The position numbers were made by a program, and so were the translations under genes. Shown piece by piece: positions 1 through 64,000 of a stretch of DNA of 64,000 nucleotides. The notes under the pieces are model-generated. The model saw nothing but the letters and a program-made list of their open reading frames with translations, was not told the DNA's origin and made no database searches. Every line of letters starts with the position of its first letter. Within the stretch, counting starts at the first letter, position 1. Source of the stretch: Curvularia clavata (Eukaryota). The stretch is taken from contig CP089276.1 in NCBI GenBank assembly GCA_023920165.1, positions 2,356,001 to 2,420,000 of the forward strand. Direction: 5' to 3'.

Positions 1-1
1 G

Positions 2-403
2 GAGACTCAGAATGACACTGCAGATGGTGCCCTGAATCTTCCTTCAGCACCACAAGACCTGCCCGTTTATGATACCACCATTGAAGACCACTTCACCGCC
101 CGTCTAGCCGCACTCGCCGCACCATTCCAATCAGACCCCCTTGGCCTCCCCTCTGCGCCATCATTTGCCCCTAGAAACAAGCCGCCCGTGTCAACGAATC
201 TGCAAAAGAAGATTGACGACGAGGTTGATACGTGGTGCATCATTTGCCAAGACGATGCAACACTCAAGTGCCTGGGCTGCGACAACGACTTGTACTGTCA
301 GAACTGCTGGATGGAGGGTCATCGGGGTGAGAGTGCTGGCTTCGAAGAAAGACGACACAAAGCTGTTTTGTACTCGAAGAAGAAACCACAGGCTGCTGCG
401 TGA
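2..403 (+). CDS. 3' end of a zinc-finger protein with a C-terminal B-box-like domain (ZFYVE19/ANCHR-like); truncated by the window start
   Basis: Frame 2 is open from the window start (ETQNDTADGALNLPSAP...) into WCIICQDDATLKCLGCDNDLYCQNCWMEGH, which resembles the ZFYVE19 C-terminal zinc-binding motif; stop at 401-403. Confidence 0.7.
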   Translation, partial: ETQNDTADGALNLPSAPQDLPVYDTTIEDHFTARLAALAAPFQSDPLGLPSAPSFAPRNKPPVSTNLQKKIDDEVDTWCIICQDDATLKCLGCDNDLYCQNCWMEGHRGESAGFEERRHKAVLYSKKKPQAAA

Positions 404-951
404 AAGAGAGTTTGAGCATAATTTTGACTTCGGATTGGTCTAGATGGAAAGAGGGCTATTGAGGGAACGGGGACGAGGAAGCTCGCATAAGAGTAAGACC
501 TGGCACGTCGATTTACTTGACTGTACCCATACGGTTGCACCTCGATGTTCAACGAGAAGAACAGGAGTACTCACAGCACCATGACTGATGGCCAGACCAT
601 GTATGTTGTATCAGGACATGATTATCGTATATCCAGAGGACGATGTCGCAGGAGAGCACAGCAGGCTATGCCAACCGCTACAGTACCTCCCTAGAGCTGA
701 AGAGTTGCACAACACTGACACCTGCTTGAAAACAATGTTTCTGTCCAGCCATCTTGTTCTCCAAAATTGGGCACTCCAACCCAGATCGAGGTGAGCAGGT
801 CATACGTGAGCTCCCTCACAGGAACAGCAACATATCAAAGTGGAAAACACGAGAAGAGCAGCTGTGGTATCGATTAAAGCCCTGCAATGTTGGCTGGGCC
901 TGGTATCTCCAAACGCATTACAAGACATACTACGAAATCCTATATTGTATT

Positions 952-2021
952 TCAATCTGCATGCTTCTCATCGAAAGCCAGCATGACGCTCATGGCTCTC
1001 TCGTACGTCCACATGGTCACGGCGCTTGCAGGCGCCGCTTTCAGCAGACTAACCGTCAGACCCCGATACATGCCTCTTCGTCCTTCGTACTTCCATATAT
1101 GAGCCAAGGTGTTGACAACACCAGTGTACGTAGGTATATTTCGATGGACGTAGCGCTCTCGCGTCGGGCCTTGGACTTGTAATCGCTTGCGGGTCGTGTC
1201 GAGCGGGTAGACGGCGGTCTTTGAAAGAACGCTTGCAGCTATGCCTGCGAGCGCATCTGAGCTGCCAAACGGTAGGGGCACTGGGGAAGCGGCAGTAATT
1301 GGCTTGAAGCTCTCGTAGCTAGCGAAAAAGAGACCCATATATGGGACAATCTGACTAATGCCGGCTCCAAGACCACGGAAGAACCCAGTGGGCCCTTCAT
1401 GCTGCGCAATGTGTTTTATAGAAGCTATAATGGATGTGTACACGCGCTCGGTTCCTTGAGCCGCAAAACGTGTGCGGAGCAAATCAAGCGGATATGTGAG
1501 TGTCGTTGCGGCAGCACCAGCCGAAGCACCGCTGATGAAGTTGTTCACAGAGCCAGGCGGCGCATACGGTGGAGGGATAGCCTCGAGTATATGCGACACG
1601 TAGGTGTAGGCCGAGAATTGCACGCTGCCGTACGTCAGGTACATGAGCTCGGCTGGTATGTTGCCCTTCCACAGCCCTGTGACGCCCTCCTCACGCAGAA
1701 TCTGCTTGAGAGTACCCAATGTTCCTTTGTAGACGGGCCCCCTGACATGGCGAACGCTGAACGGGTCCGAGAGTGAGTGAATCTGGAGCTGCAGCCGGAT
1801 CTTGATCACATCGAGAGGCGCTATTACAAAGCTGTTCGACGTCAGCCAAGTGAAGGACGCGCCCGAGAGAGGGGAAATACCGTGATACCAGGCCTGCGAC
1901 TGCACCCGCAATCACTACCTGCCGCTGGGAGCCCTGCGATATAGATTAGCCCCGCGTCTCCATATGGCCAAAGTCGACAAGACGGTACCTCATGCTTCAA
2001 CTGCGCTACACCCTCAGACAT
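952..2021 (-). CDS. TPC1: Mitochondrial thiamine pyrophosphate carrier (SLC25 family), 3 exons
   Basis: Three PxDxxK/R carrier signatures ([32 protein letters not shown]) and [16 protein letters not shown] at 2021 ([11 protein letters not shown]); two short GT-AG introns join [18 protein letters not shown] to FVIAPLD. Confidence 0.88.
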
Positions 2022-2260
2022 GCGCCCAGCGCGTCAGTCGGCACACGTGCTGGAGTCAGGTGCGTTGTGGTGTGTTCTCAACAGATCCCTCGGTATGCAG
2101 GATGAATGCGACAGCAGGTGTGGCCGGGCAAAAGGTGTGAGGTGACCTCGGTCTACGGAGTGCGTTGAATCCCACATTTGCACCAAGCTTGCAAACAGAA
2201 AAGAAGACAACCCCCGCCTTAATTCGTCACTATTTACCTGCTACAACCGGCCGACCGACC

Positions 2261-3703
2261 ATGGCTTCCAACATCATTACAAGGCTCCCGAAACGGAATC
2301 TACACCTTCACGTTGCAACCTCTGGCAGGATACCGGCTGCGGTCCAAAGACGGAGCTTCAGCTTCTATTCATGCTGGCGATCACCGAAGTCCGCCGAGCA
2401 TGCTAATTGGACCCCCGCTACCCATGGCCCCTTCAGACCAACCAGACCACGCCAACAGCTACTGCAGAAGCACCAGCTGGATGGCGTTCCAGCCAAAACC
2501 GTCTCACTAAACATTGACGGACATACCAGGGATTTTGATGCTGCATTCCTCCGCGACAGCTGCACGTGTGTGCAATGTGTGGATCCTCACAGCAAAAATA
2601 AACTCTTCCAAACTTCAGACATCCCCGAAGATATAGAAGGCACTTTCCAGGCCGTCGTCGACGACGCAAAAGGAGACTCGATCGAAGTACAATGGAAGAG
2701 CGACGTCAAGGGATTTGGGCCTGATCACCGCACCAGACACTCCCTGAACTGGCTCCGTCGAGCCTTCGACACTGAAGTCCAGATCAGCAGTCGGATGCGA
2801 CACGACGATCGAGTCTTCTGGGACAACAAAGAGATAGTAAAGGCAAACAAATGGCTTGAATATGACGACTACATGTCCAAGGATGAAACTCTCTTCGAAG
2901 CTCTCACCCACCTCCACAGATACGGTCTTCTCTTTGTCAGAAATGTGCCCGAGTCAGAGGAATCCGTAGTCTCCCTTGCCTCTCGTGTCGGCATTCTCAA
3001 AGACACTTTTTATGGCCGCACGTGGGACGTTCGCTCCAAGCCCAAGGCCGAAAACATAGCCTACACCCCCGACTATCTCGGTCTGCACATGGATCTTCTG
3101 TACACTTCTAACCCACCACACCTGCAATTGCTCCACTCGTTGCGTGCTCGCACTCCAGGCGGTGAATCCTTCTTCTCTGACGCCTTTGCCGCCGCGCGCC
3201 AACTCCGGGAGCAATCAGAGAGCCACTTCAAGACTCTGTGCACTTTCCCTGTCACCTATCATTACCACCACCCAGAGAACCACTATCATTTTACACGCCC
3301 GGTGATCGAAACCTTCCCCTCACCCGAGGGAACTGAACCCACCAGTGCTTCCATCCGCCGCATAAACTGGTCTCCACCATTCCAGGGGCCAGTCCAGGCG
3401 CCTAGCGGTACTAGTACCACGCCTTCCCTCCGCGAGTACATTGCTGCTTCACACGCGTACGAGAAGCTACTCAGCGCTCAGGAGAATATGTACGAGTACA
3501 GGTTGAACGAGGGCGAGTGTGTCATCTTCGATAACAGGAGAGTGCTCCATGCGAGGAGGGCGTTTGATGCGTCAAAGGGCGAGCGATGGCTCAAGGGTGC
3601 TTATGTGGACAATGATGTCTTCTTTTCCAAGTTGAGGGTGCTGCAGGAGAAGTTCGAAGGAAAGTGGGTTGCCGACGGAGTCGTTAGGCCGGCTATAGAG
3701 TAG
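2261..3703 (+). CDS. Gamma-butyrobetaine dioxygenase-like Fe(II)/2-oxoglutarate dioxygenase (TauD/TfdA family), likely mitochondrial
   Basis: N-terminal zinc motif LRDSCTCVQC, HxD motif (LHMD), FDNRRVLHAR distal His, RWLKGAY; Arg/Ser-rich presequence-like N-terminus from ATG 2261. Confidence 0.85.
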   Translation: MASNIITRLPKRNLHLHVATSGRIPAAVQRRSFSFYSCWRSPKSAEHANWTPATHGPFRPTRPRQQLLQKHQLDGVPAKTVSLNIDGHTRDFDAAFLRDSCTCVQCVDPHSKNKLFQTSDIPEDIEGTFQAVVDDAKGDSIEVQWKSDVKGFGPDHRTRHSLNWLRRAFDTEVQISSRMRHDDRVFWDNKEIVKANKWLEYDDYMSKDETLFEALTHLHRYGLLFVRNVPESEESVVSLASRVGILKDTFYGRTWDVRSKPKAENIAYTPDYLGLHMDLLYTSNPPHLQLLHSLRARTPGGESFFSDAFAAARQLREQSESHFKTLCTFPVTYHYHHPENHYHFTRPVIETFPSPEGTEPTSASIRRINWSPPFQGPVQAPSGTSTTPSLREYIAASHAYEKLLSAQENMYEYRLNEGECVIFDNRRVLHARRAFDASKGERWLKGAYVDNDVFFSKLRVLQEKFEGKWVADGVVRPAIE

Positions 3704-4069
3704 GAAGCACCTGTGAATCTGGGGGTTTCGAATTAGGAATAGATGTCGAAGAGCGTTGCACCAAACTCAGACAGTGGTCATAAAGAATGAGATACTCAGA
3801 GTGTTTCACGTTTTTCAAGTGATGCTAGCGTGCAAAGCAAAATGCGAATGAAGCGCTTGTATTTCTATAGTCTAATATCTATGCTCGAGGTAAGGAATGT
3901 GTTGTAACTAAATCATCGAAATATCAAAGTCTAAACAAGACCCCAAGCCGTATCCCCCGCCATGATATCATGCTACTGAGACCAATGGCTATGCAAAAGT
4001 ATTATGAAGAAGAAGTTGAAACCATGCTCCTACTCATTCTCTCCCACTATCCTTCTCACTCCAGAAAAC

Positions 4070-4471
4070 TTAAGCCTTCTGGCAAGAGAACTGGAATCCG
4101 TTGAGCCAAGTAGGAATGGCCTTGGACTTGTCGCCATCGAGGTCAGCAAAGTTCTTAGCGCGGCCATCGAGCTCAATGACCCAGCCGGGAACGTTGAGGT
4201 TGGTAAGCTGGCACTTGGTGTTGTCCTGGAACTGGACAAGCTGGGCAGAGGTGCCGATGATGTTGCCGTTGTTGTCGATGGCGCTGCCGGCGAAGCGAGA
4301 GGGGATGCTGACGGCGATGCCGTCGGCAGAGACAGTGGTGTCAGCGTTCCTGCCCGTCTGGTCGTTGAAGATGCGGAGAGTGATTTGAGGAATGGGGATG
4401 GAGACCGCGGCGGCGGAGGCAGAGGCGCTGAAGGCCAGGATGGTAGCGGCGATGGCGGTGGTGAACTGCAT
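4070..4471 (-). CDS. Small secreted protein (133 aa, 2 Cys), function unknown
   Basis: Typical signal peptide MQFTTAIAATILAFSASASA, strong C-ending codon bias, good start context (caaaATG), TATAAA on the minus strand at ~4613-4618. Confidence 0.85.
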   Translation of the reverse strand: MQFTTAIAATILAFSASASAAAVSIPIPQITLRIFNDQTGRNADTTVSADGIAVSIPSRFAGSAIDNNGNIIGTSAQLVQFQDNTKCQLTNLNVPGWVIELDGRAKNFADLDGDKSKAIPTWLNGFQFSCQKA

Positions 4472-6421
4472 TTTGATGGTTTGGTGGTTTAAAAGTTGGA
4501 AGATTGGTTGGAGGAGAAGGTAGTAGAGTTGTTGTGAAGATGTGAAGATATTGTTGTAGTAGTGATTGTTGTTGTGCTGATGATGGACTTCTACGTCGCG
4601 ACGACGGCATTATTTATATTATGTTCCAACGCTCGTCCAAGCAAGTCTATCTTACGAACGGAACTGTTGTTGCAACACTGCCTGCCTGAAACTATTCGCA
4701 GACATGCTCGGTGAGTAGTAGGGCCGCAGCCACCGCCCTTGCTCGGCCTCACCTTAGTGGAGTTGAGGCTCTATCCAGCCCAGTTTAAGCCATCGTGAGA
4801 GGGTCTTGGAAGACATATTTTCTTCTCTGGGACAAGTTCGGGGCACAGCATTCCTACAATGTCTGGGGCGTTACATTGTAGCTTACAGTCGAACACGTGT
4901 GGCTTGCATTGGTGCTAAATTTGCTGCGTCTGACATACGGACCGACGATTTTCCAGGGTCGATATTATGCTCAATTTTGCCAGCGTGGCTAATGAGATGG
5001 CGGTGATGCAAGATCCAGCTGAGGGTTGCTGATGTTCTTGGCTGGGCTGGGCGTAGCACAGCCCTAGCTGCACCCCACCGTCAGCAGCCTTAAATATACT
5101 AGGGCGTTTGCAGGGCTGAGCATATGATGGTGTGATGTCAATTTTAGAGTCTGGGGTACAGCTCGCTGAGCACGTTTTTCCTGCATGCGGCTCTAAGTGC
5201 GGTGTAGTGTTACCCAGATCACGACATGCGCTCGTGGTGTTGCACCATCCTACCAACTGCCCAGCCTTCACATTTCAGCTTTCAATTACGTTACATACGG
5301 AAACGTAATAGAAAAAGGGCGGAAAACACTGGCGAGCTGAGATCGTGATAGAAGCGCGGTGTTCACTAAAGAAATTGAAACCTGCATGTATGGTGCATGT
5401 CACTACCTACATCTGCGCATGTAAACCTCCTAAGAGCAGTCTCCATGAATTGATAGCTGAGAAAACAAAGGCTGGAGAATTATAGATGCGCACTAAGAAT
5501 ATGCACTGTGTGAATCAACCGATCGCAAAGCCACGACGACTCCATGGCCTCTTTCGATGGCAGATATTTGTTTCATTATGAATGTCGACAGTGGCAACGT
5601 TCATCCAAAGGATATTCTTTATGTTAAGTCTATGGCTCCCCATGCGGCAACGGTAGATAAGAAGCTCCGTAAGAACCCCATGATTGAAGATTACGAGATA
5701 TACCCTGGCTTCGACATAGACTACTTCACATCATTAGCGAGTGCTATAGTCTGTTTCTATCTCAGAACGTCTCCTTTGCATCTAGAGAACGCTAGATATC
5801 TACTTTCGGTTTACTTTCTAAGAAGACACTTGAGGGTCGAGGCTGCTTGCATGTCTAATTACCGCTCGTGTCCATAGACCAATCACCGTTCTGTAGCAGT
5901 GGCACCGCACAGTGCGTCAACAACAAACCGGCTTCTCCACCACTAGCTGTCATTCCTCATTGAAGGAGCCTTCAGGGAGGTTGTACTGAGGAAACAGATC
6001 TCGTGTAGCACCCAATCAACAAAGGGAAATACGCGGCATTTAACATATATAGAATATCACGATCATCATCGATCAGGGAGTTTTTAAACATGTATGTTTC
6101 GTCAATGTAATAATATGAAAATCGATTAAGAGTCGTCTAATACACAAATGACATCATGCTGCGTTGAACTAGAACCATGTGTAAAAAGCATTACTAGCTG
6201 CACAGAAACACAAGGAGAGCGTCATGAATAAAAAAAGTATGTATCTAAAACTCCCGCTAGAGATAACCTAGCGTGTACGCCCTTAGTCACGCATCATCCC
6301 CAACACGGAAGGTACCTACAAAAGTTACAACTACACATAACTATCATATGACTCAATCCTTTTCCTCCATCCCACCAGGCAAATCTACCAGAGAAGAAGA
6401 CGAAAACGAAAGAGAGCGAAA

Positions 6422-7480
6422 ATGGCCGTCTACACCCACACCCCCTCTTCATCCTTTATCCAGCAAGCCCTAAAATCCACTCTACCTTACAGCATCAATC
6501 TGGTGTACCGGACACAGCATCCCAACCGGACTCCTCACGCACACATCCTCGCGACATTCCCGCCCTCCATCCCACCAGATGCAACAATACCAAGATGCTG
6601 GGCCGCAGCGTATCTAGACAGGTCCATGCGCCCGGAAACGGAGTTGTGGATTTTCAGCACACTGGAGCTTCCTCAACACAATGCGTCTTCTTCATCCACA
6701 TCATCGGCAAAGAGTTGTTTAGGATGTAAAAAAGCGATTTTGGATTTGCTAGACTACATGGCTACACTACCGACGCCGCCGATGCGCGCTGAGAATCTCT
6801 TCGCTGTGGATCTTGCGAGGCAGCATGAAAAGAAATATCCTACTCCGCCGCCTTCGGGCGCCTACGAAATGGCGCCAGGGACGTACATGCGTCATCTGCT
6901 ATTCCCAAAAGTTGTCACATTGGGGGCGTGTCATAAAGACGTGCTTCGGGTTCTGTATCAAGGAGGTGTGGTGCGCTCAGAGCTTCCAGGGCCAGATGCA
7001 GAGCTCAACAAGTTTTTGTTCAAGATTTCTGATTTACCGGAGACGCGAGAGCTGCCTCCTGGGTTGGCATGGGGTGAGGTACGCGAACAAGATATTGAGA
7101 CTGTCCAAGCAAGGACATCCATACCCCGGACGCGCAGCACATTGATGTCATTGAAGAGTGTGGCTGTTTTTGAGGAAAAGACAAACACGCCCGTAGCATG
7201 GACGTTCCTTGGATTGGATGGATCCTTGGTTACGCTACACACAGAAGAGGCGTACAGAGGCAAAGGCATAGCAAAGGCGGTCGCAGCAAGGCTTCTGAGA
7301 AAGCATGCACTAGGGCTAGCAGTTGACGATGAAGGTAATTCCTGGTCACACGCGGATGTGTATCTAGGAAATATACAGAGTGAGAGTGTGTGCAGAAGTT
7401 TGGGTGGTAAGGCGCTTTGGAGATGCTTTTGGTTACGCATAGATCTTGAGAGGGCGGGAACACTTGCGAGTACCGCATGA
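6422..7480 (+). CDS. GNAT-family (FR47-like) N-acetyltransferase
   Basis: C-terminal PVAWTFLGLDGSLVTLHTEEAYRGKGIAKAV includes the acetyl-CoA-binding motif A; 352-aa uninterrupted ORF. Confidence 0.8.
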   Translation: MAVYTHTPSSSFIQQALKSTLPYSINLVYRTQHPNRTPHAHILATFPPSIPPDATIPRCWAAAYLDRSMRPETELWIFSTLELPQHNASSSSTSSAKSCLGCKKAILDLLDYMATLPTPPMRAENLFAVDLARQHEKKYPTPPPSGAYEMAPGTYMRHLLFPKVVTLGACHKDVLRVLYQGGVVRSELPGPDAELNKFLFKISDLPETRELPPGLAWGEVREQDIETVQARTSIPRTRSTLMSLKSVAVFEEKTNTPVAWTFLGLDGSLVTLHTEEAYRGKGIAKAVAARLLRKHALGLAVDDEGNSWSHADVYLGNIQSESVCRSLGGKALWRCFWLRIDLERAGTLASTA

Positions 7481-7877
7481 ACTGTATTTGCTAGGTATCA
7501 CATAGAACAAAGTAGAGCTTCAGAAGCAAAGTGATGAACCTGTCTGAGTCAGTGTTGAGCTTCAAAACTAGAAACTGATAACAATAAAGTGTGACAGGTT
7601 GCTCATTAAAAAATTAGAGTGTTGTTGTTGTATTTTTGATCCTCACCGTAGGACCTCAGGGTTAAAAAGAAAATAATCATGGCAGGAGAATGAGAAGAAG
7701 AGTTGAGCTTACCTGAGCTGTGACTAAACGCCGTTGCCTTGTGAGCATCACGGGTGTGTTCTGTTTTTGATTTCATCTTATCGTATTTTCGTTGGCTGTC
7801 TAGATCATGAAGACATGTTCGGCAGGCCGTAGCCATGCCGAGATCTCTCAAGAAATGTCATCGCAAACGTGATAGGC

Positions 7878-8938
7878 TTAGTCGAACAGACCGAAGCCCA
7901 TGTCCTCATCCTCAGACTCCTCCTTCTCCTCCTCCTTGGCCTCCTCCTTGGCGGCAGGAGCGCCACCGGAAGCAGCAGCAGCGCCGGCGGCGGGGGCGGC
8001 GGAGGCATACTTGTCGGGGTTGGCGATGCGGTCCTTGAGCTCGGCAATCTCCTCCCACTCGTAGTCGGTCTCGATGGCGACGGCGAGAACCTTCTTGTAA
8101 GAGTTGACGATGGAGTGCATGACGGAAGGCAGGGTGGGGTAGCTGAGAGCCAGGGAGATGGTGGCAATGGTGGTGATGGCGGTAGAGAAGGTCTTAAGGA
8201 GCTGGTCCTCGCTGATGTCGAGAACGGAAGCATCGAAGGTCTGACCGTTGTCGTAGATCTGGTAGATACCCATACCGTAGGTGAAGGGAGAGATGTTCAA
8301 CAAGTTGAGCAGGGTAGCCTCGGAAGCTCCGACCTTGTTGCCAGCCTCAATGAGCTTCAACTCGGTGGTAATTTCAATGGTACCACGGGCAATCTTGGTG
8401 GGGACACCGAGAGCCTGGAAGAAAGAGGTCTTTCCGGGTTCCATACCACTGCCTTGTTGTCAATTGAATGTTCTATGCGCATGTCTCAGAGATAGTCCTT
8501 ACGTGTTTCCGGCGGGGATGAAGACATCACCGGGGGCGACGGCACCAGCACGAGCGGGGGCAGCGACACGGTTGGAGAGGATCTTTTCACGGATTTCCTT
8601 GAGGTCACCGTTGGTGAAGACGAAGCCAACGTTACCTATGCCATTGTTAGCGCTATGCTGCGCGTAATATGTCCATGAAGACGGGAAAACATACCCTTGA
8701 CGTGGGGAAGAAGGCGGTCGTACTCAGGGTAGTCGCCGACAAGGCCCTTCAGAGCACGGCGGACCATGGTGTTCTTTCCCATGAGGACGACACCCTCGCC
8801 GCGCAGCGACTGGCGGATCTCGTGCATCTGCTGGGACGAGACATTGTCGACGGTGACAATGAAGATGCTCTTGTACTCCTTGAGAAGGGAGTCGAGCTTC
8901 TCGAAGTAAGCGGCCTTGGATTCTTTCTTGCCCCCCAT
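7878..8938 (-). CDS. RPP0: 60S acidic ribosomal protein P0 (uL10), 3 exons
   Basis: [49 protein letters not shown] and the C-terminal [14 protein letters not shown]; introns at about 8636-8694 and 8449-8502. Confidence 0.98.
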
Positions 8939-9145
8939 TGTGTTCGGTGACGCAAAGGGATGTTTAAGGTCTTAGTTGGTGTCGTGGGTGTTGATGGAGA
9001 GAAAGTTCGCACTGGACGCGAAAATTGAGGTGGTATGGCTGTGGGTGGCCCCTGCTCGCTAACGCGCTAGCGCATTCAGAGACAGCGACAGAGACCAGAG
9101 AAAAAGCGCGGACAACCTTGACGAGGCAGGATTAGGCACAACATC

Positions 9146-10821
9146 ATGGCTGCACCTTTTCAGTGTCTTATTGCACGGAGCTCTCAAGATGCAGGCGACT
9201 GGACGCTTTTTGGCGCAAGTGGTTCAAAGCTAGTGGTCCAGGCGAGCAGCGGAGCGACAGCAACATGGCCAGACCAGCAAGCGCAGGCTGAAGTGAGTAC
9301 CAGGAATTGTAATTTTTAAACAGGATTTGGTTTGGCTGTCTGGTTCTGCTACAAAGGGTGAGTTGCACACGTCGCTGACACAAGCAGGAGCAGCAGAGTA
9401 GTGATTCAGAGGAACGTCCGGGAAAAAGAATCAAGTTGGAACAACCAAAAGAGCAAAAGTCCAACTTCTCCGATCTAATACTGTCCCACAATGGGCAGTA
9501 CTTGATCGGTGTTACCGGCGAGGACAAGTGTATTCGAGTCTTTCAAATCAACCCTCAGGGTCAACTCGAGCAATTAAGCGAGAGGTAAGCAAGATTGGAG
9601 GCAGAAGACTGTTCAGTGCACACGCTGATATCGACAAGATGCATGTCAAGGAGGCCTTCTTCAATCACTGTTACGTCTGATGACACAACAATTCTGTGTG
9701 CGGACAAGTTTGGAGACGTGTATGCTCTGCCACTTCTTCCTTCTCCAGAAGACTACATCGTGGAGCAGCCTGATACACCAGCAGTCGAATCAGAGCAAAA
9801 GGACTGGAAGCCTTCTGCTACTACTCTTACCGTCCACTCTGGTCGGAATCGGAAAACGCTGGAGGAGCAGCTCAAGCAAAAGGCAAAGGGTATAGCCAAG
9901 TCTAAAGAACCTATGCGCTTCAAAAACGAGCTCCTCCTTGGACATGTTTCCATGCTTACAGACGTCGCCTATGCCAACGTGGATGGCCGCAGCTACATCA
10001 TAACCGCTGATCGCGACGAGCACATCCGAGTCTCAAGAGGTCAACCACAAGCCCATATCATTGAGGGTTTCTGCTTTGGTCACGAGGCCTTTGTGAGCAG
10101 GCTGTGTCTTACGTCATCCGGTCTGCTTGTCTCCGGCGGCGGAGATGACGACTTGTTTGTATGGGATTGGCAGACTTGCTCTTTGAAAGAACGATTGGCG
10201 ATTCGAGATCTTGCCTTTGGTCATCTCCAGGAACGCAACGTGGTCGCAATGGATCTGGATCGCGCGAGTTACAAGGTCGCCGTCTCGGGCATATGGGCTT
10301 TGCCAAATCATGGAAACAAGGTGCGTGTGTTTTTCACCTAATCCCTTGGAACCTGATATCTGACTTTTGACAGGCCGAGAAAATCATCGTAGCATGTGAA
10401 GGCATTCCGGCACTCTTCGGCTTTTCAATAGGAGGATCTGCACCTGGATCATATGTCTCACTGAACGGCAACGCACTAGACGTTGCTTTGATTGCGGGGC
10501 CGGCAGGCTCCGTTCGGATGGTGGTCTCAATAGACAACATTCATAAACCAGGATCGACAACGGAGAAGCGTGAAGATCAAGTAAGCGGCCTGCCTCCACG
10601 TGTGCTGAGTGTAATATCTAACATGGCAGCAGGTACCTGGCTTACAGTGTTTCTCTCTGCAGCCCCAGGGTTCGTGGCAGGAAGACGCAGGCCTTGCAAA
10701 GACATTGGAGGGTTTAGGTCGCAGTGGAAACACCACGGGCGATGACAGAGACGGACAAGCTCTCCGGAGCATGCTGTACAACATCGAGAACCTCCGGAAG
10801 CGTCCAGGCGCGGACGATTAG
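9146..10821 (+). CDS. TRM82: tRNA (guanine-N7)-methyltransferase non-catalytic WD40 subunit
   Basis: ADKFGDVY, LLGHVSMLTD, IITADRDEHIRVS and C-terminal LYNIENLRKR; ATG 9146, three introns, stop 10819-10821. Confidence 0.9.
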
Positions 10822-11787
10822 GTAGCATTCCTGCGAGACATTTGGCCGGGAGATAATGATAGATGTTGCCCGCGGGGCCGACACCAAGAAAGAAAGTAGA
10901 CCGTAATGAGTGCTCGCCTCTCAGGGCTATGATTACTTCATGACTTGCGCGCCCAAGCTGTGTGGGCATATAGCCCGATGGGTCCAATGGATACGGCTGC
11001 CGAGGCCTCGAGACGGCCGGAGTCCCGTCCCCTGGTGAGCGTCGCGGCAGTTCCAGTCTTTGAAAGCAGAGATTCGCGGCTGCGGCTACGTGGGTCTAGC
11101 CGCCCTCCGATTTCTAAGATGGCATGCAAGACACCGCGACGTGCCGATGGCGTACATAGGCCGACTTTTTTTCTTCCCCTTGCCGCAAAAAGCTTCTTTG
11201 ATCTGACGTCTGCTGCATCTGGAGACGAGGCTGCATCCAACAATCCTGTTTGCCTTTTCACCTGCACGCGGAGAATCTTGGTCGGCACAATTCGACATTG
11301 GCTAGGCTTGGTCTTTGTCCACGACTGAATAATACACCCCCCACTACGCCTCGGCTCGCCATCATCGCCCAAAACATTGCGGAGCCCCCGAAACTACATA
11401 CTAAGCCAGCGGCTCACTAATTGTGGCCTCTGCTGAGTCCATACTAGGATCGCCCTTCCAGCGCCTTCTCCCTTGTCTTGTTGTTGTCACTTAAGACTCC
11501 CGTACGGCGCTACACACAGATCGTCATTCCTCAAACCCCCCCCATCCATCCCACCTTGATTCCGCACACGACCCACATCCACCGCCAACTCTTGCACACT
11601 ACACTACACGCGATCCCTCGCACACGCCGCCAAAGTGTTCGCATCAATCTTTCGAAGGGCCACATCGCCTCGATCACTCTCCTTGTTCTCCGTGCCCATC
11701 GCTGCTGCTGCATCGCATAACCAGCGCGTGTCACCTGTAGCGGGGCTTTCGACTGCTTCAAGTTTTTCAAAAGCACAAGCGCGGAAC

Positions 11788-13067
11788 ATGCACTCAAAAC
11801 TAGTCAGTAAGTAATGTCCAGATTTCTATGGTAAGAACAAGAGCTAACGTGTTTTAGTTATTGGGTGAGTTTGCGACTGGCTACGGCACCGTTTTCTTGC
11901 TCGAATACAATCTAACGTTTACAGCTCTGGGCCAGCGGGCCACACCGCAGCTATCTATGCTGCACGAGCCGACCTGAACCGTAAGATACCTCCCTAAGCA
12001 TTTTTTTCAACGCTGACAGCGCGCAGCCGTCATGTACGAGGGTTTCATGGCTCTCGGCATCGCAGCCGGCGGTCAGTTGACTACCACGGACGAAGTTGAG
12101 AACTTTCCGGGTTTCAAGAAGATTGGCGGAGGAAAGCTCATGGTCAGTAACTACATGAAAACAGAACAAGCCAACAAACGCTAAAAAGTAGCAGGAGCAA
12201 ATGCGCGAGCAATCAGAAGCCTGCGGTACCGAAATCATTTCTCAGACCGTCGCCAAGGTTGACCTGAAGTCGCGTCCCTTCAAGTACTGGTTACACCCCA
12301 TGGGCGATGACGAAGAAATTGAGGAAGAAGAACATACTGCTGATGCCATCATCGTCGCGACTGGTGCAAAGGCAAGGAGGTTAGACCTCAAGGGCGAGGA
12401 CAAGTACTGGGGCAACGGCGTGTCCGCATGCGCAGTATGCGACGGCTCTCTGCCCATGTTCCGCGACCAACCCCTCGTCGTTATTGGAGGTGGAGACTCG
12501 GCAGTAGAAGAGGCATTGTACCTCACCAAGAAGGCGAAGAAGGTCACCGTTCTCGTCCGACGAGACAAGCTACGAGCTAGCCGAACAAACGCCCGCCGAT
12601 TGACAACCCATCCCAAGATCGAGGTCATGTTCAACACCAGCGGTGTTGAGATCAAGGGCGAGGAGAAGCCCAACGGCCTCATGACACACTTGGTGGTCAA
12701 GAACAATGTCACCGAGGAGCAACAGACACTGGAGGCCAAGGGCCTGTTTTACGCCGTTGGACACGACCCTGCCACCGCGCTATTCAAGGGACAGCTCGAT
12801 ATGGACGAGGACGGCTACCTGATTACCAAGCCTGGTGAGGGTCTTACCAGTGTCGAGGGTGTCTTCGCCGCTGGTGACGTTCAAGACAAGCGATACCGCC
12901 AGGCCATCACCAGTGCAGGATCCGGCTGCATTGCTGCCCTCGAGGCCGAGAAGTGGCTCGCCGAGCGCGACGACAGCGTCAGCAACGAGCTCGAAACCGA
13001 GAACCAGGCCGAGAAGTCTCAGACCAACGGCGTCGTTCCCGAGTACCGCTCCAACCCTCTTCTGTAA
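11788..13067 (+). CDS. TRR1: Thioredoxin reductase (low-molecular-weight type), 5 exons including a 7-nt microexon; possible GUG-initiated longer isoform from 11635
   Basis: Spliced N-terminus [40 protein letters not shown], active-site [33 protein letters not shown]. Confidence 0.96.
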
Positions 13068-13624
13068 ACAACTCGTCGAGCTCTTCTCTTGTCGTAGATT
13101 TCCACTCTCTTTGGAAACGGTTTCCGGGCATACATTGAACAAGAAGGGTTTGAGCGTTTACTACTTTTTTTTTTGTTCTCTCTGCATAGCTGAAGGACAC
13201 GGAGGAAAAACTTGTCCTGTATAGACTGCGGCAACATGATAGAAAGCCTATTTTATTTCATAGCTATGCTGATTCAAGTATAGCATAAGGCATAGACTCT
13301 TGAGCCGTCAATTTAGGGGGTTTGATAGAAGAAACGCAGGCAATGAAGGAATTTTGAAGTGGTATTTTGATTGGGTATCATATATGATTCATGTGAAGTG
13401 GGATTGACCTTTTCCCCTTAGCCTTCCATCCAAATTGATGATTGGTTGTTTCGTCGTTGACATCTGTCGTCACATGGTCGAACAACGCATGATGTGCATA
13501 GAGAGGCTCGATGAATGCTTTAGCTTTGCAACAGACCATGTCACCGCACTTTCAAAAACACCTGGCAAGGCTGCTGGTTGAGGTGGATGATAAGCGAGAT
13601 AGATCTCATCTAAGACGATGAGTA

Positions 13625-14395
13625 TCAGCGCCCCAGGCCGCTAGCTTTGAGAAGGCTGAGCGCACTTTCAAAGGCCTTCACCACACTGACGTCTGTACCG
13701 AATTAGCCACTATCGAATATTAGGATCCGCACCCTAAAAGCAGCTTACAGTGATTTCGCTTTTGCTCCAGCGCATCTTCCGAGTGCTGGACGTAGGCCGT
13801 GCGCGTGCAGAGTCTAGTAGAAATGAGTAAACTTGAGCGTATTGTCAAAAAGGCGCAGGATCGCACCTCGAATATGTTCGATCTGTCTCGTGTTCGTGTC
13901 CCGACTGCGCCCATATGCGAAAGTACTAGGCAAAGACAGATGACATCAGCATATTTGGAGTTCGCACAAGAGCGGAGAGAGTATTACAAGCATGAGGTCT
14001 TCCCATTCCTCCATTAACGCTGCTTCCTCGCCATGGCAAACCTTCATGGCCTCGTGATACCGATGATGCAGGTCCTCCCAATCGAAATCCTCAATTCTGT
14101 GCGCAGGGTCTGAGTCTTCGGAGTCGAATTCTTCGTCGCTGGTTTCACTGGCCTGGCCATCGGATGCATGCTGAGTTTGTTGGGCTGAGGGCGGCCGTTC
14201 GGTCTCATCCGAGTTTACACGTTTTAGTACTGGTTGCGCATCTTGCGTTTGGTGCGGCTCAGACTCATTTTCTGACCCGTTGTCCATGTTTTCAGTGTTG
14301 GGTAGAAGATTCAGCATAGGGGGTGAGGAAGGTAGAGCCGACAAAGTGTGACTTGGGAGAGACGATTCAGATCCGGGCTCGGAGGTGTTGTTCAT
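13625..14395 (-). CDS. Hypothetical protein (acidic disordered N-terminus, helical C-terminal part), 4 exons
   Basis: The 149-aa ORF continues across GT-AG introns (IEDFDWEDLHHRY...YFRIWAQSG...LQTRTAYVQHSE...VVKAFESALSLLKASGLGR*). Confidence 0.7.
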
Positions 14396-14898
14396 TCGCG
14401 ATGCTGGTGGCGGCGGTCAGTGCTGTAGATTAGCAGAGTGATTGCAGCGTTGTGTTATTCCCGTCAACAGAATACCTGACGCGTGGACATTGGGTTGATA
14501 TCCATAAGAAGGAGTCTCATGCTTTGTTGTTTGGAGATACGCTGTTCACGTTCACACCACGTGCCTAGCGTGAGCCGTTTTGGTCAGTCGCGGCATGACG
14601 TTGGAAGGTGCGTCTGACTCGCGCCTCGCGCCGGTACCTAGATACCGCCTCAGTCACGCTGCCTTTGTTCTTCGCTCGCCTTCTTGTGCTCTCCTTATGT
14701 CCTCGCCTTCACATTACACAAATACCACTCCTCGCATAGCTTATACAATCACCAGGCACCTCACTGGCTGATCTCCATGGATACGTAGGCTCCAGTCGAC
14801 CCCCGCGGCCAAACTCTCAACATGGTCTCGCTGTACCATCCAGTTCTACCACTCTACAAAATCTCTGGAGGCGATATCACCTAACCCACGTTTTCGCC

Positions 14899-16562
14899 AT
14901 GGAATGCGACATTTGCGGTAAAGCTGGCGGCCTCAGCCAGCCTTTCCACTGCATGACATGCGCCCGCGCATACCTCGAACAGCCCCGCATCGAGCTGGCA
15001 AGGACGCTGATAGACCGTGATGGCGTGGAGAAGCACGTCAAGGCAATCATTAACGGCTCGGAGGACCAGGCGATACAGCACGTTTCTCTCGTCGACTCCA
15101 AAGGAGGACTCCTGGTGGATAGGCAGGAATGCACAAACAATCTGAACTGGCAACGGATAAAGTCAGAGACGACGGAAATACAAGAGCGGGTGAAAGTCAT
15201 CTCGGAACATGCTGGTAGGCTCCGGGAACAGATCGAGGCCACCCGAAAGGAACTTGAGGCGAAACGGGCGGCCAACGCGCAGCGGAAGTCGGACCTCTCC
15301 TCAGCTACGTACGGCATTGAGTCGCGGCGGGCGAATGAGTTAGATAAGGTGCAACAAAAGATCAAGAGGCTGGATTACAATGCGGATAAGATGCATCACG
15401 ATACGATAGACTTGCGCATGCAGCTGTGTACGACTGCTGCCAAGCTTGCGGGTCTGAAGATGCAGCGGCGAAAGACGAGAGATGGCAGCATCAAGGAGGT
15501 CTTCAACATAGGGCCCGGCTCGCGCCTACGAATACATGACCTTCGGGATATGAATGGTATGACCCTGCTTACTACCAGGTCCAACGACAAGCTGACTCTT
15601 ACGTAGACGTACCTCCAGATGGCCTGTCCGCATCGTTGGCTGCTGTAGCCCAGCTCCTCGTCCGCGTTGCAGCCTACCTAGGTATTCGTCTTCCAGCCGA
15701 GATTACGCTGCCTCATAGCGATTATCCACAACCCACCATTTTCAGTCCGGCATCCTCTTATCAAGGAAAGAAAGTACCTTTCCCTGGCTCCACACCCTCA
15801 CACTCGTCAAATGCCAGCCCAGAAGCCTCTCGCACGCTCGAGGCACGCATACACCTTCCTAAACCCCGTACTCTCTTTGTTGATCGACCCTTGAGCCATC
15901 TCTCAGCCGAAGATCCCCCTGCTTACTCGTCATTCATCGAAGGCGTCTCCTTGCTGGCGTACAACGTAGCCTGGCTGTGCCGCACACAAGGCATGAAGGA
16001 CAGTTTCAAGCAGTGGGAGGACACATGCTCGATGGGTCGCAATCTGTATAGATTACTGATTACGCAAGAATCACACAATCCACAGCGGCTGGAGAATCCG
16101 TTCGACAAGGACATTACCACGTCAAAGTCTTCTCGCTTTATTCTTCGCAAGACGCCTGTAGGCTTTGGGCAACTTTCCCACGCGACATCACACTCGTACC
16201 TGGGCATGGCAGAGAACGCAAACTACATTAGCGGATGGGGCTTGTCGCCTACAAAAGTAGTTGACGAGCTCAAGGCATTCCTGCTTGCTGAGCAACAGGC
16301 TCAGGAGTGGGATGTTCTGAATCAGAAGGAATGGGAGGATATGGAGAACCTGATTGCAGAAGACCCGGTGCTTGTTGGTGATAAGCGCCGTGGTAATACG
16401 GGGTTGGATGATGGGCGGAGCTATCTTACCTCCGCCACGACCAATAGGAAACCGTCGCCATTACGAAAGACAGATACTTCTGAGGGCGAGCAGGCCGCGC
16501 GCAAAAAGGGCGTAAGTGGCTACGTAAAGCTTAAGAGCAGGCCGGGAGATAGCGCATACTAA
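14899..16562 (+). CDS. ATG14: Autophagy PI3K complex subunit of the Atg14/UVRAG family, 2 exons
   Basis: N-terminal CxxC...CxxC (CDIC...CMTC), long coiled coil, YLGIRLPAEITLP and FIEGVSLLAYNVAWLCRTQG; intron 15557-15606 joins the two ORFs. Confidence 0.8.
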
Positions 16563-16778
16563 GAATTGTAGCGGTAAGATAGAGCTAGGTCTGTCAGAGG
16601 CGAACCGTCAATAGCCAGATTAAACAAGCAACCTACAAACAAATGATCAATCTGTACTACAAGTGTCCTGGAGTAACTCCAATAACTCGCCCGAGCAAAA
16701 GCAACGTGGTAGGCTCGGTAACTGTCGCAGCAGATGTGTAATCCACAGAGTGCCAAGGCCGTCGCAAGGCGGAGCCCT

Positions 16779-16841
16779 ATGACACCATCCCCGCTTGCTC
16801 ACGAAACGAACGCGCCCCTGCGCCGAGCCATATGACACCAT
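16779..16841. promoter_or_regulatory. Two tandem ATGACACCAT boxes matching the CYS-3/MetR sulfur-regulator consensus ATGRYRYCAT
   Basis: Identical 10-mers at 16779-16788 and 16832-16841, upstream of the TATA box and the cystathionine gamma-lyase gene. Confidence 0.7.
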
Positions 16842-16955
16842 TTGCAGCGGCCCGCATGGAGGCGTGTGTGTGTGCCAACGCCGCTTCTGAATAATGCACA
16901 AGTTTGCTGAGAAATGCCAGCTTCTCAAAACGGGCCGGTCCAAATTCTGTGCTCG

Positions 16956-16963
16956 TATATAAA
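16956..16963 (+). promoter_or_regulatory. Putative TATA box of the cystathionine gamma-lyase gene
   Basis: TATATAAA followed by a CT-rich initiator-like tract at ~16995-17030. Confidence 0.55.
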
Positions 16964-17439
16964 GATTGGTCAAGAAACAGTACCGCCAAAATCAATTTTC
17001 TCCTCGCCTCTCAACTCCTCATCTTCACAAAGAAATTTCATTCGTGTCCGACAGAAATTTTCTGTTTACATAAAAAAACGCCTTCTGGACGCGCTCCGAC
17101 CAACACCCCTCTCAATAAGTGATTGAAAATCGGTACCACTACCGCACGAATACGGCGGGTTTTTTCGCGTGCTTGCGCTAAGAAAGCATCTTGCTCCGCT
17201 CGGGAAAACATATTTATTCGTCCAGACGTATATATACTAGACGACACGATAATTTGTCGAGGGGGCCTGACCTAACCGCTGTCTTGGGAGAAAAGGAAAA
17301 AATATCCTCTTGGTTCCACTTCTTTTCATTCTTCTCACTTACCACTCGACTCTTCTGCTGAGAATAAGTCGGACTCTTTTGGACTTTCGCCACATCGTTG
17401 TTACTTTGCCGGAATCGAGCATTTGGAGATTCGATAATC

Positions 17440-18782
17440 ATGACGCTGTCTGAGCACCCTATCGATACCCCGCCACGCCCGGCGTCGCCAGTCCACCGAT
17501 TCGGTACTCTGGCTGTGCACGCTGGAAGTCCTCACGATCCCGTTACTGGCGCTGTGATTGAGCCGGTATGCTATTTTCTTCCTCTTTTCATTATGGCAAC
17601 ATTTGGCTGACTAAAGAGGTTTAGATTTCGCTGTCTACAACATTTGCGCAGACCAGCGTTGGCCAGCCTGTTGGCGAGTACGAGTACTCGCGCTCCTCAA
17701 ACCCCAACCGGTACGTTTTCTGAGCACTAGCTAACCTGGATATCCTGCTAACGCGAATCCTCTACAGAGACAACTTTGAAAAGGCCGTTGCTGCGCTCGA
17801 GCACGCCCGCTATGCGCTTGCCTTTTCCTCTGGATCCGCCACCACGGCTAACATCCTGCAATCGCTCGCGGCAGGCTCGCACGTCGTGTCCGTATCCGAT
17901 GTCTACGGCGGAACGCACCGCTACTTCACTAAGGTTGCCCTGACGCACGACGTCAAGGTAACCTTCAGCCCGAGCATCGAAGTCGACATTGCGGAGCTCA
18001 TCCGCCCAAACACCAAGCTGATCTGGATCGAGTCGCCTTCGAACCCCACGCTGACGCTCGTCGACATTCGCAAAGTCTCTACCATTGCCCACCAGCACGG
18101 CATCATGGTCGTCGTCGACAACACCTTCATGAGCCCCTACGTGCAGAACCCGCTCGACCACGGCGCCGACATCGTCGTTCACTCCGTCACAAAGTACATC
18201 AACGGACACTCCGACGTGGTCATGGGCGCGGCAGCATTCAACTCGGCCCAACTTTACGAGCGCCTTTCTTTCCTCCAAAACGCCATTGGCGCCGTCCCCT
18301 CCGCATTCGACTGCTGGCTCGCCCACCGCGGCCTCAAGACTCTGCACCTCCGTGCCCGCGAGGCGACAAAGAACGCTACCGGCGTTGCTACCGCCCTCGA
18401 GGCCTCATCTCACGTCATCTCTGTAAACTACCCTGGCCTCGAATCCCACCCTCAACGCGCCATTGCCGTCAAACAGCACCGCGACGGTATGGGCGGTGGT
18501 ATGCTCTCGTTCCGCATCAAGGGCGGCCACGCAGCCGCCGAGCGCTTCTGCCAGGCAACCAAGATCTTCACCCTCGCTGAATCGCTCGGCGGCGTAGAGT
18601 CGCTTGTCGAGGTGCCTAGTGCCATGACGCACGGTGGTATCCCCAAGGAGCAGCGTGAGGCGGCGGGCGTGTTTGATGATCTGGTGAGGATCAGCTGCGG
18701 TGTTGAGGATGAGGCGGATCTAGTCGCGGATGTGGTGCAAGCTCTTGAGAAGGCCGTGGTTGCGGCTAAGATTCAAAACTAA
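17440..18782 (+). CDS. CYS3: Cystathionine gamma-lyase (PLP-dependent), 3 exons
   Basis: RFGTLAVHAG, EYSRSSNPNR, DVYGGTHRYF, WIESPSNPT, VDNTF, PLP-lysine motif HSVTKYINGHSD, LAESLGGVESL. Confidence 0.93.
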
Positions 18783-19220
18783 ATGAGTCATGGGGGACAC
18801 AATTCCTAGTTCCTTCCGTCCAGCTTCCATGATCAGCTATTGTGACATGGAGTCGGATATGCATAAACGGCGTTCTGCTTTTCTGGCCTTTTTTTACTCT
18901 CCTTCCAGTCAGGAAGATGAACGACTTTTTTTCTTTAACAGATACTCTAGATAGATGAACGAGAACCATAGGAATCTAGCCTACCTAGGCCTATTGCAAT
19001 GGGAAAAATTATGACATGAAATCTTTTACTTGTTTGTGCTTGTGAGTTGGAGATATGGCGTCTCGGTGTACGCTTCTTAGACAGATAGCGATTCATGTCG
19101 CCTGTAATGATGAGTTGGATGATAGCAAACGTGTCAGTCAAAGTCAGAAAACACATGACACCAGCTCGACGGTACCAATAAAAATAAACATATAATTTTC
19201 TCTAGTACATATACTACAGC

Positions 19221-20619
19221 CTACAACTCATCTTTCCTCATCTCACCCCCTGCCCCCTGCTGCTGCTGCTGTGCCTCTTCCATCTTCCTCCTCTCCACAT
19301 CCTCATCCCACATCTTCTTCTTCGGATTCCTCGGCTTACTACTCTCCTTCAACACCGTCCCATCACCCAGGGTAACCGGTCCCTCATCTTCCTCTTGCCT
19401 CGGCTGTCTAAACTGCGGGTGATCTGGCACCTCTTCTTCCTGCTGCTGATTCTGCTGTTGTTGGTTTTGTTCCGCCATCTTACCCACTTGCTGCGAATAC
19501 GATCCTGCTGGACTAGGATCCGGCGCGTGCTTTTGTGCTCCGCCTCCACGGCCGACAGGGATGTAAGCTGGTTGCGCGTTGGGTTGCCAACGGGGTGGAC
19601 CGCCTGTGGCACTAGGTTGGACGATTAGGGTTTTTGAGGATGAAGAGGAGGATGCCGCGACGGTTGAGCTGGCAGCGCCAATGGGTGCGACAGCAAAGAC
19701 GATGCGGAAGATGAGTTTGAGGGGCCAGATGAGAAACCACGTCAGGGGTCCGTAGAGCCAACGCCGGAAAATCAGCCAGATGACGGTGGTGATGAGAATG
19801 TAAAAGGTGGTTTCGAGGTACCAGGTGTCGCTCTTTTGGCTTTGGAGCAGTGTTGAGACTAGGTTCTTGCTGTTTGCGAGTAAAGTATTGAGGTCGGCGT
19901 AGTTCTCGCCAAGGTTTTCAAGGGCTTTGGTGGACTGTTCAAGGGTTTCCTGGGCGAAGCGTGAGCGTGAGAGCTCGTCTCGCATCAACTGGTGGGTCCT
20001 TCGTAGGGCAGCAGTCACGTCTGAAGAGGCTTGAGCGACAATGTCTCCTTCTGATACTCCTTGCTGTTGCTTCCTTTGGCGATAGGTAGACGAAGGGGTA
20101 GAGGTGCCGGACTGTATGTTTGAAAAGAGCAGTTCGCGCTCCTTGAGTTTTGCGCGGTCGGCGTTGTGTTTGGCAGTGAGTTGGGCTTTGCGGTATTGTG
20201 CTCGTGAGCTGGAGAGGGTACAGTGTCAGCAAACAGTCCCACAGATGGATAGAGAGACCAGGAATTCCCACTCACGATTTCAAGTCCTCAGTCAACCTGG
20301 CCAGTAATACTGCAAGTCTGCTCCTCTCGCTGTCTTTACTACTATCTCTTCTTCGACCAGCAATTCCACCCTGTAGCGTGACGTCTTCGACCTCCTGTCT
20401 CAAAAGCTCAAGTTCCTCCTCGATTCCCTTGAGCGTCTCGTGTATCTCAGCTCCAAGTTCCAATCTTATGTCCCCCTCTGCAGGATCTAATGGCTGCGAG
20501 CCGGGCTGGAAATCTAGTTTGGCGAGGCGCTGTATGAGCTGACCGACCGCCTTATTGGATTCGGCAAGGGCGTTTAGGCGTGTGGTAAGGGAATGGGTGG
20601 TGGAGGGAATGGGAGCCAT
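19221..20619 (-). CDS. SEC20: ER SNARE Sec20, 2 exons
   Basis: Coiled-coil N-terminus, SNARE region (VTAALRRTHQLMRDELSRS...), a transmembrane segment, a lumenal tail and a C-terminal KDEL retrieval signal. Confidence 0.88.
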
Positions 20620-20928
20620 GGTGTTGGCCCAGGATGCGGAGCGCAATGGTGGCTGTATGCAAGTGTTGCCCTATGACGGAGACGCTACGGTAGGCCATTT
20701 GATGGGGGGGGGGTAAAAAGCGCGCAACGTGTTTAAACCACCAGCCGTAGTTCTGCAGGAAATCTCGAGCACGGACATATCGCGGAAGTGCGCATGGGAA
20801 GACTGCGGACGCCAATTGCTGAACCCACCTCGTCTTGACCTATTGGTATGCCATCGCATCCTCTTCCACTCGAAAACTACTAACATATATTCTCGGCAAG
20901 CTTGTATCGGTCCCTCTTCATCGCCGCC

Positions 20929-21276
20929 ATGATCACCAGATTCCTTACCGACGTTCGCGTAACCTTCAATCCCTTCTCCCCGCGCTCAAAACCCGCCCGC
21001 CTCTTCCTGTCGCTGATACCACCGGATGCGCGCGCAGATGGCATGAAGATTGAGTCCAAGATGCTGCCACGACACAGCAAGGAGCCTGCGACGCTGGGCG
21101 TCAAGTTCAGTATGTATCGCCAGCCCAGTCTGGCGGATGACGGCTAATACATGCGCACAGAGGACGGCAAGGAAATGAACCTAGACCTGAGCAATATGCG
21201 CATACCACAAGTCGTCGAGGAGGTGGACAGACATTCGCGGTCATTGGCCCGAAAGGAAGAGCTAGCGGGCAATTAA
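20929..21276 (+). CDS. MRPL44: Mitochondrial large-subunit ribosomal protein mL53 (L44), 2 exons
   Basis: MITRFLTDVRVTFNPFSPRSKPARLFLS...VKFKDGKEMNLD...EEVDRHSRSLARKE across one GT-AG intron. Confidence 0.88.
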
Positions 21277-21563
21277 GCAAAGTATTTCAAACAAAACTAT
21301 TGTACATGTATATACACAGGCCCACACAGAGCATTAGCTGGCGTCACGGTAGCTTTTTGATTGGGACTCTGCACGACGATTTGATGGTTCTGCTGATGAT
21401 TCTATCTGCCATTTTTTCTGGTGCTTTCATGCACTTTTATCTACTATCTACCATGGAGGTTGCAAATGATTTCCAGGCTAGCCATCAGACATGACTGATG
21501 CAGTACTGCACCATTGCCGCTTCCTGGAATCTACTTCATGGCCGTGGTACAAATCCATCAAAT

Positions 21564-22614
21564 TTAGTTGGATGGAGCACCAGAGATGTAGAACCACTTG
21601 TCAATGCTGGGGTCGATGGGAGCAGGTGCCTTGTTCTCGCCAGCGGGGATGTTGAGCGAGCTGGCATCGGCGCGGTCAGGCGAGCTTGAAACAGTGGTGT
21701 TGGTACTGCAGATAGTTAGTAATAGTCTGGTAACAGCATATCCATGTGCACATACAGGCTGATGTCCTCCTTGGGTGTCTTGCCAGTGATGAGCTTCTCC
21801 CAAGCCTCAGCGCACTCGCGGACAATCTCCTCGGCGTACTTCTTGTTCTTGCACTCGCCAGAGAAGGCGAACTGGTTCTCAGGCTTGCCATCTGGGATCT
21901 TGTAGATACGGAACCACTCGTTGGTGGCACGGAGAAGACCAGGCAGGTGGCGCTCGACGTCCTCGATGTCGTTGAGCTTGGGGGCCAATGGGTCGTTGAC
22001 GTTGATGACCATGATCTTCCAGTCAGTCTCGCCCTCGTCAAGCAGAGCCATGACACCGAGGACCTTGACCTGGATCACCTCACCGGGCTTGGCGACAAGC
22101 TCACCAATCTCGCAGACGTCGAGCGGGTCGTTGTCTCCCTTGGCCTTGGTCTCTGGGTGGACGACATTGGGGTCTTCCCAGGTCTGTAGGGTATCAGTAT
22201 TGTTACGTGGTCCGACATGGGAATCGCGTCATCGCACCTGGGGGAAGGCACCGTAGTTCCAGAGGTAGCCCTTGTGGGGGAAGCAGTTCCTGACATATCG
22301 GAGCTTGCCCTTCTTGATGTCCTGCTTGATGGGGTTGAGAGGCTCCTCCTTGGAGATCTGCACATAGGGTTAGTGTCGTGCTTGGTGGCTAGGCACTCGA
22401 GAAGAGGGCGAGGGCAGTCAATTGAAGGCGTGCGTACCTCCATCTTGGCATTGGTCCAGCGGGGCACCTCAACGATCATGTTGAGGATCGTCTGCTGCTC
22501 GTTGGCGTAGAGGGGGATGTCGTGCCATGGCGAGACGAGCTGGCCGTCCTTCTCGATGAAGATGCGGTGCTCGAGCGTGTTGGCCGCGGCAATCTTGCGG
22601 GTGGTGTAAGACAT
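21564..22614 (-). CDS. IPP1: Inorganic pyrophosphatase (family I), 4 exons; in-frame upstream ATG at 22896
   Basis: [39 protein letters not shown], catalytic [22 protein letters not shown] and C-terminal IDKWFYIS. Confidence 0.96.
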
Positions 22615-23209
22615 GGTGGTGGGTTTCTTCGGGGCAGCGGTGTGGATTGCTGATGAAGATGAAACAGAGTTGAGATGCCCTGCCAGTAGACGAGCCCTAG
22701 AGTTGATTTTGTCGTTGAGGGGTCTAGTGGGGCTGCCGGCAGGCGGGGAGCTGTGTTGGGAATGCGGCGCCACTGTGACCAACGTCACCACTGACCGTCT
22801 GCATGAGACAGCCAAGCGAAGGGCAAAAGAAGATACAGGGCGGGAGCCTAGTCTCTGCAGAGAACAGAGCCGCAGCAAGGAGGGATGGGTGGGCATGGAC
22901 AGGCTTAATTCAGTCGACTGGATTAGAGCATTGGCATAGCCGGTTTGCTTCCCGTGCAATAGCCCAGGGCCGAGGATAGAAAAACAACAAAGCTGCGGAG
23001 CGGCCGTCGGAACTTTCCCCCCAGTCTGATGCACAGACACCAGCCCACTTCCGCCGCTAGGCCACTTTTCCAGGGCGAGGCAATCATGTGCTACAGATAC
23101 ATCAAGTCGGCATACATGCAGCTCGAGGTGCTTTTGCCAGCCTCGAGCCGTGTTCATCTGCGTCGTGCCATGGCCAATGTAGCATGCAAACAGTACTGTC
23201 ATCCCAGCT

Positions 23210-25026
23210 TCAATACAATTTATTCGGCCGCCAGAACCTAGGCGTCACAACATCATTACCAGGCCTAGGGTCCTCGCTGACATTGTCCACTAGGAAGACG
23301 CTTCCAGCCATACCCGTTTCCTTGTCGTCTTCATGCTCATATAACATGGACGCCTCTGGCATGTTGTCCATGCCACCCGTGCCGTCCCACTCATCACCTT
23401 CATCATCGTACAATAACGCCCTGCCTTCATCCATGTAATCTTCCTCCAAAGCCCGTAGGTAGTCATCCAAGTCTCTCGTTTCGGGGACCTCCCATGTGGC
23501 GTGTTGATGTTGTTCCTGCCGCTCATAGATGCCAGGGCCAGCCAAAGTTGATTGTGCAGGATATTGGTAAGGCAGCTCTGCAAATCGTACCGTAGGAATC
23601 CGCTGTGTCGACGTATGTGAATTTGTTCGGTGCTGTCTTATTACCGACTGAGTCGGATATAAGGATCCCAGTCCGTTGATATCCTGCCTCCGTGACGGGG
23701 CTGCCAAGTGTCGATTGTGAATAGACTCCTCGCAGACCTGGAGAACCCTTCCGAAGTCTGAAGATGCCTCTACTTCTCTCACATAGTCTTCACGACTGTT
23801 ATATAATGAATGGCGCTGGCTGGTTGGATGTGCTTCCCTTTCGAGGCCTTGGGGCGTTCGAGATTCTGCCTTGATCGAGCAGTTCGCCGACAAACCCCGG
23901 TCTGAATTTACGCTCAGAATACGAGGCATAGTAGGTGGCATTGACGACGACGAGCAAGCTTTTTCAGTATGCTGGAGCCTTTCAGAACGATCCACGAGGT
24001 TCACTCGGCGCGGAGATGACGAGTATTGGGGGCAGGACTGCGACCTAGAGACTCGACTGTGTGATAGAGCCAGCGAGGGTACCTGGAAGCGTCCATTTGC
24101 GCTGTCTGTAGTTTTCTTAGCGACTGGAGGAAGTCCAGACGGCTTAGGGAGACCCTCGTCTCTGTCAATCTCGGGTTTGGTATGTCCATGGCGGTCTGAA
24201 TAATGCCGCTTATCCTCACCTATGCTGCTGTGGCGAGATTGTTTGTCTTCAGAGTCTTTTCTCAGTGGGTCGTGTCGCGAGGTGAAGAAAGATGAAATCT
24301 CTTCGTCCTTCGTGTGTGTGTGATCTTTCTCGCGCTTTTTCTTCGGTACTTCTGATTGGGGTGGAGGTGTGGATTCGTCGTGTTTTTGCAAAAACTTCAT
24401 CTCGGAAAAAACAAGATCAGGCACTGTCAGACTGTTAGCTCATTTCCTTGCGTTCTGTCAATTAGACTTGGACATCTGTCTTAGTTCGGAAAGACTTACA
24501 GCCACGTCCTCTGGCCGCAGTCGACGTCCGGCCTTTGTTGAACAATCCTAGCTTGGGAGGCCGCAACTGCAACTACCATCAGCACCACGCCATTCGTGTG
24601 TGGTTTTGGGCTGCTGTATGGATATCATACAGTAAGCCGATCTCCTGACACATTCTGAGCTTTGTAGCTTTGCACTAGCTGGCTAGGCCCTTGGCCCTTC
24701 TTCTGTCTAGACTTGTGTCGTGCCTTGCTAGAATTATTCTTTTGTCTTGAACCTTTAGGGCTGTTTGGATCATAGCGCTCGGGACGTGTCTTGCGCCTGG
24801 ACTTGCGAACATAGCGACTACTCGACGAAGAGTCACTTGGTGAAGCCACAGATATTTCTCCAGCATTTCGATTCTTCGCTTCTTGCTGAGCAGAAGATGC
24901 TTGCAGACAAAGGGGCTCGAGCAACGAACTGTCGGATTTGGGCTGTTTCCGTGAATGCTTGCGTCTGCAAGTGTCTTGGGGGACTTGAGACTGCTCTGTC
25001 TCGTCCAGCCACTTGAGGATATCCAT
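23210..25026 (-). CDS. Hypothetical, largely disordered Ser/Arg-rich protein, 3 exons
   Basis: The 133-aa and 404-aa ORFs are linked by a small exon with canonical splice sites, giving [19 protein letters not shown]...[14 protein letters not shown]; ends FWRPNKLY. Confidence 0.7.
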
Positions 25027-26866
25027 TCTGGACTAGTTGATGTACATGTCATGCTCCATAAGCTGCAATGGACGAGACAGGAGGGTGCAGTCCATGGTGC
25101 GGTTGTATTTGACAGTCGGTGTATGGCCTTTGTGAGGTGATCCAGTGTTGAGCTTGAAAGCGGGGACGATGAAGGGTTGCGTGCTTGATTTGGGACGTGC
25201 CTGCCGCGCGAGGAAGCATAGCGGCATGTGCACTGGGTTTGGAAATGGCAACTGGCTTTTTTCCACCAAGCAAACTGCCTTGATCCCAGTCATTGTCAAC
25301 CGACCACTCCCTCGCTAATCATCACTCCCTCTTGTCGACCTACACACAGAGCCGCTCTACGCCAGGCCTACGTGACAGGCATAGGATAATCACTTGAGAG
25401 AGCAACCGTTTTTCCAAAATTCCAGCGTAGAGCATGTCGAGTCAGATGCTACAACAAACGTCCACACTGCGTTTGCAACTGCAACAGCCGTATCCAGCAG
25501 AGCGTCCCAGCCGTGTCTCATTCGCAAACGGAACTGTTCCGGATGGAAAATTTTAGTAGCGCTCGTTCTATTTCGTAAGGCGTGCCCGTATACGGTGCAG
25601 GATACCCCAGGATCGAAGAGTCGACCATCCGAGCCATCGTTTTGGTTCGTCGGCATTTCTTGCTCGTCTGGTGCGTAGAGAAGGGCCAGAACTCAAGGTC
25701 AAGATGGCGCCACAAAGTCATAAATACGTCTACGTATGCTACACCGTACGGTATATACTCAGCAGCCGCGTGCCTGTCGACTAAGCGGCGCTTGTGTGAC
25801 CATAGCAAGCTGTTGAGGCGCACGAGCCGGCTTGGGTTGCAGAGGGCGTGGAGGCTTTAGGCCCGATCTCCACACCATCTGACCCAGTTGATAAGCTTCT
25901 TTGAACCACCACCCTCTGTCCAATGCCTGCCCGCCGTTGGCTTTTCACCTCGACAGCGCCAGTCCCCGCCGGTAGCCTCGTCCGTAGATCGCCCCCCGTG
26001 CTGAGCCCCCAACGCGTCGCCGGCGCAGGTATTTGCATGCACACACACACCTCATCTTAGACTGGCCCAATGGCGCCCACGCGCACATGCCGGCACTCTC
26101 GAGCCCACGCCAGACGAACCATGGCTCCAGGCACCTATCAGAAAAATAGTCGTCTCTGGCTCGTCCAGGGCCCTGCCCTCGGGCTTTGCTTAGGCTCGAG
26201 CTAGAGGCCGCCTGCATGTCCCCAGCATGAGCAGACAGACACGGGACACACTAACGCGAACCAAGCTGCCAGCCAGTATCTGTGCCAGAACCAGTATTTT
26301 TCTCCCGTCATTGTCAGCTGCATCCCTTCATAGGGAGAGCCACTCGTATGCGTCGCTGGCTGCAGGGCATTTCCCGGCTGCGAAACATACTGGCTAAACA
26401 CCCGTACAGTGCATACCACTGCTGCCCGTCCGTGCACCTACCTGTCGACTTGGATAGGTGTAGTTAGCGCTCTTTCACTTGGTGGAGGGGTACTCATATC
26501 ATTGCCTGCCCCGCCAGCCTAGACGCTGAGCCCATCTCTGCTCTTCGTCCTGTGCCATTGCCATTTTACCATCGCCCTGCAGTCGCCTTCTGCTTTTGAA
26601 TACGCTTCCATCCCCGACAGTCGCCTGCGCGATCCTCGTCTGACCATTTCGGTGCTATAATACTAAATGTTCGTCGTCACGTTGCTACACACTACCTGCA
26701 CAAAAAGCCGCCATGGATTCCTCGCCTTGCTCGGCCTTTTCCCTTTTGTCCCTCAAGTCCTGTCAACACATGTCCTAAGCTTTTCTGCGCCGCTCCTTCG
26801 TTTTGTTTTGTTTTGAGTTGCGAGAGCTAGTATTGAGACCATTCAGTGTTCGATATCACTTGCAAC

Positions 26867-27641
26867 ATGGCTAAGCTCTTCATTGGGTAAGTGCACAGTC
26901 CTTGCTTGTCCAGTAACTCATGTGGCTGATGCATCACAGAGGCCTTGCCTGGCATACCGACGATCAAACTTTGCGTCAAAAGTTTGAAGAGTTTGGTCCA
27001 GTCGAAGAGGCTGTAAGTGACCAGTAGTGACCACTACACTCACCATGCTCATGCTCACATCATCTTCACAGGTTGTCGTCAAGGACCGCGACACTGGTCG
27101 CAGTCGAGGCTTTGGCTTTGTTCGCTACGCACAGGAAACTGAGGCTGATGCTGCTATGGCAGCCATGAACAACGAGGAGTACGCAGCCCTTGCTCCTCAT
27201 GTTCCCACATGAGAGACTTCGGTTACGTTTCCTAGCCAGTACAGGAAATGTGCTGACCTTTTCTAGGTTTGACGGGCGTAGAATCCGTGTCGACAAGGCT
27301 TCTGACCGTCCTAGTGGTGGCGCTCCCCGAGGCGGCGGCGGCGGCGGCGGTTATGGAGGTGGTGGCGGATACCGTGGAGGATATAGTAGTAAGCTTCTCA
27401 CAATTTCCTCATTTGTTACTTTGACTGACCACCTTGTTAGACTATGGTGGTGGCGGCCGTGGTAAGTATGCAATATCTTTTTACACAACACAAAAACCTG
27501 ACCATGTAAGAAGGTTACGGTGGCGGCAACTGGGGCCCTTCGCAAGGCGGAGGAGGCTATGCACCTCGTGGCGGTTACGGCGGCGGCAGCCAGGGAGGCT
27601 ACAGCGGACAAGAAAGTGGTCAAGGCCAACAGCAATGGTAG
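26867..27641 (+). CDS. Glycine-rich RNA-binding protein (single RRM plus RGG/YGG tail), 6 exons
   Basis: RNP2 KLFIGGL, RNP1 [19 protein letters not shown] and a Gly/Tyr-rich tail; five short introns. Confidence 0.92.
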
Positions 27642-28586
27642 AGCGCCTGACGATGCTCAGCTCCACGGTTTTGTGCTTTAGATATGACAGATGGTCTTAC
27701 TTGGTCGCTTAGGGCAACACTGCCCCAGGATTGGACCCGTGTCTACACGGATAGGGTCCATGTGCGCGTTACCGTTCCTATGAGTGTGATATGCTATGCT
27801 TGTTGGTAGCCACAAGGGTGGTTGGTACTGAGAGATGAGATACCCATTGAGTCAGGAGGTGCTACTGCTCTGTCTTTGTCATACGCTATGGCTTTGGCCT
27901 ACTTACAAACATTTTTTCTGTTTCTTCATAGTCTCAGTAGCTCTCCATGCATCCCAAGTTGTGTTATCCAAGAGAGATTTGAAAAGGGTATGAGATCAGC
28001 GTTGGCCAATGCTACGCTTGAACCCAAGCACATGGCCGACATCACGTCGTTTTTTGTAGTGAGGCTCTGCAATCCCCTACGTGGACATAGAGCGCACCCA
28101 AACTCTGCAACATGGCTATATTGGATTTCCCACACACTCTCGTATGCATTTTGCACGAATCTGATGCACAATCCAGTCTTGTGCACAATAGTATAATGTC
28201 GAGAGAGTGCAGCCTCGAGTCCGGCTAAAACCGCGCATTGTGACAGTGGTTGCATATTGCATACCTAGTCTCTGCTCAAGCTGCAGCAACAGCGCATACC
28301 ATGAATGCAGGCTTCTGCAAGTGATGGAGAGAGCTGCGGGATGCCATGCGCTCTCAAGCACATGGACGGGTGTGTCTGCTTTTGTTAAGCTGTTGCCTGG
28401 CAGGCTCACCCAGCACATGTATGTGAGATCCGACGAAGCGGCGAGCAACGCCTAACACAACCCCCGCCTCACTACTGTACATACCTCCTTCTCCACATAC
28501 CTGCCCATCCCTACATTCAATTCAATTACGTTTTTGTCAACTTGCTTTTGTGAAAGCCTCCTACTACGACCGCACCCACAAACACG

Positions 28587-30989
28587 ATGAAGACGTGGAA
28601 CGGGTCGGACGATGCCGCCGCGCCTATCAAGCCCCGACGGTCTCGGACTTGCCGCACTACCTTGTCTGCGACCTTTGTCACACTCGTGTGCCTCGCAGCC
28701 GTCGACACTATATCTCCTGCATTCAAGAAGTGGCCTCTATCCTTGTTTGCGGGGGACAGGGCTGTTTCACATGCCCCTGCCTTTGATTGGGATGAGGTGT
28801 GTAGAGCGACCTTTCTTGACAATTACACCCCATACACATGCACTTCCCAGGCCGAATACCATCAAACTGCCGAGTCGCACAACAGACGGCTGTGCTAATC
28901 CGGGAAAGCTTCGGCTTGAAGAGGGTTACATGGTGCAGAATTGTGCATGCTATTGCCCCATTGACTGTTTCTTTTTACCGCATTGAGTGGCATACTTTTT
29001 ATTCACGCCACTTCAACCAACATCGATCTCTCACCATAGTACACACATCTGTACGATTGAGCGACTGGCTGAGCCGACCGATCGTAAGTATATGACCTAG
29101 AACTGATCAACCACCAGATCTCAGCGAGTGAGCATCTCCAATTCCACAAATGCTTCAACGACTTTGAATGCGCAAAACTCAAATTGCCATTGGACTACTT
29201 CAATGGCACATACCCCGATCATACTGTCAGCATTGCCATCACAAAGGTGCCTGCTGTAGTGCCAGTAAGCGATCCGCGTTATGGAGGACCTATCCTACTC
29301 AACCCTGGCGGTCCCGGGGGTGCAGGCGCAGGGTTCGCGCTCGTTGCAGGAAAAGCAATGCAACAGATTGTTGACTCTGATGATCCCCCGAGCATTGCTT
29401 CTCCTAACGCAAAGTACTTCGATATCATTGGATTTGACCCCCGCGGAATTGGTTGGACGGAGCCAGTCGCCCAGTGCATGCCAGACCAGCCTTCTGTGTG
29501 GTCTTGGGATCTAAGAGAGAGCAACGAAGGCCTTCCCGGGAGCTCAGATGCATCAATTGGGAGGCTCTGGTCGATGATGCATGCCTTTGGAGCATCTTGC
29601 AAACTTGCAGAGCAAGAGCAGGATGGCCCTGATATAAAGCAGTACATGTCAACAGCGTCCGTTGCTCGGGACATGCTGGAGATTGCTGAGAGGCATACCG
29701 AGTATGTGGCAAAGGAAGCAGGCCAAATCGCTGCTAAGAAGGCTGGCAAGCGACTTGCATCTCACCACGCTGCCTATGTCCCAGGAGAAAGCAAGCTGCA
29801 ATACTGGGGTTTCTCATATGGAACCTATCTTGGATCGACGTTTGCATCCATGTTTCCCGACCGCGTTGGACGTCTCATCCTTGATGGAGTCGTCAGCGAA
29901 CACGACTACAACCACTCCCTGGGAAACGGGAGTCTTGTAGACGCCGAAAAGGTCCTATCGTCGTTTTACACGTTCTGCTTTAATGCTGGTCCCACGCAAT
30001 GTCCATTAGCAACTGCGAACTCGAGTGTTACTGATATCGAAGAGCGTGTCCAGAAAATTGTAAAATCACTATACCACGACCCGCTTCCCATAATTTCGAA
30101 CAGCGGACCCGACTTTCTCACGTGGTCCGACGTGAAAATGCTGGTCATTAGCTCACTCTACTTGCCTCGCTCGCTGTTTCCATTCATTGCAGGAATTCTT
30201 GCAGACATCGAAGCAGGAGGTGGCAGTCAACTCGATGCACTTGCTCAAGCCTATCGCTCCACCCACGTATACTCTTGCCCTGTTGATGGAGCCCCTGAAC
30301 CTAATCTCCTGGCATCTCACATCGTCACTACCATCTCTGTCCTGTGCGGCGAGGGTGACGACCAGAGCAGCCTCACCAAAGATGAATTCAATAAGTACTG
30401 GGAAATGCTAGAATCTGTGTCCCCTACAGTCGGAGCATACTGGTCCACGATACGAATGCGCTGTGCAGGGTGGAATATACGTGCAAAGCATAGGTTTAAT
30501 GGGTCGTTTGGTGCAAACACTTCGAATCCCATATTATTCATCTCCAACACCGCTGACCCTGTCACCCCGCTTCGCAGCGGCCGGTATATGAGCAGCCTCT
30601 TTCCCGGAAGTGGCCTCCTGATAAGCGACCATGCGGGGCATTGCACTCTGTCCACGACTGACGTTTGTGTTTGGCAGCACATAAAGACATACTTTCAATC
30701 GGGAAAGTTACCGGCACCAGGTGCTTTATGCGTTCCGCCGTCTGACCCGTTCTCACTCAACTCGACGAACCCTGATTCGCCTTTCTATGATCCTTCGCTA
30801 GATGATGCGAGATCTGTACAAGTGCGGGATAGTGACATGGACGCTAAGCAACGCCATCTTCATGACGCGGGCGTCAGACTGCAGAAGGATATCGCTGATA
30901 GTGGTGTACTTGAAATGAACATGCATGGTGGGGAGAGGATGAAGCGTATGGTGCGGTTTGCTATGAAGAGTCGAGATGAAAGAGTCTAA
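28587..30989 (+). CDS. TAP-like alpha/beta-hydrolase (tripeptidyl-aminopeptidase-like), 2 exons
   Basis: NPGGPGG, IGFDPRGIG, nucleophile motif GFSYG, ILDGV, DPVTP, GHC; intron 28797-29117 joins FDWDE to ISASEHLQFHKC in frame. Confidence 0.87.
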
Positions 30990-31344
30990 GCCAGAGACGC
31001 TATTATTAGTATAGTCCGTGTTCTGCCTCTATTATCCTATTAACCTAACACCTATAGACGATTTCTTAGTGGCCTCACCACTTCCCTGTGTTGTATCTGT
31101 CTCATTCCAATCATCCACTTCAAAACAGCACATGAAAGTAAGAAATCGCCGAAGAGAAAGAGTTCAAAAATAAAAGATCAGAATCTCGGAAGATCCAGCT
31201 TTGCGATAAACGTCTATAACCATGCCACATGAAAACTCGCTATGCCATATATCCGCTCCAACGCAGTTTAGAAAAAAAATCACACAAGCAATCTTCCCTT
31301 TCCATACACACGGAAAAACCCTGCCCTATCTTACCCTCTCCTTC

Positions 31345-31908
31345 TCAAGTCCACCCCGCCGCCCTCCCCAAAGCCTTCCTCCTCTGTTCTTCCCCTTCCT
31401 CCATCCTAACTCTCCACTTTGCCTTCTCCCCCAAAATCTCCACCTGTCTCTCATACTCCCACATCGGTGTCTCCGCCTGCCTCAACCCAATGAACCTCGC
31501 AAACATCCTCATTTTGATTTTCAACCTCTCTAGATCATCCAGTCGACACTCTGCAGGCAGCGTCTTGTCTGTATCGAGAAAAGGATGCGTCCAGTTCATT
31601 GTGACTGGGTACGCGTGAGTGAGGTGGGAAGGTGAAGATTGCGAGTAGTAGGAGGCGAGGCGGTCGAGTTGGGGCTCGGTGAGGAGGAAGAGAGAGAGCA
31701 TGGTGGATGGGTAGTCTGGGGCGGGCAAGCCGGTTTCGGCGTGCACGATAGGGGCCAGTTCGAGGCGCATTTGGCAGAGTTTGGCGGCGAAGGCCGGATT
31801 GCGAGAGGCAGCTGGGCGCTTTTTTAGGCGCCGCTCAAAGAGATTGGATGTTGGCTTCGTACTTTTGGATATGCCGTTGGGGCTTGGGGTTTTGCTCGGA
31901 CGAGGCAT
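31345..31908 (-). CDS. Hypothetical protein (187 aa)
   Basis: Uninterrupted ORF with good ATG context (aaccATG) and protein-like composition (LAPIVHAETGLPAPDYPSTMLSLFLLTEPQLDRLASYY...RMFARFIGL). Confidence 0.7.
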   Translation of the reverse strand: MPRPSKTPSPNGISKSTKPTSNLFERRLKKRPAASRNPAFAAKLCQMRLELAPIVHAETGLPAPDYPSTMLSLFLLTEPQLDRLASYYSQSSPSHLTHAYPVTMNWTHPFLDTDKTLPAECRLDDLERLKIKMRMFARFIGLRQAETPMWEYERQVEILGEKAKWRVRMEEGEEQRRKALGRAAGWT

Positions 31909-32571
31909 GGTTGTAGTTCTAGTTGTGAGGTGTGAAATGAGATGTGTATGCTGTTTTCGCTGTCTTTTGTTTTGTTTTGTTTTGACCTAAATTTGCAGAT
32001 ATTTATGAATAAGATGACGTTTTCCAGGGTCAGTGGACTTGCTTTGCGTGCAAAGCGCGTATCTTAGTTTAGTAGTAGCAGAAATTGTGTGCGTAGGATT
32101 GGAAGGACATTGTAGTATATAAAGCATAATACAAACGGAACAAAGCATAGGCCAGGATGAAAGTGACTGTTGATGAATACTGTTCTTTGTTATTGTACAA
32201 CGACCTAAGACATTCCTTGATTGGGAAAGTTATCTGGTGCAAGGTGGATCTTTGTCTTTCACTGCGTTACGTGTGCATTGTGTAAAAAGGTTAAGCGAAA
32301 ATGGGTTTTACACAATGTTAGATGTTTCCATAGGAAATCTAATGACTGGGGTTTTCGTAAGGTGCTCGTCACTACTACATGTGTCGCCATGTGCTGCTTA
32401 ATGACGTGCTCTATTGATATTTAGCTCCCGCTCTGTGCGCCAGAAAGAAGAGCCTATTTCTAATAGCCTTTAGTATACTCTATGGGTGAGTCTCGAGTCT
32501 CGGAGATGTTATTGTTTTATTCAGTCGAAGGCCTTCCAGGCCTCTAATTAAATCAACGACAAGACAGTGTC

Positions 32572-34115
32572 TCAAGCATCGATGATGCTTTGTAGCGAGA
32601 CGTCGTTCTCTGCGCCGCCGATGGGTTCTGTGCTCTTCCAAAATTTGCTCAAATGCCTTGCGCCACTGAATGTTGTCAGTAACATGAATTCTTTATGAGA
32701 AATAGCCTTACCTGTCACAGAGGATCGTAACGATCCGATGACCTGGTCCAAGAGTCTTTGCAAGCTTCGTTGCGGCGACGCCTACATGCATCAGCACAGT
32801 CTACGTTTGAATGCTTCGCGACTTACAATTCACAGCACTAGAGCTTCCAACAAAGATTCCATCGTGTTCAACCAGCCACCGCGCCATGGAGACGGCTTGA
32901 TCGTCCGTGACCCTGATGGCATCGTCAATCAGTTCCCGGCCAATGTCGAAATTCTGTGTCACTCTGTTGATTCCAATGCCTTCAACAATGGTATCTACTT
33001 GGTGTCTTCGTCGTGTTCCTTCTCTTTCCTTGGTGTCAAACATAACACCATACTTGACGCGGTTGAACAAACCGCTACCTGGCGGATCAGCGAGGACGAC
33101 CTTGATGTTAGGCAGTTTGGACTTCAGGAACATGGCCACGCCAGAGATTGTCCCGCCCGTGCCAGCACCACTAACAAAAGCATCTAGATGATGGCCGGTT
33201 TGGTCGTAGATCTCAGGACCAGTGCCGGTAAAGTGTGTGCGCCAGTTGGCCTCTGTTTCGAACTGGTCAGCGAAAAGACCCCGACCTGGCTTCTCAGCGC
33301 TCGCAGTGTGCTCCTCAGCTCGTGCTCTTGCGAGATTGACAAACTGCTTCTGGTCCACGATCGGTGCTGGCCGTACTCGCTCTACCTCAGCACCAAGCTT
33401 GAGGAGAAGATCGGATTTTTCAATTGCCATGTCATTTGGCATGCAGCTCCTAGTTGTCAGCCAGCGTCTTGTGTGCCAACCGACGAACTGACATGTGTGC
33501 TTTGTAGCCCCGTGCTCTGCAGATTGCTGCTAACGAGATCCCTGTGCTACCCACTGTGCCTTCATAGATGGTATCACCCGAGTGTGGAACAAGAAGTCCC
33601 TTGCTCTCAGCCTTTGCAGTCATGAGTCCTACCATGCCACAGTGTCTACTGAAGAGATTCTGGATCTTACCATTTCAATGATGCTAAGAGCCACCCGATC
33701 TTTCGGACTATTGCCCGCTCCATTTAAAAACTGGACACCACGCATCAGCGAGACAGTCTATGAAAAGCGCAGATTTCCATACCTCTGCTTTTGCTAGTAT
33801 CTCACAGCCCGTGAATTCAGACAATGACTTGATCTTGATGAGAGGGGTATTGCCAATGCACCCCTCGATACCCTCTCTGATGGCCCCTGTGCCTTGAGCT
33901 AGCGAACGTTCCACCTCCAAAAGGCCTTTTCTTAGCGCATCCAGATCATTTACTTTTGCCAGTTGTAAGAGCAAACTCTGCTGCTGCGCAAGAAGCGATT
34001 GGTCGTCGCCATTATCATTATTGTTTTCTGCAGACAGCCTTTTGCTGTATGCAATTGCCGCAGCCGCACCTAGCAGGAAGGCTCCTAATATATAATATTT
34101 TGAGCGATCCGACAT
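32572..34115 (-). CDS. Cysteine synthase 2 (O-acetylserine sulfhydrylase-like, Mcy1/Cys12 type) with N-terminal membrane anchor, multi-exon
   Basis: IGNTPLIKI, PLP-lysine GNSPKDRVA, EGTVGSTGISLA, GAGTGGTISG, EGIGINR, GSSSAVN, RHLSKFW. Confidence 0.9.
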
Positions 34116-34288
34116 AGTTGCACTGAAGATCGTTAGTCGTGGGAGAGATAGTCGGAGGCGGAGTTTTGGCGATTGCTGCGTCCGTCTTGGCATGACCGCC
34201 CGCAAAGCTCCCTCACGTGTGCCCGCGCGAACATTACCAGTGCCTCCGACGCCGTCGCGGATCGCCTGTGACGATTGTTTCGGCGCCA

Positions 34289-35883
34289 ATGGACTCGCCC
34301 CTTGTCACTCAACTGTTTCGCCAGTTGTTCTCGCACCGGGCATCACAATGCCTTGCCCGCGGCCATCGGCCGGCTCTCGCAGCTGCCTGCATCCCGCACC
34401 ACCAAAGACGAGGGAAAGCCACACGGTTGGGTGAGGGCGAGACGACACGGGAAAGCAGGTGGACTCCGAGGAAAAATGCGTTCCCTCACGAGAGGACAGA
34501 AGAGTTTGAGAGATACCCAATGGTTACGTCAGATATGCTGCGAAGTAGGAGGGAAAGACCGCGGAGAGTCAAGATGCTGTTACGGGACTTCATAGAGGGT
34601 ACGGAGTCTCTTCGTTGAACTAGTAAACATGCTGACCAGTCTCTAAGACAGCCTGTATAATCCCAACTATGGCTACTTTTCGAAACAAGTCGTCATCTTC
34701 TCTCCAGGCGATCCATTCGATTTCAATGCCATGAGCTCCGAACACGAATTCTTTCAGCAACTGAGGCATCGCTACACCGCTTTCGAAGATGAGCTTGACT
34801 ACCGAGAGCCAAATGATCTGCGACAACTGTGGCATACTCCGACCGAGCTCTTCTCTCCCTACTATGGCGAAGCGATTGCGCGGTACCTTGTCGAGGATTA
34901 CAAGTACAACTTTTATCCGTATCACGACCTCAACATATACGAGATGGGAGCAGGAAATGGAACTATGATGCTGAATATACTCGACTTTATCAGGGACGTA
35001 CACCCTGAAGTGTACGAACGGACGAAGTACAAGATTATCGAAATTTCCAGTCAGCTTGCCGACCTGCAACAGAAGGGCCTGGGTCACTCTGCATATGCAA
35101 GAGGCCATGCCGACAGAGTGGAGATTGTCAACCGCAGCATCTTTGACTGGAACACCTATGTCTCCTCACCCTGCTACTTCCTCGCACTCGAGGTTTTTGA
35201 CAACTTCGCTCACGATGCGCTGAAGTACGACCTGGAGACAGGCCTGCCCTACCAATCGCACGTCGTCATAGATCCCCGAGGCGAGCTTTTTGAGTACTAC
35301 TCCCGCACCATCGATCCCCTCGTAAGCCAGTTCCTAGAGCGCAGGCATGCTGCATGCGCGTCGTACCGACACCCACTTCAAGGCTCGCGGCTCATGCACA
35401 ATCTGAGGAGCTTAATACCATTTCGCTCCAACATGAGCATGCCAGAGTACATTCCCACAAGACTCATGCAGTTCTTCTACACGTTGTACGAGAAATTTCC
35501 AAATCACAAGCTGGTCAGCAGTGATTTCCACAAGCTCGGTGACACAGTCGAAGGCATCAACGCTCCAGTTGTGCAGACTAGGTATAAGAGACAGATGATT
35601 CCAGTCTCTACGCCTCTTGTAAGTGATTGCAATCTCCGGGCTTGTCTTGAGCATTTGTGCTGACAGCATTTAGGTTCACCAAGGCTACTTTGACATTCTC
35701 TTTCCTACAGATTTCGAAGTTATGGAACCAATGTACACAGCCATCACGGGGCGCTTTGCACGCACCTATCTTCATGAGGACTTCATGGCTGGCAGAGCAG
35801 ATATTGCAGAGACGACTACAAAGAATGGGGACAACCCGTTGTTGAGCTGGTACAAGAACGCAAGTGTCATGATCACGGTGTAA
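34289..35883 (+). CDS. MidA/NDUFAF7-family SAM-dependent methyltransferase (mitochondrial), 3 exons
   Basis: RDFIEDSLYNPNYGYF (spliced), WHTPTELF, YEMGAGNGT, ALEVFDNF, GYFDILFPTDF. Confidence 0.85.
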
Positions 35884-35964
35884 ACATCAGAACTGAGTAT
35901 CGGTTTGGCCAGCATAAGTATGTAGGATTACGAAATCGAAGACACTAGTATTCACTGGCAGTTG

Positions 35965-37012
35965 CTATTCAGGCTCTTGGTCCTTCCACCGTTCCATGAC
36001 AGCATTGACATCCATCTCACAGACCTCGGCATGTTTCAGCACTGCATGTGCCTTTTTCACAACGGGCACATCAATCATCTTACCATCCAGTGTCCATGCT
36101 CCTCGACCTGCTTGGCTGGCTTTCTCGTCTGCAATGGCTATCCTTGCAGCCCACTCGAGTTCTTGTTCCCCGGGGCTAAAGGCTTTGTGACATACAGCAA
36201 TTTGGCTCGGATGTATGCATTGCTTGCCATTGAAGCCCAAGCCCTTGCCATTCAGACACTCTTCCTCTAGTGTCTTCAGCCCCTCTTCACCCTTGTAGCT
36301 CGTGCACACCAGATCAATCGTACTCGGCAGTTCAGCCGCGCGCGCCGCTGTCGCAATCGCACTTCGTGCATACAGGAACTCTGTCAGAGACGGGGTACGG
36401 GTAAGACTCATATCTTTTGCAAAGTCCTCCGCTGCAAAGACTAGACCGGAGATGTAGGGCGAGGCGGCGCATATCGAGCTCAGGTTCTGGATCGCTTTCG
36501 CACTCTCGATTAGCGCTATTATGCGCAATGGCTCCCTGTCTCCTTTCTTGCCGTCACTTGGGTGCCGCTCGGGACTCAGATGCCTTATCACGTCCGTTAC
36601 GAAGTGCAGGTCTGCTGCGCTTTGACACTTGGGCAACATGATGGCATCGAGGTACTGACCCTTGAGAACCTCTGTCAAGTCGTCTAGGGCAAGACCTGTA
36701 TCGACGCTGTTTATCCTCACGCACATTTCTTTTATGCCGACGGGTCGCTGCTTGTTCAGGATGTCGCGGAGGTTGGAGCGCGCGGCGGGCTTCATGTGCG
36801 GCGCAACGCTGTCTTCGAGGTCGTAGGTTACATTGTCGGCGTACATAGCGAAGGACTTTTCCAACATCTTCTTTGAAGATGCGGGGACTGCATAGTAGCG
36901 TGTTGGTATAGAGCCATCGCGGTGGTGGTGCTGCGGAGGTAGGCAATTGGAGATGGGGATTGTGTATTTACATACCGTACATGCACGCCCTCCGAATGAT
37001 GGGCGCTGCCAT
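35965..37012 (-). CDS. Citrate lyase beta subunit-like (CitE/CLYBL, HpcH/HpaI) acyl-CoA lyase, 2 exons
   Basis: RRACMYVP (spliced), [44 protein letters not shown]. Confidence 0.88.
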
Positions 37013-37292
37013 TGTGCTTGATCTGCCTATATAATTGATTATTTGGCTTGGGACACGGTGAAATGCAAGCAAAAGCGACGCAATTGCATCGCAGTCGTCG
37101 ACTCCATACCTCGGATGCTGTGCGAGACCCTTATGACGTGCGGGGGGTGGGTACTAGGGCGGGAGCCATCTCAAACGCCGATGGCCGACGCGTCGTTGGG
37201 TGTGGGAAAGCCACGTGAAGCTCATCCTACATCTGTTCTTGAATTCCAACTCTCCACCAACAAGCCCTCGCGCGCATAGTAAAGAAAGAACA

Positions 37293-38036
37293 ATGGAGAC
37301 CGCACAGCAAGAGCCAGCGCCTGGCTCGCTGAGCTGGAGACTTAGCAGCCACCCCATTACGCTGCTTACCTTTCTCTTCTTCCGCACATGTACGTTTAAG
37401 GCATCATGCCTAGTATACCAAGCTCCCCATACACGGCGTCTCTCAAAGCATGAATGTAAACTAACATGTGTTCTCCCTGCCAGCCTCCCTCGTCGTCTAC
37501 CTCCTCGGCCTCCGTCTTCTAACCTCCAACTTCGTCCTTATCTTCATCATCACCATCCTGCTCCTCGCCATGGACTTCTACTACCTCAAGAACATTGCCG
37601 GCCGCCGGCTTGTCGGGCTACGTTGGTGGAACGAAGTCGATGCTAGTACGGGCGACGGGCGCTGGGTTTTCGAGAGCTTGGATCAGGACACGAGTTCGCG
37701 CCAGATCAATGCGACGGACAAGCGCTTCTTTTGGCTCGCGCTATATGCGCAGCCGGTACTATGGGTGCTGCTGGCCATTGTGGCGCTCGTCAGTCTGGAG
37801 TTTATCTGGTTGACGCTTGTGGGTGAGTGGAATTCGCGCTATCCTCTGGAATCAGGGATGCAAGACTGACGTGTGACATAGCTATTGCGCTCGTTCTTAC
37901 AATCACGAATACCCTCGCTTTCTCACGGTGCGACAAGTTTAGCCAGGCAACAGGTTTTGCTTCGAATGCCATGTATGGGTCGGGTATTGCCAGGAATCTG
38001 GCTGGTGGCATGATCTCTGGGCTGTTCAGGCGGTGA
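37293..38036 (+). CDS. TVP23: Golgi membrane protein Tvp23, 3 exons
   Basis: [53 protein letters not shown]. Confidence 0.92.
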
Positions 38037-38206
38037 TGACGCTCGAGACGGAGAAGGTCTATTGAATCAAAAGAAGAAGAGATTGTTTCTAACTAGGCGT
38101 AGAGGAATGTTGTCTTTGTACTTGGAGTCTTATGCATACATACCCAATATTCATTTATCAAGAATTTCGCAAGTTGTTATTGTACTACAGAGCTATTCCT
38201 ACCCTC

Positions 38207-39670
38207 TCAGTATCCCCTGTCTCGGTCCACTTCGTTGATCAGTTTACGCCCGCTTCTCTCCCGCTTGATGTTCTCAATCAGCAACTGGAAGCCACGGTCG
38301 GCATAGACATCTGTTGCTCCACTGCAATGCGGTGTGATGAGGACATTGGGAGCATCCCAGAGCGGATCGTCCTTTGGAAGCGGTTCGGGATCCGTCACGT
38401 CTAGGGCTGCACCACTGATGTGTCCATTTTCCAGGGCAGTAATAAGAGCTGGTTGGTCGATGATCTGGCCGCGCGCAATGTTGGCGACATAAGTGCCCCT
38501 TGGGTTCGATTGGTGTAGGAGCTCGAATTCTGCCGTCGACAGAAGGTGGGTTGTTTCTTTGCTATTTCGTTATTAGCTACTGTATCGGCTTGGATGCATC
38601 TACTTGCTCATCAGTAGATGGAAACTTACGTCAACGGCACGGCTATGACTAATAGATCAATCTTTTGCTTCAGAAACTCATGAATATCTTCCTTGCTGGT
38701 ACCACTGTACCATGCACTAGGAATGCTGCCGTCAGGGTCGCCAGTGCCAGGGACAATGTATCCATGGTCGTGCTTGGATTCGGGTGTTTTGCGTGGAGAA
38801 GCCGTGTACGCTATCACATCCATGCCCATGGCCTTTGCTACGCGGCCGACTGTACAAAGAGTCAATACACGTGGTGGTGTGTACTTGATGCAGGATAAAC
38901 CACATACCTTGTCGACCGATACTACCGTACCCTAGCACTCCCACTCTCTTGCCCACACGATCACTCACACTCATCCCCACCCTCTGATCCCAAATCTTCT
39001 TCTTTTGGTTGTCGTACAGTTTCGTGTAGCTATGGCTATGCACCAGATCCATCATGATAACCCATTCCGCGATTTGCGGGCCGTGGACGCCATTGGCTGA
39101 GCATAACGGAATCTTGGAATCCGTGTAGATGGGGTGTTTGGCGACGTGATTAGTGCCTGCGGAGAAGAACTGAATGAGTTTTGTAGAAGGGATAGCGTCT
39201 GGGGTTGGGGGCAGCCAGAAGAGTGTCGTGAGGTAGGATGCTCGCCGGAGATATTCTGAGATTGAATGTCAGTAAGAACTGGCGGGACAATTAAAACTAA
39301 GAGACTGTGTGTAACATAAGGGGAAAGGCAAAGCATCCTGCAGGTGCTTCATAAATCCCAATCCATGCGTCCTTTTTGGGATAAACGGTCGCACAAAACA
39401 TAATGATCCACAATCCTACATGCACACGCCCACGCGGTATATCATTGCTTTTTCTTACTCACCTTCCGGTACATCCAACGGTTCCACCTTTCCGTTCTCG
39501 AACTTTGCATGGTAGTACTTAACCTCCACATCATTGAAAGTCTCCTTCAAAGCCTGGATTCCAGCTGCAGCCGCTTCTTCTGGCCATGGTAGTGTGCATA
39601 TTAATAGCTCTTTCTCTTTCGATCCCCCTTCACGGGATGGTATGTCTGGTCCGCCTCCCATCGCGACCAT
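38207..39670 (-). CDS. D-isomer-specific 2-hydroxyacid dehydrogenase, 4 exons (start at 39670 or 39661)
   Basis: Rossmann motif VGVLGYGSIGRQ, AVPLT, NIARG, DVTDPEPLP, ITPHCSG; first intron about 200 nt. Confidence 0.88.
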
Positions 39671-41030
39671 GCTAGCGAGTTCTTGAGCAGAGAGGTGGAG
39701 AAGGGCCGTTTTGTGTCTGCAATGCTGGAGACGTTGTTTGTAGCGTTCTTGGCTGCAGGGGCAAACCACAATGTTGACAGAAACGAAAGCAGATGCGCAA
39801 CAGTAGATTCGAGGACTCTGTTGCTAAAAATGATGCAAATATCTAGAAGAACGCCAAAGGACCTTAATAGACTTTGGGGTCAATTAATACTGTTAACAAT
39901 GGTGGGGGATAGAGCCGCCGATAGTCGCACGCAATAGTGGGGTGCTGCTTTGATATGCCACCTAGTACTCGCTGTGACGTTCTGCTTATGTCCGGAGTTC
40001 CGAACCGGACATGTCAAATCCGCGCGCCCTATAGCCGACACTTGCTGATGTAGTTGGTCAGCAAGTCTCGCAGTCAACGACGACCATGTGTAAGAACTAG
40101 AAGGATGAAAAGACGTTATTGGTCTTGTGCCGAAGGAACGAAGTATTTGCGCCATGCCCCTCGCTTTCTCATCATTGCAGTCTTACTGCATGTCAGCGGT
40201 TGGTTGTGCAGCTATTTAGCGTCAAGCTGGAAAAATACTTTGTGCCGTTGTTGTAGACTATATTAGGATCGAGTACCTAGCAAACACGACTATTCGAAAA
40301 GTGTTCCATGAACTCATGTGAGTACCAACATCACGACTAGCTGGTGATCCATATGGCCAAACAGCATGAGAGATTCAACTCTTAAAGCGTATCCAGCTTA
40401 GAAGGAATAGTCAGCTTTGTGTTTGAAGGTGATGGAGATTGATAAATGGATTGCTTTTCAACACTGGAATAAGATATAGGGGGTATACAGTTTCCAATCT
40501 TAACTTTTCCCACCCACAATTTGCATAAATTTCCGAAATATAGATATATCAGTCACTTTCCAAGCCCGCATGACCTTGCAATAGGTCATGTTATGATGCA
40601 TGGTTCAATGTGTGGTTTTTATGGTTTGATGGTTGCAACAACATGACAGTAGAATCATAAATCCAGAGCCAAACAGGCCCGTGGCACAAGAAAAGTTGAA
40701 ATGCGCTCTCTTTACAAGACGAGATGGTTATCTTCCTATGCGCCGATTTGTACAGCATTTGGAGCTCCTTGTTGATAACCAGTATGCATTCCTCTGATCT
40801 CTTCTTTTGACAAACATTTTCTCGTTCAAACGGCATTCCTGCAGTCGTGATTTCCTACGGAAACTTATCATTGCTAACGCATTCTATTCTTTGACCGATA
40901 TCTCTTCACCTCTTGGTAAGCTCCTCATTGGCGATGTCTCAGGGTGACTTACGGGTTGCATCTGATACCGAGATTTGGTGCTTATACAAACTCAGGGCGG
41001 TTCGTATTCATTAATGCAATGTAAAAATAC

Positions 41031-41072
41031 TGCGAAAGATCATATATGATTTGTCGTATATGATCTTTTGCA
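41031..41072 (+). repeat. 19-bp inverted repeat (hairpin) with a 4-nt loop
   Basis: tgcgaaagatcatatatga-tttg-tcgtatatgatcttttgca gives 17 Watson-Crick pairs plus 2 G-T pairs. Confidence 0.85.
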
Positions 41073-44000
41073 TACATATGCTACTTCTTTCCCGAGTGCA
41101 GCCCCTCTCCCTGCTTTCTCTCCTTCTACGTGTGAGCGTTCTCGCTATACCCAATAGAGACTGCCACATAAATATCGTTCGCCGAAACATGATAGAAATC
41201 TTTTGATCAACCTACAATGTATAGCAAAAGAGGTGCATGACTCAGAGAAAGTTGCGTATTTTGCAGAGGCGGAGAGAACCCCGTATAAACGAGTGACCAA
41301 ATTGTATAGTTATCATATAACACAAACGGTAAAGAAAAAAAGCAACAAAATGGACAACAATCTCTACCAGAAGAGGAAGACTATACAGCGGATACGTAAT
41401 GGCATCGCGTTCCAGCTGTGCACTGATGTGGCGAAGGCTGCTGCCCATTGATCAACTTGCGTGGTCTTATCGCGCCAGCGCCCACCTGAATTGCGTAACA
41501 CTTTAGCGACGCCGCCGGCATTGCGTATCTCTCTAATCCACACTTTGAATTATAGTCTGCCAGCTATAGCATGAGTTTCACTTGTAGCTGGTAGCGATAT
41601 TCACGCTTATATCCCTGTCTATATAAGCCCACAAAAAGTGCCACACGCCTACCAACAGCTGCAGAAGTGGGACAATAAAGATCTTGAAGAGGCAATAAGG
41701 CCATAAAAAACAAAGTGATATTATATAACATTTGCTAGAAAAGGAGAAAAAATGGGCATCCAGGCTACTTGCTGCCTACGAAGGATTCGCTGCGAGCACG
41801 ATGGCGCTCCCACAACTCGTCGCCAGCTCCGCGCCTCGAGCAACATCATCATGCCGCTTGAACGAGACGGACGCAATGCATTACGCAAGAACCAACAGCT
41901 TCGTGTTGGCAGTGGCGAACGGAATCCAGGAACGGAGCACCCAAGAGAGAATGACACACAGAGAGCCAGAAGCGAGCAACATGCAGCCAACCGACGTCAA
42001 AAGCCTTCTAGTTCCCGCGCAGCGATGCCCAGCAATATGCAGGGGCATGGCGGCGGAGACTGAGACGTTTTTTCCAAGGTTACACAGCTCTCTCTCAAGG
42101 CTGGAGGCCTTGTCCAGCGGGCGTGGCGCGTGGCGGCATGCTCTCCGTCCCAGCAGTCGGACACATGACCCAATTCCTCTATAGGCTCGAACAACCTGCG
42201 ATGGATACAGGGGAGTGAAGGTAACACAGACGTCTTATCTTCTTACCTCAGCTTGCAAGTAGCTCATGCAATAATTTTTTGTGCGCATGTTATTACGGGT
42301 GCCCCTTCCGGCCTATCCATCCCATCCCCCAGGATACTCTCCCGTCATTTCATCTCGCTTGCACGTGTTGGACGGGATTAGTGAACGAGCCTCACTCTGA
42401 GCCCTGCTGAAGGTAGTTGGACCAAAAATGGAATCTTCTCCCAACGCCAGCACTCCCGAAATCCCACTTATTTTTGCATCCTCCACAAATCCTTGTCGTC
42501 AGCGCAGCGAGTCGGACGGAGGCCGCCGATCTGGCCCGCGCGGCCCAGATACCTGTTCCTGCAAAGTTCGTCGTGCCGAGAACGCGTCCATACACGCACA
42601 CACGCGCGCTCAATGCCTGGCACACACATACACGCATCTAAAACGTGATTGTGGTTGGCCAGCTCTCGGGTACTACAGACGGCGGCCAGGGGGAGAGGCA
42701 AGGGGCAGCCGTTGGATGGCTTCGCATCTCCACCAAATAATGCCACACGGAAAACCACCTTCTCTTTTCATCAAGGTTCCTCCGCGTTTTCCTTGCAGCC
42801 GGTCGCGTGCCTTTCCCGGTGAACCATGTTCTGGAAACTGGGGGTGTGCTTTTGTGTTACATTTTCGTTGAGAAGGATGCTCCTTGGGGGCACACCAGCT
42901 ATTTTACCAGGATAGATCGTCAAAAGAAGAGGTATGGTAAGTTTCTCTTGAGTCATGTGAGCGATCGAAGGATAAACAATAAATGTAAGGTAAAGGAGAA
43001 AGAGGAAAAGCACGATAATAGTATGTGTGGTATAATGCATTTCGCTTTTCTTGACAGAGCATGTAGACTGCGGAACCTGCATGGTAATGATGGACAGCCG
43101 ATATGCCTATTGGTGTTGTGAGGTACCAAATGGGGAGGCAAGTGAGGGTCTTTGCTAAATCCAGTACGACTGAGTACCCGATGGCATGGTTGAAAGATGA
43201 GGCGTCAGCACGGCAAGACTGGTTTGCCCATTGCTGACGAAAGGATGCTGGCAAAGATCATCGCTTGCATGGTGACATACTGGGACGGAATAGCGCCAAG
43301 ATCTCAAGCCGTATGTACGTATGAGTACGAGCAAACCTTCGCTGACGATTTACTGCAGAATGGGATGCCCTTGATTGTCGTGAGCTGACTGAGAGCGCTA
43401 CATATGGCTTAGCTCTCCCATGGCCACGTTTTTGACTTGGGCATTTTTCGCTATTGTGTTCGACCATACTCTTACGCGATGCTTCTTGACCCTGCCCGTC
43501 TGGATCGGCATTTCAAACACGTCTCATTTATCCATATTGCCGGGTATGTGACAGGCCCCACACCTCCCAACGAACCTTCTTCCTGAGACAGTGTTGGGGC
43601 CTGCGGATGCCTTGTGCCAAACCAGACGGACGGATGGGTGTTTGTCAGCGCTGACCAACGAGTTATGTCTTGAGTTGTAGTGGGTATCTCTATATTGTCT
43701 ATTGTACAATGCGCTCCGACACAGCATATTATGTATGACCGGCTTCGGCGTTCATGAGAAAATAAAGTTGTGAACTGCTGCAACTAAGTTTTGGCTATAT
43801 GCAATGAATATCTTGAAACATAGGAAAGATCGCTGAAACAAGGCCTAGGCTACAACGAACTGGATGGCAATACAGGAATTGCTTGGCTACATTGTGCTGT
43901 AGCATGCAAGATATAATGTGGAGAGTGAAGGAGGATCGTGAGGTGATTTTTCGCCTCGTCGCTGCGTAACGTGGCTGTTATTGCGTTCCACAACCAGACG

Positions 44001-44504
44001 TACACAGCCATTTATCGAGGCGATTTGTGGAAGTGAATCCGAGCCATTGTCTATAGCGTACAATGGGTGTATAAAATGGGCATTCGAATCTAATGCGACC
44101 ATGCGTGGGAAGCCATTTTGGTCGACTTCGGACTTCGGCTGAATGACGTGTTGTGCTTTAACGAATAATATTGTGTACAGCAGGGCAAAGGACCAGCCTG
44201 ATTGGTACTGAACACTGCTGTGCAACACATAGCCATGTGTGGCACCACAGTACTGCAGTCAAGCTGACTTACGCGTGTGATTCATGGTGTCGTCCTAAAG
44301 TCGGATGCAGATGCATGGTGAAAAGCATCGGCGTCCCCACCGTGATATTGCAGTCGACAGTGTGGTCGCGTGCGGTAGAATGGTGTGCGGCTAAATCAGG
44401 CGGTTGAAACGACTGTAGCATGGAACCCCCTGGATGCGAAATTCCAACAATGAAATCCATTTCAGAAATAGGAAAAATGTTTTTTTCTTTTTTGCATATT
44501 TTGT

Positions 44505-46222
44505 TCAGATCTTAGAATCGTAATCGGGAGGATGTAGTCCGAGTCCTCCCCTGGCCATGGACGACCTCGGGTCCCATTCCACCTGGGTGGTCGTTCGAGA
44601 CTGTGCCCTCGGCATAGAGAAGCTAAGTTGCGGGCTCTTGTAATCGCGCTCAACATCATTGTGGAAGTGCTCGGGTGTATCGGACCGGGGGTTGTTCATG
44701 ACGTAACTTGCGATCTCAGGAGCCATATGTGCGTTCGGGGGTGATTGGTGTTCGAAGTTCTTGAGTTCAAAATGGCGCATATCCTCGGTGGGGTTCCTGG
44801 CATCCAAAGAAACGAACTCGCGATTCTTGCTGAATTTACCTCGGATCAAGTCTCGCCATCCCATGATCATGCTCCACCGACCAAGTAAGAGGAACACTTG
44901 TATGCCAGCAATTGAAAGCATCATCAAGACCGCAGTAACCGTAGATTGATCAATGGCGAGTTCCTGACCGAGCGGGAAGCACGGAGATGGGTCGTCCGGG
45001 TTTCGCATCAGGCACAGGAGATACGGGTAGAGTTCCGCGACGTTCTCGGTGGCGTGTTTAGTAACAGAGTTTAACCAGATAAAGACAATCGAGAAGAAGA
45101 TAACGTCCACGAGAATGAAGACGACAATGGTGATACCGCGCCATTGGAGGTAAAGCACTTTTCGTACGCGACGATAGACGGCTCGAGCTGAACGGTTCCG
45201 TATGCTGGTTGTGTAGGAGGGAAAGCCCGCGCTACTTTGTGTCTCGGTTTTTTCGTCGCTGAACATGTTTTGTAGATATACTTTGATACAATACACGAAC
45301 CTAAGTATCCGTTAGCTAAGCTGCGTGGGCGCAACTTCCATGGTAGACTCACGTTCCGATCTGGATGAGCATAGCCGCACCCGCAATGGCTAGCAAAGGT
45401 CCCCAGAAGTCTTTCATTGAGTGTTCGGCATTCACGTGGCAAACATCTCCGAACCTGAAGGAGACGCCGGTAATGGTGATGGTGACAGTGAAGAAGCTTG
45501 CCGCAACGGACCAGCCCAAGCCTTGTGCCCAGTAAAAGAACCTCTTTCCAGGGGTGACATCCCAACAGATCTGAAGGTGCATGGAGAGGGCGCGGATGAA
45601 GATCCACACTGCCATAGACAAACCACCAGATATGAGAAAGGCACCAGAGAAAGCACATGTGAGACTTGAGTACATGTCGTTGGGAGTAATCTCATCATAA
45701 CACTGCTCTGGCTGAGCGCCAAAGGGGATCACAAAACCAAGCTAGTGATGATTAGTAGAGGAAGACTGTAAGACTGGAAAGAACCTACCGCCATAAACAT
45801 TGCAGCCACGATAAGACAGTAGCTAAGATAATGCCGGCGTGTCGTTTCGGCTGGGAGAAACGTATATGAGATCAAGAGGAACAGAAGCAGGACAAGTCCT
45901 ACTACGTTGAGCGCCTCGGCTACTCTGTAGGTAGTGCTGAAGCCTGAAAGTCATTAGAGGAATGAATGGTGACTTCTGTCTTATGTACACGTACTTGTTG
46001 GATACAGAAAGTCTGTCAGTGGACAGGGCAGGCAGCAAGTTATGCCGGTAGCTCCATAAGGTGCACAAAACCTTCCATCGACAACTGAGCTGGTTAGACG
46101 ACATACAACGCCAGAAGATAACGGGTACACCTACAGCCACCGAAACCAAATTGCGACATGTCGTAGAAAGGCGCCGGGCAGTCGCCCCGAAGCCCTTCGG
46201 CTGATGTAGTGTTGCTGGTCAT
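44505..46222 (-). CDS. Seven-transmembrane GPCR-like protein (GprM/class VII type), 5 exons
   Basis: Spliced Cys-rich N-terminus (CPAPF...DGRFC...CCLPCP), RRHYLSYCL, CYDEITPNDM, RALSMHLQICW, LQWRGI and multiple hydrophobic helices. Confidence 0.82.
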
Positions 46223-49200
46223 TGCAAAATTCGTCGAACTCTTCCTACCACAGATGGGTCCAAAGCGTTGTATACATGTGTGACGCAAGTCTGGCCAGCG
46301 GTGTCCTAGCTTCTGCCTCAGATGATATAAGGTGGATGGCGTGAGGTCCAGCCGGCAGGGCGTCTTCCGGAAGTCGACAGTGGATTGGCTTGGGTCTGCT
46401 ACAGTTTATGCGGTTGGGAGAGGATGCCGTGAGCAGAAGCGAAACTTGTGACAGCAGCTGCAGAGTTGGGCCCAATAAACGTTACGGCTAAAGAAACGAA
46501 ACAGAAGTGTGGAGTAGATATTGTCGCGGTTTGGCCAAAGCAGGCGGTCTAGAGAGTGAATAAGGTTCAGTGATGCAATAAGAGGCGCAAGAGGCCAGAG
46601 CGAGAGCAAAAAAAACGTGTGACGGGACGTTATGGTAAAAGTAGGAGAAGACCGGTGCGGCACAAGTAAAACTGCACGATGCAGGACGACGCCCTGGGCT
46701 TGGGAGTGGCACCTGGTTGGGCCGCCTGAGTATAAGTTATGGGGTGCGGCGATCCTGACGTGAACAGGCCGCTTTCCCCTTGCAGAGACACTCTTCACCC
46801 TGGCTCTCTAGCGCGGCCTGACCCCAGTGAATTAGTAGCCAAGACAAGCAGGAGGTGCGCAGAGACGGCCGGGATTCGCACGCCGAAGCGGGTCTGCAGA
46901 CCAGGATGTCACTGTCGGGTCCAGGCACCGGACTGATGTGCGCACAGGTGTTGGTTCCAAGGAGCTATCACGTCTTGGGCCAGCTCGCGCGGCCTCATTC
47001 GCGTAAAAGTCGAGAGAAAAGCGTTAAGCATCCCGAAGTGTGGCGGCATCCAAACGGCCTGATGCCGCGAGCGCCTACTAGAGACCAATGCGGCGCGGTC
47101 CCTGACAAGAGGCCACATGCTGAAGGACCTTTGCAAAATACCCCACGTCTTCAATTTGCACCATCCGACGAGGTTGCGATAGGGCGCATACATACGCTTA
47201 GTATGTACCAACAATACTACAAACTGTCACTTGGACACGCCGATCCCCAGTGCAATGGGCAACTAATGGTACTGACTGTTGCGATCGGCAGTAGTGTGTA
47301 TTGTCGTGCTTCGAGGTAGTATCGGTAGTTCTTGGAGTTGCCGAGTCACGGCATACATAAACTTCACTTGTCATTGTCGGCGCAAAACTCTATGGGTGGC
47401 CCTGTACAGTCGTCCATCGAAGGCTGTGACTGGTCACTTGAGGCCTGCCGTAATCCCTGGAGGGTTGTTGCTGACGTCCAATAGCGGGATATCCGAGCCT
47501 TGCCTGATCCACAGAGACGGCTGTGGGGGCCAGAGCCACTTCCTTCAGCTTGCCTTTGAACAGTACCTCAGCGGAGAGCGGAAGGGCAGCCTGTATGTAC
47601 AAACATACCCACCGTGCAGAGCAAAATTCTCCGGACGGACTGATTAGCGTTCGAAAGGCTGCAAGTCCGGAGAACGAGCCCATCGGTTAGTGGTGAGAGT
47701 CAGCAGCACACGCCGTTTCTGCAACACCCGGCGTTTTCAAGCCCCTTTGGCCACGCTAGTGTTGCGCCTTATAGGAAGTGGGGAGCCCCAACAAACGCGT
47801 CGGCACGCGTAGACGTCCAAATCTGTTTTGGTCTGGACCCAGGGACTTTTCTAGCGATGCCGATGAAGAGGTCGTGCGGGGAGCGCCCGCAAATGTGACG
47901 ATGTGGCCGTATCGAGGAACAAGAGAAGACATGATGATTGCTGACGAGGTTTGGGCGAGTTCAGCGCGCACGTGCCTTGTCCCGCTTCCTTTCCCCAGCA
48001 TGCCAGCTTTAGTGCGAACTGGTTGATCGTCTTCACTCAAGCCCGGCAGTTCATCTTACATGTTCAACCCATGCTTCAAACTTTGCAAGTTGCTTGCTAT
48101 ACATGCGCACTGTTTCAGATCTTCATTCTGGAAAGACAGACCAGGCTAGACCTACCCTGACGCCGACTGTGACGTCTCCTAGAGTCACTCATGGATGGTG
48201 CTGAGCTTATTCCGCTCGATGACATGAGTGACATGGACGTGGGGTAAATAAGATTCCAGTGCAGATCCATCTAGTCAGACCCATTCACAGGCCAAGGCCA
48301 TGGCATGGTTATCATCCATCAACATGTCTAGCCCACCACTACCACTATCAAATGCAAAAATTGTGCCAGCATCAAAACACCAACCAATGTCACCAGCTAT
48401 TTGGTACAGCACGAATCGCGGCTGACCCGCCGACCCGGCTTTCAGCTTCAGCCATGTTATGAACTGCTCATGGCCACATGGTTTTTGCAGATCCGACCAG
48501 AGACAGATTGTAGCTTCTTTTCCAGTTGCCTAAACTGCACACGGAAGCTTCGGCAACCCAGGATTCAATTGCAGCAAACCCGACAGGCCTTCGAAATGAG
48601 GTAGCAGGCCCGAAATGCACCCTGTGCCTCGTGGGATCCTTCTTCCCGTCATCATCGGCCCGAATCAGGGCTGTAGGCATTATCCGTGTAACATGGTCTT
48701 ACCGACCTAGTGACTTTCTTGAGATGTCCATGCATTCAGCCCTTTGCTAAACAACGGACGATGTGTAGTTCTGCTCACGATGACATGCCGCTGTCATTGT
48801 CCGAACCTAACAACGTTCAAACAATTTGCGCTAGAAAACGCAAGCAAAGTTTGTAGGTATGAACCGTTGGGTCCAACGGGACGGATCCGGCTTTTCACCA
48901 GTAGCAAAGCGCCACACTGTGTTGCGACTTCCATCGCACCCATTGGCCCTGGCTCTTGGGTACGCTTAGCCCAACACACTACCGGTACCATCCAACAGTC
49001 CAAGCGATGGCATCGACTTTGACGCGTCCACACTGAATGCATCGCCGTTGGTTCTTGGAGACGGAAAAACACAGCCGGTCTAGACTTTGACAGTGGATAC
49101 AGCGTTAGACACAACCACTGCGGCCCCAAAGATGCAAGCCGAGTGGTTCATCGTTCAGGCTTCGACCGCGCCGTTGTGACCGAAGTCTAGGGAACCACAA

Positions 49201-49899
49201 AATACCAAAATCAGTCCAGCTACCGTCTTTCATCAAATGAAAATCCTCCATCATCCCCTCATACCATCAGCAGGTTGCCTAAACCACCCGAGCATGAACT
49301 ACCCAAGAAAAAGTCTATTGGTGGCGGTTGTAACACGAGCTCCAGCCCTCATGTACTTTTTTCTTTTCCCGAGGGCTTGGTTCAGGCAGATGTACACAAC
49401 AACAGTCTAACCGCTTACAAGAAGGAAGGAACCTGATCGTTGGCCGACACAGCCAGCCACGCATTTGTCTTTAGGCTATGCGATGCACTGTGCTGTGCCG
49501 CAAAAAGCAACTCACTAGCTTGTATACTTGGGCGGTGTGCGTGGTCTAGCTACTCGGCAGGTCAAACATGGGCAAATAACTCATCATTGGCTCGTAATGA
49601 CTTTATCGACAAAAGAAAAAGCAAATTCCATTGCCGAGGCCTCGGGTTTGGGTTTGCGAGGGATAAATGCCTTCAATACACATCTTCTTACCCCTGTGTA
49701 AGTATCTTGCATGTCATCCATGCGGGCCAAGCAAGTGCCGGTTTGAAGGGTGAAAGAAAAAAATGAAATTCTGCTATGATTGAAGGGTTATCAGGAGACT
49801 TCAGCTGCCGGGGGGTTGCGACGGATTTCAGGTTTGGCATTCCTACGGATGTGGGGTTATATATGCTTAACCAAAAGTTAACAGTAAGAGTATGTAGCG

Positions 49900-50710
49900 A
49901 ATAATATGACTCATGTATTGGTAGCCAGACTATTACACGAAGCCTATATCGCTCTGTAGTCTGGGCTTGGGTATCCATCAAGCGACAGGATGGGAGCTGG
50001 ACTACTCGGTTTGATGAAGAGCTGGCTGGCGCGTCGCACGAAAATGCACCCGAGCTGGTAGCATCTACTGCCATAAATCTCGACAGCTCCTCCGTCAATA
50101 TCTCCTTGGACCTATCATATCCTTTCTTCAGGTTCGCCATCTCCATTTACTGCACAATTTCGATCAACGAGTATCCCTTGGATTGGTATCTTGGCAAAAT
50201 CTACCCAGAGTTCCTGCCGATCAGTTTATAATTGTCCGTCTTCATGTTGGCGGGGTACTCCTCTTTACACAGTGGCTTCTTGGACCTCATTGTTTGGGCG
50301 TTTGAACTCCTTGCAATCGTCCTCATAGACTGCAGATGAGGCTTATACTCTTGTTTGGCGATGTTCCGCGTGTCCTTATCCAACTGCAGCTCATCTGCCA
50401 CAGGTCTCCCGAGGAACGCGACAGTAGACCGTTAGCTAAAACGGGTTTTGATGTAATAGAATAACAAATCCAAGCCATAGCAGCAGCTTGTGATCCTATG
50501 GACTGGAAACTTCTTGCTTCTCGTAACGCAAATGACATGCTGCGGTGATATAGGCTGTGAAGAAGTCCTTCACTGAGTGGAACCAGCGCTTTCCCTGCAA
50601 TTCCGATCACATGGCCTCCATCGCCTCCAAGAAAAATTTCTTAGTCCCCAATATTGAGAAGAAGTTGGACGCCACGAACTTCTGCTCTCCGTTAAACTTG
50701 GCATCATGTT
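49900..50710 (-). pseudogene. Possible degenerate coding relic
   Basis: Protein-like minus-strand frames broken by isolated stops (…KKFFLEAMEAM*SELQGKRWFHSVKDFFTAYITAACHLRYEKQEVSSP*DHKLLLW…; EIVQ*MEMANLKKGYDRSKEILTEEL). No family recognised. Confidence 0.3.
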
Positions 50711-51151
50711 AAGGAGAGAGTTTGGTGTTTTTTTTACTGAAAGGCCAACTAGAATGTTCATAGTAACCTAATTTCAAATAAAGTGTGAGGCAAACGCCCT
50801 TTCATGTAGGACAAATTAGCTTGTCGCTCAAGCCCAGCCATTCTCACTTATTAAATTAAAGACTAATACAGTATAGCAGCGTCTTGGCTCTACAACGGTC
50901 TAATCAGGTATTTGTGACAAATAGATATTCTCCGATATGCCCTGAACTCACAATGATTAGCATTCTTCCTTCTACGATCATGACATCATTCACTAGTTCA
51001 TAACATGTGAACAAACAACCTGCCTAACAAATCTATGAATGACCATTGAGGGAGCAAAGAAACCTAAGATGATAGATGCTTCCGATTCAAGTACACACAC
51101 ATAGGGCCTCCGCTATCTCCACATGCCTATACCAGTCCGCAATATTCCATA

Positions 51152-52486
51152 TTACTCATTCAAACCCTCATAAACCAAACCCTCCACTCCCGCCACAAAC
51201 TCCACCCACGGGGCCTCATTCCACGGATAGTAACTTCCCCAAACCGTCACTACAATACCCTTCTCCCCATCAATCCACATATCGCAGTTAGGCGCACCAT
51301 ACCAATACGCCGTTCCCTTGCTCCTTCCCCTGCGTCCGTCCTTTAGCACTCTTTGTGAGCCTTGAACACCACAGCCAAGACCATAGCTACCGTCTGGATC
51401 TAGATGCTCATCCGATAAATCAACTGTACACAGAATGGGCATGGCATCTGAAACAGGCAGACTACGGGAGTCATTGCGCACATGCTCTGGAAGTTGAGGC
51501 TTTGTGATTTCCTCGACTGAGGACGCGGAAAGCAGGCGATGTCCGGTAACTGGGTCCACGCCTTTATTTTGGGGCAGCAGTGCGGTAACGAGATGAGCGT
51601 AGTCTCTTGCACTAGCTACGAGTCCTGTGCCCAGACAACCAACGTGATGCTGGCCTTCAGGATACGCATCAGGTCTCTTGACGACTTCGGGCTGCTCAGT
51701 GTCCAGCGTGATGAAGCCATCTTCAGTCCTCATCTTCCTAGGCCAAAACTTGCCCGCATTCTCGGGAAGCGATATCGCAGTACCGCCGAACGCTGGTTCA
51801 AAGCCGATTTCCTTGAGTCCGAGGGGATCGAAAATGTTCTCTTGGAAGTAGGTGACCAGTGACTTTTTGGTGATGCGTTCAATAAGTACGGCAATCCAGT
51901 CTAGGCCTTTACCGTAGTTTGTGTGTGTTCCTGGGTGCCAGAGGAGAGGGCTGGCGAGGAGTATGCCATATGGATCGTTGGCTTCGTTGGCCTTCTCCCA
52001 GACTCCCTCGCCGAGGTCGCGAACGTAGTCCAGGAGTAGTTGGTTGAAAAAAGTGTGGCCACCACCGTAGGTATGATTTAGCAGCATTCGGGCTGTGATG
52101 TCACCCTTTCTCTCTTCAAGTTGCCATTGCTTCTTTCCAGTCTGGGGGTCAACAGTGTAGCCGGTCAAGACCTTTTTTGCTGCGAGTTCGGGCAGGAATG
52201 TGGTGATTGTGGCGGGGTTGTCAAGAGTAGCTAGGCCTTGCTCGACAAGTTGCATGTAGGCCACTGCACCGACGATCTTGGTGAGAGACTGAATGATAGC
52301 CATTGATTGAGATGTAGGAGGATCAGAAGGACTGGAGCCATGGGAGAACAGGACGTTGTTCTGTAAATCGACTACATGGACTAGAGCAGCTGGTAAAACA
52401 GTACTACTTGTTGTTGACGCTGTGCTATGGTCGATGTACTGCGTCAAGGCCCTGGCCGTCTCTGGTGTAATAGTCGTGAGTCCCAT
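51152..52486 (-). CDS. Beta-lactamase/penicillin-binding-like serine hydrolase (LovD/EstB-like)
   Basis: SxxK motif (QSLTK), ITARMLLNHTYG, PGTHTNYG, IFDPLGL, MWIDGEKGI; single-exon 444 aa. Confidence 0.87.
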   Translation of the reverse strand: MGLTTITPETARALTQYIDHSTASTTSSTVLPAALVHVVDLQNNVLFSHGSSPSDPPTSQSMAIIQSLTKIVGAVAYMQLVEQGLATLDNPATITTFLPELAAKKVLTGYTVDPQTGKKQWQLEERKGDITARMLLNHTYGGGHTFFNQLLLDYVRDLGEGVWEKANEANDPYGILLASPLLWHPGTHTNYGKGLDWIAVLIERITKKSLVTYFQENIFDPLGLKEIGFEPAFGGTAISLPENAGKFWPRKMRTEDGFITLDTEQPEVVKRPDAYPEGQHHVGCLGTGLVASARDYAHLVTALLPQNKGVDPVTGHRLLSASSVEEITKPQLPEHVRNDSRSLPVSDAMPILCTVDLSDEHLDPDGSYGLGCGVQGSQRVLKDGRRGRSKGTAYWYGAPNCDMWIDGEKGIVVTVWGSYYPWNEAPWVEFVAGVEGLVYEGLNE

Positions 52487-53107
52487 TTTTGGTGGTCAAT
52501 CCGAGTGTCGAATATTGGAAAAACAGATCAACACGCTTCTGTATGTGCCGCTTTATAAAGTCCACATGTGAGAAGTAGTGACTAGACTATTCCCGACATG
52601 ATGGTGCTGTCACGTTAAGCGCAGACGCTTTTCGCTCGCTGAATAAAGTAATTTACTCTAAAGAGTCTGACTAACGCATTGAAGATACGATCCACTCGAG
52701 TCAATCGTTTCACAGAGTCGCGAGCGGGGCGTAGTCGCTTACTTCAGCAGATGCTTGCTGCAAACCTAGACGAATAGGGAAAGTCAACTGAGTAGTGTTG
52801 AATGTCCTGAATAAGCGCATAGGCAGTCAGCAATTAGAGAACACGTATGCAGTTATGGAAAAATTGTAACGTGCCAACGGAACCATGTGTTGTGGTGCAT
52901 CTTTGACCGACGTGTGGGAAGCAGTAACATTCTCAGAGGCAGAGTGACAGTGTTTGATCTATTCTGGGCTAGTCGGTGATCTAAAGTATAGACATTTGAA
53001 CACGGAAGAGAGCAACGTGACAAAGGGTAAAATCCGATGTGCATAACGAACCACAAGCCATTAAGGGAAATTTCAGATTGCCTTTGCCGTCATGATTGTT
53101 ATCACCA

Positions 53108-54045
53108 TCAGTAAAAGTCCTCCCACTTTCCCCATATGACGTCATGCTTATACTTGTTCATAAGCTGACCGGTCGGGTCCTCGCCCTTCACGTGCGCCCA
53201 TGCGCCAGCAAAATGCAGAATAAACTTTCCGGGCTCCCATTGCCCACTGTCGTCTTCGTAGCATTTGATCTCTTCTGGAAATGCGTTCAGCTTGGACTGA
53301 GGCGCATTGATGAATCTACCCGAGTATGGTTCCTCCTCCATGACACGAACCAAGGCGTCCTGCTCGCTGTAGTCGTGACCCTCGTCCGTTTTGCGGAGAT
53401 CAAGTGCGCGGCGGAGGAACTCGAGAGATCGTTCGTGTGCTCGAACTGCGAAAGAGCCCAGGTTCAGGCCGTTGCAATCGTTTGTGAAGATGTAGTCGAT
53501 TTGATCGGCATGCTCGGCATTCTGCAACTCGTCGTGTATTATGTCGTGGACGCTGATATCGGTGTTGGTGATGAGTGTGTCAAAGTCGAGCCACCAAATC
53601 CAGTCGTACTTGTCGGATTTGATCAGCCTCTCGATCATGTTGAATTTCCAGAAGACGGGATTGCCTGTTTCGCTGTGCTGTTCGTAATCGGTAACGAAGT
53701 CATAGCCGTGGCGGCGGGAGTAGTCTGGGCACGCTGCATGTCAGCCGGTCCTTATTAGACGGCGGCTTGCCCTAACTCACGGTCTTTGTTCTTCAGTGAG
53801 AGATGAAGGTATGATCTCTGCTCGGTAACAAACGTTACAAGGGCCAATCGTGGAGGTTTCTGTTCCTCTGCGTGCGGCTTTTGCTCAGGCTCGACAGGGG
53901 CGGGCGCGGGAGGTGGAGGAGAAGGCGGCGGCGGCGGACGTTCTTCATGGCGAGTTCCGTGGTTGAGTTCCCAGCCCAGGAAGGCCAGGAAAGCAAGGAG
54001 GAATATGAGTGACGGCGGCAGTCTTCTTGCTGACCGTACCAACAT
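53108..54045 (-). CDS. Glycosyltransferase family 34 (alpha-galactosyl/mannosyltransferase), type II membrane protein, 2 exons
   Basis: N-terminal TM segment and Pro-rich stem, HGYDF, WWLDFDTLITN (DxD), DCNGLNLGSF, SEQDAL, LHFAG. Confidence 0.87.
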
Positions 54046-54538
54046 GTTTGGAACCGAGTACCAAGCGAAAAGACGCGCTTCGCCGACACAAAGGAACAGT
54101 GCGTTCACTTTGGCATGAAAAGCAGTGGAGATGACACGGTTATGGCAACTGATAGCATGTAGAATGAACGCCACGTACGGGGACGGAGAATTGGGCGCGG
54201 AAAAGGAGACATGGATGGAATTGCGCCAGGGACTCAGCCGTGTAACCCTGTACAGGACTCCCCGGAGCAGGCCATGGGCAAGAACTCTGGTTGGACCAAC
54301 AAGAGTGGCAATGGAAAAAGAAGTCACAGAAGAAGCATTTGACGATATACACAAATAGAAAGCCTCAAGCGAAGAATACGAGATGTCCCGTATAGAGTAG
54401 GTGGGCCTGCTTGTCACCCGCAGCCCCCCGGACGGGCAAGGCCAGACCCGCGCTCGGACGCTAGCTTGCATCCGCCCCTCTCCACCCACAGTCTACCTGT
54501 CCCATCGACATCATTGCGGCTGCTTGCAGCACACCGTC

Positions 54539-55575
54539 ATGGCTGGTTCCCGGGGCACCAAAGGTCTTTTCATCCAAGGCGTCTGGAATTGTGCTGTGGC
54601 CAGTAATCAAGCTAGTCCCGACTGCCTGCTCACATGCAACAGGTGATTGCACTCCGCGACTGCCCGCAGTCCATTTGCAAACCTCGAAGCCAGGCCCGAA
54701 CCATGGAAGATGGTGTACGATATGTTCCCTTTCTCTGTGTTTCTTGCACATCGTCTATATTAAGCCATTTACCAGTCCGCACTTGCAATAAGCCCCCAGG
54801 AAAGCAATGCAAGTTCTTCTTATGGGACGATGATGCTCCTGCAAGAGAGAACAGCGCTGTCGCCAGTATGGCGACTCCTCCTACATCGAGCCGCAAACGA
54901 ACCCATTCTATCAGTAGCGGTTTAGACAAGTACCATTCTGTGAAAGTCAAAGAAGAGTACGACCCAGACGAGGTCTTTACTCAGACAGAGATGCCAAGTA
55001 AAGCTGCCAAGGTAGCCAACTTCAGCACGCCCGTGACCAACAGACGCACTCTTCTTTGGGAAGCGGAACAGAGTAGCAGTGCGCCCATTCAAGAACCTCA
55101 TACGCCTCAGACAGAGCCAAGGACCCAAGGAGATTTTATCAACTCAAGAGCTTCCATGACTGGAGCCAGTCCTTATCCCTCCTCTGCAGCCAGTCAAGAC
55201 AATGCCCATCACATTGGCACGCCTTATTCAACGCCCCGTACTTCGATCAACAGGACGCCAAATCTTAGCCAAGACGAAGGCGTAGAAGAGCAAGGCCTCG
55301 TCAATGATGCATTTGATCTATTGCAAAAATTCAGTATCCGTTTACCTAATCAAACCCAAGAGGAGCTCAAAGCCTTACTGACAAAACACGTGAAGCGTAC
55401 TGAGGGATATAAAAGAGGACGAGAGGTAACCCGCCTTACGGTCAAGGCAAAAGATGCAAAGATTACCGAGCTCACCTACCGAGTCAGCACTCTTGAAGCT
55501 GAACTGGAGGCGGAGAAAGCCATGGTCAAGCATCTACAATGGGAGGCTCAAAACCAAACTTCAAGCTTTGACTAG
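54539..55575 (+). CDS. GRF-type zinc-finger protein with C-terminal coiled coil, 3 exons
   Basis: Spliced WNCDCTPRLPA...KPGPNHGRWFRTCNKPPGKQCKFFLW matches the zf-GRF pattern. Confidence 0.8.
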
Positions 55576-56527
55576 GTTGCTCCCACCACATCGTTCAGGA
55601 ACAAACCAAACGGGGCACCGACATTTTCTGTTCTATCCAGCACTCGTTACGTAGCGCGCAGGCTGTTTCTGTGGACCCGATACAATGCCTACCTATGAAA
55701 GCTGTGAATTGCGCAGAATGGATATTTGTCTGATATGCGCGGCCACCGGCAAAGGATGCCAGCAAATCGACAGTCTTCACATGCACACCACAAGCCCTAG
55801 GCACATAATGGAGTCTCATCGTCGCCGGGATCGAATTTGATTGATACCGGTTTCTTGATGACAGGCCAAACAGCCCAGCGAAAGACCAGGGCAATACGAA
55901 TGTACTAATGGTGGCGGAATTTAGCTGTGCCTAGCATTGGCATTCCGGAAGACGGCAAGAGAGGGCTACCATGATTTGTCGGAAATGTCTCAATCACCCT
56001 CTCTGACGTACGCCGGGACCATAGCCGACAAGCGGTGATCCACTTTTCCCAGCGGAAGCTTGGCGTCCAACGGTGGCCGCCACAGAAGGGTATTCCTACC
56101 ACAGCAATTGCGTGGTGGGTGTTGTGAGATGGGTCCTTCCTGCAAGAAGAAGTTGTTTCTGTGGAGGATACCGTTGGTGGTGCCGTGGCCCATGCCTGTA
56201 TGGTCCAATGGGCCACTCACCGGTTTGAAGCTACCTCTAGGATGCTTGGCAACTCACACCATCAACACGAACTGAACGATCAACTGGATGTGGGTATGCG
56301 CTTTGCTACATCTTCTTGGCGGGGTCCTAGTGCGGTCCATGCCCTGTGCAAGGTACAAAACCAACCTACTCCTCCACAGTAAGCCTCTGGATTTTCTACC
56401 CATCTGGAGTTTTCGAGAAGTAGAACCAGGCGAATTGGTACAATCGGTTTTTGGTAGTACAGCAATCTTCTGGAGGTTAACCTCTTCTCATCTCTTGTCA
56501 CTGCTTGACAAAAAAAAATCCTCTGGA

Positions 56528-58767
56528 ATGGCTATGCGAACCCTGCGGAAACTTGGCGATTACATCGCACCTCCTGCGGCAAAAGGTGAAGATGGTCGTG
56601 ACGAATGGCCCTCACGAGCAGCCTTTCTACTCGCTGCTATGGGCGGTTGCGCCGGACAAGGAAACTTGCTCAGGTATCCAAGCGTTCTTTACAACAACTA
56701 CGGGCTCCAATGGTTCATCCCATATTTATTGGCCGTATTCCTCATCGCCATTCCCGCACTGATTCTCGAGGTTGCAATTGGGCAAGCATATCGCGGCGGA
56801 ACCGTCATTGCATGTAAGACTTTTTTCATGAGAGGGTTGCACAAGATGTAGAATAATGCTTATCAACTACAGTTAACAATGTGCATCGTCGGTTGAAGGG
56901 TGTTGGCATGGGCCCTGTCATCGTTTCATTTCTCGTCGTACAGTACTTCACTGTGAACCTAGCATGGATTATGCAGTATTTTCGCTGGAGCTTCACCAGC
57001 CCCCTACCATGGGAAAATCGAATTGAAGAATTCTACTATCAAGATGTACTTCAACGTGGAGAGATCAACGAAGGAAGCCTCAGCGCGGATGGAAACTCAG
57101 TGGCTCGATTTACGGGTTATCCCAACGGAGCACTTCTCGGCGAGACTGTTGGGTGGAGTGTCTTTGTTTGGTTCCTGATCTGGATCTCCATCTTCCGTGG
57201 TGTTGGTATGACAGGGCGAGTCGTTTACTTCACCATGGGATTACCGATCGTTACAACCATTATTTTCGTTGGCAGAGCGTTGTCACTCGAAAATGCAAGA
57301 GAAGGAGTCGACCTCGTATGGAGAACGTGGAGAAGTGACCAGCTTGCTTCGGGCACTGTCTGGCAGACTGCCGTTGGCCAAGTCTTCTTTTCGACCGGCA
57401 TTGGCTTTGGGTATTTCACCTCGTACGCCAGCTATAACACCAAATACTCCAACGCTGTTATGGATGCATGTCTAATTTGCGGTAGCAATGTTCTTTTTGA
57501 GAATTTTGCCGCATTTGCCGTCTTTGGTGTTGTTGGCTTCCTCGGCAGATGGCCACAGGACGGTGAGCGACTTGGCGCTTTCGTCGTGGGATTCTTAACA
57601 TTGCCAGAAGCTGTGCTACAGATGCCGGGTGCCAACTTCTGGGCCGTGCTGCTGTTCTTCACCCTGGTGGTTCTTGGGTTCAGTTCAGCCTTTGTCATGC
57701 TTGACGTTGTGGTTACACTCATATGTGACTCTGGTATGGTCAAAGCGTCACGGCCTGTTGTCGTTACTACACTTACCGTTATCTGTTTTCTCATGTGAGT
57801 AGGATGGCGTCTCTTCTGTTCAGAGAGAAAGCCTACGTCCCTCACCTGTCACTTCTTCCAAGCACTTACTGACCTTGCTTGTCAACGTTTAGGTGCTTGC
57901 CTTACTGCACAGAGTTTGGCTACTATATGCTCGACGGAATTGATCGATGGGTCAATAACGTCGCCCTAATCTTTGTCGTATGGAGTGAAGTCTCCAGTGC
58001 TACGACTGTTTATCGCTGGAAAGATATTGTTGATCAGACTGGATTTCCTGCTTTCGTGATCTATAATACAGGCTTCTTTGGTGCACAGGTACTAGGTATC
58101 AGCCTCGCACATGGAATCAGCAATCCAGGAGCGGGCGCAGGCGCTGGGATCGGTTTCTACTTCCTCATGGCTCTCGTGGCTGTGATAATTGCACGAACAC
58201 CCGACATACACGCGCCTTCTTTTTGGAATCGCACAGCTTTTACTAGGAAGTTCTGGTACCTCGCATTCTATTCAGTAAGTTTAGTTCGTACCTCCAATGT
58301 CAGTTCGAGAAGTCTGACTTGAACATTAGGGCAACCAATTACGCCGTGATCTAAATGTCATTGTTGGCCGGGGAAAGAATTGGAAAATTCCTGCCTTCAT
58401 GCCTTTCCTGCTACGTTACCTCAGCGGCCCCGTCCTTGCTATCATCTTGTCCTTCGCCTTCCCAGAGTTTCACCAGCTGCGCTACGACCCCATGATGATT
58501 GCTGGGTTTATCTTATCCATCCTGACCATCCTCGTCATCCTGCTTGGCTTAGTGATGCCTCGATACTATGATGCATTCATTCCCGTACATCGGCGATCCG
58601 AAGGCACAGAACCAACAGTACCAATGCAAACCAAGGGCGAGTTGGCTGGCAAGCCTATCACAGAAACTGTCGCTGCCGAGCATGGTGGCTCCGGTGTCAT
58701 GCGAGACTCATTCTCAGGACAAGGGTTGGGAGATGAGAAGCACATCAAGACGACGAGAGTGAAATGA
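56528..58767 (+). CDS. Neurotransmitter:sodium symporter (NSS/SLC6) family transporter, 4 exons
   Basis: RDEWPSR, GCAGQGNLLRYP, LEVAIGQ, PLPW, GRVVYFT, WQTAVGQVFFS, YASYN and about 12 hydrophobic segments. Confidence 0.9.
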
Positions 58768-59905
58768 GGCACTAAGGAATCCCGAATTCAAAGGTTTAAT
58801 TACGTTACGATGCGGGCTATTTCAGTAGCATGGCTGGTGGGATAGGAGCCTGGGGTCGTTTACCGGTATCACTCTTCTCGGTAACCTGTTCTGCTACGGC
58901 TTCATTTTATCAAGACCAGTTTCTTTCTAAATCCAGCTGGAGCTCAGAACTCAGTTCATAAGAGGTCGGCCACAATCTAGCTGTCTGGATGTAACATGAC
59001 GTATAGGAATTTGCCGTCTTTGGCATTTTTACTGCCCAAACTCAAATTCGTACAAGCCAAGACCAGTCTAAGGCTTTTTATTCTGTGCATATTCGTAGTA
59101 CGGTTCAGTTGTCTTAGAACATAGCTGCATGTTCGTACTGCTGACAAACCTGAACAGGGGTTGAAATTGTGGTGTCTTACATACAGCGAAGAAAGACGAT
59201 TCCTTTGACATGGGTTTCCCAGTTTACAATCACTATATGGATTGTTCCCGTATGACGGGCCGCATAGGAATGCCGTTATTTCCAGATTGCCATTGATATA
59301 TATAGATGAGATGGTAGATCACGAGTGTACTATACCCGACGTAGGCAAATCCAGGGTGGGCCGGAGGCTTAATCCTGGTTCTAGGCATCGCTTGACGGCA
59401 AAGTTAGTGGACCCGCGTTGGAAACATCTTGAAAAATATCTGACTGGCTACCTCGCCTCTGCTCATCGCGCGTGCAACCACAGGCTTTCGAGGCTTGACC
59501 GATAAGTGGAGCGCGTTGTTTGTGCTGAAATCCACTAAGTCTGGTTTGGAACTAGCGTGACTGCGCGACTTGTGCGGACGCCACTTTCCTGCCCTCAGTA
59601 GACGTAATGCAAAAAATAGTAGGTATCAATGACACATTCGCAGAATCCACGCGAAATTTAATCAGTAGTCTATATGAACAGAGCTCAAGTGTCTGCACGG
59701 TTTGTTCTTAGGCATTCCTTCCATTACCTTTACCTTGTCGTGTATTTAATTGCTTAGATTGCCAAACAACAGCCGTTGGCCACTACCCGAAATCAAGTTT
59801 CCAGTGCTTGCATTTGTCACACGCGCACCAGCTCTTCACCTAAGCACGCAATCAATCAGTCAGGCATCCAAGAAATAGCTGACCTGATTGTAACGCACAA
59901 CCGAC

Positions 59906-62900
59906 ATGCCCCCCACACTCGATTCAGTCACCATGTCCCGTCCGGCATCGCTACCCAGATTACGCGACCCACAGGCTGATATCATGTCCACGGCATGCTT
60001 CATCTCCAATCTACATTGTCCATCATGTGTCGACGGCATCAAGACGTCTCTCAGTGCGCTCGAGCCTCCGCCACAAGATGTATTTGTATCCATCGTTTCT
60101 CACTCAGTGGTCATACGCCACGCCACATCACTTAGTCTTGACGACATCACCGGCTCCCTTGAAGCCGCCGGATTCGAAGTCCACAGTGTATTTCAGAATA
60201 ACAAAGCAGTCAGATATCCGATCGGCGTCAGAGATTCGAACACAGAGGGAAAGTCTAATGAGTGGTATACAAGTCTGGAGCGTGCTGTGAGTTACTGGTT
60301 GCATCCCCGACGGCCTGACGGATCGAGCGACGAGATGAAGAAGCAAGAAGCCCATCTGGCTCAATGCGAGCAATGCAAGAAAGAACAGGGCGGGGTGAGA
60401 CTGGACAGTGCAGACGGACTGCCAGCCAAACCTCATCCAGTCATCACAACCTCACCTAAAGCGAGCATTGATGACTCTGTATCACCTGAGCCCAGATCGC
60501 CACTTTCCGAGAAGTTTGTCGCTATCGAAACCCCAAATACTACCAAGACCTACAAGGCGACACTCGCCCTCACTGGTATGACCTGTAGCTCTTGTGTGTC
60601 CGCCATCACCCACGCCGTTCAGGAGCATCCATGGGTCCAATCAGTTAATGTGAACCTCCTCACTAACAGCGGAGTGGTTGTATTCAGTGGAAAGGACAGG
60701 TGTAATGAGCTTGTCGAAACGATTGAAGATTGTGGGTTTGATGTTGCAATAGAGAAGTTGGAAGAAGTTCACAATCCGGAATCAGCAACATCTCCGTCAA
60801 AACAGAAGACAGAGAAATGGCACGCGACATACTCGATTGGAGGTCTCACATGTTCCTCATGTGTTGGAAATGTGACTAGGGCACTTGAACAAAATACGTG
60901 GATCGAGACAATCGATGTCAACCTCATATCAAACAGTGCAACAATTGTCTTTGTGGGTAAAGAGCATCTTCCAGATATCAAGGACACGATTGAGGACGTC
61001 GGATACACGGCTAGTCTTGAAAAAGTCGTCCCAGAAGGCACCATAGCGACTAAAGCTTTTGAAAGAACTGTCGCGATTCGAGTCGATGGCATGTTTTGTG
61101 CTCACTGTCCTCAGAATATTATACGGGGACTCCAAGACACATTTGCCGACAAGGACGATTTCGCAGTCGAAGACCCACCTATATCCCTTGCACAACCCGT
61201 CCTACACATTAGATACGTACCCGACCCACCCAACTTTACGATTCGACATGTGTTCTCCACCATTTCCGGCCTGAACCCAGTCTTCAAACCTTCGGTTTTT
61301 CATCCCCCAACAATCGAGGAGCGCGCACGGCAGATGCACGCACAGGAACGAATGCGAATTCTTTTCCGGCTTACGCTATGTGTCCTTATCGCTATACCTA
61401 CGTTTATACTCGGAATCGTCTTTATGAGTCTGGTCAGCTCCCACAATCCTGTTCGCAAGTATCTCATGGGGAAATTGTGGGCAGGCAACGTCACACGGCT
61501 GAGCTGGGCACTGTTCATCCTCGCAACACCCGTATATTTCTTTGCTGCCGACACCTTTCACCGCCGAGCTATCAAAGAGATCAAATCCATGTGGCGACCG
61601 GGAAGTCGAACCCCGTACTTGCACCGCTTCACGCGGTTCGGAAGCATGAACATGCTCATTTCACTTGGTACTACAATCGCCTATCTTGCATCAATCGCCG
61701 AGCTCGTCCTAGCGGCTACCAAGACGTCTGTTGGATCAATGCATGATTCATACTTCGACGCAGTTGTCTTTCTGACAATGTTTTTGCTTATCGGTCGCTT
61801 CCTAGAAGCATACAGCAAAGCAAAGACTGGAGATGCTGTCACATCGCTTGGGAAGCTCCGCCCGAATGAGGCTGTCCTTGTCGATTCAGGAAAGGGCGAC
61901 GTCAAGATTGCTACTGATCTCCTTGAGATTGGAGATGTTGTTCGCGTCAATCATGGCACTTCCCCACCCTTTGACGGCGAAATCATTGGCGGGAGCTCCA
62001 ACTTTGATGAGTCTAGTCTAACTGGAGAATCACGTCCGGTCAAGAAATTTGAAGGCGACACAGTCTACTCTGGCACGATGAACAAGGGCGCCCCTGTCAA
62101 GATTAGAATCACGACCATCTCTGGGACGTCGATGCTGGATCAGATCATCAATGCCGTGCGGGAAGGCCAATCGCGTCGTGCCCCTGTCGAACGAGCTGCC
62201 GATGTCATCACCTCCCACTTCGTACCATTTGTCATCGCCGTTGCAATCACCACTTGGCTGGTCTGGCTCATTCTCGGTACAACTGGCGGTATTCCAAGCG
62301 ACTGGAAGAGTGATGCTGCTGGGAGCTGGGAACTTTGGTCCCTTCGCTTTGCTATTGCCGTCTTCGTCATCGCTTGTCCATGCGGTATTGGCCTCGCAGC
62401 GCCAACTGCACTTTTTGTTGGAGGGGGTTTGGCAGCGAAGTACGGCATACTCGTTCGAGGCGGAGGCGAGGCATTCCAAGAGGCAAGCTCCCTGGACTGC
62501 ATAGTTTTCGACAAGACCGGTACTCTTACTCAAGGCGGTGATCCAGCAGTGACGAACCACAAGTTCTTTGGAGATCAAAATAGCTCCCTTGTAGCAGGCA
62601 TCGTAAAGGCTCTGGAGGAGAACAGTAATCATCCCATTGCACGTGCGCTGGTCTCATTCTGCAACAAGGAAAAACACATTACTCTGACTGTGGTCAACAT
62701 CGATGAAGTACCTGGCAAGGGCCTGAAAGGTACCCTTCGATTTGAAGGACAGGAAATCATAGCCATTGTGGGCAACGAAAGTTTTATGGCAGACTACCGC
62801 GTTCCTATGCTGGCTGAAGATGCCACACTGCTACAAAAGTGGAAGTCTCAGGGAGATTCTATTGCTCTCGTCGCACTATTCATGCCACAGCGAACTCACG

Positions 62901-63766
62901 AGTCGATCCATCCATCACAGTCGTCTGATGTTACGGAGACTCTCTCAACAGCCATCACTGAAGTCCGGCCATCATCGACCTGGCGCCTCGCGGGCAGCTT
63001 CTCCATTGCTGATGCACTCCGTCCAGAGGCTCCAGGTGTAATCAAAGCCCTACAAGCTCGTGGCATAGATGTCTGGATGCTTTCTGGCGACAACCCTACA
63101 ACTGCCAACGCTGTAGGCGTGCAAGTCGGTATTCCAAGTTCCAACATCATCGCGGGTGTACTTCCCGACCAAAAAGCCGAAAAGATAAAGTATCTCCAGC
63201 AGACACTGAGCAAGCCGCAAAAAGCTTTCTCCCGCATCCCCTTTTTCGGTCAAAGCAATAAGGTATCCCCGAAACGCGCGACTGTGGCCATGGTAGGCGA
63301 CGGCATCAACGACGCACCCGCCCTCTCCACGGCTGACTTATCCATCGCCATCGGCTCAGGCTCCGACATTGCACTCAGCTCTTCCTCTTTCATCCTCATC
63401 AACAGCCGTCTAACCACCATTCTCACCCTACTTGACCTCTCGCGCGTCGTGTTCCGCCGCGTGTATTTCAATTTTGGTTGGGCCCTAGTTTACAACTTGA
63501 TCGCCATGCCTATTGCCGCTGGCGTCCTGTTCCCTATTACTACCGGCGGCACCAGCAAGCCAATGGACATGCATCATGAAGGTATCGGAATGAAGGGCGG
63601 CATGTCTATGGAGCAAACGGGCAAGACGCATGTGCGGCTGGATCCTGTGTGGGCTAGTTTGGCCATGGCGTTGAGTAGTGTCAGTGTGGTATGTAGTTCG
63701 CTTTCGCTGAGGAGCAATTTGCCGGGTGTGGGGTTTAGAGTCAAGCGTGAGAAGGAGGGTGAGTGA
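59906..63766 (+). CDS. Copper-transporting P1B-type ATPase with four N-terminal HMA domains; intronless, start may be 59906 or a slightly downstream ATG
   Basis: HMA motifs LHCPSC, GMTCSSC, GLTCSSC, GMFCAHC; TGES, CPC, DKTGT, HP, GDGINDAP, YN and MALSS Cu(I)-type signatures. Confidence 0.93.
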   Translation: MPPTLDSVTMSRPASLPRLRDPQADIMSTACFISNLHCPSCVDGIKTSLSALEPPPQDVFVSIVSHSVVIRHATSLSLDDITGSLEAAGFEVHSVFQNNKAVRYPIGVRDSNTEGKSNEWYTSLERAVSYWLHPRRPDGSSDEMKKQEAHLAQCEQCKKEQGGVRLDSADGLPAKPHPVITTSPKASIDDSVSPEPRSPLSEKFVAIETPNTTKTYKATLALTGMTCSSCVSAITHAVQEHPWVQSVNVNLLTNSGVVVFSGKDRCNELVETIEDCGFDVAIEKLEEVHNPESATSPSKQKTEKWHATYSIGGLTCSSCVGNVTRALEQNTWIETIDVNLISNSATIVFVGKEHLPDIKDTIEDVGYTASLEKVVPEGTIATKAFERTVAIRVDGMFCAHCPQNIIRGLQDTFADKDDFAVEDPPISLAQPVLHIRYVPDPPNFTIRHVFSTISGLNPVFKPSVFHPPTIEERARQMHAQERMRILFRLTLCVLIAIPTFILGIVFMSLVSSHNPVRKYLMGKLWAGNVTRLSWALFILATPVYFFAADTFHRRAIKEIKSMWRPGSRTPYLHRFTRFGSMNMLISLGTTIAYLASIAELVLAATKTSVGSMHDSYFDAVVFLTMFLLIGRFLEAYSKAKTGDAVTSLGKLRPNEAVLVDSGKGDVKIATDLLEIGDVVRVNHGTSPPFDGEIIGGSSNFDESSLTGESRPVKKFEGDTVYSGTMNKGAPVKIRITTISGTSMLDQIINAVREGQSRRAPVERAADVITSHFVPFVIAVAITTWLVWLILGTTGGIPSDWKSDAAGSWELWSLRFAIAVFVIACPCGIGLAAPTALFVGGGLAAKYGILVRGGGEAFQEASSLDCIVFDKTGTLTQGGDPAVTNHKFFGDQNSSLVAGIVKALEENSNHPIARALVSFCNKEKHITLTVVNIDEVPGKGLKGTLRFEGQEIIAIVGNESFMADYRVPMLAEDATLLQKWKSQGDSIALVALFMPQRTHESIHPSQSSDVTETLSTAITEVRPSSTWRLAGSFSIADALRPEAPGVIKALQARGIDVWMLSGDNPTTANAVGVQVGIPSSNIIAGVLPDQKAEKIKYLQQTLSKPQKAFSRIPFFGQSNKVSPKRATVAMVGDGINDAPALSTADLSIAIGSGSDIALSSSSFILINSRLTTILTLLDLSRVVFRRVYFNFGWALVYNLIAMPIAAGVLFPITTGGTSKPMDMHHEGIGMKGGMSMEQTGKTHVRLDPVWASLAMALSSVSVVCSSLSLRSNLPGVGFRVKREKEGE

Positions 63767-64000
63767 TGGGGATATAGTCGAGGGGCGGTATGTAAGGTTG
63801 GAGGCCTCGGTATAAAGCATCACTCTGTACTCGATAGGGTAACTCATTTCATGAAATTACCATATTCTAAAGTCTTGTAAAATCGCTAGTGAAGGATAAA
63901 CTGTTTATTATGGGGGAGGGAGAAACATGGAGTTGTCGGAGAAAGAAGAAAAACATTACGCAAGTTACACATTCGCATGATTGAAGGTCAAAACTAAACA

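Follow-up and report, generated by a model that had tools for sequence, protein, structure and literature searches.

We report that TRR1 of Curvularia clavata, the gene for a thioredoxin reductase (TrxR), probably serves two compartments from a single mRNA: by leaky scanning, ribosomes would make a GUG-started mitochondrial form of 407 residues as well as the AUG-started cytosolic form. The features behind this proposal, namely an upstream extension of the TRR1 frame, a GTG within it and an ATG-free leader, had been pointed out in a preliminary description of the window (the whole stretch of DNA analysed, 64,000 nucleotides long) and are confirmed in the sequence. The frame is open from the ATG at 11788 back to 11560, where a TGA bounds it. 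On the + strand an ATG at 11147 is followed by none until 11788, and this gap of 641 nt is the longest without an ATG on that strand of the 64-kb window, the next longest measuring 526 nt. The GTG lies in a favourable context (gccgccaaaGTG / gccgccaaaGTGtt at 11635-11637), and the 51 codons that it would add contain 5 Arg, 1 Lys and no Asp or Glu, are rich in Ser and Ala, and end in ARN, with Arg at -2 from Met 11788. The only near-cognate codon between the TGA and the GTG is an ACG at 11608, which has T at -3 and unconserved surroundings. It had also been stated that the track of open reading frames misses the extension since intron 1 closes the frame; the closure is indeed found at 11814, and comes so early because exon 1 has just 19 nt. 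Coordinates are collected in Table 1.

Table 1. Features of the TRR1 locus, in positions of the window, with the evidence for each
Feature	Position	Strand	Evidence
Transcribed TRR1 5' leader, free of AUG in all frames	11196..11787	+	earliest contig end taken as 5' limit, not a mapped start
In-frame TGA closing the TRR1 frame upstream	11557..11559	+	sequence
Conserved initiation context CCGCCAAA, -8 to -1	11627..11634	+	18 non-ATG sequences
GTG, proposed near-cognate start of the long isoform	11635..11637	+	sequence, relatives, contigs of four runs
51-codon N-terminal extension, putative mitochondrial presequence	11635..11787	+	sequence, relatives
Main AUG with A at -3; exon 1 of standard 356-residue TRR1	11788..11806	+	sequence, transcript contigs
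Exon 2, a 7-nt micro-exon	11858..11864	+	transcript contigs: joint 11806 to 11924 with TTATTG between the sides, 4/4 runs
Exon 3	11925..11980	+	transcript contig joints, sequence
Exon 4	12027..12142	+	transcript contig joints (GT..AG, cut +1), sequence
Exon 5, CAVC redox centre and NADPH-binding domain, stop TAA 13065-13067	12195..13067	+	translation, domain matches

We propose that the TRR1 mRNA, with its leader of ~590 nt devoid of AUG, would be read in two ways. A minority of scanning ribosomes would start at the GUG at 11635, whose conserved context is strong (CCGCCAAA-GUG, A at -3), and initiation there would give the 407-residue protein. Its first 51 residues, positively charged and acid-free, would carry the enzyme into mitochondria, and a processing peptidase would probably cut next to the conserved Arg two residues before Met, leaving a mature mitochondrial enzyme that would hardly differ from the cytosolic one. 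Those ribosomes that continue beyond the GUG would find no other AUG until 11788, which has A at -3, and would there begin the cytosolic enzyme.

TRR1 is a five-exon gene encoding a fungal low-molecular-weight NADPH thioredoxin reductase, with a standard protein of 356 residues. Its closest named relatives carry a thioredoxin reductase annotation, and exon 5 matches the pyridine nucleotide-disulphide oxidoreductase domain (PF07992, E 1.5e-35, together with PF13738 and PF00070). Exon 5 also matches TIGR01292 over model positions 61-300 of 300 (E 8e-84), with a score of 280.9 bits that lies under the cut-off of 343 bits because the last exon was scored alone and unjoined (290 of the 356 residues). 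CAVC is read directly in the exon-5 translation, while IIGSGPAGH spans exons 1-3 after splicing and is present in relative P0002 too; we take the former to be the CxxC redox-active centre and the latter the N-terminal GxGxxG FAD-binding motif. In relative P0003, PF07992 begins at residue 56, which places the extension outside the enzyme domain, and a Pfam and NCBIfam scan of the 57-residue extension returned no family.

The earlier suggestion that one gene gives rise to a cytosolic (AUG) and a mitochondrial (GUG) TrxR is well supported by conservation among relatives, import and leaky scanning themselves being inferred. The comparison comprised 20 related Dothideomycete loci and the window (21 sequences); as the retrieval query held part of the extension, '20 loci' is not to be read as a frequency, and the sequences are phylogenetically related, not independent. 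Lack of frame conservation in close relatives was one outcome that the preliminary description had named as counting against it; instead, the extension remains in frame at all 20 loci, where an NTG occupies the same place in a conserved Kozak-type context and changes are mostly synonymous. All but roughly 50 of the 80 loci were viewed. Among the other loci viewed, L022, L036, L065 and L066 have stops just upstream, and the upstream frames of L043 and L044 are open yet unlike presequences. L061 was left out of all counts: it has no homologous motif and looks like a different lineage, the CTC there having been force-matched.

Across the 21 sequences, the codon matching GTG 11635 is CTG in 14, GTG in four and ATG in three, its second and third bases being invariant; elsewhere in the same sequences the two codons are rare: of the other Leu codons only 8 in 104 are CTG, and of the other Val codons only 4 in 64 are GTG. 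Within each of at least four sub-clades the start position holds two or all three of the residues M, V and L, and loci L006 and L009 have identical extension peptides, yet one begins with CTG and the other with GTG. The context CCGCCAA(A) is nearly invariant across the 18 non-ATG loci, where positions -8 to -2 are kept in 16-18 sequences (C in 16 at -8, C in 17 at -7, G in 17 at -6, C in 16 at -5, C in all 18 at -4, A in all 18 at -3 and A in 16 at -2), and conservation is gone from -9 outwards. The three loci that start with ATG have T at -3, a weak context, so ribosomes could pass there too; the main ATG has A at -3 in 21/21. The agreement among relatives is far beyond chance. We also considered a hairpin 3' of the GTG that would boost non-AUG initiation and found none: the RNA downstream of the GTG has a minimum free energy of -13.9 kcal/mol, a stability equalled or exceeded by 145 of 200 shuffles (z +0.62).

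The extensions share a layout in which a conserved basic N-terminal core is followed by a variable Ser/Thr/Ala/Pro/Gln linker and by a conserved Arg two residues before Met. An Arg at -2 of the processing site (the R-2 rule) is typical of presequences cleaved by MPP. Here an Arg two residues before Met occurs in 20 of the 21 sequences, where it is encoded by CGC, CGG, CGA, AGG or AGA; that CGN as well as AGR codons are used indicates that selection acts on the protein rather than on the RNA. All 21 extensions are rich in Ser, Ala and Leu, with a net charge of +4 to +8 and no or one acidic residue. By itself, the composition of the extension is mildly unusual and makes a weak argument for a presequence, and we do not rest the case on it: among 2027 stop-free 51-residue stretches drawn from all six frames of the window as background, 72 are likewise acid-free with at least six basic residues, and 14 of these match or exceed the extension in hydrophobic moment as well. 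Measured over 11 residues, that moment peaks at 0.62 in the window, about one standard deviation above the background mean (0.49, sd 0.14), and 0.45-0.88 in relatives. After the basic core come a further conserved motif (R-x-L-R-S..L-P) and an Ala-rich stretch of moderate hydrophobicity, with a Pro that is invariant (21/21); processing elsewhere, or sorting to the intermembrane space, is therefore possible. A peroxisomal PTS2 or ER signal was also considered and set aside, as inspection of the extension by eye revealed no PTS2-like pattern and a short hydrophobic core.

It may be that the extension is translated from GUG or CUG and yet is not a matrix presequence, serving instead as a two-part intermembrane-space signal, as some other sorting or membrane-tethering signal, or as a regulatory extension. 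The evidence for translation and for purifying selection is silent on destination, the amphipathicity score of the window peptide is unremarkable, the conserved Ala-rich stretch does have its moderate hydrophobicity, and yeast Trr1 has been reported in an intermembrane-space proteome (PMC3518125, as far as the part consulted goes). That hydrophobic stretch, however, spans ~13 residues and is shorter and more polar than expected of a typical stop-transfer segment; an NADPH/FAD enzyme of this kind has clients in mitochondria (thioredoxin, peroxiredoxin) and none known in the secretory path; and the basic, almost acid-free peptides with their Arg before Met have the usual look of cleaved presequences throughout the set. 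We consider a non-matrix role unlikely, and retain a cleaved mitochondrial presequence as the preferred reading of the extension.

Transcripts that span the GTG were found in all four runs, each from a different study. Spliced contigs, whose RNA origin was deduced from their spliced joints, begin at 11196 (X2), 11209 (X15), 11219 (X1) and 11515 (X10) and are colinear through 11806 into later exons; contigs without any of the four introns (GT..AG ends) extend over 11196/11209/11219-11806 and have the GTG unaltered at 11635 in the four runs. The upstream neighbour gene has contigs of its own, which end at 11025-11072 and are separate from those of TRR1. As to a transcription start downstream of the GTG, which the preliminary description had named as evidence that would count against it, the spliced contigs run across 11635 and none in the four runs begins between 11635 and 11788. 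At least part of the TRR1 mRNA thus holds the GTG, with an ATG-free leader of ~420-440 nt before it. In relative P0002 (95% identical), a transcript-derived open reading frame that is spliced at introns 1-3 reads through the extension. The absence of ATG from the leader is not due to chance: its 592 nt (11196-11787) hold none where 7.15 were expected, and none of 2000 first-order Markov simulations was free of ATG. Nor does the extension hold an ATG, in any frame, in any of the 21 sequences (summed expectation 10.0).

These data also bear on how the two isoforms would be shared out. Both could exist and be apportioned mainly by alternative transcription starts, a long mRNA giving the extended protein and a short one, starting downstream of 11635, the cytosolic protein. 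Contigs show neither transcription starts nor isoform ratios, which leaves room for a shorter mRNA giving the cytosolic form alone; the main spliced contig of X10 begins only at 11515, a separate low-depth contig covering 11371-11542; and among the dual-localised synthetase genes of Cryptococcus some are described, in the part of PMC7049704 drawn on here, as backing up start-codon choice with alternative transcription starts. Against a main role for such starts stands, beside the lack of any contig beginning between the two codons, the fact that leader and extensions are free of ATG in every frame, and that the three ATG-started relatives pair a weak upstream context with a strong downstream ATG: an ATG-free interval and a weak upstream ATG are features expected if ribosomes must scan to a second start. 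Alternative transcription starts as the principal means of sharing seem to us distinctly improbable, and leaky scanning past the GUG would remain the favoured mode.

The extension also evolves in the manner of a coding sequence. Its length varies from 126 to 201 nt among relatives with the frame kept throughout, and the gaps between L008 and L013, for example, are of 3, 3 and 3 nt. Over 44 columns, entropy at codon positions 1, 2 and 3 is 1.26, 0.82 and 1.54, the third position being the most variable, and dN/dS is 0-0.58 in the 14 pairs, of 15, for which it could be computed. Three close pairs together show 19 synonymous versus two nonsynonymous codon differences (L006/L009, 8 versus 0 of 41 codons; L016/L018, 5 versus 0 of 44; L015/L016, 6 versus 2 of 44). 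In the same close pairs the 140 nt upstream are 73-82% identical and have 9-15 gaps, mostly not multiples of 3; this upstream comparison is without the distant pairs WIN/L002 and L003/L004, whose alignments were too short. Judged by these substitution patterns, the peptide of the extension is under purifying selection, with the boundary at the start codon. An untranslated leader whose frame is open by chance, and whose conservation stems from an RNA or DNA element, would agree with the weak evidence from the composition of the window peptide (72 of the 2027 background windows), but it sits badly with the kept frame, the variable third position and the excess of synonymous change, as well as with an Arg that persists through CGN/AGR swaps, a sharp fall in conservation upstream of -9 and the lack of stable structure after the GTG (z +0.62); we hold it to be very improbable. 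That the mitochondrial form comes from an upstream ATG in an alternative exon, or that the GTG is an assembly error for ATG, is scarcely credible. Rare isoforms are indeed dropped from contigs, and in Aureobasidium some annotations place the start at an in-frame ATG lying 17 codons before the CTG (P0016). Yet the contigs of four runs follow the genome colinearly over ~11200-11806, reading GTG at 11635 and showing no joint anywhere in the leader. An in-frame ATG further upstream in the open frame is absent from all 21 sequences, and in four of them (L005, L008, L009 and L039) a stop interrupts the frame 4-15 codons upstream of the NTG, the interval holding neither ATG nor near-cognate codon. 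A mitochondrial form started at the GUG of the leader itself thus stays the preferred reading.

The nearest known case is Trr1 of Saccharomyces cerevisiae, for which the relevant part of Monteuuis et al. (2019; PMC6582344) predicts an N-terminal extension with a non-AUG start and, with it, the gain of a mitochondrial signal (MT-NTE); it is there one of 18 candidates chosen for strong 'MTS gain', and was detected in the mitochondrial fraction. The idea is the same as the one proposed for the window: in an enzyme of one family, otherwise cytosolic, a mitochondrial signal would be added from an upstream in-frame near-cognate start. Yeast also has a dedicated mitochondrial paralogue, TRR2; in the present case, conservation extends across a fungal class for the start codon, its context and the peptide alike. 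TRR2 is described as a separate gene for the mitochondrial thioredoxin reductase, similar to our case in that a low-molecular-weight TrxR reaches mitochondria to serve mitochondrial thioredoxin. It arose by gene duplication and has a conventional AUG-started presequence, whereas here one gene would serve both compartments. In plants, dual localisation of NTR comes about by alternative AUGs or transcripts, and we know of no non-AUG start involved in the case of NTRA/NTRB. The proposed arrangement of one gene of an NTR-type enzyme for both compartments would nonetheless be shared with Arabidopsis, where NTRA and NTRB are each listed in both cytosol and mitochondria in the section used of a review (PMC7539121).

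Similar architectures have been documented for other proteins. Fungal aminoacyl-tRNA synthetases with two starts, termed DualAUG and DualNCC (Wallace et al., 2020; PMC7049704, in the part drawn on), likewise combine a weak-context AUG or a near-cognate codon, a targeting sequence and an AUG in strong context, and weak AUG and near-cognate codons have been swapped repeatedly between fungal lineages, as CTG, GTG and weak-context ATG are here; they belong to other protein families, and the word 'thioredoxin' does not occur in the main text of that paper. Yeast Gpx3/Hyr1 is, according to the portion of PMC8069373 used, another redox enzyme with a mitochondrial pool obtained through a non-AUG N-terminal extension, but it is a different enzyme, and its extension has 18 residues, targets the intermembrane space and is stress-induced. 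The literature searched yielded no paper that describes, for filamentous fungi, a thioredoxin reductase with a non-AUG or dual start, the yeast Trr1 listing alone being found, and TRR1 or cys-9 could be listed in Wei et al. (2013, JBC), on start-codon stringency in N. crassa, or in the supplement of PMC6582344; the main text of Ivanov et al. (2017; PMC5487733) contains neither 'thioredoxin' nor 'mitochondri'. A non-AUG extended Trr1 is, then, already listed in yeast, and the conserved case in Dothideomycetes looks new.

Filamentous fungi studied so far are described as having one thioredoxin reductase gene together with a mitochondrial thioredoxin and a mitochondrial peroxiredoxin. For N. crassa, the consulted part of a 2025 preprint lists a single TR beside TRX3 and a peroxiredoxin, these two being mitochondrial, with a mitochondrial TR apparently absent. 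Our proposal, if true, explains the 'missing' mitochondrial reductase of single-TRR fungi: a GUG- or CUG-started presequence, conserved yet unannotated, would be a concrete answer at least for Dothideomycetes, a class with many plant pathogens and extremotolerant fungi. In the Sordariomycete F. graminearum, TRR-GFP expressed from the native promoter has been described as uniformly cytoplasmic and the enzyme called cytosolic. A minor mitochondrial pool is hard to see in such imaging.

It is possible, if on the whole doubtful, that near-cognate initiation on a single TRR1 mRNA is the general means of supplying reductase to mitochondria in filamentous ascomycetes without TRR2, extending far outside Dothideomycetes. 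Which start a lineage uses (CUG, GUG or weak-context AUG) might then act as an evolutionary dial for its ratio of mitochondrial to cytosolic enzyme, and the yeast Trr1 extension might be what remains of this ancestral arrangement after the TRR1/TRR2 duplication. A profile search with the extension gave at least 13 matches among 8000 candidates, all named ones being Dothideomycetes (Friedmanniomyces, Aureobasidium), and another gave 12 matches among 1.84 billion cluster representatives; both are limited as to spread beyond Dothideomycetes, since the AUG is taken as the start in most gene models and N-terminal variants are lost from view behind cluster representatives. For translation biology, the locus offers an unusually clean comparative example, in which CTG, GTG and ATG swap while the context is fixed and the interval is ATG-free. 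For the named orthologues in databases (~356-360 residues) the annotated start is the downstream AUG, and predictors consequently rate the enzyme as non-mitochondrial.

We confirmed that the GTG at 11635-11637, proposed as a near-cognate start of the thioredoxin reductase gene TRR1, lies on the mRNA in four public sequencing runs from four studies, since contigs of all four match the window across 11635 and carry the GTG unchanged. From the GT..AG joints we infer that the runs are RNA. Contigs lacking all four introns start at 11196 (run X2), 11209 (X15), 11219 (X1) and 11515 (X10) and are colinear with the genome to 11806; all include the GTG, and none begins between 11635 and 11788. The 5' limit of the leader is set by these contig ends, which fix no transcription start, and a shorter mRNA may also exist. 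Over 10900-12500 the only departures of the contigs from the window are at 11310, 11502 and 12320 and in a C-run at 11536-11543, which has eight C in the window and one base fewer in contigs of all four runs. This mismatch may stem from the assembly, from homopolymer miscalling or from a difference between strains; as it lies upstream of the stop at 11557, it leaves the frame of the extension unaffected.

Consecutive forward-strand ATGs at 11147 and 11788 (the main ATG) bound the longest ATG-free run in the window (641 nt; second longest 526 nt), and the TRR1 leader of about 590 nt lacks AUG where 7.15 would be expected (none of 2000 simulations was ATG-free). The preliminary description was accurate in reporting no ATG from about 11149 to 11788 and a TRR1 frame open back to 11560, where the in-frame TGA at 11557-11559 precedes it. 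Its 51-residue extension also holds: from the GTG, in the context gccgccaaaGTGtt, to the ATG run 51 codons for a peptide with five Arg, one Lys and no Asp or Glu, ending ..A-R-N before Met, so that an Arg stands two residues ahead. Upstream, contigs from 10900, probably of the gene at 9589-10745 (+) in the ORF list, which may encode a WD-repeat protein as read by eye, end at 11025-11072, so that some 125-170 nt are left as TRR1 promoter. The ORF list also holds a neighbouring gene at 7878-8459 (-) with an acidic C-terminal tail of the kind typical of ribosomal P0/P proteins.

Exons of TRR1 from the main ATG to the stop codon
Feature	Position	Strand	Basis
Exon 1	11788-11806	+	spliced contigs, four runs
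Exon 2, 7-nt micro-exon TTATTGG	11858-11864	+	spliced contigs, four runs
Exon 3	11925-11980	+	spliced contigs, four runs
Exon 4	12027-12142	+	spliced contigs, four runs
Exon 5, stop TAA	12195-13067	+	spliced contigs, four runs

The micro-exon, which has a short intron on either side (11807-11857 and 11865-11924), could easily be overlooked by gene finders; the 11806-to-11924 joint with its letters in between was found in all four runs. The coding length of 356 codons is that of most named thioredoxin reductases from Pleosporales and other Dothideomycetes among the protein matches, of which Stagonosporopsis and Boeremia (Didymellaceae) are the closest named relatives; by these matches the window belongs to a Pleosporales-like Dothideomycete. 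The last exon, 290 of the 356 residues, contains the CAVC centre and aligns with PF07992 and, over model positions 61-300, with TIGR01292 (E 8e-84; 280.9 bits, under the 343-bit cut-off). The extension is located outside the enzyme domain and matched no family in Pfam or NCBIfam.

A first search with a 57-residue stretch yielded P0002, a transcript-derived ORF with 95% identity in which introns 1-3 are spliced and the extension is read through. With P0002 as the second query we obtained long protein models with a homologous extension from Stagonosporopsis, Boeremia, Hortaea, Aureobasidium, Friedmanniomyces and many unnamed assemblies, together with 80 metagenome loci. The extension is recognisable in 20 of these, a number that is not a frequency estimate, as the query included part of the extension and so enriched the set for it. 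Conservation of the frame and of a near-cognate start, on which the earlier proposal depended, was found: all 20 loci keep the frame and have an NTG at the matching codon. Several loci (L001-L005, L010 and L019) are cDNA-like, with the spliced IIGSGP motif directly after Met and a leader of 119-545 nt ahead of the start site, so the NTG is on the mRNA in relatives too.

Across the window and the 20 loci the matching start codon is CTG in 14, GTG in four and ATG in three sequences, its second and third bases being invariant. Elsewhere in the same sequences CTG makes up only 8 of 104 other Leu codons and GTG 4 of 64 other Val codons, CTC and GTC prevailing, so conservation at the start position is not ordinary Leu or Val conservation. 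The extension peptides of loci L006 and L009 are identical, their 41 codons having eight synonymous and no nonsynonymous differences, yet the start codons are CTG and GTG, respectively. Among the proteins, four or more sub-clades mix M, V and L at the exact start position, with two or all three residues in each (for example, M in P0006, V in P0007 and L in P0008; or M in P0014 and P0025, V in P0035 and L in L017). In the ATG clade with DNA (L015, L016, L018), the ATG lies at most one codon from the CTG of the nearest relatives, L008 and L013. At each position from -8 to -2, CCGCCAA is matched by 16-18 of the 18 non-ATG sequences, and A at -3 by all 18; these bases include would-be third codon positions, were the stretch coding, and conservation is absent from -9 outwards. 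According to PMC7049704, a purine at -3 is what distinguishes a strong context, in fungi and animals alike.

No in-frame upstream ATG was found in any of the 21 sequences, and four loci (L005, L008, L009, L039) have an in-frame stop 4-15 codons upstream of the NTG with no ATG or near-cognate codon in between. The sole other upstream near-cognate in the window's open frame, ACG at 11608, sits in an unconserved stretch with T at -3. In some Aureobasidium pullulans gene models (P0016, 95 member sequences) the protein begins 17 codons ahead of the conserved CTG, at an ATG in the same frame. This ATG is absent from the related locus L006 (2824-2910), and in L009 a stop precedes the GTG by 5 codons; the upstream ATG is therefore lineage-specific and may or may not be part of the mRNA.

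Judged by sequence comparison, the frame retention and synonymous bias of the extension are unlike those of an untranslated leader. Extensions range from 126 to 201 nt and are always in frame, mean column entropy is 1.26, 0.82 and 1.54 at codon positions 1, 2 and 3, and Nei-Gojobori dN/dS is 0-0.58 in 14 of the 15 pairs with computable dS. Among differing codons of three gap-free close pairs, two of which include L016, 19 are synonymous and two nonsynonymous. The extensions of L008 and L013 differ by gaps of 3, 3 and 3 nt. In the same pairs, the 140-nt stretch that precedes the context is only 68-82% identical and has 8-15 gaps, mostly not multiples of 3. We consider translation of the extension from the NTG very likely.

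All 21 encoded peptides are basic (net charge +4 to +8), with at most one acidic residue each. They share an N-terminal core, F-A-S-x-F-R-R followed by R-x-L-R-S..L-P (Pro invariant) and an Ala-rich stretch, then a variable Ser/Thr/Ala/Pro/Gln linker and a conserved end, ..R-(N/K/R/S), directly before Met. All but one of the 21 sequences have this Arg two residues ahead of Met, and it is kept through the codons CGC, CGG, CGA, AGG and AGA, which argues for selection on the protein. A basic, acid-poor peptide with Arg at -2 has the usual look of a cleaved mitochondrial presequence. The charge pattern of the window peptide is common to 72 of 2027 background windows and is weak evidence alone; its hydrophobic moment is about one standard deviation above background.

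In none of the 21 sequences does the extension contain an ATG in any frame (summed expectation 10.0), the main ATG has A at -3, a strong context, in all 21, and the three ATG-started relatives have T at -3, a weak one. Together these features make leaky scanning the best-supported way in which ribosomes would be shared between the two TRR1 starts: some would begin at the NTG and make the long form with its presequence, and the rest would scan on to the main AUG and make the standard form. A stabilising hairpin downstream of the GTG was looked for in the window and none was found. Alternative transcription starts may contribute to the sharing. The arrangement in TRR1 is the one that PMC7049704 describes for dual-localised fungal proteins, in which a weak AUG or near-cognate codon is followed by a targeting sequence and then a strong AUG, the first start having changed repeatedly from weak AUG to near-cognate codon or back. 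That the translated extension also acts as a mitochondrial presequence, with leaky scanning dividing the two forms, seems to us reasonably probable.

In budding yeast mitochondrial TRR2 is a separate gene, as the preliminary description stated and the cited literature agrees, whereas here a single TRR1 is proposed to serve both compartments. This proposal of cytosolic and mitochondrial enzyme from one gene is supported by transcript cover and by the conservation of frame, start codon and context. Yeast Trr1 is itself listed in PMC6582344 among proteins for which a non-AUG extension is predicted to add a mitochondrial signal, and mitochondrial fractions were found to contain it; non-AUG mitochondrial isoforms are reported for Gpx3 (PMC8069373) and several synthetases (PMC7049704), and Arabidopsis NTRA and NTRB are each described as serving cytosol and mitochondria. 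This kind of isoform is therefore already known, and the TRR1 extension would be a further, conserved case. In our literature survey we found no description of a non-AUG mitochondrial thioredoxin reductase isoform in filamentous fungi. A 2025 preprint credits Neurospora crassa with a single TR alongside mitochondrial forms of thioredoxin (TRX3) and peroxiredoxin, and states that it 'seems to lack a mitochondrial TR'; in Fusarium graminearum, FgTRR-GFP was interpreted as cytosolic.

Named database models, of 356-360 residues, begin at the downstream AUG, even in Hortaea and Acidomyces clusters containing ATG-started extended forms, so that an ATG at the upstream site does not seem to save the extension from being left out in annotation. 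Such Met-started forms at the conserved site are P0013 and P0030 (396 and 412 residues, from Logan assemblies), whose 90% clusters also contain Hortaea werneckii and Acidomyces richmondensis models from NCBI that have 359-360 residues and start at the downstream Met.

Further afield, the open frame of locus L075 (1-209) runs upstream to the contig end and encodes a basic peptide with no acidic residue, and the protein model P0134, with a more divergent mature N-terminus (MHTKVVIIGSGPAAH..), retains an extension of the K-L-F-S-S-A-F-R-R type; both hint that the extension may reach past the sampled clades. L061 (1-342) is a TRR transcript contig of another fungal lineage (mature N-terminus ..AIYLARANLEPVM); 84 codons ahead of its standard Met it has an in-frame ATG, followed by an Arg/Leu-rich, presequence-like stretch not homologous to the window extension. 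It could represent an independent solution, with an AUG start, to the same task.
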